Of a stretch of 64,000 nt of DNA, positions 1 through 64,000 are shown in pieces. The position numbers and the translations under genes were made by a program. The notes under the pieces were generated by a model that had not been told where the DNA came from, ran no database searches, and was given only the letters and a program-made list of their open reading frames with translations. Source of the DNA: TPA_inf: Saccharomyces (lineage: Eukaryota); the NCBI GenBank assembly GCA_000146045.2, contig BK006938.2, positions 448,001-512,000 of the forward strand, read 5' to 3'. Every line of letters starts with the position of its first letter. Positions within the stretch are counted from its first letter, which is position 1.

Positions 1-10541: not shown

Positions 10542-13247
10542 TTATATTCCTTTTTTATTAACTTTATCTCCTAACATTTCGATATAATGAGGACCGAATA
10601 CGGACCAATGAAGGTTGATTAATGCATATAAGTGGCGATAAACATTCTCGAATTCCTCCAGCTCTGTTGCTGCGAATAAACCTCTGGATGCAATCGCATT
10701 GCCAGTAGGTGTGGTGGTGGAGGTTTTAGAAGGAGACATCAAAGACGGGCTGATTTTAACGCTAGCAGTATCTGTAGTAGTACTCAAAGTGTTAGTGCTA
10801 CCTACGTTGCCATTGTTTGTGTTGTAGAGGTACACAAAGTCTTGTTTAACGCGTCCATCAATTGTGCACTCGGACCTGTTGAAGATAGCGTCCTCTAGTG
10901 ATTTGAATACTCTATTTTCTAGGACACCATAAACTTCACTGAGGGGTTGAGTTTGCTTAGATAACCAAGATTTAGCAAAGGTTATTTTTGAGTTGTCTAA
11001 TGAAGGCAATTGAGGCCTTCTGGCTTGTTCACAACTACCATTGTTGTCGTACTCCCTGTGAAGATCGTCAATAACTTTGCAAAGATGAACAGCAATAGAC
11101 ATTGTGTTTTTAGTCCACCTACAATTGCCGTGTTCATCTGTTATAATGCTGATAATTTCATTCTTCAGCCTTTTAGTTGAGTATGTATGAATAACATATT
11201 CCTTTGTAGCTTTATCCATTGAAGGATCGTTGGCCACCAATTGTTGGAAAAGTAAACGGCAAACTAAAATACAAACAATTTGACGTATATCGGCACGCAA
11301 AAGGATCAATCTTGCATGATCAAAAGAAAGCGGAGTTGGGTACTCTCTCACCATCTTCCTACATGACAATAGGTTAATTATACTTCTAATGCAAATATTG
11401 TAGACATCAGGGATAGTGATAGAACTTGGATTTCTAACAAGGCCAGCGGTAACATTTTCGTTGAATTTTTTATCAAACCAAAGTAGGGAAGTATTTAAAT
11501 TCACCCTTTTAGAGGCTATAAGAGTGTTGAAATACTGTTTCTCAAATTCTACAGCATTACTTAACAGAGCTGGCCTTAGTATTCTTATTTGATGATTGGC
11601 AATATCCAATTTCATTGTTTCCAAAATTTGAAAAACCAACCTTAAACCTTCTATTAACCTTGTTAAAGAAGAGTCTCTTTCAGCTTCTTTAAATTTGTTG
11701 CTCATTTTATCCACCCATGGGTCCCTCATGGGGGCACAATGATGTTTAAATAAATCAGCCAACCAGCCTGACAAGTTAGACATTATCAGAGAACCTTTCA
11801 ATAGTTCTTGAATGTTCAATTCTGTGTCCAGTACATTATTTATCATCGGAGACTCTTTTTGTGGGACTATCGTTAACAATACATCCCTTAAAGTGTCAAA
11901 AAGTGGGACTAGTCTTGACCTGTTATATTGGAATATTTCAGGCCTCTTAGAGTAAACATAAATTTCATTTTGAACATCATTCCAATAGATATTCGCCAAT
12001 TGTCTTTTTTTATTCCCTCTTTCGCCATCAAGATTTGGCCTGAATTGTAGTAGCGGGTCGAATATTATATCATGTCTTAGTTGTGGGTTTTTCAGAATTT
12101 CCTGTAAGTCAATCTCTTTTAAGCCCTGCAAATTTATAGGAGGAAATGGAACAGGCGTTGGAGTAGCCTTTATGTAGTTTATTCTATCTTCCAAAGTTAA
12201 GTCAAAGTTTGAGCTTGATAGGAAGCTTTGATTTGTCATTGAAGTGGCAGTGGAATTATTAATGTTGTCATTATTAGCGTTAGTGCTTGCGTTACCTGAT
12301 ATTTGTTGATTTAAAAAAATTGCGCGCTTTAATGAAAGAGGGTTTGAACTGAGAGGATTATTAGAATGCAAATATGGTTGATGATGGTTTCTAGAAAATT
12401 TTTTCTTTGATATGCCGGAAGGAGTTGGATGATTTAAAAGAATATTTTGATTACGATAGTATTGATTGTGGGATGATAATTTTCTTAAAGAAGAATGCAA
12501 AATAGTGGGTACGGAATGCGACCTCATTTTTTTATTTGAAAAGATCCTTAAAAAGTTAGAAGCATTTCCTGGTGGCTGTTGTTGTGCTGCTTGTTCTTTG
12601 TGTGGTTCCGTTGCTGGTGGCAATTGCGGCGCGGATGCAGACGGTGGTTGCTTTGACGACGGTGGTGGGGAGGGAGATGGATTGTTGATATTAGTATAAA
12701 TATTCTTTGGGGGTATCGAATCAACTTTATTGTTCCTCCTTATTTCTTCTTCATTATCATCGTTTTTCAAGAATTGACCAGTCTTGGTGTCGAACGTCTT
12801 GAATATAGTATTGTCCCTGTCTATAGGGATCTTCAAATCACTACTATTAGCTGAATTGCCACTGCTATCGTTGTTAGTGGCGTTAGTGCTTGCATTCAAA
12901 GACATGGAGGGCGTTATTACGCCGGAGCTCCTCGACAGCAGATCTGATGACTGGTCAATATATTTTTGCATTGAGGCTCTGTTTGGAATTATATTTTGAG
13001 ATGACCCATCTAATGTACTGGTATCACCAGATTTCATGTCGTTTTTTAAAGCGGCTGCTTGAGTCTTAGCAATAGCGTCACCATCTGGTGAATCCTTTGA
13101 AGGAACCACTGACGAAGGTTTGGACAGTGACGAAGAGGATCTTTCCTGCTTTGAATTAGTCGCGCTGGGAGCAGATGACGAGTTGGTGGAGCTGGGGGCA
13201 GGATTGCTGGCCGTCGTGGGTCCTGAATGGGTCCTTGGCTGGTCCAT
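10542..13247 (-). CDS. SOK1: Sok1 (cAMP-pathway suppressor, DUF1752 family), 901 aa; ORF track adds a 29-codon non-ATG extension
   Basis: ATG at 13247 gives MDQPRTHSGP and a 901-aa protein. Very Ser/Asn/Pro-rich N-terminal half. Confidence 0.9.
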   Translation of the reverse strand: MDQPRTHSGPTTASNPAPSSTNSSSAPSATNSKQERSSSSLSKPSSVVPSKDSPDGDAIAKTQAAALKNDMKSGDTSTLDGSSQNIIPNRASMQKYIDQSSDLLSRSSGVITPSMSLNASTNATNNDSSGNSANSSDLKIPIDRDNTIFKTFDTKTGQFLKNDDNEEEIRRNNKVDSIPPKNIYTNINNPSPSPPPSSKQPPSASAPQLPPATEPHKEQAAQQQPPGNASNFLRIFSNKKMRSHSVPTILHSSLRKLSSHNQYYRNQNILLNHPTPSGISKKKFSRNHHQPYLHSNNPLSSNPLSLKRAIFLNQQISGNASTNANNDNINNSTATSMTNQSFLSSSNFDLTLEDRINYIKATPTPVPFPPINLQGLKEIDLQEILKNPQLRHDIIFDPLLQFRPNLDGERGNKKRQLANIYWNDVQNEIYVYSKRPEIFQYNRSRLVPLFDTLRDVLLTIVPQKESPMINNVLDTELNIQELLKGSLIMSNLSGWLADLFKHHCAPMRDPWVDKMSNKFKEAERDSSLTRLIEGLRLVFQILETMKLDIANHQIRILRPALLSNAVEFEKQYFNTLIASKRVNLNTSLLWFDKKFNENVTAGLVRNPSSITIPDVYNICIRSIINLLSCRKMVREYPTPLSFDHARLILLRADIRQIVCILVCRLLFQQLVANDPSMDKATKEYVIHTYSTKRLKNEIISIITDEHGNCRWTKNTMSIAVHLCKVIDDLHREYDNNGSCEQARRPQLPSLDNSKITFAKSWLSKQTQPLSEVYGVLENRVFKSLEDAIFNRSECTIDGRVKQDFVYLYNTNNGNVGSTNTLSTTTDTASVKISPSLMSPSKTSTTTPTGNAIASRGLFAATELEEFENVYRHLYALINLHWSVFGPHYIEMLGDKVNKKGI

Positions 13248-13841
13248 CTCTATTCTGAAAACGGAAGAGGAGTAGGGAATATTACTGGCTGAAAATAAGT
13301 CTTGAATGAACGTATACGCGTATATTTCTACCAATCTCTCAACACTGAGTAATGGTAGTTATAAGAAAGAGACCGAGTTAGGGACAGTTAGAGGCGGTGG
13401 AGATATTCCTTATGGCATGTCTGGCGATGATAAAACTTTTCAAACGGCAGCCCCGATCTAAAAGAGCTGACAGGGAAATGGTCAGAAAAAGAAACGTGCA
13501 CCCGCCCGTCTGGACGCGCCGCTCACCCGCACGGCAGAGACCAATCAGTAAAAATCAACGGTTAACGACATTACTATATATATAATATAGGAAGCATTTA
13601 ATAGAACAGCATCGTAATATATGTGTACTTTGCAGTTATGACGCCAGATGGCAGTAGTGGAAGATATTCTTTATTGAAAAATAGCTTGTCACCTTACGTA
13701 CAATCTTGATCCGGAGCTTTTCTTTTTTTGCCGATTAAGAATTCGGTCGAAAAAAGAAAAGGAGAGGGCCAAGAGGGAGGGCATTGGTGACTATTGAGCA
13801 CGTGAGTATACGTGATTAAGCACACAAAGGCAGCTTGGAGT

Positions 13842-14516
13842 ATGTCTGTTATTAATTTCACAGGTAGTTCTGGTCCATTGGTGAAAGTTTGCGGCTTGCA
13901 GAGCACAGAGGCCGCAGAATGTGCTCTAGATTCCGATGCTGACTTGCTGGGTATTATATGTGTGCCCAATAGAAAGAGAACAATTGACCCGGTTATTGCA
14001 AGGAAAATTTCAAGTCTTGTAAAAGCATATAAAAATAGTTCAGGCACTCCGAAATACTTGGTTGGCGTGTTTCGTAATCAACCTAAGGAGGATGTTTTGG
14101 CTCTGGTCAATGATTACGGCATTGATATCGTCCAACTGCATGGAGATGAGTCGTGGCAAGAATACCAAGAGTTCCTCGGTTTGCCAGTTATTAAAAGACT
14201 CGTATTTCCAAAAGACTGCAACATACTACTCAGTGCAGCTTCACAGAAACCTCATTCGTTTATTCCCTTGTTTGATTCAGAAGCAGGTGGGACAGGTGAA
14301 CTTTTGGATTGGAACTCGATTTCTGACTGGGTTGGAAGGCAAGAGAGCCCCGAAAGCTTACATTTTATGTTAGCTGGTGGACTGACGCCAGAAAATGTTG
14401 GTGATGCGCTTAGATTAAATGGCGTTATTGGTGTTGATGTAAGCGGAGGTGTGGAGACAAATGGTGTAAAAGACTCTAACAAAATAGCAAATTTCGTCAA
14501 AAATGCTAAGAAATAG
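13842..14516 (+). CDS. TRP1: Phosphoribosylanthranilate isomerase, 224 aa
   Basis: MSVINFTGSSGPLVKVCGL PRAI fold. EcoRI site 103 bp upstream of the ATG, as in the classic TRP1 fragment. Confidence 0.97.
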   Translation: MSVINFTGSSGPLVKVCGLQSTEAAECALDSDADLLGIICVPNRKRTIDPVIARKISSLVKAYKNSSGTPKYLVGVFRNQPKEDVLALVNDYGIDIVQLHGDESWQEYQEFLGLPVIKRLVFPKDCNILLSAASQKPHSFIPLFDSEAGGTGELLDWNSISDWVGRQESPESLHFMLAGGLTPENVGDALRLNGVIGVDVSGGVETNGVKDSNKIANFVKNAKK

Positions 14517-14606
14517 GTTATTACTGAGTAGTATTTATTTAAGTATTGTTTGTGCACTTGCCTGCAGGCCTTTTGAAAAGCAAGCATAAAAGATCTAAAC
14601 ATAAAA
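14494..14606. other. ARS1: Replication origin ARS1 (ARS416) core: A element/ACS TTTTATGTTTA on the minus strand (14596-14606), B1-B2 between, and the B3 ABF1 site TCGTCAAAAATGCTAAGA (14494-14511) inside the TRP1 3' end
   Basis: Exact 11/11 ACS. The surrounding AGATCTAAACATAAAATCTGTAAAATAACAAGATG is the textbook ARS1 sequence with its BglII site. Numbering from the upstream EcoRI site (13739) puts the ACS at 858-868, as published. Confidence 0.92.
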
Positions 14607-15145
14607 TCTGTAAAATAACAAGATGTAAAGATAATGCTAAATCATTTGGCTTTTTGATTGATTGTACAGGAAAATATACATCGCAGGGGGTTGACTTTTA
14701 CCATTTCACCGCAATGGAATCAAACTTGTTGAAGAGAATGTTCACAGGCGCATACGCTACAATGACCCGATTCTTGCTAGCCTTTTCTCGGTCTTGCAAA
14801 CAACCGCCGGCAGCTTAGTATATAAATACACATGTACATACCTCTCTCCGTATCCTCGTAATCATTTTCTTGTATTTATCGTCTTTTCGCTGTAAAAACT
14901 TTATCACACTTATCTCAAATACACTTATTAACCGCTTTTACTATTATCTTCTACGCTGACAGTAATATCAAACAGTGACACATATTAAACACAGTGGTTT
15001 CTTTGCATAAACACCATCAGCCTCAAGTCGTCAAGTAAAGATTTCGTGTTCATGCAGATAGATAACAATCTATATGTTGATAATTAGCGTTGCCTCATCA
15101 ATGCGAGATCCGTTTAACCGGACCCTAGTGCACTTACCCCACGTT

Positions 15146-15162
15146 CGGTCCACTGTGTGCCG
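15146..15162. promoter_or_regulatory. UASgal Gal4 site CGG-N11-CCG (CGGTCCACTGTGTGCCG)
   Basis: Perfect CGG(N11)CCG about 270 bp upstream of the GAL3 ATG. GAL3 is known to carry a single Gal4 site. Confidence 0.85.
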
Positions 15163-15433
15163 AACATGCTCCTTCACTATTTTAACATGTGGAATTCTTG
15201 AAAGAATGAAATCGCCATGCCAAGCCATCACACGGTCTTTTATGCAATTGATTGACCGCCTGCAACACATAGGCAGTAAAATTTTTACTGAAACGTATAT
15301 AATCATCATAAGCGACAAGTGAGGCAACACCTTTGTTACCACATTGACAACCCCAGGTATTCATACTTCCTATTAGCGGAATCAGGAGTGCAAAAAGAGA
15401 AAATAAAAGTAAAAAGGTAGGGCAACACATAGT

Positions 15434-16996
15434 ATGAATACAAACGTTCCAATATTCAGTTCTCCGGTCAGAGATTTACCAAGGTCTTTCGAACAAAAAC
15501 ATTTAGCGGTTGTAGATGCATTTTTCCAAACATACCATGTCAAACCTGATTTTATCGCTAGGTCTCCTGGCAGAGTAAATCTGATTGGTGAGCATATAGA
15601 TTATTGCGATTTTTCAGTTTTGCCATTAGCCATTGATGTGGATATGCTTTGCGCAGTTAAAATTTTAGACGAAAAAAATCCATCCATTACCTTAACAAAT
15701 GCGGACCCTAAATTTGCTCAGCGAAAGTTTGATCTGCCTTTAGATGGTTCCTACATGGCCATAGATCCGTCTGTGTCGGAATGGTCGAATTACTTTAAAT
15801 GCGGACTACATGTGGCACATTCATACTTGAAAAAAATTGCTCCGGAAAGATTTAATAATACACCCTTAGTAGGTGCGCAGATCTTTTGCCAGAGCGATAT
15901 TCCTACTGGTGGTGGACTCTCATCTGCATTTACTTGCGCGGCAGCACTAGCCACAATTAGAGCCAATATGGGAAAAAATTTTGATATTTCCAAAAAAGAC
16001 TTGACCCGCATCACAGCGGTTGCTGAGCACTATGTTGGAGTCAATAATGGTGGTATGGATCAAGCAACGTCTGTTTATGGGGAAGAAGATCATGCTCTAT
16101 ACGTAGAGTTTAGGCCAAAACTAAAGGCCACACCTTTCAAGTTTCCTCAATTGAAAAATCATGAAATCAGTTTCGTCATCGCCAATACTCTTGTAAAGTC
16201 TAATAAATTCGAAACTGCTCCTACAAATTACAATTTAAGAGTAATAGAGGTAACAGTTGCTGCCAACGCCTTGGCGACCAGATACAGCGTGGCCTTACCA
16301 TCTCACAAGGACAATTCTAACTCAGAAAGAGGGAATCTAAGAGATTTTATGGATGCTTACTACGCCAGATACGAAAACCAAGCCCAACCATGGAATGGAG
16401 ATATCGGAACTGGTATTGAACGTTTACTCAAGATGCTACAATTGGTAGAAGAATCTTTCTCGAGGAAAAAGAGCGGATTCACTGTACATGAAGCCTCTAC
16501 GGCGCTAAACTGTTCACGTGAGGAGTTCACTAGAGATTACCTGACAACTTTTCCCGTCCGCTTCCAAGTCTTGAAACTATATCAAAGAGCTAAACACGTT
16601 TACTCCGAATCCTTAAGGGTGCTTAAGGCTTTAAAAATGATGACAAGTGCCACTTTTCACACGGACGAAGATTTCTTTACAGATTTTGGCCGACTAATGA
16701 ATGAGTCCCAGGCCTCTTGTGATAAACTTTATGAATGTTCGTGCATAGAAACCAATCAAATATGCTCGATTGCCCTAGCAAATGGTTCTTTCGGCTCCCG
16801 TCTCACTGGCGCTGGTTGGGGCGGTTGCACTATCCACCTTGTTCCTAGTGGCGCTAATGGGAACGTGGAACAGGTACGAAAAGCACTAATCGAAAAATTC
16901 TACAATGTAAGATATCCGGATCTCACAGATGAAGAACTAAAAGACGCAATTATAGTTTCGAAGCCTGCCTTGGGTACTTGTTTGTACGAACAATAA
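15434..16996 (+). CDS. GAL3: Galactokinase-like transcriptional inducer (GHMP kinase fold), 520 aa
   Basis: Galactokinase signature [12 protein letters not shown] and GHMP motif [15 protein letters not shown]. Lies 3' of TRP1-ARS1. Confidence 0.97.
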
Positions 16997-17313
16997 CACT
17001 AAACACCTTCTTGGAACAACCTTTAAATATTAAAAGTTTACTCATACCTCTTACACTCTATAAAGAAACAAGTTGGTGAGTCCAATAGAACCCATTCCAG
17101 CATCCGATGCAACCATAGCCCGGTTGATGCGAGTCAGAGTGGCTCCGCACACAGAGGTTATGTGACCATGGTAACCGTACACATTTTTCCACGGCAAGGA
17201 AGTGGCGCGAAAGAAGCACCGCCCTCCACGGATCACCCCATTTGGAAAAGAACGGAGACATAAAAAAAAATTACCTTCACGCCAGACTATGTATGACTCG
17301 TAGAAATCTAGCA

Positions 17314-17342
17314 TCCGCGGAGCTATTTTAAGTTTCCGCGGA
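17314..17342. promoter_or_regulatory. Two perfect PDREs TCCGCGGA (17314-17321 and 17335-17342), Pdr1/Pdr3 binding sites
   Basis: Two exact palindromic octamers 13 bp apart, about 580 bp upstream of the SNQ2 ATG. Confidence 0.85.
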
Positions 17343-17918
17343 TGCCTTTCGATCCTTTCCCAGTCGTCTGGTTCCGCGCACATATGACTAAATGTCCGCC
17401 CATTTCCGTTTAAATCCGTTTTCTATTTTCTTTAGGTCTTTCCATTGTATTCCCTGCAACCCCGCTGGGTATTGGTATTACTAATAGTGACTACGCAACA
17501 TCAACATATAAAACAAATGATGAGTAGTGCCCCTCCCTCACCGCTATCGCCTCACCACTTTTTATGCTTGTATATGCTTGTAGATAAATAAATACCTAAC
17601 GAAAACAATATATACGAACCTAGTGTATTTGTATCTTTTGTTTTTCAAGTTGAAGTGTTGCGAGGTCAAAAAAAAAAAAGCTCACTGTAGGATATAGGAG
17701 TTACTATATCACCAGTGCATTACATTCTCAGTGCATCCATCGTCTTCAACATTGATTATTTTCTCCTTCCATTGATTAGAGTTCAAGCTCCCTGAGAAAA
17801 CGAAGGTATAGCGGACGTACCCGCAGAGACATAAAAAAAGAAAAACTATATCGAAGACCGAAAGCAGTAAAAAAGTGGATAGAATAACACAGCTACCAAA
17901 ATACGTAAAGAGAATTCA

Positions 17919-20900
17919 ATGAGCAATATCAAAAGCACGCAAGATAGCTCTCATAATGCTGTCGCTAGAAGCTCAAGCGCTTCTTTTGCAGCTTCAGAAG
18001 AATCATTTACGGGCATAACCCATGACAAAGATGAGCAGAGCGATACCCCGGCGGATAAACTAACAAAAATGCTGACAGGACCTGCAAGAGACACTGCGAG
18101 CCAGATTAGTGCCACTGTGTCTGAAATGGCGCCAGATGTCGTATCTAAAGTGGAGTCATTTGCAGATGCACTATCCCGTCATACAACGAGAAGCGGTGCC
18201 TTTAATATGGATTCAGATAGTGACGATGGGTTCGATGCCCATGCCATCTTTGAAAGTTTTGTAAGAGACGCTGATGAGCAAGGCATCCATATCCGCAAGG
18301 CTGGTGTTACCATAGAGGACGTAAGCGCTAAAGGTGTGGATGCGAGTGCCCTAGAAGGTGCTACCTTTGGTAACATTCTTTGTTTACCGTTGACCATCTT
18401 TAAAGGTATTAAGGCTAAGAGGCATCAAAAGATGAGACAGATCATAAGCAATGTCAATGCCCTGGCAGAAGCGGGTGAAATGATTTTGGTTCTTGGAAGG
18501 CCTGGTGCTGGTTGTTCCTCCTTTTTAAAAGTAACAGCTGGTGAAATAGATCAGTTTGCCGGTGGTGTTTCCGGTGAAGTAGCATATGATGGTATTCCCC
18601 AAGAAGAAATGATGAAACGATATAAAGCAGATGTTATTTACAATGGTGAGTTGGATGTTCATTTCCCTTATTTAACAGTTAAGCAAACTTTGGATTTCGC
18701 TATTGCCTGCAAAACGCCTGCTCTCAGAGTCAATAACGTTTCCAAAAAGGAATACATTGCATCCAGAAGAGATTTATATGCAACCATTTTCGGTCTAAGG
18801 CATACCTATAATACCAAAGTTGGTAACGATTTCGTTAGAGGTGTATCTGGTGGTGAACGTAAGCGTGTTTCCATTGCCGAGGCTTTGGCAGCCAAAGGTT
18901 CCATTTACTGTTGGGATAATGCCACTAGAGGTTTGGATGCGTCTACGGCCTTAGAATACGCAAAAGCCATCCGTATTATGACAAACTTATTGAAATCAAC
19001 CGCTTTTGTTACAATTTATCAGGCAAGTGAAAACATTTACGAAACATTTGATAAAGTCACTGTCCTTTATTCTGGTAAGCAAATTTATTTTGGTTTGATC
19101 CACGAGGCAAAACCTTATTTCGCAAAAATGGGTTATTTGTGTCCTCCAAGGCAAGCAACAGCTGAATTTTTAACCGCGTTGACTGATCCAAATGGATTCC
19201 ATCTGATCAAGCCAGGTTATGAAAATAAAGTACCAAGAACCGCTGAGGAATTCGAAACATATTGGTTAAATTCTCCAGAGTTTGCTCAAATGAAAAAAGA
19301 TATCGCTGCTTATAAAGAGAAGGTCAATACCGAAAAGACTAAAGAAGTTTATGACGAATCGATGGCTCAAGAGAAATCCAAATATACGAGAAAGAAGTCT
19401 TATTATACAGTGTCATATTGGGAACAAGTTAAACTGTGTACCCAACGTGGGTTCCAAAGAATTTACGGTAACAAGAGTTATACAGTCATCAATGTCTGCT
19501 CTGCAATAATTCAATCTTTTATTACTGGATCATTATTTTACAATACCCCTTCATCCACTTCCGGTGCTTTTTCAAGAGGTGGTGTGTTGTATTTTGCGCT
19601 ACTATATTATTCTTTGATGGGACTGGCGAATATTTCTTTTGAACATAGGCCAATCTTACAAAAGCACAAGGGCTATTCTTTGTATCATCCTTCAGCTGAG
19701 GCAATTGGCTCCACTCTGGCATCTTTCCCCTTCAGAATGATTGGTTTGACCTGTTTCTTTATCATTTTATTCTTCCTATCTGGGTTGCACAGAACAGCGG
19801 GATCATTTTTTACCATCTATTTGTTCTTAACCATGTGTTCAGAGGCGATCAATGGTTTATTTGAGATGGTTTCTTCAGTATGTGACACTCTTTCTCAAGC
19901 TAACTCTATCTCGGGTATTCTGATGATGTCTATCTCAATGTACTCTACCTATATGATCCAATTGCCTTCGATGCATCCATGGTTTAAATGGATATCGTAC
20001 GTACTACCTATCAGGTACGCCTTCGAGTCGATGTTAAATGCCGAATTTCACGGTAGGCATATGGATTGTGCTAACACTCTAGTACCCAGTGGAGGAGACT
20101 ATGATAATTTATCCGATGACTACAAAGTATGTGCTTTTGTTGGTTCGAAACCAGGTCAGTCTTATGTGCTTGGTGATGACTACCTTAAAAATCAATTTCA
20201 GTACGTTTATAAGCACACGTGGAGAAACTTTGGTATCTTGTGGTGCTTTTTACTGGGTTATGTTGTTTTGAAAGTGATATTCACAGAATATAAGAGGCCT
20301 GTGAAAGGTGGTGGTGATGCTCTTATCTTCAAGAAAGGATCAAAAAGATTTATCGCACATGCAGATGAAGAATCTCCAGACAATGTCAATGATATAGATG
20401 CCAAAGAGCAATTCTCCAGTGAAAGTAGCGGCGCAAATGATGAAGTATTTGATGATTTAGAAGCCAAAGGTGTTTTCATTTGGAAGGACGTATGCTTTAC
20501 TATTCCATATGAAGGCGGTAAGAGAATGCTTTTGGATAATGTTTCAGGTTATTGTATTCCAGGTACCATGACGGCCTTGATGGGAGAGTCAGGTGCTGGT
20601 AAAACAACTTTGTTAAATACTCTTGCTCAAAGAAATGTCGGTATCATTACTGGTGATATGCTTGTCAATGGACGTCCCATTGATGCGAGTTTCGAAAGGC
20701 GTACAGGTTATGTACAACAACAGGATATACATATCGCAGAGTTAACTGTTAGGGAATCGTTGCAGTTTTCTGCTCGTATGCGTCGCCCTCAGCATTTGCC
20801 TGATTCTGAAAAAATGGATTATGTGGAAAAAATCATCAGAGTTTTGGGAATGGAAGAGTATGCGGAAGCCCTTGTTGGTGAGGTTGGTTGTGGTTTAAAC

Positions 20901-22424
20901 GTTGAACAGAGAAAGAAGCTGTCTATTGGTGTTGAACTAGTCGCCAAACCAGACTTATTATTATTCCTCGATGAACCTACATCAGGTTTGGATTCTCAAT
21001 CTTCATGGGCCATTATTCAATTATTAAGAAAGTTATCAAAAGCTGGCCAATCCATTCTTTGTACGATCCATCAACCTTCAGCTACTCTGTTCGAAGAGTT
21101 TGATAGATTACTACTTTTGAGGAAGGGTGGACAAACTGTTTATTTCGGAGATATTGGTAAGAACTCTGCCACCATTTTGAACTACTTTGAAAGGAATGGG
21201 GCAAGAAAATGTGATTCTAGTGAAAATCCTGCTGAATATATTTTAGAGGCTATTGGTGCCGGTGCCACAGCATCCGTCAAAGAAGACTGGCACGAAAAAT
21301 GGTTGAACTCTGTCGAGTTTGAACAAACAAAAGAAAAAGTACAGGATTTAATAAATGATTTATCGAAACAAGAAACTAAATCCGAAGTTGGAGACAAACC
21401 TTCCAAATATGCTACTTCTTATGCTTACCAGTTCAGATATGTTTTAATCAGAACCTCTACTTCATTTTGGAGAAGTCTGAATTACATCATGTCAAAGATG
21501 ATGCTAATGCTGGTTGGTGGTCTGTATATTGGTTTCACATTTTTCAATGTTGGTAAAAGTTATGTCGGCTTACAAAATGCGATGTTCGCGGCATTTATCT
21601 CTATTATCTTGTCTGCTCCTGCAATGAACCAAATCCAAGGACGTGCTATTGCCTCCAGAGAACTTTTTGAAGTTAGGGAATCCCAATCTAACATGTTTCA
21701 CTGGTCGCTGGTGTTGATCACTCAGTACTTGAGCGAACTTCCCTATCATTTATTTTTTTCGACAATTTTCTTTGTCTCATCGTATTTTCCATTAAGAATC
21801 TTCTTCGAAGCGTCAAGATCTGCGGTGTACTTTTTGAATTACTGCATTATGTTCCAGTTATACTATGTTGGTCTTGGCTTAATGATCCTATATATGTCAC
21901 CGAACCTTCCATCCGCTAATGTTATCTTAGGTTTGTGTCTGTCATTTATGCTTTCTTTCTGTGGTGTTACACAACCTGTCTCATTGATGCCTGGCTTCTG
22001 GACATTCATGTGGAAGGCTTCCCCATACACATATTTTGTTCAGAATCTGGTCGGAATTATGCTGCACAAAAAACCAGTCGTATGCAAAAAGAAAGAACTA
22101 AACTACTTCAACCCACCAAACGGCTCAACGTGTGGAGAGTACATGAAACCCTTTTTGGAAAAAGCTACTGGTTACATCGAAAATCCTGATGCTACGTCAG
22201 ATTGTGCATACTGTATTTACGAAGTTGGAGATAATTATTTGACACATATCAGCTCTAAGTATAGCTACTTGTGGAGAAATTTTGGAATATTTTGGATTTA
22301 CATTTTCTTCAATATCATTGCTATGGTTTGTGTGTATTACCTCTTCCATGTAAGACAATCTTCCTTCCTAAGCCCCGTATCTATACTCAATAAAATTAAA
22401 AACATAAGGAAAAAGAAGCAGTAA
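17919..22424 (+). CDS. SNQ2: PDR-family ABC transporter (NBD-TMD)2, 1501 aa
   Basis: Two nucleotide-binding domains: Walker A GRPGAGCSS and GESGAGKTT, ABC signatures VSGGERKRVSIAE and LNVEQRKKLSIG. Two 6-TM domains. Confidence 0.97.
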   Translation: MSNIKSTQDSSHNAVARSSSASFAASEESFTGITHDKDEQSDTPADKLTKMLTGPARDTASQISATVSEMAPDVVSKVESFADALSRHTTRSGAFNMDSDSDDGFDAHAIFESFVRDADEQGIHIRKAGVTIEDVSAKGVDASALEGATFGNILCLPLTIFKGIKAKRHQKMRQIISNVNALAEAGEMILVLGRPGAGCSSFLKVTAGEIDQFAGGVSGEVAYDGIPQEEMMKRYKADVIYNGELDVHFPYLTVKQTLDFAIACKTPALRVNNVSKKEYIASRRDLYATIFGLRHTYNTKVGNDFVRGVSGGERKRVSIAEALAAKGSIYCWDNATRGLDASTALEYAKAIRIMTNLLKSTAFVTIYQASENIYETFDKVTVLYSGKQIYFGLIHEAKPYFAKMGYLCPPRQATAEFLTALTDPNGFHLIKPGYENKVPRTAEEFETYWLNSPEFAQMKKDIAAYKEKVNTEKTKEVYDESMAQEKSKYTRKKSYYTVSYWEQVKLCTQRGFQRIYGNKSYTVINVCSAIIQSFITGSLFYNTPSSTSGAFSRGGVLYFALLYYSLMGLANISFEHRPILQKHKGYSLYHPSAEAIGSTLASFPFRMIGLTCFFIILFFLSGLHRTAGSFFTIYLFLTMCSEAINGLFEMVSSVCDTLSQANSISGILMMSISMYSTYMIQLPSMHPWFKWISYVLPIRYAFESMLNAEFHGRHMDCANTLVPSGGDYDNLSDDYKVCAFVGSKPGQSYVLGDDYLKNQFQYVYKHTWRNFGILWCFLLGYVVLKVIFTEYKRPVKGGGDALIFKKGSKRFIAHADEESPDNVNDIDAKEQFSSESSGANDEVFDDLEAKGVFIWKDVCFTIPYEGGKRMLLDNVSGYCIPGTMTALMGESGAGKTTLLNTLAQRNVGIITGDMLVNGRPIDASFERRTGYVQQQDIHIAELTVRESLQFSARMRRPQHLPDSEKMDYVEKIIRVLGMEEYAEALVGEVGCGLNVEQRKKLSIGVELVAKPDLLLFLDEPTSGLDSQSSWAIIQLLRKLSKAGQSILCTIHQPSATLFEEFDRLLLLRKGGQTVYFGDIGKNSATILNYFERNGARKCDSSENPAEYILEAIGAGATASVKEDWHEKWLNSVEFEQTKEKVQDLINDLSKQETKSEVGDKPSKYATSYAYQFRYVLIRTSTSFWRSLNYIMSKMMLMLVGGLYIGFTFFNVGKSYVGLQNAMFAAFISIILSAPAMNQIQGRAIASRELFEVRESQSNMFHWSLVLITQYLSELPYHLFFSTIFFVSSYFPLRIFFEASRSAVYFLNYCIMFQLYYVGLGLMILYMSPNLPSANVILGLCLSFMLSFCGVTQPVSLMPGFWTFMWKASPYTYFVQNLVGIMLHKKPVVCKKKELNYFNPPNGSTCGEYMKPFLEKATGYIENPDATSDCAYCIYEVGDNYLTHISSKYSYLWRNFGIFWIYIFFNIIAMVCVYYLFHVRQSSFLSPVSILNKIKNIRKKKQ

Positions 22425-23786
22425 TGTGGGCTTCAGATAACTTAACATTTTGTGCATTCATCTGCCTTTAATTCTTAATTCTCATTTTACACTATAGAAG
22501 AAGACACGAGTACATCTCGTTTCACTTTTATACTGACATTCATATAATTAACAATAAGTATAGTTTATAATAGATACAAAAAAAAAGTCTTGTATTACCA
22601 TGTTAATAGTTACATTGTGTATAACTCTCGTAGTTTTCAAAAGTCAAGTCTTGTTGAGTAAAAAAGTTTATTTTACCCTTGGGTTTCGACTCAAAATATT
22701 GGATTACGATCTAAGCAAGGTGTTGCAAGTACAAGCTAAACGAAAAGAATAAGACAAAAAAACTGAGGCTCCTCAAACTGGTCACCAAAATTGAACTTCA
22801 AATTTAGTGTTTCTACATTTTTTCTATTTTGTTTCATTTTTATATCCCTTTCATATGATTAACAAAACTTGGTAAATTATCTGGCCTGTCAACCCTTACC
22901 TGTCCTGTCCCTTCTTTAGACAAAAGAAAATAAAAAAATTGGACACAGGAAAACAACAGCCTCCATACCACAGTTTCTGTGTCTTATTCTATTTAGGAAG
23001 GTCATTCTATATTACTCAAAGGAAAGACATCCAGTAGAAACAATAGTGTTGCTAAACGGTTAACTTGCCCACTAATGTCTGCTTATATTTGCAAATCACT
23101 ATTGTGGCAAGTCATACCCTGGAGCTTTGTGATTGAACAACATATACTATATTGCAGCAGTATTTTTCAGAAATAATATTCGAAAGAAGTGAGAACAAGA
23201 AATGACCACGATAGATTACAGCTGACCAACTTAGAAAATGAGTAAACTTATTTTTGTCTTAAGAAGTGCATGCAGCGACCTCTCCCAATTACCAAATTGT
23301 AATTTTTTATTATTCTTTTTTTCTGCATAGTTCATTCGACAGCTTGGTTGAAAAGAGTGATAAAAATTTTCTGTTTTATGAAAAGTTTTCATAACTCTAT
23401 TAAGGGTTGCACTATAAGAACATTTCGCAATAAAGCAACCCTTATCCGGACCCTACATGTTCCGTAAGTCCTGCCTTATTTATCGTAACGGTATTCATCT
23501 TACAGGAATTTTTGAATATAGATAACGTTAGTTTTGATAGATTGGAACAAATGGGAAAATAACAATTTAGAAGCGCTTTCCTCAGCGTATCTGAATTATA
23601 AAACAACTGCGCATATTGCTAAGAACTGCACTGAAGGCATGAATTGTCTATTCCGTTAGAAATATAATTATTTACGAAAGCATCGCGCAGACGCAATTTT
23701 TTTAACATTTTTTTTTTTTCAAGTACTCTGGAAAAGTTTTCATGAAGATCATGAATACGTTACACTACTATTATTATTGAAAATAA

Positions 23787-24941
<1,155 letters not shown>

Positions 24942-25156
24942 AATTTATAGTATAGATCTTTAACTTTAATTTAAATATCTTTGTTACTAGTCTTTAATCA
25001 AACCTTTTTGTTTTCTTTAAAGTCGAAACGTCAGATTTGCTCAAAACCTTCTTGTCGTTACAACGCGAAAATTGTAATTTAAAATAACTAACGAAGAAAG
25101 CTGAAAAATAGATGTGAGGGAAAATCGTTTATAAACGGCCATGCTCACAGAGAATC

Positions 25157-25783
25157 ATGTATGGAGATTTAGGTAATAAATTAGTATTAGAAGCTAAAAG
25201 AACAAAACAGCTGTACGCAAGAAGTAATCAAGATGTTAATTTACCCATGTATCATGAAGATATAATACGAAATATTCTGAAAGAAGTTTCAAATTTACGT
25301 AAAAATACGGAATATCTTAAAGAACAGCAGCAACTAGGAATGCTAGATGATAAGGTGGCTAAATGCCAGTATTTCGTTACCTTGTTATGTATGGAAAGGA
25401 ACAAGAGATGTCTCTTAGCATACCAAAGGTTGAGAACAGACATACTAGATTCTATGGCTTGGAATAATAATGGTCTGGACTTGATGAGTAGCATTACGTT
25501 TAGCCAACAAGACACAAATAACCTTTCTCATCAAGAGCAGGAATATTTGAAAGAATACTGCGATTTAATTACTGATTTAAAAAGTGGTGACTTGGTCGAT
25601 ATTGATTTATCCGGCTCTTTAGTGCCTCCGAGCGATGTATTTATTGATGTTAGAGTGCTCAAAGATGCTGGTGAGATTCAAACTGAATACGGCGTGTTTA
25701 ACCTTATTAAAGACTCCCAGTTTTTCGTAAGGCAGTCTGATGTAGAGCGTTTGATTCAACAAGGTTATTTGCAGAAGATATGA
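25157..25783 (+). CDS. PSF1: GINS complex subunit Psf1, 208 aa
   Basis: Full ORF of 208 aa; GINS A-domain protein. Confidence 0.9.
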   Translation: MYGDLGNKLVLEAKRTKQLYARSNQDVNLPMYHEDIIRNILKEVSNLRKNTEYLKEQQQLGMLDDKVAKCQYFVTLLCMERNKRCLLAYQRLRTDILDSMAWNNNGLDLMSSITFSQQDTNNLSHQEQEYLKEYCDLITDLKSGDLVDIDLSGSLVPPSDVFIDVRVLKDAGEIQTEYGVFNLIKDSQFFVRQSDVERLIQQGYLQKI

Positions 25784-26045
25784 TAAAATGCTTTCAAGCT
25801 GGTCTTCATGATATATAATCCTTTATAAAGCAAGATACATACCTCCATTCTAATTTACTCCCTTCTATGTTTACTTCAGCCCTTTTTAATAGATTTCGTA
25901 AGTTTTGGTTGAGGAGGCTTTCTGAGCTTTACGCGACTTTATTGATGACGAAGCTTCACTTTATTATAATAATGAAAAACTGCGCAGAGAAACTATCGCA
26001 AAACGAAACCATCTTCTTACCCTAAAGCATCCTGTTTCTGAAAAA

Positions 26046-27989
26046 ATGAGAGCATATGGAAAGAGGGGCCCAGTTCTCAGAACTCCTTTTAGATCTAATA
26101 AAGGCTTGCCATCTTCTTCCGATGTTGAATTTAGTGATGACGATGTAAACTCCGTGATTCCTGATGTAAGTTCTACCATTTCGAGCAGTATTGCAGACCA
26201 CCCGATAGAGGGATTATTGGACGAGCCTAGAAAGGCTCAGGACAGCTCGTCGTCATTTGATGGTGCAAATGAGAAGCCCTCTTCACAACTGGACTCAAAA
26301 AGGAATGACCAAAACGTCAAAATTATCACTAGCAGTGATACCTCAATGGCATTTATGAAAGATGAAAAGTTAAGTGCCTTTAATTTCCTTGATGGTTCAA
26401 AGGCATCTAAGAGAAAAAGAAGAAGAACTTACCAAAAGCATGATGCGAACATAACGTCTTCAATTGAACCAGACGTACAAGATGAAGACAGCATTACAAT
26501 GCACAATGAATTTGAATCAATAAGGAAAATATACAATGACATCAATGAATTCATATTGAAGCTACCGAGAGCTGACGATGATATACTGAATAAAATGCTT
26601 GAAAATGAGATGAAGATGGACGACTCTATAGAGAATAATAGCATACGCACATCCAAAGACAAAAAATATGGCAAATTTAGAACAATATTAATAAACAAAA
26701 ATAAAGAAAATGAAATAATGGGAGAAGAGGTAGATCAGAAAGCTAACACCTTGTCCCTAAATAACGCTGACAACAGTAATGCTGAAAAAGAAGGATTAAC
26801 TTCAACAAATCACTACAACGAATTAAAAAATATGGGAGATACAATAAAATACCAGGATGATATTGAGTTTCTTCTGTCCAATTCTAAAAGTAATGACAAT
26901 ACTACGGTACCAATCAATGAATACTTTAAAAAACTTTTAAATTTATCCCTAATGATTATTAATGACGAAGAATTTTTTCAATATGCGAAAAGATATTTCA
27001 AAAAGGAAATAATTAAGCTTAGTTTTGCGCAATTTAGATCGGATTTTCCTGAATTAATCTTATTACAGGGTTATTTACTACATAAAGTTAGTGAATCACA
27101 ATCCGATTTCCCGCCAAGCTTTGACAATTTCTCTATCGAATTAAGTAAAGATGATGGTAAAATACGGACAAAAAAGAATAAGCATATTAAAAAACTCTCA
27201 CACCTAAATTTCGAAGACTTTCTTCGGAAGACTCAATTCAAAACGGGACTTTATTATTCATTATCACTCTGGGAAATGCATGGTAATTTATCGTTAGATA
27301 TAATCAAGAGAATCTCCATCCTTGCTTCAAATAAGGACTTATTCAGTCGGCACGTTAAGACTTTTATTCCTCTTTTAGAAAAATTAATAACCGCTTCCGA
27401 ATTTTGCCACATGTATATTGAACAACCTGAAATGTTCGATTCACTGATAAGCAACTTGAATAATCAGTTTAAGGATATGCTTGATGATGACTCGTTGATT
27501 AAAATCCTAATCTTGTTAACAAACATGGAAGTACATAACTATACGCTATGGAAAGAGGCAGATATGATATTTCAAAGTTCAATGAACACAATTTTGGAAA
27601 GCATACATCCATTGACAGACGCGAAAGTTGATAACATACTCTTGCATTTAGGGCTCTGCCTCAATATTTGCAGTAGAGAAAATAGTCGTTTAAAACTTGA
27701 CGGCAAATTATGGTATGATATGAAAACTATATTTGTTAAAATGATCCGTGACGGTTCTGACACTGAAAATAGGTTAGTACAGGGCCTGTTTTACTTAAAT
27801 TTTTCATTTTTAATTAAACAACGGAAAGAAAATAGTAATTTAGACCCAGGGGAGCTCAATTTGTTACTAGTAGAGCTGGAAGCATTTAAATCGGAAACAT
27901 CTCAATTTAATGAAGGTATTTCAAATAAAATCGAAATAGCGTTAAATTACCTAAAATCAATATACACGAGTGAAAGAATTACAATATAA
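26046..27989 (+). CDS. RAD61: Wapl-like cohesin release factor, 647 aa
   Basis: Full 647-aa ORF at the YDR014W position. Acidic, Ser-rich N-terminus and helical C-terminal Wapl-like region. Confidence 0.88.
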   Translation: MRAYGKRGPVLRTPFRSNKGLPSSSDVEFSDDDVNSVIPDVSSTISSSIADHPIEGLLDEPRKAQDSSSSFDGANEKPSSQLDSKRNDQNVKIITSSDTSMAFMKDEKLSAFNFLDGSKASKRKRRRTYQKHDANITSSIEPDVQDEDSITMHNEFESIRKIYNDINEFILKLPRADDDILNKMLENEMKMDDSIENNSIRTSKDKKYGKFRTILINKNKENEIMGEEVDQKANTLSLNNADNSNAEKEGLTSTNHYNELKNMGDTIKYQDDIEFLLSNSKSNDNTTVPINEYFKKLLNLSLMIINDEEFFQYAKRYFKKEIIKLSFAQFRSDFPELILLQGYLLHKVSESQSDFPPSFDNFSIELSKDDGKIRTKKNKHIKKLSHLNFEDFLRKTQFKTGLYYSLSLWEMHGNLSLDIIKRISILASNKDLFSRHVKTFIPLLEKLITASEFCHMYIEQPEMFDSLISNLNNQFKDMLDDDSLIKILILLTNMEVHNYTLWKEADMIFQSSMNTILESIHPLTDAKVDNILLHLGLCLNICSRENSRLKLDGKLWYDMKTIFVKMIRDGSDTENRLVQGLFYLNFSFLIKQRKENSNLDPGELNLLLVELEAFKSETSQFNEGISNKIEIALNYLKSIYTSERITI

Positions 27990-29726
27990 AGAAAGCATAC
28001 ATTGAACATAGCCTGGCTTCATCTTCACCCTGCTGGCAACTATTGAAAAATTGTCCAGAATTTATTATGTTATCCTTAAATTAATGAATGCCATGCACTT
28101 GCTTAAATTTTGACATCGCTTTCAGTGCATTGAAGCTACCAGGATCTTTGATGAGCCTTCTAGCGTATTTTTTTGTATGCCTTATGGCGCTTTTAATATG
28201 TTCATCTACAATTTCTTTAAAATGTCAATGGTAGCTTACTTTTTAAGAGTTATACTCCTGACAATTTTTTTTCACGACATAAGTTTGGTGGAAAATAAAT
28301 GCAGTATTATTTAATTATTTAATTAATTTCCTTGACTGCACAATTCATCAGGAGCGTTATACAAATAAAAGAAATCATACTGTTTCATATTAAACACGAA
28401 TAAGAAATTCAGGTTGAATTACTTGGTGTGATTATTTATCATACGCATAATATCAAAATAACTAATCATAAAAAAATATGAGCAGGATCTCCGCACCTTT
28501 TAAAAAAGGTTGAAAGGGCTTAAAAAACTGAAAGACTAAAACCTTTTTTTCGAGGCATAGGAAGCCTAGAGTACTTCGGGTAGACGATATAACAATGCAA
28601 TAAAAATAGTATATTAATAAACATACGAAAAAAGGTTAATATATTCATTAATAATGTACTGATGGTAATTAATATACCGCAGAGTCTTGAAACTCGGCGG
28701 GTAAAAATTCTATATCCCATAAGGTCCATCAGGTGACTTTTTGTGATACTGTGTTATTGTTACTTTAAATTGGTTAATTATTCAATCAATTTCCAGTGAT
28801 ACAGTAGAAAACAAAGTCAAAGAATCGCAGTACCCGCTGGTCACGCCAAAAAAATAAAGCTTAATGTTCTTTTAGTCAACATATTCACTCAAAGATTGCA
28901 TGATCACCATCAGAATGTGTGAGTAGGTTAGGCTGAACGGCAGTAGGAGCAATTACGTATGTTAGTAAATGGAAGGAGACCAGCATTATGGTTTATCTTA
29001 TTTGGTCTTCCGTACACAAATAGTAGTGAATGTATGGTAAACATGCATGCGATGACTTAACTAAGGATTTACTGGTGTTGGATCAAATTTAATCTCTGCA
29101 TGTATAGGCTATTCAATAATCATGAGGCGTTAAAGGATAGTTTACTTATCATTTTTCCTTCTTGAAGCATTTTCCCAGAGCTGATAGATATATTGAAGTA
29201 GTACTTATATACCTTTCAACTGATGCATGTGAATGCCTGCTTGGAACATCGGGAATAAGAATTATAGTAACAATACCAATTTCTCCAGCGGATTTGTCTA
29301 TTTTCTTGGTACTTCATGCAAGGTGCATCCTTTTTCTCTTGAAATTCATTCTGAATGGCCATAACTGCCAATGTTCACCATTCCTAAAGACGACGTGTTT
29401 ATCACTCCTAGTTGCTTGGAAGTTAGACAACATGAGGAATAATAACCTCAAGAGATTAAAAAATGCAAGTAACTATATTACATATTTATTATGCACACTT
29501 TGCCTTGCCACTTGTGTAATAGACCTGGGTTCTTGCCGAGGTGATATGCTCTTTAATAAAAGATCACCTCAATTCAAGACTAAAAATGGCGAGGTATAAA
29601 TCTGCGTCGCTAACATGTACAATATTTTAATGTATACTCTCGCATATTTATATTTTCGTTTTTCACGGCTTTAATTAGCGTACGTGGTTTCTGATTTTTG
29701 CTTGAGTAATGCACTATTTATTAAGA

Positions 29727-29735
29727 TAGCCGCCC
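29727..29735. promoter_or_regulatory. URS1-like Ume6 site (TAGCCGCCC on plus = GGGCGGCTA on minus; core GGCGGC)
   Basis: 8/10 match to TCGGCGGCTA, about 65 bp upstream of the ATG of the meiosis-specific HED1. Confidence 0.6.
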
Positions 29736-29796
29736 AGGTTAAATTCTTGAATTACAACTACATGTCAGAGACGAACGAAAGAGAGAAATCAAGACG

Positions 29797-30285
29797 ATGC
29801 AACAAAGATCAAATAGGAGAAGCTGCTCCTATATACCACTCGGGGTACATAATAATGCCGAAAAGAGCTTGTGCACCGAAGTTGCTCCAGCAAGAAAGAA
29901 CAAAAGGTCTATTACGACTTCTCCCATAGTCAACATCAACGTTGTAGAAAGAAGACTGTTTAATTTGGAATTGGAAAAACAACAACTTCGTGCCAAAAAT
30001 CTGTCTGAGAACACAGGTGGCGGAAGCCCCAATGGGGGTGCTTATCTGGACGCCAAAAAAGGAGTAAGAGAACAAGATCAATACCAAGGAGGTCCCTCGA
30101 AAGAGCTTGACAGGCTACAACCACCACCTTCAATGAAGAAAAGCCCTCCAAGGAAGAAGAAGAGCCTAAAGGACTTGATATATGAAACGAACAAGACATT
30201 CTATCAGGTGGATTCTAACAAGGTTAAATATAAGGTAGGTCTATCCAAGAAACAGCTATTACCATCCAAAACGGTAGACAACTAA
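29797..30285 (+). CDS. HED1: Meiosis-specific Rad51 inhibitor, 162 aa
   Basis: Full ORF MQQRSNRRS... of 162 aa. Lies between RAD61 and DAD1 as YDR014W-A. Confidence 0.88.
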   Translation: MQQRSNRRSCSYIPLGVHNNAEKSLCTEVAPARKNKRSITTSPIVNINVVERRLFNLELEKQQLRAKNLSENTGGGSPNGGAYLDAKKGVREQDQYQGGPSKELDRLQPPPSMKKSPPRKKKSLKDLIYETNKTFYQVDSNKVKYKVGLSKKQLLPSKTVDN

Positions 30286-30473
30286 GTTCAAAGAGGAGAA
30301 CGTTTGAAAAAGAGTTCGGTGGCCCTCCACTTTTTTCAACGTGCAAAAGTTGTCCACAACTTACTTATCATTAGGCTAAAATTACAATTTATATCTTACG
30401 TATCCTTTATCTAATTTGCGACTGTAAACATAAATTTAGGATAATATTAGGAGAGACAGAGGGAACCGCAACT

Positions 30474-30758
30474 TTACTTCGTTTTCGATTGAGATAAAGT
30501 AGGTTGCTCGTCGATGGGCGCTTCGTCTGATAAACTTTCCAACCCATCATAAAGTGTTTTCCACAAATCAGAAACTGACTGGAATTCTCTTCCCACAGCT
30601 ATCGAGCTCTCCAATGATATATTGAGACCATTCAGACCATTCAAGATTGAATTCATAGTCTCATTGATCTCCTGCAATACTATATTCCTCTGCTCGATGA
30701 AGTATTTGTCAGTGGTTGATATCAACTTTTCTTCATCATTGGATGTACTAGCCATCAT
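30474..30758 (-). CDS. DAD1: DASH/Dam1 complex subunit Dad1, 94 aa
   Basis: ATG at 30758 gives MMASTSNDEE..., 94 aa. ORF track adds 6 upstream codons. Confidence 0.88.
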   Translation of the reverse strand: MMASTSNDEEKLISTTDKYFIEQRNIVLQEINETMNSILNGLNGLNISLESSIAVGREFQSVSDLWKTLYDGLESLSDEAPIDEQPTLSQSKTK

Positions 30759-31114
30759 ATGTACATATATCCTCACACGTCCGAGCTCTTCATCAGTCCT
30801 ATTCCTACGCTAATTACTACCTCCTCTTGTTAAAGGTGACTGTTTATTCCCTTTGTTATTTTCGCGGCCTTGACTTTTACCCGGAGGTGGCCCTTTCCGC
30901 TCAATGGTTCTAGTGATCGCCTATAACCGTGTAGTCATATTCATACACGTACAAATTCGTTTGTCTTTTCATATATATAGTTATATATGCTATGCTCGTT
31001 TGTGTATTTATTGGATTATGCAATCAAAATAATGATAGTTACGAATAGATAAATGCATTTACGGACTGAAATAAGCGCAGCTAAAAGAATATTCATTAGT
31101 TCTATCCTTTCTTT

Positions 31115-34100
31115 TCAATCACTAACTTGAGCATCGTCATTGTATCTTGGTTCAGCGTCGAAAATAAGCTCGTATTTTCTCCATTTTTGTCTTAGTTTAC
31201 TATTTGGATCATTATACATTTCTTCGTCTTCTTTGTCAAATTCATCTAACCAATCCCACTTACTGTTGAAGTTGATTTTCGAACCGGTGGCGGAGGTGAA
31301 ACTATTCGAATCTGCTTCTTCGCTAATCATATCATTCATCTCTACTTCATCGAAAATTAACGGCATATCAGAAGTCAGATAATTCCAGATTAATAACAGA
31401 TAAAACCTCAAGCTCTTCACACCTCGTAAGAACCCTTTATCTTCTATATTTGGCGATTTTGGGGGTATACGAAATTTATCCATACATTCCATTGCATCTT
31501 CTTTAGTAACACAACGTGCAAAATCGATCAAGTTGACTTTAACATTAGCAGCTTTTTTCCTTTTAGAATTTGATTTATTAGCATCTCCATCGTACATTAG
31601 TAATAAAGACGCGCCATATAGCCTGTAACCTTTCAAATTAAAAATTTCAGAATACAAAGTATCTAGTTGCTTGATCAACCTTGGAATTTGCCTGATTAAA
31701 CTTTCAATGGTCTTACCATCATACAAAAAACGTGCAAGTACCCTAGCAAATTGCCAACCAACCTTAACCCTTCTACCAAAGTATTTATCTCTTGTGATAT
31801 AATAATCTTTGTTCCAAACCTTTAATCCGCAGATTCTAACGCCTAAACGCCTAGAAGTGGTCTTTAAACACTTTGCACGCTGTGACAGTTGCTTGGCTCT
31901 TTTGGCGTCTACGCCATATTGTCTTGTCCCCATCTTTAGATCCAGTGCACAAGGCTTGTTCATGTTTCTTGTCAAATCTTCCAATAAGATAAATTTTGAA
32001 ACAATGGTGTGGGACGTCTCCTCAAACGTAATTGATTCAATATCATGATGACTATAGTCATTTGAAACATTATACGCCAATGACTTTATAATCATGTTTT
32101 TACCAGAGTCAAGATGGCAGCCGTGGTTATCCATATTTATAGTTTCGTTTCCCGTATCTTCATCCATATCAAAAACACCATCTTGTGCGTTGCTGATATA
32201 ATTCGGGGAGGTGGCAAATTCGCCATCATCTCTAGAATTGGTTGCAGTGAGAATGGGTGATAAAGAGTTGCAGAAAGAGTTTTTATGTTTTATTTGTTCG
32301 TTTTTGTGGAATTGCTTCAAATCCATTACTGAATGCGAGCCATCTAAAGCATTAGATATTTTTTCATGAAGCGATTTTTTCAAGAAAGGATCCTGCAAAT
32401 TCGGATTGACTTTCGAGTCATCCATCTGTAAACTCGCTTGTGACGATGAATCACCAAGAGTCTTCATAGACGTATTCGATGCATCATGGGACGAGGCTCT
32501 TGATTTTTGTGTTAAAAAAGATGGACTGGAACCCAAACGCGCATTATGGTTTCCCATTGTAGTCGTATTAGAGTTTCTTTTCCTTCTAAAACATTTCGGT
32601 GCAAATACTTCCCTTATGACTAGGTTCTTCAATTCAGTATTGATCATGGTGGACCCAGAATCGCGTCTTTTTAATTTATTTGTATTGCCACGCTCACCGA
32701 ACGAACATGAGTTATGAGAAGAGGAGGACGAAAAGTACGAATCATTCGGTGCCGAGTTTGGAGAATCGGAATATTTGTACCACAGAGATTCCGGTATAAT
32801 ATGCCTGTTATCATTTAATACAACCTCGGGCAACAAGGAAGGTTGGTTGGAACTTGACAGTGATCTTTTCACGTGTGGATGGACAGACTCAATTTCAGGA
32901 TGCTCTTTTTCAAGTACTTGTCTCGACGAATGTTCCAAGGGGAAGGAATGTATGTGTGTTAAGGGGGTCCCCGTGGGTTCTGTATTAAGCGCAATATCGT
33001 CGTTATTGTTATGATTGACTTCTATGTCTTTGTTTTCATTACTGGTATCATTTTTACCGTTGTTTTCTTGATCCAAATCGCTTAAAAAGTCATCTTTTGA
33101 CTGAAAATGTTGCCTAACATTCAGGACACCAATATAACGTGGCATGAATTGCAATAATTCTTTATGGCACAGCTCTATATTCTCATACCACCTGTTTTCT
33201 CTATTCACTAGAGCCTTACAAACCGCTCTCTTCGAAAATCTGAATATTGCAGTGTGACCTCCAACTCTATTCGTAAATGGTTTTAGTTCAACTGCTAGGG
33301 GATATTCCCTATGTTCATTATCACCTTCATCCTCTTCTTCGTCCGCTTGCTCGCCTTCTTTATCTTGTTCAAACGTATTGGGTTTTTCTTTAATTGATTC
33401 GCTATGTGGCACAAACTGTTGAGGTTTTTTTTCGTTACTACGATTGTTGACGTTTTCTTGCCTTAGGGATTGTGATAAAGTTGAATATGTCTTAACTTTG
33501 AAAGTATGTCGGTTATATGAACTAGGAAGTGTCGCTATACCAGAGGCACAATTTATGGTGGCAGGCTGAATAGTATCAATATCATTTTCCATTTTATCCT
33601 TTTCTTCATAACCAGAATCTGCTTTACTTTTGTGAGGATAGTATGTTGCAGAAGAAACAGGCTTTAACGTTAAGTCCTCCGATATTCCATGTAAGCTCTC
33701 CTGATAAGTGGACTTAGGCGAAATACATCCCTCATCAACATTCTGAATTGGCTTTAAAGAAGTCTGGTGGTGTAACACCTGTGGTTGGTGTGATTGTTGT
33801 TTTGCGATATCCTCACCAGAGCCTTGACCTGTCTCAGTAATATTATTTCTATGCGCCACGTGTTTATTGGGCTTAATTGCCGGCTCCTCGTGGTTAGATA
33901 AAATGAAACTTGACAATGAAGAGGACAAAGTATCTGGGTTATTCTTTTTTTCAGAAACTTGTAGTCCTTCTGGTACCGATTTGGGAGTTGCTTCTGACCT
34001 TGTTATTTTGTCCGCGCATGTCACGGACCCGCCATTATTGCTATCTACACCATTGTTGTTATCGGCTAAACATTCATCATCTCTAAAAATTCTTAAATAT

Positions 34101-34267
34101 GTACTCGCCTTTCTGCCATGTAAGACGGAGGAAAGTTTCTTCGTCTCAGGTACATTAAGATCTTTCAATGTTGTTATGCACCCTTCCGACTCTTTTTGGC
34201 GCAAATGCTGCTGCTGCTCTCTTAATGTATCGGGTATTTTATCATGAATTTCGTGAGAGGTATCCAT
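31115..34267 (-). CDS. KCS1: Inositol hexakisphosphate/heptakisphosphate kinase, 1050 aa
   Basis: IPK-family inositol-phosphate binding motif PCALDLKMGTRQYG (PxxxDxKxG) and C-terminal kinase core. Long Ser/Asn-rich N-terminal region. Confidence 0.94.
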   Translation of the reverse strand: MDTSHEIHDKIPDTLREQQQHLRQKESEGCITTLKDLNVPETKKLSSVLHGRKASTYLRIFRDDECLADNNNGVDSNNGGSVTCADKITRSEATPKSVPEGLQVSEKKNNPDTLSSSLSSFILSNHEEPAIKPNKHVAHRNNITETGQGSGEDIAKQQSHQPQVLHHQTSLKPIQNVDEGCISPKSTYQESLHGISEDLTLKPVSSATYYPHKSKADSGYEEKDKMENDIDTIQPATINCASGIATLPSSYNRHTFKVKTYSTLSQSLRQENVNNRSNEKKPQQFVPHSESIKEKPNTFEQDKEGEQADEEEDEGDNEHREYPLAVELKPFTNRVGGHTAIFRFSKRAVCKALVNRENRWYENIELCHKELLQFMPRYIGVLNVRQHFQSKDDFLSDLDQENNGKNDTSNENKDIEVNHNNNDDIALNTEPTGTPLTHIHSFPLEHSSRQVLEKEHPEIESVHPHVKRSLSSSNQPSLLPEVVLNDNRHIIPESLWYKYSDSPNSAPNDSYFSSSSSHNSCSFGERGNTNKLKRRDSGSTMINTELKNLVIREVFAPKCFRRKRNSNTTTMGNHNARLGSSPSFLTQKSRASSHDASNTSMKTLGDSSSQASLQMDDSKVNPNLQDPFLKKSLHEKISNALDGSHSVMDLKQFHKNEQIKHKNSFCNSLSPILTATNSRDDGEFATSPNYISNAQDGVFDMDEDTGNETINMDNHGCHLDSGKNMIIKSLAYNVSNDYSHHDIESITFEETSHTIVSKFILLEDLTRNMNKPCALDLKMGTRQYGVDAKRAKQLSQRAKCLKTTSRRLGVRICGLKVWNKDYYITRDKYFGRRVKVGWQFARVLARFLYDGKTIESLIRQIPRLIKQLDTLYSEIFNLKGYRLYGASLLLMYDGDANKSNSKRKKAANVKVNLIDFARCVTKEDAMECMDKFRIPPKSPNIEDKGFLRGVKSLRFYLLLIWNYLTSDMPLIFDEVEMNDMISEEADSNSFTSATGSKINFNSKWDWLDEFDKEDEEMYNDPNSKLRQKWRKYELIFDAEPRYNDDAQVSD

Positions 34268-34669
34268 AGTCTTTTAGCTTTAGTTTTATATATACAAAAA
34301 ATAAAAAAAAGATTTGAGAAGACAGAAAGATGTACAAAATGAAAGAAAGAAGACAAAAGACAATTCTAATATAATAAGGTCAAACTGGGATTTTCCCTTT
34401 TGTTGGAGATATAATCCAACCAACAGAGACAAACAAGAACAGAAAAGTGTTTTTCGTCTTGATCCTGTATTGAAAAAAAAAAAAAAAAGCGATACGGCGC
34501 GAAGTTGAGGGGCCGGCGACACTTCTGCGATGAGTTCGAAAGAAGTGTTAATAATTTTTATGAAAGCAACTATTACTTATATATTTGTAACTTTACCGTT
34601 GTGGATGGCTAAGCTAAGTGGAAATAATATATGAAATACAGGTTTAATTATGTTTGGTTTAAGGTTAAA

Positions 34670-35860
34670 TCAATGATTTTTTTTCATCACAAATACAAGA
34701 ATAAGAAAAGCGAAGAACCCGTAATATGAAAGGATACGGGGTGTCAATGTTTCGTGCTGAAATCCAGTCGTTTGTGTCGTAACAACGATGGATTGGTTGT
34801 CATTTTTAGCATTACTTTTAAATTGGCCTGTGTTGTAGTAGTCTTCTAGCAGTTGATCTTTTTCTTTCCACACGCCCAGTAACCAATTGAAAAAAACTTC
34901 GTCATCTTGCAAAGGGATCTCATTAACTCTAAATTCCCTAATATAAAAATCTACTTTCTCCGGATAGACACCCATTAAGAATATTTTCTTCAAGGTGAAT
35001 TTGGTGCCGACGTATTCCGTTCTCAAGGCGGGAGAATATCCAATAGTGACATCGTAGATAGCATCTAAACTAGGAGCTAGTTTTTCTACTGCAAACTTCA
35101 AGCCTTTAGAGTGCGGTAATAACAAATGTCTTAATTGGACATGGTCCAAATGTGCTCTTTGACAGAATGCCTCGCTTTTTTCTCTTGTCTTGAGGCTTAG
35201 ATTTGTACCCTCAGGGAACATGATTAAATTATAAGCGGCAATGGATTCATTTGTCTTGGAATAACAACTCTTATAATTTGTAAGGGGCCCCTTGCACCTC
35301 GCGTTTAAGTCCATAGAAACCAAACTATTTGTTAAAGCTTTCTCATCCTTTTGCCAGTTCCTACTTAAAAATATAAACTTAAAATTTCGCATGCCAAATC
35401 CCAGTAATGGTATGTACTGCAGAGCTTTCTTCAGGATGATATAAACGTTACCACCCAAATTTGAAACAAAGGAAAGCCACCAGAGATAAATCCAGTCTGC
35501 ATACATTTGATGATTTGCAATTATTATAGCCCTGTCTTTAAATCTAAAGCATGGCTTGGCGTTAGAAGAGTTCTTCAATGGCCGCGATGTTTCAAAAGTG
35601 ACATTCAAAGAAGAGGGAGCCACCATGTTCAAGATCATGCATAATAAAACGATAAAAGCCTTCTTACTTTGATTTATACCATTTTGAAATCTAATCTTGC
35701 TCCAAGGGAGAAGCACCTGTAGACAGATCTGAAAAACGACAATACTCAGCGAGCCTGAAATGAACAAGCAAGCGATAAGCAGCCTTTGCAACCCTTTTAT
35801 AAAGGGATTACCAGTCTTTTCATAAATTCCATACCTACGGTATTTTTGGGAATGCTTCAT
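34670..35860 (-). CDS. Putative lysophospholipid acyltransferase (LPLAT family), 396 aa
   Basis: Acyltransferase motif I HQMYAD (HX4D) and N-terminal TM segments. Corresponds to uncharacterised YDR018C. Start taken at the ATG giving MKHSQKY. Confidence 0.8.
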   Translation of the reverse strand: MKHSQKYRRYGIYEKTGNPFIKGLQRLLIACLFISGSLSIVVFQICLQVLLPWSKIRFQNGINQSKKAFIVLLCMILNMVAPSSLNVTFETSRPLKNSSNAKPCFRFKDRAIIIANHQMYADWIYLWWLSFVSNLGGNVYIILKKALQYIPLLGFGMRNFKFIFLSRNWQKDEKALTNSLVSMDLNARCKGPLTNYKSCYSKTNESIAAYNLIMFPEGTNLSLKTREKSEAFCQRAHLDHVQLRHLLLPHSKGLKFAVEKLAPSLDAIYDVTIGYSPALRTEYVGTKFTLKKIFLMGVYPEKVDFYIREFRVNEIPLQDDEVFFNWLLGVWKEKDQLLEDYYNTGQFKSNAKNDNQSIVVTTQTTGFQHETLTPRILSYYGFFAFLILVFVMKKNH

Positions 35861-36026
35861 CCTTCTTAAACTGCAAAACACAGTCGTACGTAGGGTTGTT
35901 TGTTCATTTCTTTAACCTTCGACGGACAGATCTGGGGTACGTTCTAATAAAAGTAACCGCGCAGCCTATCTCCACGCGAAGGGGTAAAAGATCAAACAAG
36001 TCCTTAAGAATATACAAAAAGCTACA

Positions 36027-36037
36027 TAAATATAAAA
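36027..36037. promoter_or_regulatory. Candidate ARS consensus sequence (TTTTATATTTA on minus), possible ARS417
   Basis: 11/11 match to WTTTAYRTTTW in the AT-rich gap between YDR018C and GCV1. The origin assignment is from memory of the approximate ARS417 position and is not proven by sequence. Confidence 0.3.
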
Positions 36038-36162
36038 AAATAAAGGAATTGAGCGTAAGCATCTTTGTATTTGTCTTTACTAGATCAAAATAGCAAATTA
36101 TTTTTTTACTCTTTTTCTTTTCTTAATAAACGCATTATCAACTGAATATTATTTCGCTCAGT

Positions 36163-37365
36163 TTACTGCTTGTAGTAATGTGTGGGCACAAGAGGCATTT
36201 TAGCAAGTTCAATCGGGTAGAACTTGTTCCTTACTTGAACAAGCAACTTCGTTCCCTTCTTGTGGTAACCTTTCTGTACATAAGCTTGTCCAATATTGAT
36301 GTTGTTTAAAGTTGGAGATGCACTACCTGATGTAACAAGGCCGACCTCTGTTTCGGCATCGGGCAAGAAGATCTTGACACCATTTCTGGCAGCTGGCCCC
36401 TTTTTCAAGTATTTGAATCCGACTCGTACCTTGCTATACGTTTTATTGTTTAGCTGGTCCATTATCTTGGCATAGCCATTGAACCAGTACTTTTGATCTA
36501 CTAGGTCCCTTCTTGACTTTGAAATCACCCAGTTTAACGCAGCTTCTACTGGTGTGATACTTTCGTCCAATTCATGACCATACAAACACATACCAGCTTC
36601 CAACCTTAAACTGTCTCTAGCAGCCAGTCCGATAGGCTTCATTACTGGATTGGCCAAGAGTTGCTCCGCAAACTCAACCGCTTTCTCATTTGCAATGCTT
36701 ATCTCAAATCCATCTTCACCAGTGTACCCGCCTCTAGCAATTTGAACCAAAGAACCGTCCTTTAACGCAAATTCATGTCTTTGTCCAAAAAATAACTCTT
36801 TTAGATCCTTTCCAGGAGCTGTTTTTGATAAAAGTGGTTCCAACACATCTTTTGCTTTAGGACCCTGCAATGCCAATAGTGATCTACCTTCAATGATTTT
36901 CCATTGACAATCTAAAGTAGAACCATTTTGTAGCTCATCGTGAAAGAACTCGGTGTCTCTTTCCGCACAGCCAGCATTGGTCACAATATAGAACTCATTG
37001 TCATCGTTTTCTTTAGTGATGATGGTATCGTCTACCACGCCTCCCTGTGGATTTAATAGAACACTTAAGGTCCCTGACCCAACAGGCAAGGCATTGAAAT
37101 CTGTGGGCGTTACACGTTGCAGAAACTTAACAGAATGAGGACCAGATAACTTACTTTGTAACATATGAGAAACATCAAATAAACCAGCGTTTGTCCTGGT
37201 CCAATTATGTGATTCAATATGAGTCTGTCCCTTGTATAGTACGGGCATGGAATATCCTGCGTATGGTACCATTGTACCGCCTAATGACACATGAAGGTCA
37301 TGAAGAGCAGTTTTTTTCAAAGTTGAGTTGAATCTCTTAAACACAATTTTTTTGATTATAGACAT
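36163..37365 (-). CDS. GCV1: Glycine cleavage system T protein (aminomethyltransferase), mitochondrial, 400 aa
   Basis: GcvT-family folate-binding domain. Full 400-aa ORF. Confidence 0.94.
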   Translation of the reverse strand: MSIIKKIVFKRFNSTLKKTALHDLHVSLGGTMVPYAGYSMPVLYKGQTHIESHNWTRTNAGLFDVSHMLQSKLSGPHSVKFLQRVTPTDFNALPVGSGTLSVLLNPQGGVVDDTIITKENDDNEFYIVTNAGCAERDTEFFHDELQNGSTLDCQWKIIEGRSLLALQGPKAKDVLEPLLSKTAPGKDLKELFFGQRHEFALKDGSLVQIARGGYTGEDGFEISIANEKAVEFAEQLLANPVMKPIGLAARDSLRLEAGMCLYGHELDESITPVEAALNWVISKSRRDLVDQKYWFNGYAKIMDQLNNKTYSKVRVGFKYLKKGPAARNGVKIFLPDAETEVGLVTSGSASPTLNNINIGQAYVQKGYHKKGTKLLVQVRNKFYPIELAKMPLVPTHYYKQ

Positions 37366-37536
37366 TATTGCTTGTGCCAGGCAAAGCTCTTTCTACATAT
37401 GTGAGCTACGGGTACTGTAATTGGATTTGTTTGGGTTCAAGGTGCTATATATATGATATTTGGACCTATTCTTTTTGACATACCGTTTACTCGAGGCAAC
37501 ACGAGTCAGGGCTCCTGAGCAGAGTCGCCCTGCCGA

Positions 37537-37553
37537 AAGAAGTCACGGCGATG
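37537..37553 (-). promoter_or_regulatory. Glycine regulatory region core CATC-N7-CTTCTT upstream of GCV1
   Basis: Minus strand reads CATCGCCGTGACTTCTT, 172-188 bp upstream of the GCV1 ATG. An adjacent TGACTC (Gcn4/Bas1-type) lies at plus 37503-37508. Confidence 0.6.
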
Positions 37554-37745
37554 AACAAAATAGGTGATATCTATGACCAGCTCTAAGTAAGAACTCAGCT
37601 TCCCGTGAGCATGGTTCTAATGGAGTAAAAGCGCCCATCGAGATCCAAGAATGCAAAAAAAAAATCAATAAGCTTGTGTGGGTAAATACGGATGTTAGTC
37701 GCATCGAGCCGATTAAAAGTGGCGCAGATATAGAAGGCAAGGACC

Positions 37746-38444
37746 TCATGACAGATCGTAATATCTATCTTTCTCCAAGTCCATTGTTTCAGCTTCGAAA
37801 TCCCATAAACGTGGGCGTATTTTGTTGTTCGTATTGTTGCCTTCTATTTGGCTTTTGGTATCTTCGATTGCTTTAACTATACCGTCCACGAGGACTGCGC
37901 GCCCTAGATTTTCATTTGTAGAAGGAATGATCAAATCTGCAAAAGTTCTAGTGGGCTCTATATATTGTTGCATCTCCGGGCGCAGATGGTCCATATACTC
38001 AGTGATCAACTGGGCTAGTTGTTCATTGCTCCCTACGTTCTTCTTCTTGATTAGACTAATTAATCTTTTATCTGCATCACTATCCAAGAATACTTTTAAT
38101 TGAGATATTTCGTTGATGCGTTTATCGTATAGCGCATAACAGCCACATACTATTATCAAATCTATCGGGTCCTCGTAATCATGTTGAATCATGTCATTTT
38201 GAGAAGTTACAGCGTGCTTTTCATATACCAAATTAAGGATATTATCAAAATCATAGTCGTTATTATTGTAGCTCTTGATGTTCCCTTCTATCATATTATC
38301 TAGGTTTATTACCCTTATATTGATAGAGTTATATAGGCTTTTGAAAGTATTTTGTAAATCCAGTGCAATTGCTCCAACACCAGTAGCATGCCCTCCACCG
38401 ATAGAAATAACAATTCTTTTTTCTTCGACAGCTTTTCTGTCCAT
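37746..38444 (-). CDS. DAS2: Uridine kinase-like P-loop protein, 232 aa
   Basis: N-terminal ISIGGGHATGVG nucleotide-binding loop of the uridine/cytidine kinase family. Size and position match YDR020C. Confidence 0.85.
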   Translation of the reverse strand: MDRKAVEEKRIVISIGGGHATGVGAIALDLQNTFKSLYNSINIRVINLDNMIEGNIKSYNNNDYDFDNILNLVYEKHAVTSQNDMIQHDYEDPIDLIIVCGCYALYDKRINEISQLKVFLDSDADKRLISLIKKKNVGSNEQLAQLITEYMDHLRPEMQQYIEPTRTFADLIIPSTNENLGRAVLVDGIVKAIEDTKSQIEGNNTNNKIRPRLWDFEAETMDLEKDRYYDLS

Positions 38445-38630
38445 TTCCTGTAATATTTATCTCGCTAATTGTTAATGCAGGAAACGAAAATTAAAAACGA
38501 TTTCCCTTGTGGTATGCTCTAGGAAAAATGTACAGATAAATTGAATTATCCGTGATGGCAGCGTACAATCCATAGTTGCTTACTATTTGATCTGCTTTTT
38601 CTATCAGTGTCGAGAATTTATGCCGAAGTT

Positions 38631-38655
38631 TGAAAATTTTATTTTATGCGATGAG
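38631..38655 (+). promoter_or_regulatory. RRPE (TGAAAATTTT, 38631-38640) plus PAC (GCGATGAG, 38648-38655) ribosome-biogenesis promoter pair
   Basis: Both motifs exact and 7 bp apart, about 150 bp upstream of the ATG of FAL1, a 40S biogenesis helicase. Confidence 0.75.
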
Positions 38656-38803
38656 CTAGATAATAGCAGGGCCCAGACAAAATAAAAACATGAATTATAC
38701 ACAAATTTTAATATAAAAGGGCCACCACTCCTTCAAGAGGTATAAAAATTTGTTCACTCAAATAAAATAGACCGTACAGAAACAAAAAAAAAACTCATTA
38801 GAC

Positions 38804-40003
38804 ATGTCGTTTGACAGAGAAGAAGACCAAAAATTGAAGTTTAAAACATCGAAAAAATTAAAGGTGTCTTCTACTTTTGAAAGCATGAATCTAAAAGATG
38901 ACTTACTTCGAGGAATATACTCATACGGTTTTGAAGCACCATCCTCTATCCAATCAAGGGCTATTACACAGATTATTTCGGGCAAGGACGTTATAGCACA
39001 AGCACAATCAGGTACAGGTAAGACAGCAACTTTTACAATCGGCCTTTTACAAGCTATTGATTTAAGGAAGAAAGATTTACAAGCTCTAATACTATCTCCA
39101 ACACGTGAATTAGCAAGCCAAATTGGGCAAGTAGTAAAAAATCTAGGGGATTATATGAATGTCAATGCATTTGCCATTACAGGTGGTAAAACTTTGAAAG
39201 ACGACCTGAAGAAAATGCAAAAGCATGGTTGCCAGGCCGTTAGCGGAACACCAGGAAGAGTATTAGACATGATTAAGAAACAAATGTTGCAAACAAGAAA
39301 TGTTCAAATGTTAGTTTTAGATGAGGCTGATGAATTATTGAGTGAGACACTAGGTTTCAAGCAACAAATATACGATATTTTTGCAAAATTGCCTAAAAAT
39401 TGCCAAGTTGTTGTTGTCAGCGCAACAATGAATAAGGACATTTTAGAAGTAACCAGAAAATTTATGAATGATCCAGTTAAAATCCTAGTGAAGAGGGATG
39501 AAATATCACTTGAAGGTATCAAACAATATGTCGTTAATGTTGACAAAGAAGAGTGGAAATTCGATACTCTGTGTGATATATACGATTCTTTGACCATTAC
39601 ACAATGTGTGATATTCTGTAACACCAAGAAAAAAGTAGATTGGTTATCTCAGCGGCTAATCCAATCAAACTTTGCTGTAGTCTCCATGCATGGTGATATG
39701 AAACAAGAAGAAAGAGATAAAGTAATGAATGATTTTAGAACAGGTCATTCTCGTGTACTGATATCGACGGATGTTTGGGCGCGCGGTATTGATGTCCAAC
39801 AAGTTTCTTTAGTCATTAACTATGACCTACCAGAAATAATAGAAAATTACATCCATCGTATCGGTAGAAGTGGTCGATTTGGTAGAAAGGGTGTGGCTAT
39901 AAACTTCATTACCAAAGCTGATTTAGCAAAACTTAGAGAAATTGAAAAATTCTATTCTATCAAAATAAATCCGATGCCAGCAAATTTTGCAGAATTATCA
40001 TAA
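38804..40003 (+). CDS. FAL1: eIF4A-like DEAD-box RNA helicase for 18S rRNA processing, 399 aa
   Basis: Q-motif, AQSGTGKT (motif I), DEAD, SAT and HRIGRSGR (motif VI) all present. Confidence 0.95.
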
Positions 40004-40071
40004 AATATAGAGAACATATACCTACATAAACAAGTTAAGAGAGTCTCATCCATGCGGCTTCATTTTTGCTT

Positions 40072-40662
40072 TCATACGGAATTGGAGAGCATTTGTAATT
40101 GTTCATTTTGTGTGACGTAGAGTTTAATTAAGTCATTCAAACTCAAATCGCGAAGAAAAGGAGACAGATCGCAAAATTGTGAAATTACATCGAGCTCAAT
40201 GTCCGAGTCCACTCTGAATCTATCACTGTCAACGCTAAGTTCTTCCTCTTCATCATTAGATTTATCATCACCATGTGATGATAATGTTCTCATTTGGTTT
40301 TCCTCCAAGCTGAGACTATTTGTCCTATGTGACAAAAGCTCATATTGGTCGCTGATTAGTGTGATATCCTCAAGAGATCCCGATTCATCCAATTGGACAA
40401 TTATGACATTTTCAAGTTCATCTCCGACCTTATCTATTCCTGCTGTCAAAGCAGCATCACTTGAATCTACTAGTTCATCATTGTTGTCCTCAAATATGTA
40501 CTTAATGTTAGTGGGAAACATTGCATAATCACTTCCGTCCGTGCTCTTTGATTCATTATTGTATGCTGGTTGATCATCGTTGCTGGGACCCTTGTTATTT
40601 TTGATATTCTCTTCTAATCTGTACTTGACATTTTTATCATAAACAGTAACTGTAACATTCAT
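40072..40662 (-). CDS. ATG31: Autophagy protein Atg31 (Atg17-Atg31-Atg29 complex), 196 aa
   Basis: Full 196-aa ORF at the YDR022C position. Acidic, Ser-rich C-terminal half. Confidence 0.85.
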   Translation of the reverse strand: MNVTVTVYDKNVKYRLEENIKNNKGPSNDDQPAYNNESKSTDGSDYAMFPTNIKYIFEDNNDELVDSSDAALTAGIDKVGDELENVIIVQLDESGSLEDITLISDQYELLSHRTNSLSLEENQMRTLSSHGDDKSNDEEEELSVDSDRFRVDSDIELDVISQFCDLSPFLRDLSLNDLIKLYVTQNEQLQMLSNSV

Positions 40663-40784
40663 TCCTGTTCGCAGATTTCAGCAATGTTTACCGGCTTAAT
40701 AAGAAAATGGGAATGCGACGTTTATCTTGGATATTGACCACCCTTATATTATGGATATGTACTTCAAATTATTATCTTTTACGA

Positions 40785-40790
40785 TAAAAA
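40785..40790 (-). terminator. Pol III terminator T6 tract, 7 nt 3' of the tRNA-Val body
   Basis: AAAAAA on plus equals TTTTTT on the tRNA strand, immediately downstream of the discriminator base. Confidence 0.8.
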
Positions 40791-40796
40791 AGATTC

Positions 40797-40870
40797 TGAT
40801 CCAACCGAGGTTCGAACTCGGGATCTTCGCCGTGTAAAGGCGACGTCTTGAACCACTGGACCATTGGACC
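40797..40870 (-). tRNA. tV(UAC)D: tRNA-Val (anticodon UAC), 74 nt, intronless
   Basis: Minus strand reads GGTCCAATGGTCCAGTGGTTCAAGACGTCGCCTTTACACGGCGAAGATCCCGAGTTCGAACCTCGGTTGGATCA. A 7-bp acceptor stem with one G-U pair, an A-box-like GGTCCAGTGG, a B-box GAGTTCGAACCTC, and anticodon loop CTTTACACG giving TAC. Confidence 0.93.
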
Positions 40871-41343
40871 GGAAACCCATTGGAAATGACTTAATCCCAA
40901 TATCGCTATATTAAATGTAAAATAACTTTTTCAGGATAATCCACAAGAGTGGTGCTTCTGTCATTAAACTAATTTTTTTAAGGCCTGTTCGCCTATTATA
41001 TGTCGAAAGTGTGTATTTCTTTCAAGTTATGCCTGCAATTCAAAGGACAGATTTATTTTACAGTGTCGACGACACCGTTTGAAAATGCAGATGCAGGACT
41101 GGGCACGTTTTACAATACGTATCGAGTCAAAAATACACTGATTTTGGTGATATTAGCTGCAGCATGGCGAATTTTTCACATATTACTGATAAGGATGGAC
41201 ATTATGTTTGACTTTTTTCCTTAGAGTAAGTATGGTCAGCAGAACAAAAAAGAGTTCCTACATTTATACGAAGGTAAAATTGTAAAAAACATGAATGCGG
41301 CCTATCCGGCTCGAAAATTGTTCCTCATATATATTAAAAAAAA

Positions 41344-41371
41344 ATCACGTGGTGCAAAAAAAAATTTTTTT
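41344..41371. promoter_or_regulatory. Cbf1/E-box ATCACGTG (41344-41351) followed by an A9T7 tract (RRPE-like) in the SES1 promoter
   Basis: Exact RTCACRTG and a poly(dA:dT) element about 140-160 bp upstream of the SES1 ATG. Confidence 0.5.
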
Positions 41372-41441
41372 GTCATTTCTTCGAATCAACTCAATGAAAT
41401 TTGAAAAATAGCAGAAAATAAGTTGATAAGATCGCAATGTA

Positions 41442-41465
41442 ATATATATATATATATATATATAT
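41442..41465. repeat. (AT)12 microsatellite in SES1 5' region
   Basis: atatatatatatatatatatatat read directly, about 45 bp upstream of the SES1 ATG. Confidence 0.95.
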
Positions 41466-41507
41466 TACAATTCGTGAACTGGCACAAGGAAAAGCGTGTA
41501 ATTAAAA

Positions 41508-42896
41508 ATGTTGGACATCAACCAATTTATCGAAGATAAGGGTGGTAACCCAGAGCTAATCAGACAATCTCAGAAAGCAAGAAATGCCAGTGTTGAAATC
41601 GTCGATGAAATTATTTCCGACTACAAAGATTGGGTCAAAACAAGATTCGAATTAGATGAATTGAACAAGAAATTCAACAAGCTTCAAAAGGATATTGGTT
41701 TGAAGTTTAAAAACAAGGAAGACGCTTCCGGATTATTAGCCGAAAAAGAGAAGTTAACCCAACAAAAGAAGGAATTGACTGAAAAGGAGCAACAGGAAGA
41801 TAAGGACTTGAAGAAAAAAGTTTTTCAAGTAGGAAATATCGTTCATCCATCTGTTGTTGTTTCCAACGATGAAGAAAACAATGAATTGGTCCGTACTTGG
41901 AAACCAGAGGATTTAGAAGCGGTTGGCCCCATTGCTTCTGTGACTGGTAAACCAGCTAGTTTATCCCATCATGAAATCTTGCTAAGATTAGATGGATATG
42001 ATCCAGACCGTGGTGTAAAGATTTGTGGTCATAGAGGTTATTTCTTCAGAAATTATGGTGTTTTCTTGAACCAAGCTTTGATTAACTATGGTTTACAGTT
42101 CTTAGCTGCCAAGGGTTATATTCCTTTACAAGCTCCAGTCATGATGAATAAAGAACTTATGTCAAAAACTGCTCAACTATCTGAATTCGATGAAGAGTTA
42201 TACAAAGTTATCGATGGTGAAGATGAAAAATACCTAATTGCTACCTCAGAACAACCTATCTCCGCTTACCACAGCGGTGAATGGTTTGAAAAGCCACAAG
42301 AGCAATTGCCAATTCACTATGTCGGTTACTCCTCTTGTTTCCGTAGAGAAGCCGGTTCTCACGGTAAGGATGCTTGGGGTGTCTTCAGAGTTCATGCTTT
42401 CGAAAAAATTGAACAATTCGTCATCACTGAACCTGAAAAATCTTGGGAGGAGTTTGAAAAGATGATCTCTTACTCTGAGGAATTTTATAAGTCTTTGAAA
42501 TTACCATACCGTATCGTTGGTATCGTTTCCGGTGAATTAAACAATGCTGCCGCTAAAAAGTACGATTTAGAAGCCTGGTTCCCATACCAAAAGGAGTACA
42601 AAGAACTCGTCTCTTGCTCCAATTGTACTGATTATCAGTCAAGAAACTTAGAAATTAGATGCGGTATAAAGAAAATGGGCGACAGAGAAAAGAAATACGT
42701 ACACTGTTTGAATTCCACTTTGGCTGCTACCCAAAGAGCTTTGTGCTGTATCTTGGAGAACTACCAAACGGAAGATGGTTTGGTTGTACCAGAAGTTTTG
42801 AGGAAATACATTCCAGGTGAACCAGAATTTTTACCATTCGTTAATGAATTACCAAAGAATTCCACCTCTAGTAAAGACAAGAAAAAGAAGAATTAA
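41508..42896 (+). CDS. SES1: Cytosolic seryl-tRNA synthetase (class II), 462 aa
   Basis: N-terminal coiled-coil tRNA-binding arm. Class II motifs: motif 2 FRRE, motif 3 GLVVPEVLRKYIPG region. C-terminal Lys-rich tail. Confidence 0.95.
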   Translation: MLDINQFIEDKGGNPELIRQSQKARNASVEIVDEIISDYKDWVKTRFELDELNKKFNKLQKDIGLKFKNKEDASGLLAEKEKLTQQKKELTEKEQQEDKDLKKKVFQVGNIVHPSVVVSNDEENNELVRTWKPEDLEAVGPIASVTGKPASLSHHEILLRLDGYDPDRGVKICGHRGYFFRNYGVFLNQALINYGLQFLAAKGYIPLQAPVMMNKELMSKTAQLSEFDEELYKVIDGEDEKYLIATSEQPISAYHSGEWFEKPQEQLPIHYVGYSSCFRREAGSHGKDAWGVFRVHAFEKIEQFVITEPEKSWEEFEKMISYSEEFYKSLKLPYRIVGIVSGELNNAAAKKYDLEAWFPYQKEYKELVSCSNCTDYQSRNLEIRCGIKKMGDREKKYVHCLNSTLAATQRALCCILENYQTEDGLVVPEVLRKYIPGEPEFLPFVNELPKNSTSSKDKKKKN

Positions 42897-43514
42897 ATAT
42901 AGCATATCATGAATGTCACATATATGTTGTTTCTGTTCTGCCAATCTTTTTTAATATATTTCTCATGATAGCTCCATAATCTTATATACATGGTTGCATA
43001 ATAAAATAAATAAATAATGAGCCTTTACCAATCGATAGTGTTCATCGCACGTAATGTTGTTAATTCAATAACGAGAATATTGCATGACCATCCGACAAAT
43101 AGTTCCCTCATAACCCAGACCTATTTTATTACACCCAATCATTCAGGAAAAAACATTTCTTTTCATCTTTTTCACGATTTCAAATATTGTTCCGCGGATA
43201 CGCGACACTATTCCCAGCTAATAATATTCCCGGTGAAAGAAAATTCCAGGCCAACCCAAGTAAGTCGTCCGCTGGGTGGACGCCCCCACGAGTCAGTGTT
43301 TCTGCCTAAGTTTACGCGGACCCAAAATTCATACTGTCTCACTCGCTTGGACCGGATGGGCTTTCCTCCTCCTAGGAAGGCTTCCACAATTATGCACTTT
43401 TTCCAAGATGATAGGACTGTAATGTGCAGTCCAAAAGATGGTATACCTGTATCATCATTTCATATAATGATTTGCTTTTTGGAACGTCGAAAAGGAAATT
43501 AAGCAACCAGCAAG

Positions 43515-44324
43515 ATGTCCACTGAATTAACCGTTCAATCCGAGAGAGCTTTCCAAAAGGTATGAATTTAGCGATAATGTCTCAAGGGATTTAAAGAAAT
43601 TTTACCTAAAGTAACTTTGCTGATATATATCGTCTGAGGAATTGTTTAGAATAGATGAAAACTTAGCAGGTATCCTATTGAATTCTTAGCATGTTTATTG
43701 TTACGACTAATAGAATTTGCCAGTCAAAATTTACAATATTTGCGTTAATTAACTACAAAACCGGCGGTGCCGAAGGCTTGATAAAGGTAGCACATTTTTA
43801 TACTGATTCATTACGTTTACGATAGTTGATTGGGTAAAATTTCTTTTTATTTCACTTATGCGAATAACTTACTAACCTTTGTATCATCCTTTTTTTAGCA
43901 ACCACACATCTTCAACAACCCAAAGGTTAAGACTTCCAAGAGAACCAAGAGATGGTACAAGAATGCCGGTTTGGGATTCAAGACCCCAAAAACCGCTATT
44001 GAAGGTTCCTACATTGACAAGAAATGTCCATTCACTGGTTTAGTTTCCATCCGTGGTAAGATCTTGACCGGTACCGTCGTCTCCACCAAGATGCACCGTA
44101 CCATTGTCATCAGAAGGGCTTACTTGCATTACATTCCAAAGTACAACAGATACGAAAAGAGACACAAGAACGTTCCAGTTCACGTTTCCCCAGCTTTCCG
44201 TGTCCAAGTTGGTGACATCGTTACCGTCGGCCAATGTAGACCAATCTCCAAGACTGTTAGATTCAACGTTGTCAAGGTCTCTGCTGCTGCTGGTAAGGCT
44301 AACAAACAATTTGCTAAATTTTAA
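43515..44324 (+). CDS. RPS11A: 40S ribosomal protein S11 (uS17), 156 aa; spliced: exon1 43515-43559, intron 43560-43898 (339 nt), exon2 43899-44324
   Basis: Exon1 encodes [15 protein letters not shown]. The 5'ss GTATGA sits at 43560, the branchpoint TACTAAC at 43870-43876 and the 3'ss TAG at 43896-43898. Exon2 continues [38 protein letters not shown]... The ORF track shows only the exon-2 fragment. Confidence 0.92.
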
Positions 44325-44555
44325 GCTGGTTATGAATCAGCATAAGACTTACGTAACTGTTTATTTTATAATTATTTGTATAATGTACTAAAAATATAAA
44401 TTCAATAATCTCCACTTCTGCAAGAAGCAAATGTACTATGAAGTGAATATTTCACCTTGTAATGATGGGTGGATTTGCATTCTTCTTTACCTTTAAAAAT
44501 CAGTAAATATGCTTTTATCTATTGGGTCTGTATATGTTTGGGAAAGTAACCCTTC

Positions 44556-46268
44556 TTAATTGATTTGTTCCAACAATGAATCAATTATTTCAGCTGTTGA
44601 CCTTCCTTTAAAGTCATGAATCTTTTCTCTCATCTGCTCGTAACATAATCTCAGTTCAAGACCAGTTCGAGGATATCCGGGCTTGTAGGTAGCTATACTG
44701 TTCCAGTCGATATTTGAATAGGACGTTTTAGGTAGCTGTTTCAATCGTTCTAGCAGCCACTTCCTTTCAGAAACAGGAATGCTCAACATACTTCTGGCTG
44801 CTTCATCTGTTACTAATTTATTCCACTTATAGCGGCACTGTATACGGGATCTAGTTCCGCTCATGCGTTCACTGACGACAGTCCAATTGATCATATCTTT
44901 GAAGGTAGGATTATCGCTAATTCTCTTTCCCTTTGGACCCCTAGAATACATTTGATTGTATCTATCATTTTTGTTGGCAGCCTCCAATGCCTTCATCCTT
45001 TGATATTGGTGTGCCTCTTCAATCATTTCATTTACTACAGTAGTCAACAATTCTTCTTCTTCTTTCGACCATCTTTTAGAACCTCGCTTTGAACCACACT
45101 TCATATAGTTTCTCCAACGGTCCCTACAATCTTCAGGCATTCTGCCTAACAATTTGCCTACTTCGGTCCAATGACCCTCTTTTTCTAAACATAATCTTGC
45201 CAATTCTTGATCTTCCTCTGGCGTCCACTTCCCACGCTGTTCGAAAATATGATATTTTCTTCTTATATGTTTATATATTGAGGACCTTGTTCTATAAGGT
45301 AAAACTTTGCTGATATTTGCCCAAAACCCATCTCTAATGACTCCGTCTGTAGACCAAATTCTCTCGCACATTTGGCGTCTATCCAAGCCTCTTATTTTCA
45401 TGTATTCTTCGATGAATTGGTCCAAAGCATTTTCCTCGCTGGGAGTGAACTTCTTACCGATGGATTTTGTGATAGCACCGTCAATTACTGACGCTTTCAC
45501 AATATCGGATCGCAGTAATGCGGTATCTCCATTGTTTTCTTCTGGTGCCAATATCAAGTCGTCTGATTTCACATCCTTTTCTGGTATCTTTGGAGTGCGC
45601 TTTATGTAGCTGCCGTCATTTGGTATCCCCTCTAAATCGGTATAAATTCTAACCAGCGTGCTGCTATTGTTATTAAAGTTGTTTTCTTTATCATCCTCAT
45701 TAACTTCTAACGATTTACTTGGATGTTTAGCTAGGTATGCCTTTTCAGTATCAACATACTTATCAAAAGCTGTTTCAGCAATGAGATCATCAGGTAAAAA
45801 TGCTGTTGTCGTTATGCCATCGTCCAGTGTAGTCAGCTGCGGATCTAGGACCATTTTTATTTTGGCTTTTCTTTCTTTAGAGCTTTTTCTTTTACGGTGC
45901 TTCTTCCTCTCTGATCTACTATTAGAAGATTTTTTATGACAGCTCCTCTTATCTTTTTCTCTCATTGAGCTGTTGTATGCGGCAGCAACAGCTGCTACAG
46001 CAACAGAATTTGGTTCGATATCATCCACTTTACGTAAATCTTTTGAACCCGATGTTTTCAAATACCAATCCATATCAGTGTCTTCATCTTCATGAGACAT
46101 TTTTGAACCATGCTTTCTCTTCTTCTGTTTCTTCAATTTCTTCTTTGTCTTTTTAATATGATTCTTCAAGTCGACTCCCACATACCTTAGCACTGCTTCT
46201 TCTACAGATTCTTTTGGGTCATTATTGTTCTGAAAATTTGTGCTCTTAAGGTTTGACACGCTGTCCAT
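44556..46268 (-). CDS. NSI1: Myb-like DNA-binding protein, Reb1 paralog acting at the rDNA terminator, 570 aa
   Basis: Basic KR-rich N-terminus and tandem Myb/SANT-like repeats with conserved W spacing (WTPEEDQEL...W, WSKEEEELL). Position matches YDR026C. Confidence 0.85.
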   Translation of the reverse strand: MDSVSNLKSTNFQNNNDPKESVEEAVLRYVGVDLKNHIKKTKKKLKKQKKRKHGSKMSHEDEDTDMDWYLKTSGSKDLRKVDDIEPNSVAVAAVAAAYNSSMREKDKRSCHKKSSNSRSERKKHRKRKSSKERKAKIKMVLDPQLTTLDDGITTTAFLPDDLIAETAFDKYVDTEKAYLAKHPSKSLEVNEDDKENNFNNNSSTLVRIYTDLEGIPNDGSYIKRTPKIPEKDVKSDDLILAPEENNGDTALLRSDIVKASVIDGAITKSIGKKFTPSEENALDQFIEEYMKIRGLDRRQMCERIWSTDGVIRDGFWANISKVLPYRTRSSIYKHIRRKYHIFEQRGKWTPEEDQELARLCLEKEGHWTEVGKLLGRMPEDCRDRWRNYMKCGSKRGSKRWSKEEEELLTTVVNEMIEEAHQYQRMKALEAANKNDRYNQMYSRGPKGKRISDNPTFKDMINWTVVSERMSGTRSRIQCRYKWNKLVTDEAARSMLSIPVSERKWLLERLKQLPKTSYSNIDWNSIATYKPGYPRTGLELRLCYEQMREKIHDFKGRSTAEIIDSLLEQIN

Positions 46269-46648
46269 TCTACCTTTATCTTTCTTCTTGACGCAGACAA
46301 GAAACGGCTGCTTGCTCTATGCACAAAATTTGTTCAGCGCCAACTGTGTCGTGAACGATGCTATGTTGGAAATTACAGGAGATGAGTTGTAAAGCAACTG
46401 ACGAGATACTTGAAGTACATTTTCATAGCTGCTGGAAAAAGTCCTTTCCTATCGCATTTGGAAAGCTCTGACCTCGCTCGATCTTCATTGTTTGATCATT
46501 TCTTCACCGCTCATGTTTGGAAAAATAATACGTAGATAATGTTCTAAAAAAAAAGCGGAATTTCTTAGAGAATATAACATCGATGATTCATTAGTTTAAA
46601 AAGTAAATAATGGTACATAGCTTGAAATCTAATTTTTCTTTATCATGT

Positions 46649-49318
46649 TTATACAGGCGGAGGTGGGGCATTGGCCATGTATATTTTATTCGATGAGGCC
46701 TGGAATTGCCCCAACAGGGTTGTATAATGACTCGCATCGAATGGCTCAAAATCCCTGTTAGAGTTGGAAAGCCTTTGATAAAATCTCTGAACAATAATCA
46801 CAAATTCTGCGAGACAGTCCAATGACTCTCCCATGATAGATAAGTTTCTACCCGTTTTTAAAAGTGAGTTTCCAGGTTGTGTGACAGATGCCATGGCGCT
46901 ACTGTTGTAGTATTGTAGTGCGTCATAGCACAACTTCTCGAAATTTGATAAGTATATCGAGGGAAGGTTTATGGAAAGAACCATTAGCTCCTTAATAACC
47001 TCAATGGTAGCGAGCAGAGAACTACTGGCCACAAAAGTTTTATCGCCAACAACAACCGATTTCCTATGACCTTGATATGTTTCATTTCCTTCATCTTTTT
47101 CCTTGTCCTCGCTTCTGCCATTTTCGCAATCATGAGAACCCCCTACCATGTCTAAAATAGTTGTCCAACTCAATGGGTCTATGTCTATACTTGACACAAT
47201 GTCGTTAACATCGCTCTGAATAGAGGAGTCCACAATATATGGAATCCATTCTTCAGCATCAATCTTTTTCTTTATGTTGCGGTAATTTTTTGAACTTTGT
47301 GCGTTTGCATAATGCTTGATCTGAGATGCTAAAACATTACTTAAATATTTCGTTAAAAATTCACCACTTAATACTTCACATTCTTGAATAAAAATAACGC
47401 ATATAGCATAAAATTTCAAGAAATAATCATACCGTAGAGATAAGTTCAATTCTCTTCTTACGGCAATGATCTTGCCTGTACGTAACTGAATAATTCTGAT
47501 TATTTCGTTGATGCCAGTACGTATATCCAATTGCGTAATCATGTTGTGCTGGTTTTCGTTTGGACTTTTAACAGATGCTAGCTCGTTAAGAGAGATATCT
47601 AGAAGCAACTTTTGATGCCCATAAAGTCTTCGAAGAGCTTCGAGCGCGTGCGTGAATATGTTTACTAGCATGGACTGAAATTCTGCAGGAGTTTGCTCCT
47701 TTATTAATCTTGAAAGTTTAGACCCACTAGTAGAGCCATTGTTAAGATGTTTTTCATCGTGGTTATTGTCAGCGTGTGCATTCTCTGTTGGCAAATAAAT
47801 TTTTATGATAGATTTAAGCTCAGTGATAGATTTTTCCCTGTATAGGTCAAAGGCACTCGTTAATTCTTCGCATCTATTCAATCTGACTATTAATTCGGTT
47901 ATCTTTGAAGAAAAATTATCAGTAAATATAGTTTGCTTTTTATCATTAGATCCCGTTTGTATCCTATGTAGTGTTTCCTTTGGTTTGATTGATTTGCAAA
48001 AGGATCTTAAATCATCTATTAGTAAAATCGATAATTGTAGGCTGAACTTTCCTCCTATTTCAATCTTCATATTGGTTAAAAACTCTCTCGTTGCTGACAA
48101 AGCAGGTATCGTCCTCAAATTGCTTAATTTATAGGGCCAACACCTAGTCCAACTCTGAACATCTTCGTTTATTGAATCATCCCCCTTAATCAGATAATCG
48201 ATGGATTTTATCAGCTCTAAGCAGTTATCCAACTTGTTCTCCTCATACATTGACTTACACTCATCTGTTTTGTTCAGCACTAACTTCGCCTGTAATAATC
48301 CCTGTTCTAGTTTCTCTACATTCTTCCTCTTAAAAATCATTTCTAAATGTGAAATTTTTTTTCTTATATTCTCTGCGTCAATGGTCTTGATATTCTGTGC
48401 TAGCTCCTTAAGCTCGCTCATTGTGTCCAAGGCTCTTTTCTGAATATTGTCAACTTCACTTAGCGCATGAAAAAATTTGTGTGAGGATTTGGATATCTCT
48501 GTAACCAGTAATGTTTCTACGATATCCAAAAAATCGTTTAGCCTGTCCCTCAACTCAGAAAAAGCCTCATCCCTTTCCGCTTGTCTCTTCATGTCTAGTT
48601 TCGTTAAAAATAAATCGATAGCGTCCAACACTTTATGAAAAGTTCGAGGGTTATCTAATTGAAATTTGTCTGAAAAGTAAAAGTCAGGTATACTATTTAT
48701 TAGCTCGGCATCCCCTTGCCTCAGATTTGCTTCAAACGACTCCTCATGCATATTTTCCCCTTCTCGCAGTTCTTTTAACTGTTCCATCTGATTCATGTTT
48801 CTTATATTATTTGTGCTTTGAAATATTTGGTAATCACTTTTAATGTTTTTGACGTATTCGATAACATGAGTTTTCCAATGGTCATCCAGATCATTTTTGC
48901 TTAGGCTAACTTGTGGAATATCAGCAACAGTGGGGTAATTGAGCCAGTTTTTCCTCCTTGTGTTCATCACAATTTCATAGATGGAGTTATTTCCCAATGG
49001 CGAAAAGTCCATGGACCCACTATGTGTTTCATTTTCAAAACCGAATGATCTACTATTTGCAACAGATAGTGTCCTAGAATCAAAACTTCTTCGCGGCGTT
49101 ATTGAATCCAGACTTAATCTCGAAGATCTTCTCGCTCTTGGTGTGACACTGCCAGATATACTTAACAAGTCGTCATTAAGGGAAGTATCACCCTCTATAG
49201 TAAAAGAGCCACTATCACTATTACGAGAAGGCGATCCCTCAGGAACAACAATTTTAGGACGACCAGCCGCTTTTTGCAGTCCCTGGCTTTTATTATGAGG
49301 TGTTTCGCTTATTGACAT
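46649..49318 (-). CDS. VPS54: GARP complex subunit Vps54, 889 aa
   Basis: Full 889-aa ORF, coiled-coil N-terminal region. Position matches YDR027C. Confidence 0.88.
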   Translation of the reverse strand: MSISETPHNKSQGLQKAAGRPKIVVPEGSPSRNSDSGSFTIEGDTSLNDDLLSISGSVTPRARRSSRLSLDSITPRRSFDSRTLSVANSRSFGFENETHSGSMDFSPLGNNSIYEIVMNTRRKNWLNYPTVADIPQVSLSKNDLDDHWKTHVIEYVKNIKSDYQIFQSTNNIRNMNQMEQLKELREGENMHEESFEANLRQGDAELINSIPDFYFSDKFQLDNPRTFHKVLDAIDLFLTKLDMKRQAERDEAFSELRDRLNDFLDIVETLLVTEISKSSHKFFHALSEVDNIQKRALDTMSELKELAQNIKTIDAENIRKKISHLEMIFKRKNVEKLEQGLLQAKLVLNKTDECKSMYEENKLDNCLELIKSIDYLIKGDDSINEDVQSWTRCWPYKLSNLRTIPALSATREFLTNMKIEIGGKFSLQLSILLIDDLRSFCKSIKPKETLHRIQTGSNDKKQTIFTDNFSSKITELIVRLNRCEELTSAFDLYREKSITELKSIIKIYLPTENAHADNNHDEKHLNNGSTSGSKLSRLIKEQTPAEFQSMLVNIFTHALEALRRLYGHQKLLLDISLNELASVKSPNENQHNMITQLDIRTGINEIIRIIQLRTGKIIAVRRELNLSLRYDYFLKFYAICVIFIQECEVLSGEFLTKYLSNVLASQIKHYANAQSSKNYRNIKKKIDAEEWIPYIVDSSIQSDVNDIVSSIDIDPLSWTTILDMVGGSHDCENGRSEDKEKDEGNETYQGHRKSVVVGDKTFVASSSLLATIEVIKELMVLSINLPSIYLSNFEKLCYDALQYYNSSAMASVTQPGNSLLKTGRNLSIMGESLDCLAEFVIIVQRFYQRLSNSNRDFEPFDASHYTTLLGQFQASSNKIYMANAPPPPV

Positions 49319-49834
49319 TGGCCAGATACCTCACCAAACCTTTAAATTGTTTTAATACTGCTTTAGGATATCAATACTGCCAATTACTGTAAGCTCTGCC
49401 TAAAACAAAGTTGTGCCTAAAACAAGCCGTGTCGTAGTTTGTTTTGTTTACTTTCTAGACTGTTGTGTGGTGTCTTCTTTATAAAGGAAAAACCCTTTAA
49501 AGATCGAAGAAAACATTGATTGTACTCTATCTGAAAATCATTACCCACGAACATATCTTAGATCAGCTGCGTTTAATTGCTAATATATAGAACACACATA
49601 CGACTATGGAAGCTCAAGAAGTTCTTGTACATAAGTACCAAATATTGTAAAGGTATAAAGAAGTTTTGAAATCTGGAGCGAATTTAATTGTGTACGTAAA
49701 ATAACTGCTTCGCTGTCTACATTTGTCCTTGACAATGCCAGTCGATTACAGCTTACTTGGATCCTAAAGACGGCACTGATCCACACTACCTGGATTTTTA
49801 TTTTCTCTTCATGTTGACTTCAAAATTCTTTCTT

Positions 49835-52800
49835 CTAACTGCTGTCATTTCCATTTTCTTGTGGCTTGACGTCACTCTTTTTCCAAGAGTGCAAGTACTT
49901 GCTTGCCATACCTCTTGCATTCTGCACCACTTTGTGTAAGCTTTCATTACTCGAATCCGTCAAAGACGCTTCTTTTCTAGTGGTTTGCACGCTATCAACT
50001 TTCTTGTCCTTTAGCTTACTAGCATTATTTATATGGCAGTTTTCAAATCCTTTTGCCAAAGTGTCCATTTCTGAGTGATCTTGATGGTCCATCATATTTC
50101 CCCCGGAAACAACAGACTTGATAGATTCATTTCTAGGAGAGAAATAACCCTCTATGGCAACATCACTCGCCCCCACTTCGGCTGGTGAAGGAGTATTATT
50201 TACAATTCTAAAGCTTTGTGAACTATCGGACGCTTTTGGCTGCTTTGGAAGGGCTTTTTTCTTCTGAGATGATATGTTTGCTGGTGTCACACTGCCTTTC
50301 AATACGCTTCGATTAACCAGCTGACTGTTAGCGGGTAATGGTCTTTGTTCCTCCTCGCTGCTACTCTCTTCTTCACTATCTGAATTGAATATGAAGTTCC
50401 CTGAAGAGGAATTGCGCTTCAACGGATACGGCCTGACAGCCAGTTGTGCATCTTTGTCTACATCAGTTTTACCCCCTGTAAAATTAGTAGGATTTTTTTG
50501 TTGAGGAGTTGCCGAAGAGAGTGATGGTTGTGCTAGATCGTACAAAGAATTGGTAGATCCTGATTTCCCAAGTGACAATGTTCTCCTCAGTGAAAGTCCT
50601 TCATCGTGGTTATCGTCTACTTCTTGGTCATCGTCATCTTCTTCCTCTTCGTCGTCGCTACTATTGTATTGTGAGTCTTCAATAAATTGCTGTTCGCTAT
50701 CTGATGAAGAGCTGTAATTGTCGTCGTCATATAATAACATATGCGATCCATGTTGACGTGTTGTATTATTTGCTGAAGCTTTGTGTAGTTGTGGAACATG
50801 TTTTTCCTTGGATTCTACCGCATTGTTAAATTCATAGTTTGATGCATTATCATCTGCAATGGCTGTTTGTAAGTCCATTCCTTCAGGAACATCTACAATG
50901 TCACATGAATCTACTGGTAAAAAACTGGAAGTATCACCAGTGTAGACCGAGTTATAATCGTATATGTAATCATAGCCTCTGGAGGTATTGACGTTATGTG
51001 ACACAGCATTACCATACCCATTAAATTCGCCATTATCAGATTCTTCGTCTGATCCATAATTCAAAGTGGTATCAGGAAGCAACTTTATTATGGGACGTAC
51101 ATGAGCTCTGGAAGTAGTAGATGAAGCCACAGAGGAATTATCTGTTATTGGTGAATGAACTCCAGAGTCAGACCTCCTGGAAAATCTTGCATTTATGTAA
51201 AGGCCGCCGTGTTCTTCATCATCAGAATGTGATGAAGATGATGATTGTGAGGATGTATCATCGTCGCTAGTATTTTTGTTCAAATGTTCAGTTGCGGAGT
51301 TGATAGGAATAGATTTATGCTGAATGGCTAGCAATGGAGTCCTATTGTTGTTTATTGTTGTAACGTTCGCATTGTTATTAACATCAACATATTGTTTATT
51401 TTCATCATCGCTTTCATCATCCTCCGATTGTGAAGCTGGATATCGTAGTGCCATACATTGTTCCACCCTGTCATTAAAATGTATATGTCTATTTTTAGTA
51501 GGTTTGTTAGATTTTTCACTTGGGTTTGAGGTTAATATTGATGATAATCCCATGGAATTGTTTTCATTATCTCTATTGGAGGAAGATGTTGAGGAGGGGA
51601 ACCTATTATTATCAGGAGAATTTAGGTTTTGATCCAAGTTAGCCTTACGATCATTGGTACTATTTTCTAGTATGCTTTTGTTTGATTGTGCCGTTGACCT
51701 ATTGTTTTGAACATGAAGCGCTGACTTTAAATGCAGGTCTTCTTCTCCCTTGTCACCGCCACCATTTGAATTTTCTCCTACAGGATTCGGTATGGTAGAA
51801 TTATCTTTTTTGTCAGAGTGTTGACTCTTCAAACTAACGCTACTGTTCGATTCTTTGGGATAATGGTAGTACTGGGCGTTAACTTGAGCGGCCAGAGCAT
51901 CGAAATCGTCATGGACGTTTTTGTTGCCATTGGGATCCATTATTACCGAAGCATGTTTCATTTCTGTCATGTGTTTTCTTGCCTCATTCAGTTTCCATAA
52001 AGCGTTGTCCTCTATAATTTCTGTGACGGTTCTCTTCTTCAAAATTGGTTTCGGAGCAGCTGCGATCGACTTTGAATTTTTAGTGGGCATTGAAATTCTC
52101 TTGGAATTTTCATCATCCGAACCATATCCTCTTTCTAGATCATGTTCTTCTTCACTTTGGGCATTACCTTCAGAATCTCTTACAATAGGGCCATATAGCC
52201 AAGTCACATCAGAATCTTTTGACCAATTAACCACTTCAGGTGACACTGTTTTCAAGTTGTTTCTTGCTTTTGCCCATGTTCTCCATGAGGCATTTTCTAA
52301 CCTAGCAGCATTTACTAGATCAACATCTCTTTTCTTTTTCTTTAGGATGATATATTTCCAAGAATTAGAAATTTCTGATTCTTTCCATTCATGTGACAGA
52401 TAGTCAACATGTCTTTCTGGCTCTACCACTACGTCATTATCATCTTGTGGAATTAAGTAGCTATCATTATCCGCCGGCGGTGGAGAAACGGAGGTTGAGT
52501 GTTCCTGATAGCCGTCATCATAATCATCATCTGAAGAATTGCTTGAAGAATTATTAGATGAGTTGTCATAATATTCATTGTCGTTATCATATAAGTCGTC
52601 TGACCTTCCTAGCAATTTCTTGGTAGGGTCAATATATTCATCAAGAAGGCCCATTGATCTTGTTCTTTTAAGGTTGAAAGTTGATTTATGGAAATCATCA
52701 TCATTTTTCGCTTGAACAGCCATCGATACTGAAGGCCCCATATCTTCGTCGTTGTCGTTATCGTTACCACTAATTTTGACATCACTTTTGCTATTACTTT

Positions 52801-52879
52801 CATGGCTCGCATTTCTATTTACATGCTCGTTTTCAATATCTTTCTTACCGGCGAAGTAATTTGCTAGATTTGTTGACAT
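49835..52879 (-). CDS. REG1: Glc7 (PP1) regulatory subunit for glucose repression, 1014 aa
   Basis: PP1-docking RVxF-type motif RHIHF. Long Ser/Asn/Asp-rich low-complexity protein with an acidic run DDEEEEDDDDQEVDD. Confidence 0.92.
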   Translation of the reverse strand: MSTNLANYFAGKKDIENEHVNRNASHESNSKSDVKISGNDNDNDEDMGPSVSMAVQAKNDDDFHKSTFNLKRTRSMGLLDEYIDPTKKLLGRSDDLYDNDNEYYDNSSNNSSSNSSDDDYDDGYQEHSTSVSPPPADNDSYLIPQDDNDVVVEPERHVDYLSHEWKESEISNSWKYIILKKKKRDVDLVNAARLENASWRTWAKARNNLKTVSPEVVNWSKDSDVTWLYGPIVRDSEGNAQSEEEHDLERGYGSDDENSKRISMPTKNSKSIAAAPKPILKKRTVTEIIEDNALWKLNEARKHMTEMKHASVIMDPNGNKNVHDDFDALAAQVNAQYYHYPKESNSSVSLKSQHSDKKDNSTIPNPVGENSNGGGDKGEEDLHLKSALHVQNNRSTAQSNKSILENSTNDRKANLDQNLNSPDNNRFPSSTSSSNRDNENNSMGLSSILTSNPSEKSNKPTKNRHIHFNDRVEQCMALRYPASQSEDDESDDENKQYVDVNNNANVTTINNNRTPLLAIQHKSIPINSATEHLNKNTSDDDTSSQSSSSSHSDDEEHGGLYINARFSRRSDSGVHSPITDNSSVASSTTSRAHVRPIIKLLPDTTLNYGSDEESDNGEFNGYGNAVSHNVNTSRGYDYIYDYNSVYTGDTSSFLPVDSCDIVDVPEGMDLQTAIADDNASNYEFNNAVESKEKHVPQLHKASANNTTRQHGSHMLLYDDDNYSSSSDSEQQFIEDSQYNSSDDEEEEDDDDQEVDDNHDEGLSLRRTLSLGKSGSTNSLYDLAQPSLSSATPQQKNPTNFTGGKTDVDKDAQLAVRPYPLKRNSSSGNFIFNSDSEEESSSEEEQRPLPANSQLVNRSVLKGSVTPANISSQKKKALPKQPKASDSSQSFRIVNNTPSPAEVGASDVAIEGYFSPRNESIKSVVSGGNMMDHQDHSEMDTLAKGFENCHINNASKLKDKKVDSVQTTRKEASLTDSSNESLHKVVQNARGMASKYLHSWKKSDVKPQENGNDSS

Positions 52880-53674
52880 TTTTGGATTTTTCTTATCTCG
52901 TCTTCGTCAATATGCTTGCTTTAGGATTTATAATCTTCAAGGATATTATCTTTTCCCCCTTGCTTTGACTTTTCAACGTTCGTACAGAACACCAGGTGTG
53001 TGGTTATACGTATAACAGCCAAAAGCTAGCCCTCGTAAAACTAGTATACCAATTAGTTCTCTTTCAGGAGGTGGTGTTAAAAAAATAAGAGAGATAAAGA
53101 TGAGCAAATATTATATCTTGATAGAGCTGATGAACGATAAAAAGAATACTAACTCTAGTTGTGATATTTTCTCTTTCTATTTAAATTTCAGCGATAACCC
53201 TTTCTCAAGCTTTCGTTTGAAATCGCGTCTCCTATATGGTATATTCTCCTGTTTTCTCCTTTTTTATTCCTTAAAAGACCTGATAGGGGTATTCAAACAA
53301 AAGTATTTATATTTGTCTATTCTTCTTTTATGGCTTCTTGTTCTCCTGTTCTGTCTTGCAAAAGGCTTGTCACACAATCTCAGGGCTGATTCCTTCCTTC
53401 AATATCCACTGTGAGTTTAAATGCAAACAAAAATAGAGTGAATAAAAAAAGCTTTCGGCCCGGAATTGGTTAACCCGACTTACCAATATTATGTCAGAAA
53501 AGAGGCTACAGCTGAAACTAAGGTGAGGTGGTAAGAAATGCTCTCTATTGAAAAGTATGCATGAAGTGGAGGATAAGAGGTGAAGCGGCTTGGTAAAATA
53601 TACCTGCCAAGTCTGAGATGAAAGCATTTGTATATAGCTATTAGTTGTATATTCGTGTGTAGCGATATACGTTT

Positions 53675-53682
53675 CCGGGTAA
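53675..53682. promoter_or_regulatory. Reb1 consensus site CCGGGTAA in the RAD28 3' flank and far upstream of REG1
   Basis: Same extended 14-mer GTTTCCGGGTAATA as at 5913-5926. Confidence 0.45.
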
Positions 53683-53752
53683 TACAAACCTACATTGGTT
53701 CAATTATAAGAGCCGCGAAGACTATTATCATATTCTATACGGCATTTATTAC

Positions 53753-55273
53753 TTATGAACATTCAAAGATGGATCCGCCGTCGCTAACGGTGTTGTTGTT
53801 AGTTCCAAAGAACAATTTGAGGCCAACTGAATTCATTATATTTGTTTGCACAATCATGGAACTAAACTGACAATGCGAAGCCTGATTTTTTTTTACCTGA
53901 TTAACCATTGGGTATTCGAGCTTGTTCCAAAGTTTTTTTTCCTCCGTATTGTATATTTCTACTTCACCATTGTCAGTAATACACAGTAAAAACTTGTCAA
54001 ACCAAAGCAACCTTCGAGATACTCTTTTTTTGTATTTGATACGGCTCAGGTCTTGTGTTCCCAACTGGGAATAACTAGCTAGACCTTCTGGTTGCAGAAT
54101 TTCCGTAAATGGCCTCCAAACATTCAGTTTTCCATCCATGCCGACTGAACATAGCTCTGAACCCTCACTATTCCAAACAATGTCACTGCAACATCTCAGA
54201 TGGGCTTTTGATTGGTTAGAGCTGAAATAGACATCGCTTTGATCGTCATTATCATCGTTATTTATAGTCTTGAACCTATTTTTATTTCTTTTCAATTCTG
54301 AATACAGTCTGTTCCTCATTCTTAGATCCCATAATTTTACCCCACCCTCCATGTCACCACAAGCAATAATCTGTTCCCTGACGGGGTTAAATTTGCAGCA
54401 TAAAATTTCTGATTGCATTCGTGTTTGATTTCCCATTCCAAGCGCAGTTACCCCTGAATTCATGGTTCTCAGGTCAATTAATCTTGGATAGTAGTCTTCA
54501 CTTGCCACTACAAGCAAAGAACTGTCGTCGACAACGTTATTATCAATTTGATTTATTTTATACCCCAGGTTTATATCTTGAACCGCTTCAAACCTGTTTG
54601 TGTCCCATATTTTTACAGTTTTATCATTTGAGCCAGTAAAAAACATCCCATTATCAGCCTTATACCACTTCAAAGTTGTTATACCATATTTATGGTGAGA
54701 TATGGAAGCTTCTGAATCTGTTTCAGATAGTGTCTCACTAAACCCGATAGGAGAATCCGTTTTATTTGATATGTGTGATCTTTGAACTGGAACTGCAGCA
54801 CTAGACTGTCTATACATTCGATATTTGTTTCTCTGTGTTTGAAAACTGTGCACCAGTCTCATAGTGTTGTTGTCGTTTATTCGTGTTCTTTTATTTTTAT
54901 AACCCATTATTTGAGCAGGCTCATCATCTGATTGGTGAGGCTGTCGCTTGATATAGTTTAGCCTTTTATTGATCAATTCCTGTTCACCTTCATCATTGCG
55001 GTGCAATGATTCATCTAAACCCCAAATGGAAAGTGACCCATCATCTCCACCTCCTAATAACACTTGACCAGTATCATCAATATCAAGACAGTTAACACCT
55101 ATACTTAACGGTGTTTTTTCTTTTGTACTATAGTTTGATTGTTTACTAAATCTGTAGTTTTTCATATTTGATAGGGGATCTTCAAGGATCCTCTCAAATT
55201 CGCTTTGAATAGTTCTTCTATAAAATTCATTTAATGAGATATTGCCTACTCTGAACTCTAAAAATGGATCCAT
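53753..55273 (-). CDS. RAD28: WD40-repeat protein, CSA (ERCC8) homolog, 506 aa
   Basis: Multiple WD repeats, including GS-LCSVGMDGKLNVW and SNDKTVKIWD. Size and position match YDR030C. Confidence 0.88.
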   Translation of the reverse strand: MDPFLEFRVGNISLNEFYRRTIQSEFERILEDPLSNMKNYRFSKQSNYSTKEKTPLSIGVNCLDIDDTGQVLLGGGDDGSLSIWGLDESLHRNDEGEQELINKRLNYIKRQPHQSDDEPAQIMGYKNKRTRINDNNTMRLVHSFQTQRNKYRMYRQSSAAVPVQRSHISNKTDSPIGFSETLSETDSEASISHHKYGITTLKWYKADNGMFFTGSNDKTVKIWDTNRFEAVQDINLGYKINQIDNNVVDDSSLLVVASEDYYPRLIDLRTMNSGVTALGMGNQTRMQSEILCCKFNPVREQIIACGDMEGGVKLWDLRMRNRLYSELKRNKNRFKTINNDDNDDQSDVYFSSNQSKAHLRCCSDIVWNSEGSELCSVGMDGKLNVWRPFTEILQPEGLASYSQLGTQDLSRIKYKKRVSRRLLWFDKFLLCITDNGEVEIYNTEEKKLWNKLEYPMVNQVKKNQASHCQFSSMIVQTNIMNSVGLKLFFGTNNNTVSDGGSIFECS

Positions 55274-55497
55274 TGACCTGTACTTACGTCCCAGAACGAG
55301 AAAGAGATAAAATTTTATGTTGTCTGTGGTCTAATGGGAGATGAGATAGCGATGCTTTTAGCTGCACATCCGAGTTCGGAGTTTTTTTTTTTTCCTACGC
55401 TTAAGAAACTATTCAAAGTAAACTTGCAGGTCCCTCCCTAATATAAAGACATGTTCCTGTAAGCACCGAGCTAATAAGTTAAAGATAGGTGAAGAAG

Positions 55498-55863
55498 ATG
55501 TCTGATATTTTGGATGAGATTGTCATAGAAGATGTTGTGGCAAATTGCCCCCAGGAGTTTCTGCAATATCATAAATGCATAAGAGATAATGAGGAAAATC
55601 CTGGGAAGTGTAAAGATGGAAGAATGATATTATCTACATGCATTAGAGAAAAAGTGCCCAGTGTGAAAAGTATCATGAGCGAATGTAGTGAGCCAATGAA
55701 GAAATATGACCAATGCATTCGTGATAATATGGGTACAAGAACTATTAACGAAAACTGTCTAGGATTCTTACAGGACTTAAGGAAATGTGCGGAATTGCAG
55801 GTTAAAAATAAAAATATTAAGCCTTCAATTAATGGAGTAAACTTGGAATTAATCAAGGACTGA
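55498..55863 (+). CDS. MIX14: Mitochondrial intermembrane-space twin Cx9C protein, 121 aa
   Basis: Two CX9C pairs: CPQEFLQYHKC...CKDGRMILSTC and CSEPMKKYDQC...CLGFLQDLRKC. 121 aa from MSDILDE. Confidence 0.85.
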   Translation: MSDILDEIVIEDVVANCPQEFLQYHKCIRDNEENPGKCKDGRMILSTCIREKVPSVKSIMSECSEPMKKYDQCIRDNMGTRTINENCLGFLQDLRKCAELQVKNKNIKPSINGVNLELIKD

Positions 55864-56098
55864 ATTAATAGGCTTCCTTTGTTTATTTCCGCCATTTTTA
55901 TCGTTGCATAAAGACATTATATATTCCTGTGAATATTTTTTAACTAAAATGTCCGAAGAAATTACTGTATTTAAAGTATATATATTTTCTAAAGATACTT
56001 AGGTATACCTGACGGGCAGTCCTTTTTTCATCACAGAATAATTTTCGGTAAAGGATCATTCATTTCCATAGGTAGGAGAAGTAATACTTCAAATTATT

Positions 56099-56695
56099 TC
56101 AAAACTTTGCAACGGTTTCGTAGAAAGTCTTGCCTTGAATTTCGTGTACTTGTAATTCCAAGGCGGAAGGAGATCTTGAACCGTCACTGCCTGCAATGGT
56201 ACCCGCACCCCATGGTGAACCACCGTGAACTTCATCCATATTGGTCAATTCAGCGAAAACATTCTTGTAACCCAATGGGACAAAAATGATACCGTGATGA
56301 GCCAAAGTAGACAAAGAGTTCATAATTGTGGCTTCATTACCACCACCAGTTCCGGTGGAGACGAAACAACCAGCGACCTTACCATGCAAAGCACCCTTAG
56401 CCCACAACCCACCGGTACGGTCCCAGAAAGCCTTCCATTGAGCAGGGAAGTTACCAAATCTAGTTGGAATACCAAACAAAAAGGCATCATATTCTGTCAA
56501 CGTATCTTGAGTGGCAATTGGGTAATCTGGCTTTGGAGCACCGCCAAGCGCCTTAACAACTTCTGGAGACAACGTTTCCTCGACTTGATAAATGTCTGCA
56601 GAGCCTCCAGCGGCTTCAATTCCCTTCTTTTCTGCCTCTGCGGTGGCAGCAACGTGACCATATAGTGTGTAAATGATGATAGCTACTCTTGGCAT
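56099..56695 (-). CDS. PST2: Flavodoxin-like fold NAD(P)H:quinone oxidoreductase (WrbA family), 198 aa
   Basis: [14 protein letters not shown]... flavodoxin-like FMN-binding N-terminus, strong codon bias. The ORF track's 73-codon upstream extension starts at a TTG codon and is not credited. Confidence 0.9.
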
Positions 56696-56953
56696 TGTAT
56701 ATAATTGGATTCTTTTAACTAGAGAGTGGTGATGATTTATTGAATATATTATTCGACGATATTTAATTATATGAGAAAAACAGTAAAAAGAATAAGGCCA
56801 AATGCATTGATCGTTTTGCCGCTCGTTGACGTTTATATATATTTTATTGTTGTCCAGAGAGTAACTGTACTCAATTGTGGGAAAGGGGTTGCTAACGAAG
56901 CCAAGGCTTGCCAATACACTGCGCAGGTGCAGCCCCGCAGAATTATTAATTTT

Positions 56954-56960
56954 TTACTAA
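56954..56960. promoter_or_regulatory. Yap1 response element TTACTAA about 260 bp upstream of PST2
   Basis: Exact YRE heptamer. PST2 is an established Yap1-dependent oxidative-stress gene. Confidence 0.55.
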
Positions 56961-57233
56961 GACAGTCAAGAGACGGGTAAGCGATCGCAATGAGCGGCAA
57001 TAGGAAAAATTAATAATGAATCAGTCAGCGTCGCAAAAGCCACAAGTAAAACGATTTAAGTCCATAATGTTATCCAGGGAAACAAGCCAGGCGCACGCAC
57101 CTTAATAAGTTGGACACTCATCAAAACGCATGAGTCCCTCTGTTTCCAAGGCCAAAGAGGTGGCAGCCAATAACTATTAAGTTACGCTAGATGTTTCGAA
57201 CCACCCAGGTCACACTGTCATTATTAGTAGTAC

Positions 57234-57254
57234 ATATATATATATATATATATA
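57234..57254. repeat. (AT)10 microsatellite in the PST2-MRH1 intergenic region
   Basis: atatatatatatatatatata read directly. Confidence 0.95.
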
Positions 57255-57509
57255 ATTATCATTTAAAAGGAGATATATTACTGATAATCAAAATAGTAAA
57301 AACTACATCCGGAGTATGACAGTCCAACGATTATGTAGTATACTCCTTTTCACGTTTTTGCAAGAAATATTCCTTCTTCTTGCCATGATAAAAAGTTGTA
57401 TTTAGATATTATCTCGATTTAAGTGGCTCTTCTTTTATTTCTTGCTACTGGTGGTTTTTTTTGTTGTCTTTCGTCCCAAGACAGAAAAAGAAAAAGAAGA
57501 ATATAGGCA

Positions 57510-57520
57510 AAAATATAAAA
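57510..57520. promoter_or_regulatory. Candidate ARS consensus sequence (TTTTATATTTT on minus) inside an A-rich block; possible ARS418
   Basis: 11/11 WTTTAYRTTTW match flanked by a 60-bp purine/A-rich stretch, in a 3.2-kb gene-free region. Confidence 0.35.
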
Positions 57521-60146
57521 AAACAAAACAAAAGAGGAAAGGGAAATTAAAAGAATAGCAAATGCTTTAATCACACACTTTGCGCTTCCTACAAAATTAC
57601 GGCAATGATTTTGGATGTAACACGTAAAGATAAATAGCATAGTTCGCTTTCTTTTAAAAGAATAACTCTTGTTTCATGAAAGGATTTTGGTATGGCCCCG
57701 CAAAATCATTCAATTTTTTGTCATAATATCTTCTCTTTCACGATATAGATTCACGCAAGGGCGCTCACAGCAATGCTATCTCAATTGTAGAAATCTGCGA
57801 AGCGAGCAAAAGGCGCTTAATTTTGAATGCTCCAGTCAAGGCGAAAGAGTTTTTATTGAAGATGCAAGATCTTATGCAGATGTAAGGTTAGCGGTAATGT
57901 GTACTACATGCATAATTAATAAAGAAATCTAAATTACTTCGATGTGCTCATGCTCATACACCTAATTTTGTTTTCATATTTCAATGCCTTTACAAAAAAT
58001 TGAGAACACAGAGAAGGCCTCCGATTTAGAATAGTACAAAATATCTATTTTTTTGCATTTAGGCTCCGTATAGAGTAAGCGAAGAAAACCGCCTGATTCA
58101 AGTGATTCTGCTTTTTTGGTTTACTTTCCACGCAGATTGGCTGCTCTGTTTGTTTATTTGTTTTGGGAACGCGGTATTACCTCTCATTTCTCTGAGCGAC
58201 TTTTCAACTTGGCGCGCCGACATTTGCGCTTTTTTTTACAAGTTGTCAAACTCTCGGATTATTTAAAAAAAAGGGTTTTTTGCTCTTCTTGTTCCCATCT
58301 ACGGGTTTCACGGAAAAACTACCCCGAAAAAGAAGCACAGCTTTATAAAAAGACCGTATTAATTTGCTTTATTGGGTAATAACGGGGCATTCGGGACATA
58401 CAATCATACGCTAGATGCTGCGTGTAATAATTAACATTGTAAATCCCTATCTTTTTTTTTTATATAAGTAGAGTACTTTAAAAAGAGTGGACGACTGAGT
58501 TCATATACAAGCAGACGCCCTTTCATTTAATCTCAATCTTGTTTCAGGCCGGCTTTTGTCCATAACTGCTACGCTGCGTAAAAAAAAAATAAGAGAAATT
58601 GAAAAATATGGGCGTCGTCTAAGGATGGTAACTAGCTTCATTATACTATGGGTCTTCCTTCTTTTCCAACGCTTCCACTTTGACCTCAATCTCTTCTCGA
58701 TGGCCTAAGGTAGCAAGGTTGTGTTAAAAAAAACAAATACATCAGAGCAAGACACTTTTGGGTTTATTAGGTATTATAGGTATAGGTCAATTAATTTCTT
58801 ATCTTTTGTTGAGAGGATAAGGGTAATATTAGCGACCCTTAAGTAATTTTTGTTCTGTTTTACTTCAGTTTAATAAAAGCGACTGCCGCCGACCTTACTC
58901 CCTTTTTTTTATTATGCTCCTCGAGACAAGGTCGCTTAAAAAAAAAAAAAAGCTTAGTCAGACATGCAATCAGCGCAATTTATGGAAGCTGGAAAGGGGG
59001 GCCGCATTTTATGCACTATCTCTTGAATTCAAAAAGTAATTCAGGCCAAATTAACTAAGGATGCAAATGAAGCGAGTACTGAACGAATAGTCATGTTCTG
59101 AATTTCAAGCATTCAAATTTTGCTTTTCAGCGCTGTTCATCTTAGCGCTTACCATAAAGAGGAATACGTAATTCAACAACGGAGTTGAAAAATTTTTAAA
59201 ATCGTGCCGGTGTTAGTGAGAAGAGGATGGAGGGAATTAATACTTCGATGGAAGATGCAACTTGCAAATGTAGTCCGGTTACCAAGAGACCCAAACCTCT
59301 TCCACTTTACTATTTCTCCTTTGAGAAATATATCAGTTTGCGGTAATAGGTAATATGAAAAAGGCAATAAAAAAAAGAGATACTTGTCACCATCTCGTCT
59401 CCCTTTACCTTTTTTACTTAATCTTCTTCGTCGTCATCTGTTCCATCCCTTTCCTAGCTTAGTCTTCTCCGGCTAGTTCTTAGTGCGGTGAGCAAAAAAA
59501 ATAGCGTTTTTTTTCCCTCACCAGGACTTTTTTTGTTAACCGAAAATCGGCATCTCTAGTTTTCCTGGACAAAAAAGGCAAAATGGAAATAAACACTCAT
59601 ACGAATCAGTAAAGATGTAAATAATCGCAGTAACGACTGCACAAGGATGTCAGAAAAAGCAGTTTAATTCCAGAAGTGGTTTTCCAATTTATCACACATG
59701 TACATGAAGGGAAATGTATAAATACGGTCTTCGTAAAACAAAGGATCTCTTCACCTGGTTTCTTCATTTATAAGTAGTGTCTTTTTCGGTAACTTAAGAT
59801 ATATCCTTATTTCTTTCCCACTTCTCGTTATTTCTTCTTTTTCCCTTTTCAAGTTCTTCTTTTTATTTATTATTAAGCTTATTTTAATTCTTAGATCGTT
59901 GTCACTATCTTTTGTCCTTATTGTTAAGAAACATTGCGAAGAAAAAGAATAATAAAAGAAACTCAGAAAAAAAAAAAGTTTCCTCGAACAAAAATATTAT
60001 TATTTCAATAACTTTTTCTTTCTCTACATCCAATTTTTTGACCCTATTTTAACATTAATTTTTTGCTTTAATTTTAACTAATACCTAATTTCACTTAATA
60101 TCTAATCATCTTCCTTTAACCCACAGAACAAAGAAGAAAAATAACA

Positions 60147-61109
60147 ATGTCTACCTTTGAAACTTTAATTAAAAGAGGTGGTAACGAAGCCATCAAAATT
60201 AACCCTCCAACCGGTGCGGATTTCCACATCACTAGTCGTGGTTCCGATTGGTTCTGGACATGTTTCTGTTGTTACCTATTATTTGGTTTAATTTTAACAT
60301 TCTTAATGTTCAGAAAACCAGTCAATGACAGATTCTTTTACCTTACCGGTATTGCTCCAAACTTTTTCATGTGTATCGCTTATTTCACCATGGCTTCTAA
60401 CTTAGGTTGGATTCCAGTCAAGGCTAAGTACAACCATGTCCAAACTTCTACTCAAAAAGAACATCCAGGTTACAGACAAATCTTCTACTCTAGATTCGTT
60501 GGTTGGTTCTTAGCTTTGCCATGGCCAATTATTCAAATCTGTATGCTAGCTGGTACCCCATTCTGGCAAATGGCTTTCAATGTTTGTATTACTGAATTCT
60601 TCACTGTTTGTTGGTTGATCGCTGCCTGTGTTCACTCCACTTACAAATGGGGTTACTACACCATCGGTCTAGGTGCTGCTATTGTCGTTAGTATCAGTGT
60701 TATGACCACCAGTTACAACTTGGTGAAACAAAGAGATAACGATATCAGGTTGACATTCCTTGTTTTCTTCAGCATTATTATGTTCTTGTGGATTATTGCT
60801 TACCCAACTTGTTTCGGTATTACCGATGGTGGTAACGTTTTGCAGCCAGACTCTGCCGGTATTTTCTATGGTATCATTGATCTTATTTTGATGTGTTTCA
60901 TTCCAACTTTATTGGTTCCAATTGCTAACCACTTCGGTGCTGACAAATTGGGCTACCATTTCGGACCTAGTGATGCCGAAGCAGTGATGGCTCCAAAAGC
61001 TCCAGTTGCTAGTCCAAGACCTGCTGCTACACCAAACTTGAGTAAGGACAAGAAAAAGAAGTCTAAGAAGAGCAAGAAATCTAAGAAGTCTAAGAAGTCT
61101 GAAGAATAA
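60147..61109 (+). CDS. MRH1: Plasma-membrane 7-TM protein of the HSP30/YRO2 (microbial-rhodopsin-like) family, 320 aa
   Basis: Seven hydrophobic segments, strong codon bias, C-terminal tail KKKKSKKSKKSKKSKKSEE. Confidence 0.92.
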   Translation: MSTFETLIKRGGNEAIKINPPTGADFHITSRGSDWFWTCFCCYLLFGLILTFLMFRKPVNDRFFYLTGIAPNFFMCIAYFTMASNLGWIPVKAKYNHVQTSTQKEHPGYRQIFYSRFVGWFLALPWPIIQICMLAGTPFWQMAFNVCITEFFTVCWLIAACVHSTYKWGYYTIGLGAAIVVSISVMTTSYNLVKQRDNDIRLTFLVFFSIIMFLWIIAYPTCFGITDGGNVLQPDSAGIFYGIIDLILMCFIPTLLVPIANHFGADKLGYHFGPSDAEAVMAPKAPVASPRPAATPNLSKDKKKKSKKSKKSKKSKKSEE

Positions 61110-61736
61110 GCCAATCGTCATGTCAATTATGTGCTACTTTCTTCTTTCTTTCAATCATCTTTGAAGAATTTTCTACTTCAAGCCAATCCTATAAATGGAT
61201 AAAACTGTCTTTATTGATTATTTGACAAGATTATTTTACTCCATCTTCAACTTTTATCATATTTTATTTTATTTTCCTGACGTTTCAATATTTTCGTTCG
61301 TTAAATTATCACCATTTCTTGTCGAATTTTTATTTTCTATCATAAAGTGCAATTCTAGACTCATTTTTTAATTTAATGGATCCATTTAATCCATTTCGTC
61401 AAGCAAGTATGTTTTCATAACAATATTTTGCTCAGTGCATTTTGATCAAGAAACGTATAGTTGATGATTAGAAACGAGCTTTTTTATGCCCATCGTCATC
61501 TATATATATATTTGTATCACTTTAATAGTTATTTTAATATTTGATAACAACCTTTCTAATAGTATTGTTATGGAAGGTTTAGTGCTGGAGGAAAAAAAAG
61601 AAAGATAAAGGCACGGTGCCTGCTTTGCGCGGCATTCTCGAGAAAAATAGTTCTCGGACTTTTGACGTGCCAGTGCAATTATCCGTACACAATTTTATAT
61701 CAATCTACAGGCAAAATTATTACGTAAACAGACAAA

Positions 61737-64000
61737 CTACCATGTTAAAACGTCTTGTTCTTCTAACCTGTAATTTTGATTTTTACCATACCAGACCTTT
61801 TCCAGTCTGTTAAGATTATGTTCTGTGAGCTTTTGAAATTTTCCACCATTGATTTTATAATATCTTTTAACAATCGCTCTTGTTTCCTCGTCCATTGCAT
61901 TCAAACCTGCAATCAATACAGCAAAATTACTATAACAAGTCCTTGAATTTTGTGGCGGCGAGTCACTGTCTAAGAATTTGAAGAAAGACATGATTTTCTT
62001 GACCACTTGTTGAATGGTACTTGACTCTTTTGGCATACCTAAAAGTTTTAATAATACAATTAATAAGAAAGATAAAACTTGTGTCTGATGAGAAATATCA
62101 TACCAGCTGATGGCAACTTCTTCACCGTTCTTTAATGTCACCATATCGATGGCATTATCATGAATATTACTAATTCTAGGGTGTGACTGATTGTCTGAGG
62201 GTATAATTCCAGATTTGTCAATAAATTCGTAATCTAATTGCTTGTCAATTTCCACTAGAATTTTCTGCGTATTGAAATATGATATCTGGTCTTTGGACTT
62301 TTCGGACGAAGTTTGGGATGATAAAAGCAGATAGTCTAATTTCTTAGTGAACAAACCTTCTTCTTTAGAAAAGTAATTTTTTTCAGTTGACCTAATTGTA
62401 TTGAGTGATTTGAAAACTTCTTTAATAACAAGATCGAAATCTTCTTTATGTCCTCTTAAAAGATTAAACTCATTTAGTGGAGTCATAATATTTAAAAATT
62501 TTAACGAGTCAACATATTGGTAATCATATGGATCAAAAATTGCATCAAGGTCATTATTATCAATTAAAGATCCGCCAAATACCGTACTTATACTGGCGAA
62601 TGTTTCCATAACTTTAAACCAACATTTTGCAACGTTAAGTACTTTGGAGGAATTCCCGGCATTGATTTTTTTAAAAAGGTCAGTTACACCTTTTAAGTGA
62701 GACCTCCATTGAGAATTCATTGAATAAATACAATCCCATGCAAGCATGATGACCGTCAGGATGATAGGCTCTATCCTATTTAAAACGTTTGACTCATTCT
62801 TGAATTGTTCACCCAACAGGCTCAGGCAATGTGACAAATAAGCACAATAGTTTCGTTCATCTTCCAAGTTATTAGACTTTCTATATGCTATAGATGCTCC
62901 CGTAGCTAATATGGAAGATAAAAGATAGGCCTCGTTTTTCGCAAATGAAAGTAAGATATCTCTTAACGGGTTCCCTTGATTTTGGAAAAAGGGCGCAATA
63001 GAATCTAAGCAATCGTAGTAAAATATCTTTAGATACTTATCGTGGATTCCACCTAGTTTGAACGAGCTTAGTTTTGTGTTGAAAGTTATTACATTATTCA
63101 CCAGAAAGGATATTGGTACGCTACTGTTCACATTCGAAGCGGGCAAAAGTTCAGGTATGTCCAAATCGGGCAAATCTAATCCTTTCAGTTCTTCATTCAA
63201 TAAGTAAGAGTCATGAAGTTTCATATTAACCATATCATTCAAGTTCTGCATTAGTAAATTAACGTCATATCCATTCATTGTGGTGGTAAGGTCCAAATTT
63301 GGAATCTCTAGGGATTCTATTTCATCCAAAGGTACATTCTTGCCGTTATCTGTAATCGGTTTAGGGTCCGTGGTGTCTTCACTTAAATTTTGTCGTACTT
63401 TTTTCTTCTTCTCAGCCTTGCATGACGAATGCTGACGCTTGCGAGCATTATTATGATCATTATCGAGGCTAGTACTGTGCTTCCTAAATTCTTTTACTCT
63501 TTGAGCATTTGAGGTTCTTCTTTTCTTATTTTTTGGGTTTAAAACGTAAACGCACTGACGATTCAATCTTGCGCACTGCCAACAAGTCGGTTTAGTTTCA
63601 TCACATTTCATTCTTCGTCTCTTACACTCGGAGCACCCATTTCTGGAGTACTTCCGTTTTACTGTATTTCCCTTCTTATCCGTAACAGTTGAAGTTACAG
63701 CAGGATTAGGGGTCAACGATGAGTGTCCATTATCATCTGCCTGTGAAATAGTGGGGTGATCTGCATTTTGATCTTGCTCTGAAGTAGTGGGATGACCTGC
63801 ATTTTCATTACTGCCGTCATTACTACTTGTGGTCGATTCTACATTTTCGCCTCCTATATTCGAATTTGACGGCGAGGTCATCTGTTTATGATTAAAAATG
63901 CCACCTAAAGATCCCGCTCTAGCATTTAAAAACGATAAGGAGGGTAGATTGTTTTTTGGTTCAAAGCAACTAGTTGAAGTCCCACTATTTGTGAACGATG
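61737..64000 (-). CDS. LYS14: Zn2Cys6 transcriptional activator of lysine biosynthesis; 5' end outside window (about 76 codons missing)
   Basis: Zn(II)2Cys6 cluster CSECKRRRMKCDETKPTCWQCARLNRQC. The minus-strand frame stays open from 63881 to the window end (no stop in 63882-64000), so the ATG at 63881 is internal. Expected full length is about 790 aa. Confidence 0.88.
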   Translation of the reverse strand, partial: SFTNSGTSTSCFEPKNNLPSLSFLNARAGSLGGIFNHKQMTSPSNSNIGGENVESTTSSNDGSNENAGHPTTSEQDQNADHPTISQADDNGHSSLTPNPAVTSTVTDKKGNTVKRKYSRNGCSECKRRRMKCDETKPTCWQCARLNRQCVYVLNPKNKKRRTSNAQRVKEFRKHSTSLDNDHNNARKRQHSSCKAEKKKKVRQNLSEDTTDPKPITDNGKNVPLDEIESLEIPNLDLTTTMNGYDVNLLMQNLNDMVNMKLHDSYLLNEELKGLDLPDLDIPELLPASNVNSSVPISFLVNNVITFNTKLSSFKLGGIHDKYLKIFYYDCLDSIAPFFQNQGNPLRDILLSFAKNEAYLLSSILATGASIAYRKSNNLEDERNYCAYLSHCLSLLGEQFKNESNVLNRIEPIILTVIMLAWDCIYSMNSQWRSHLKGVTDLFKKINAGNSSKVLNVAKCWFKVMETFASISTVFGGSLIDNNDLDAIFDPYDYQYVDSLKFLNIMTPLNEFNLLRGHKEDFDLVIKEVFKSLNTIRSTEKNYFSKEEGLFTKKLDYLLLSSQTSSEKSKDQISYFNTQKILVEIDKQLDYEFIDKSGIIPSDNQSHPRISNIHDNAIDMVTLKNGEEVAISWYDISHQTQVLSFLLIVLLKLLGMPKESSTIQQVVKKIMSFFKFLDSDSPPQNSRTCYSNFAVLIAGLNAMDEETRAIVKRYYKINGGKFQKLTEHNLNRLEKVWYGKNQNYRLEEQDVLTW

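Follow-up and report, generated by a model that had tools for sequence, protein, structure and literature searches.

The 3,451-bp spacer between PST2 and MRH1 of Saccharomyces cerevisiae as a probable composite of catalogued elements

Results

The PST2–MRH1 Spacer

PST2 and MRH1 are divergent neighbors within the window, the 64,000-nucleotide stretch that we analyzed, which is S. cerevisiae chrIV 448,001–512,000, such that 448,000 is added to a window position to obtain the chromosomal one. The placement is given by perfect ACS matches at 14,596 and 36,027, which with an offset of 448,000 fit the 55-bp intervals of SGD for ARS416 and ARS417; the window also contains TRP1 and, with its BglII site, the A element of ARS1. 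The distances of 635 and 1,567 bp in Parker 2017 place the PST2 ATG at chrIV 504,695 and the MRH1 ATG at 508,147, that is, at window positions 56,695 and 60,147. With 3,451 bp, the space between the two is the largest ORF-free gap of the window, the next being 1,807 bp and the median 402 bp. The original prediction, made from the letters alone, had described an unusually long gene-free region of 3.2 kb. Its unusual length is real but was underestimated, as the left edge had been set at 56,915, where a mechanically called ORF starting with TTG ends. Because the PST2 ATG (MPRVAII...) is found at 56,693–56,695 and T. globosa PST2 aligns to 56,102–56,692 (tblastn, 82.7% identity), the spacer extends over 56,696–60,146. 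The description as gene-free holds for protein-coding genes only, as SGD R64.4.1 lists two ncRNA genes inside. The features of the locus, in window coordinates, are as follows.

56,099–56,695, minus strand: PST2 (YDR032C) coding sequence, left flank (ORF and ATG; tblastn)
56,696–57,150, minus strand: PST2 promoter, ~0.45 kb, with putative Yap1 response element and Reb1-type site (motif search, conservation)
57,234–57,253, no strand: (AT)10 microsatellite in a stretch largely specific to S. cerevisiae (pattern search)
57,330–58,580, minus strand: probably CUT494, cryptic unstable transcript directed leftward, crossing the ACS and reaching the left ARS edge (Parker 2017 supplementary table)
57,342–57,584, no strand: ARS417.5, replication origin (OriDB chrIV 505,342–505,584; published tables)
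57,433–57,443 and 57,457–57,467, plus strand: inverted near-ACS matches, 9/11 each, candidate B2 element or second ORC sites (motif scan)
57,510–57,520, minus strand: ACS TTTTATATTTT, proposed ORC-binding element of ARS417.5 (11/11 match; origin list)
58,100–58,500, plus strand: conserved block upstream of and at the SUT053 5' end, putative promoter (alignment)
58,334–59,774, plus strand: SUT053/YNCD0033W, stable transcript in tandem with MRH1 (SGD R64.4.1 Table 1, chrIV:506334..507774)
58,546–59,450, minus strand: SUT468/YNCD0034C, antisense to SUT053 and divergent from the MRH1 promoter region (SGD R64.4.1 Table 1, chrIV:506546..507450)
59,100–59,716, plus strand: strongly conserved DNA upstream of MRH1, candidate UAS, in which the 5' end of SUT468 and the 3' part of SUT053 lie
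59,717–60,146, plus strand: MRH1 core promoter and long conserved ATG-free 5' leader (motifs, alignment)
60,147–61,109, plus strand: MRH1 (YDR033W) coding sequence, right flank (ORF; 99% identity to S. cerevisiae protein P0001)

On the PST2 side, the motif TTACTAA at 56,954–56,960, predicted from the start as a Yap1 site for PST2, is present, and CGGGTAA is found at 56,974–56,980; going by established consensus sequences, we take these to be a Yap1 element and a Reb1-type site. The block 56,932–56,962 is 89% conserved. In the alignment of five Saccharomyces species, the presumed Yap1 element is either TTACTAA or TTAGTAA and the GGGTAA is invariant; the element is also kept in the Saccharomyces locus L087. 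Conservation is only 14–19% over 57,196–57,395, where the (AT)10 repeat is located as had been described. The several poly(dA:dT) tracts noticed earlier amount to 12 poly(dA) or poly(dT) tracts of at least 8 nt within the spacer.

The MRH1-proximal 1 kb, including the ATG-free stretch before the start codon, is 70–92% conserved. Over 59,100–59,716, the conservation is 70–92% per 100 bp and rises up to 97% within 59,488–59,649. The sequence TATAAATA is found at 59,717–59,724 and a second, TATAAG-type box at ~59,770. Based on these TATA positions and the 3' boundary of SUT053 in tiling-array data, transcription of MRH1 probably starts at ~59,775 and the leader would be ~370 nt long. The ATG-free run before MRH1 is 430 nt in S. 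cerevisiae and 409–450 nt in four other species (shuffle P = 0.006), and the stretch is 67–90% conserved; within it, ~80 nt at 60,030–60,110 are invariant. Folding of the leader gave a minimum free energy no better than that of shuffled sequences (z = +0.95), and the covariation term of RNAalifold was unfavorable (+3.56), with 1 of 46 pairs compensatory. The last ~1 kb of the spacer may be read as an MRH1 upstream activating region followed by a TATA box and a conserved, unstructured leader.

Noncoding Transcripts and the Deletion Strain

SUTs are stable in wild-type cells, and CUTs are stabilized in rrp6-delta cells. The original prediction had suggested unannotated transcription of this kind feeding MRH1. 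Noncoding transcripts do run over the spacer beside MRH1, but they are not unannotated any more: SUT053, SUT468, and CUT494 were annotated by Xu et al. 2009 and taken up by SGD R64.4.1 and the table of Parker 2017. Our account of the transcripts, like that of the origin below, rests on such published tables. The row of Parker 2017 reads "SUT053/468/CUT494 chr4 - 505330 506580 635 1567"; judging by the strand and by the SGD coordinates of SUT053 and SUT468, the interval 505,330–506,580 would be that of CUT494. As expected for SUTs and CUTs, the spacer holds neither a conserved ORF nor a known structured-RNA family.

Around the 5' end of SUT053, the block 58,100–58,500 shows per-position conservation of 68–80% in four other species and contains an invariant CGG-N10-CCG (58,310–58,325) and an invariant TATATAAG box (58,461–58,468), while the SUT bodies at 58,500–59,100 are only 45–68% conserved. 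The promoter regions of SUT053 and MRH1 have in common a 27-nt TATA-type motif; apart from this, a search for internal duplication within the spacer returned short low-complexity repeats only. The 3' end of SUT053 is where the start of the MRH1 mRNA is expected. SUT053 is transcribed rightward from the conserved TATA-containing block up to the MRH1 core promoter, and SUT468 goes leftward from the conserved region upstream of MRH1. CUT494 would be the unstable downstream continuation of SUT468, crossing the ACS and stopping at the left edge of the ARS, and the pair could arise by divergent transcription from the MRH1 promoter region.

A widely used ncRNA deletion strain affects more than the transcripts. 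The homology arms of the deletion primers map to 57,330–57,374 (plus strand) and 59,448–59,492 (minus strand), and the replaced segment is the following.

57,375–59,447, no strand: kanMX replacement in the CUT494/SUT053/SUT468 deletion strain (deletion-primer mapping)

The replacement takes out the ACS of ARS417.5, the deeply conserved block 58,100–58,500, and some of the conserved sequence upstream of MRH1. The published phenotypes of the strain are reduced MRH1 mRNA, changed expression of 137 genes with ergosterol genes down, and sensitivity to azoles, ethanol, and glycerol; the published account does not report ectopic rescue for this mutant. The link from the transcripts to MRH1 expression is confounded, because conserved blocks and the ACS are among the 2 kb of DNA deleted. 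The strain loses a licensed origin and conserved cis-regulatory DNA, and claims of trans function for CUT494, SUT053, and SUT468 therefore need separation-of-function alleles. The deletion phenotypes may not stem from RNA at all and, relatedly, the ATG-free stretch before MRH1 could be a cis-acting element of posttranscriptional control and more than promoter DNA; taken jointly, we consider these two propositions rather unlikely.

Loss of an SGL Gene and Conservation of Spacer Length

In T. globosa, the gene order is PST2–SGL–MRH1, with the SGL gene (PF08450) at 8,006–9,061 of the sequence L001. In C. glabrata, SGL is found only on the track of YRO2 (track B), arranged there as in T. globosa, and the spacer on the MRH1 track is 1,372 bp; the paralogous order on chrII is, we assume, RFS1–YBR053C–YRO2. 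The spacers of four other Saccharomyces species are 3,117–3,362 bp long. A metagenome scan with PST2 returned one S. cerevisiae contig, the other loci being from other genera or too short upstream (259 bp in L003), and a search with the MRH1 protein returned no other Saccharomyces species; the orthologous loci were reached via LYS14 and RAD28.

A pseudogene origin of the spacer, as the relic of an SGL/YBR053C-like ohnolog, fits the position, which is syntenic between the PST2 and MRH1 orthologues, but the residual similarity is absent and we rejected it. Searching the spacer with the T. globosa SGL protein (tblastn) gave noise only, and a two-sequence HMM scored below 0 bits on the six-frame translations of six Saccharomyces spacers, the control reaching E = 1e-222; the same HMM found nothing in the C. 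glabrata spacer. The scenario we favor is that an ancestral SGL-family gene lay between PST2 and MRH1 and that, once the whole genome had been duplicated, this duplicate track lost it, the space then being kept at 3.1–3.45 kb throughout the genus Saccharomyces. The spacer would be so long because the gene was lost and its space retained across the genus, and the loss would be old because it is common to C. glabrata.

A related explanation makes the long spacer mainly neutral debris of the decayed SGL gene, mostly unconstrained. It draws on the SGL gene that T. globosa has at the same spot and C. glabrata on the sister track, and on the low conservation (14–54%) of the PST2-proximal half at 57,000–58,000. 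We nevertheless find it improbable: the six Saccharomyces spacers have no similarity to SGL by tblastn or profile search, and after an old loss the C. glabrata spacer has shrunk whereas Saccharomyces has kept the full length. Moreover, ~1.4 kb of the spacer is conserved at 68–92% and known functional elements fill most of it.

The Replication Origin ARS417.5

The original prediction had proposed an origin in the spacer on the basis of an exact match to the ACS. The match is confirmed: TTTTATATTTT on the minus strand at 57,510–57,520 agrees with the consensus WTTTAYRTTTW in 11 of 11 positions, and the A-rich block described around it is found at 57,480–57,545 (68% A on the plus strand). A catalogued origin, ARS417.5, uses exactly this ACS, but the name given to it, ARS418, was wrong, as was its ranking as the best candidate of the window. 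Supplementary file 1 of Candelli 2018 lists "chrIV - 505517" as an ACS, belonging to the 228 confirmed ARSs of Nieduszynski 2006. The 11-mer has its 5' end at 505,520, 3 nt from the listed coordinate, and the convention of the list may differ. The chrIV-505 origin of Nieduszynski et al. 2006, ARS417.5, and the origin of the spacer are one and the same, and the origin was already known.

In S2 Table of PMC8443269, ARS417.5 has MCM ChIP values of 2017 and 46083, an Mcm2-ChEC value of 2,032,845, and a rad53 ssDNA S/G1 ratio of 3.35, comparable to those of ARS416 (ARS1), ARS417, and ARS418; among the rows listed there, the unnamed OriDB rows near ARS417.5 have ~250, ~5,000, and ~4,500. ARS417.5 is missing from the set of 343 SGD ARSs in S1/S4 of the same paper and is named in OriDB and in PMC11406185, which gives it as the annotated origin flanking ARS418 on the left. 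These data are consistent with ARS417.5 being licensed at about the level of ARS1 and also firing in hydroxyurea in rad53 cells.

The base composition around the ACS is asymmetric: 57,400–57,480 is 52% T on the plus strand, and 57,480–57,545 is T-rich on the strand of the ACS. Together with an inverted ACS-like element 3' of the T-rich ACS strand, this is the arrangement expected of an origin, at the level of sequence only. Further near-matches are found at 57,348 (10/11) and 57,625 (10/11). Read on the ACS strand, ARS417.5 has a T-rich flank 5' of the ACS; the B side, at lower coordinates, with its inverted near-ACS matches would be the place where the MCM double hexamer is loaded.

An ACS or near-ACS is found at the orthologous position in all six Saccharomyces genomes in which the conservation proposed in the original prediction was checked. 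At the same aligned position, all 11 bases agree in S. cerevisiae, L087, and S. arboricola; S. kudriavzevii and S. uvarum have 10/11 and S. eubayanus 9/11. The flanks are conserved at only 14–41%. Between S. cerevisiae and L087, the ACS forms a 16-nt island of identity amid poorly conserved sequence. As three of the six species have an imperfect ACS, the origin itself may not be conserved throughout the genus.

A perfect ACS by itself is weak evidence of an origin, because the window contains 11 of them (3.56 expected from shuffles) and only 3 of the 11 were tied to listed origins. The match could accordingly be due to chance in AT-rich DNA, with 0.2–0.6 expected per 3.45 kb, and ORC could use another element inside ARS417.5, given the two 10/11 near-matches and the center of the OriDB interval at 57,463, off the ACS. 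We hold this to be very unlikely, as the comparative-genomics list that Candelli 2018 drew on proposes exactly this site (chrIV minus, 505,517) as the ACS, the identity island with L087 coincides with it, a perfect or 10/11 ACS is aligned to it in S. arboricola, S. kudriavzevii, and S. uvarum, and the strand asymmetry around it is canonical.

Coding Potential and Structured RNA

The small ORFs of the spacer, dismissed for poor codon usage in the original prediction, are not kept as ORFs in other species: none of the seven tested retains its frame or its stop. Searching Pfam with six of the small ORFs gave sub-threshold matches only (PI4KB accessory domain, E = 0.021; S1FA, E = 0.056). ARAGORN, Rfam at the gathering threshold, and Rfam at E ≤ 1 gave no tRNA or structured RNA in the spacer; the best Rfam E-value, 0.38, was for an enterobacterial sRNA. 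An unannotated protein-coding or structured-RNA gene might be suspected from the several ORFs of 60–87 codons and from SUT053, which is 1.4 kb long and stable. Such a gene is highly improbable, however, since the 87-aa ORFs start at TTG, the searches were negative throughout, and the SUT body at 58,500–59,100 has the low conservation given above.

Other Origins of the Window

Two further origins are inside the window, and the spacer origin cannot be singled out as its best candidate.

14,596–14,606: ACS of ARS1/ARS416, beside TRP1 and the BglII site
36,027–36,037: ACS of ARS417, perfect match inside the SGD interval

The identification of the spacer origin as ARS418, truly an efficient early origin of chrIV, is practically impossible: ARS418 is a different locus at chrIV 555,240–555,404, ~50 kb to the right and beyond the window end at 512,000, its published deletion (custom coordinates 564,590–564,774 minus an offset of 9,368) covers 555,222–555,406, and the window contains no site for the ARS418 qPCR primer OJL3399 even with three mismatches allowed.

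Discussion

We consider it very probable that catalogued elements together make up the 3,451-bp spacer and that it hides neither a gene nor an element of a new kind. The gap is ordinary, being explained by ARS417.5, three catalogued ncRNAs, and the long conserved MRH1 promoter and leader. From left to right, it would consist of the PST2 promoter with its conserved Yap1 element, ARS417.5, a bidirectionally transcribed middle and right part, and the MRH1 upstream region and leader. The origin and the ncRNAs are already known, and biologically nothing new is established on either. What is new is the loss of an SGL-family gene without a relic, the length of 3.1–3.45 kb conserved across Saccharomyces, the conservation of the MRH1-proximal 1 kb, and the absence of the origin ACS from the ncRNA deletion strain. 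Reading the sequence alone had found a true origin and true ncRNAs, with a wrong ARS name and without noticing ARS1 and ARS417.

Compared with the published elements, the origin of the spacer does not differ from ARS417.5 in locus or element, and the transcripts are identical to SUT053, SUT468, and CUT494 of Xu et al. 2009 and SGD R64.4.1. Like ARS1/ARS416, ARS417.5 is intergenic, has an A/T-asymmetric flank, carries its 11/11 ACS on the T-rich strand, and shows a similar level of MCM loading. ARS1 occupies a short spacer at the TRP1 3' end and its B1, B2, and B3 elements were mapped by mutagenesis, whereas ARS417.5 has putative B elements and is crossed by a CUT, and its spacer is long and divergent.

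Long promoters regulated by upstream or antisense ncRNAs include those of SER3 with SRG1, FLO11 with ICR1/PWR1, and IME1 with IRT1. The PST2–MRH1 spacer is like them in its multi-kilobase length, in the tandem sense transcript reaching the target promoter, and in the antisense partner. In the known systems, transcription represses or toggles the target, whereas the data for MRH1 consist of its reduced expression once 2 kb has been deleted, and loss of upstream activating DNA accounts for this equally well.

The PST2-MRH1 spacer

No other ORF-free gap in the window is as large as the spacer between PST2 and MRH1, at 3,451 bp compared with 1,807 bp for the next and a median of 402 bp. The original prediction was right that the gap is long but placed the left edge at 56,915, which is the end of a mechanical ORF extended to a TTG. 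The PST2 ATG (MPRVAIIIY...) is at 56,693-56,695 on the minus strand and ORF calling puts the MRH1 start at 60,147, so the spacer spans 56,696-60,146. Adding 448,000 to a window position gives the S. cerevisiae chrIV coordinate, with three independent anchors in agreement, and the distances of 635 and 1,567 bp from CUT494 in a published table (Parker 2017) lead to start codons at chrIV 504,695 and 508,147, that is, 56,695 (PST2) and 60,147 (MRH1). Once the boundary is corrected, the sequence observation is real: the (AT)10 repeat, the TTACTAA Yap1 site, the A-rich block (68% A across 57,480-57,545), and the poly A/T tracts (twelve homopolymers of at least 8 nt in the spacer) were all located as described.

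Features of the spacer (window coordinates)
56,954-56,960: TTACTAA, pattern in sequence
57,234-57,253: (AT)10 repeat, pattern in sequence
57,330-58,580 (chrIV 505,330-506,580), minus strand: CUT494, assignment inferred (Parker 2017 table)
57,342-57,584 (chrIV 505,342-505,584): ARS417.5 (OriDB)
58,310-58,325: invariant CGG-N10-CCG, conserved block at the SUT053 5' end
58,334-59,774 (chrIV 506,334-507,774), plus strand: SUT053/YNCD0033W (SGD R64.4.1)
58,461-58,468: invariant TATATAAG box, conserved block at the SUT053 5' end
58,546-59,450 (chrIV 506,546-507,450), minus strand: SUT468/YNCD0034C (SGD R64.4.1)
59,717-59,724: TATA box upstream of MRH1

The description "gene-free" holds for protein-coding genes, none of which was found, but SGD R64.4.1 annotates SUT053 and SUT468 inside the spacer, which is thus not feature-free. 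We found no tRNA genes or Rfam families in the spacer and no Pfam domains above cut-off in its small ORFs; of seven small ORFs compared across species, none is kept as an ORF.

Replication origin

The origin within the spacer is ARS417.5. The name ARS418, previously attached to it, belongs to a well-studied early origin at chrIV 555,240-555,404: the published ars418 deletion is given in custom coordinates (564,590-564,774), from which 9,368 has to be subtracted, and the ARS418 qPCR primer has no match anywhere in the window. The predicted perfect ACS is present as an 11/11 match, TTTTATATTTT, at 57,510-57,520 on the minus strand. A single perfect ACS is weak evidence for an origin on its own; the window holds 11 such matches against 3.56 expected from shuffles, and 3 of the 11 are tied to listed origins. 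The published signals at ARS417.5 are comparable to those at ARS416 (ARS1) and ARS418 and, among the rows listed, far exceed those of unnamed OriDB rows nearby (PMC8443269).

Published origin signals: MCM ChIP (two values); Mcm2-ChEC; rad53 ssDNA (PMC8443269)
ARS417.5: 2017 and 46083; 2,032,845; 3.35
ARS416: 2456 and 95883; 2.22 million; 4.98
ARS418: 2487 and 101951; 1.58 million; 3.02

PMC11406185 also takes ARS417.5 as the annotated origin on the left side of ARS418, and "chrIV - 505517", a position inside the 11-mer and on the identical strand, is among the 228 confirmed origins listed by Candelli et al. (2018) and oriented by the ACS that Nieduszynski et al. (2006) proposed. Strand asymmetry is canonical, the ACS strand being T-rich in the flank 5' of the ACS, and the B side carries inverted 9/11 ACS matches 43-77 bp from the ACS.

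The claim that ARS417.5 is the window's best origin candidate is wrong. It is one of at least three origins there, and the two others identified each have a perfect ACS and high published MCM signal.

13,842-14,622: TRP1 and ARS1/ARS416, ACS at 14,596-14,606 adjoining the BglII site
36,006-36,059: ARS417, ACS at 36,027-36,037

As one of the anchors for the chrIV placement, these two ACSs lie within the 55-bp intervals that SGD gives for ARS416 (chrIV 462,567-462,622) and ARS417 (chrIV 484,006-484,059; PMC8443269 supplement). As another, TRP1 (MSVINFTGSSGPLVK...) ends at 14,516 and is followed by cagaTTTTATGTTTAgatct, the ARS1 A element including the BglII site. A further perfect ACS match (40,912-40,922, minus strand) lies 42 bp from a tRNA-Val(UAC) gene (40,797-40,870, minus strand).

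Non-coding transcripts and the probable MRH1 leader

Non-coding transcription was also correctly predicted, with SUT053, SUT468, and CUT494 in the spacer, but the first two are not unannotated. The earlier interpretation, an origin plus non-coding transcription, is therefore right in kind, and everything central at the locus is already catalogued. On the minus strand, transcription sets out from the conserved region upstream of MRH1, passes along SUT468 and CUT494, and crosses the ACS to reach the left ARS edge; on the plus strand, SUT053 ends at the expected MRH1 mRNA start.

From the TATA box to the MRH1 start codon, 430 nt (59,717-60,146) are free of ATGs (shuffle P = 0.006), and an ATG-free stretch of 409-450 nt is found in all five species. 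This is probably a long 5' leader of MRH1, of ~370 nt if the SUT053 3' boundary at 59,774 is taken as the transcription start. The stretch is 67-90% conserved and includes a nearly invariant run of ~80 nt (~60,030-60,110); leader structure did not exceed that of shuffled sequence (z = +0.95), and no covariation was found.

Conservation among Saccharomyces species

Orthologous spacers
S. arboricola (L082): 3,332 bp
S. uvarum (L084): 3,362 bp
S. eubayanus (L085): 3,307 bp
S. kudriavzevii (L086): 3,117 bp
Logan contig L087: PST2-proximal 1,270 bp only

Conservation along the spacer (window coordinates)
56,796-56,995: PST2 promoter, 63-64%; invariant GCCCCGCA, TTAC/GTAA, and GGGTAA
57,096-57,895: ARS-containing interval, 14-43%
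58,096-58,495: conserved block, 68-80%; invariant CGG-N10-CCG and TATATAAG
58,496-59,095: SUT bodies, 45-68%
59,096-60,095: MRH1-proximal interval, 67-92%; peaks of 97% in windows inside 59,488-59,649

Conserved sequence clusters at promoters rather than SUT bodies, from which we infer that the RNA sequences of the SUTs would matter less than the DNA elements or transcription itself. The CGG-N10-CCG spacing is typical of zinc-cluster factors. A TATAAGTAG(A/T)GT motif similar to the TATATAAG box recurs at 59,770 by the presumed MRH1 start (repeat D4).

Conservation around the ACS is poor (14-41% per 100 bp). At the aligned position the ACS is perfect in S. arboricola and kept in the Logan contig, within a 16-nt island of identity, but falls to 10/11 in S. 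kudriavzevii and S. uvarum and 9/11 in S. eubayanus. The contig is nearer S. cerevisiae than the other four (identity 87% for the RAD28 CDS and 92% for PST2). Just left of the ARS, 57,196-57,395, including (AT)10, is 14-19% conserved with mainly gaps opposite in other species, and looks like a lineage-specific insertion or turnover.

A published deletion of the locus

A CUT494/SUT053/SUT468 deletion adjoining MRH1 has been studied, with the conclusion that the locus affects distant genes via its ncRNAs (Balarezo-Cisneros et al. 2021). The homology arms of its primers lie at 57,330-57,374 and 59,448-59,492, so that kanMX replaces 57,375-59,447. Lost with this interval are the ACS and most of ARS417.5, the conserved block at 58,100-58,500, and some of the conserved sequence upstream of MRH1; the main text of that study makes no mention of a replication origin or ARS, and ectopic rescue is reported only for SUT125, SUT126, SUT035, and SUT532. 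The locus may act on distant genes through its ncRNAs, but the deletion also removes the ACS and conserved DNA, and the reported rescue concerns other SUTs.

Gene loss and spacer length

Torulaspora globosa has the order PST2 (minus), an SGL-family gene (PF08450, 351 aa, minus), and MRH1 (plus), followed by LYS14, PRP6-like, YBR056W-like, and ARO3-like genes; genes of chrIV and chrII alternating in this way typically mark the whole-genome duplication.

SGL-family genes (PF08450)
L001:8,006-9,061: T. globosa (unduplicated lineage), between the PST2 and MRH1 homologues
L089:3,903-4,964: C. glabrata, YRO2 track

The REG1-RAD28-PST2-MRH1-LYS14 track of C. glabrata lacks the SGL gene and has a spacer of 1,372 bp, and the sister track retains flavodoxin-like, SGL, YRO2-like, and PRP6-like genes. 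Synteny in T. globosa and both C. glabrata tracks thus indicates that the SGL copy was lost from the MRH1 track, a loss that explains the long spacer; no relic was detectable in the spacer. The gene calls of the S. arboricola record lack MRH1, probably an annotation gap judging by a tblastn match at L082:13,054-13,947 to MRH1 residues 1-298 (93.6% identical). A word-indexed protein search with MRH1 missed the real, 84% identical orthologues of S. uvarum and S. eubayanus, so absence from that search is not evidence of absence. As the gene is missing from the MRH1 track of both C. glabrata and Saccharomyces, the SGL loss probably predates the Saccharomyces/Nakaseomyces split, and despite this loss spacer length is held at 3.1-3.45 kb in all Saccharomyces species compared.
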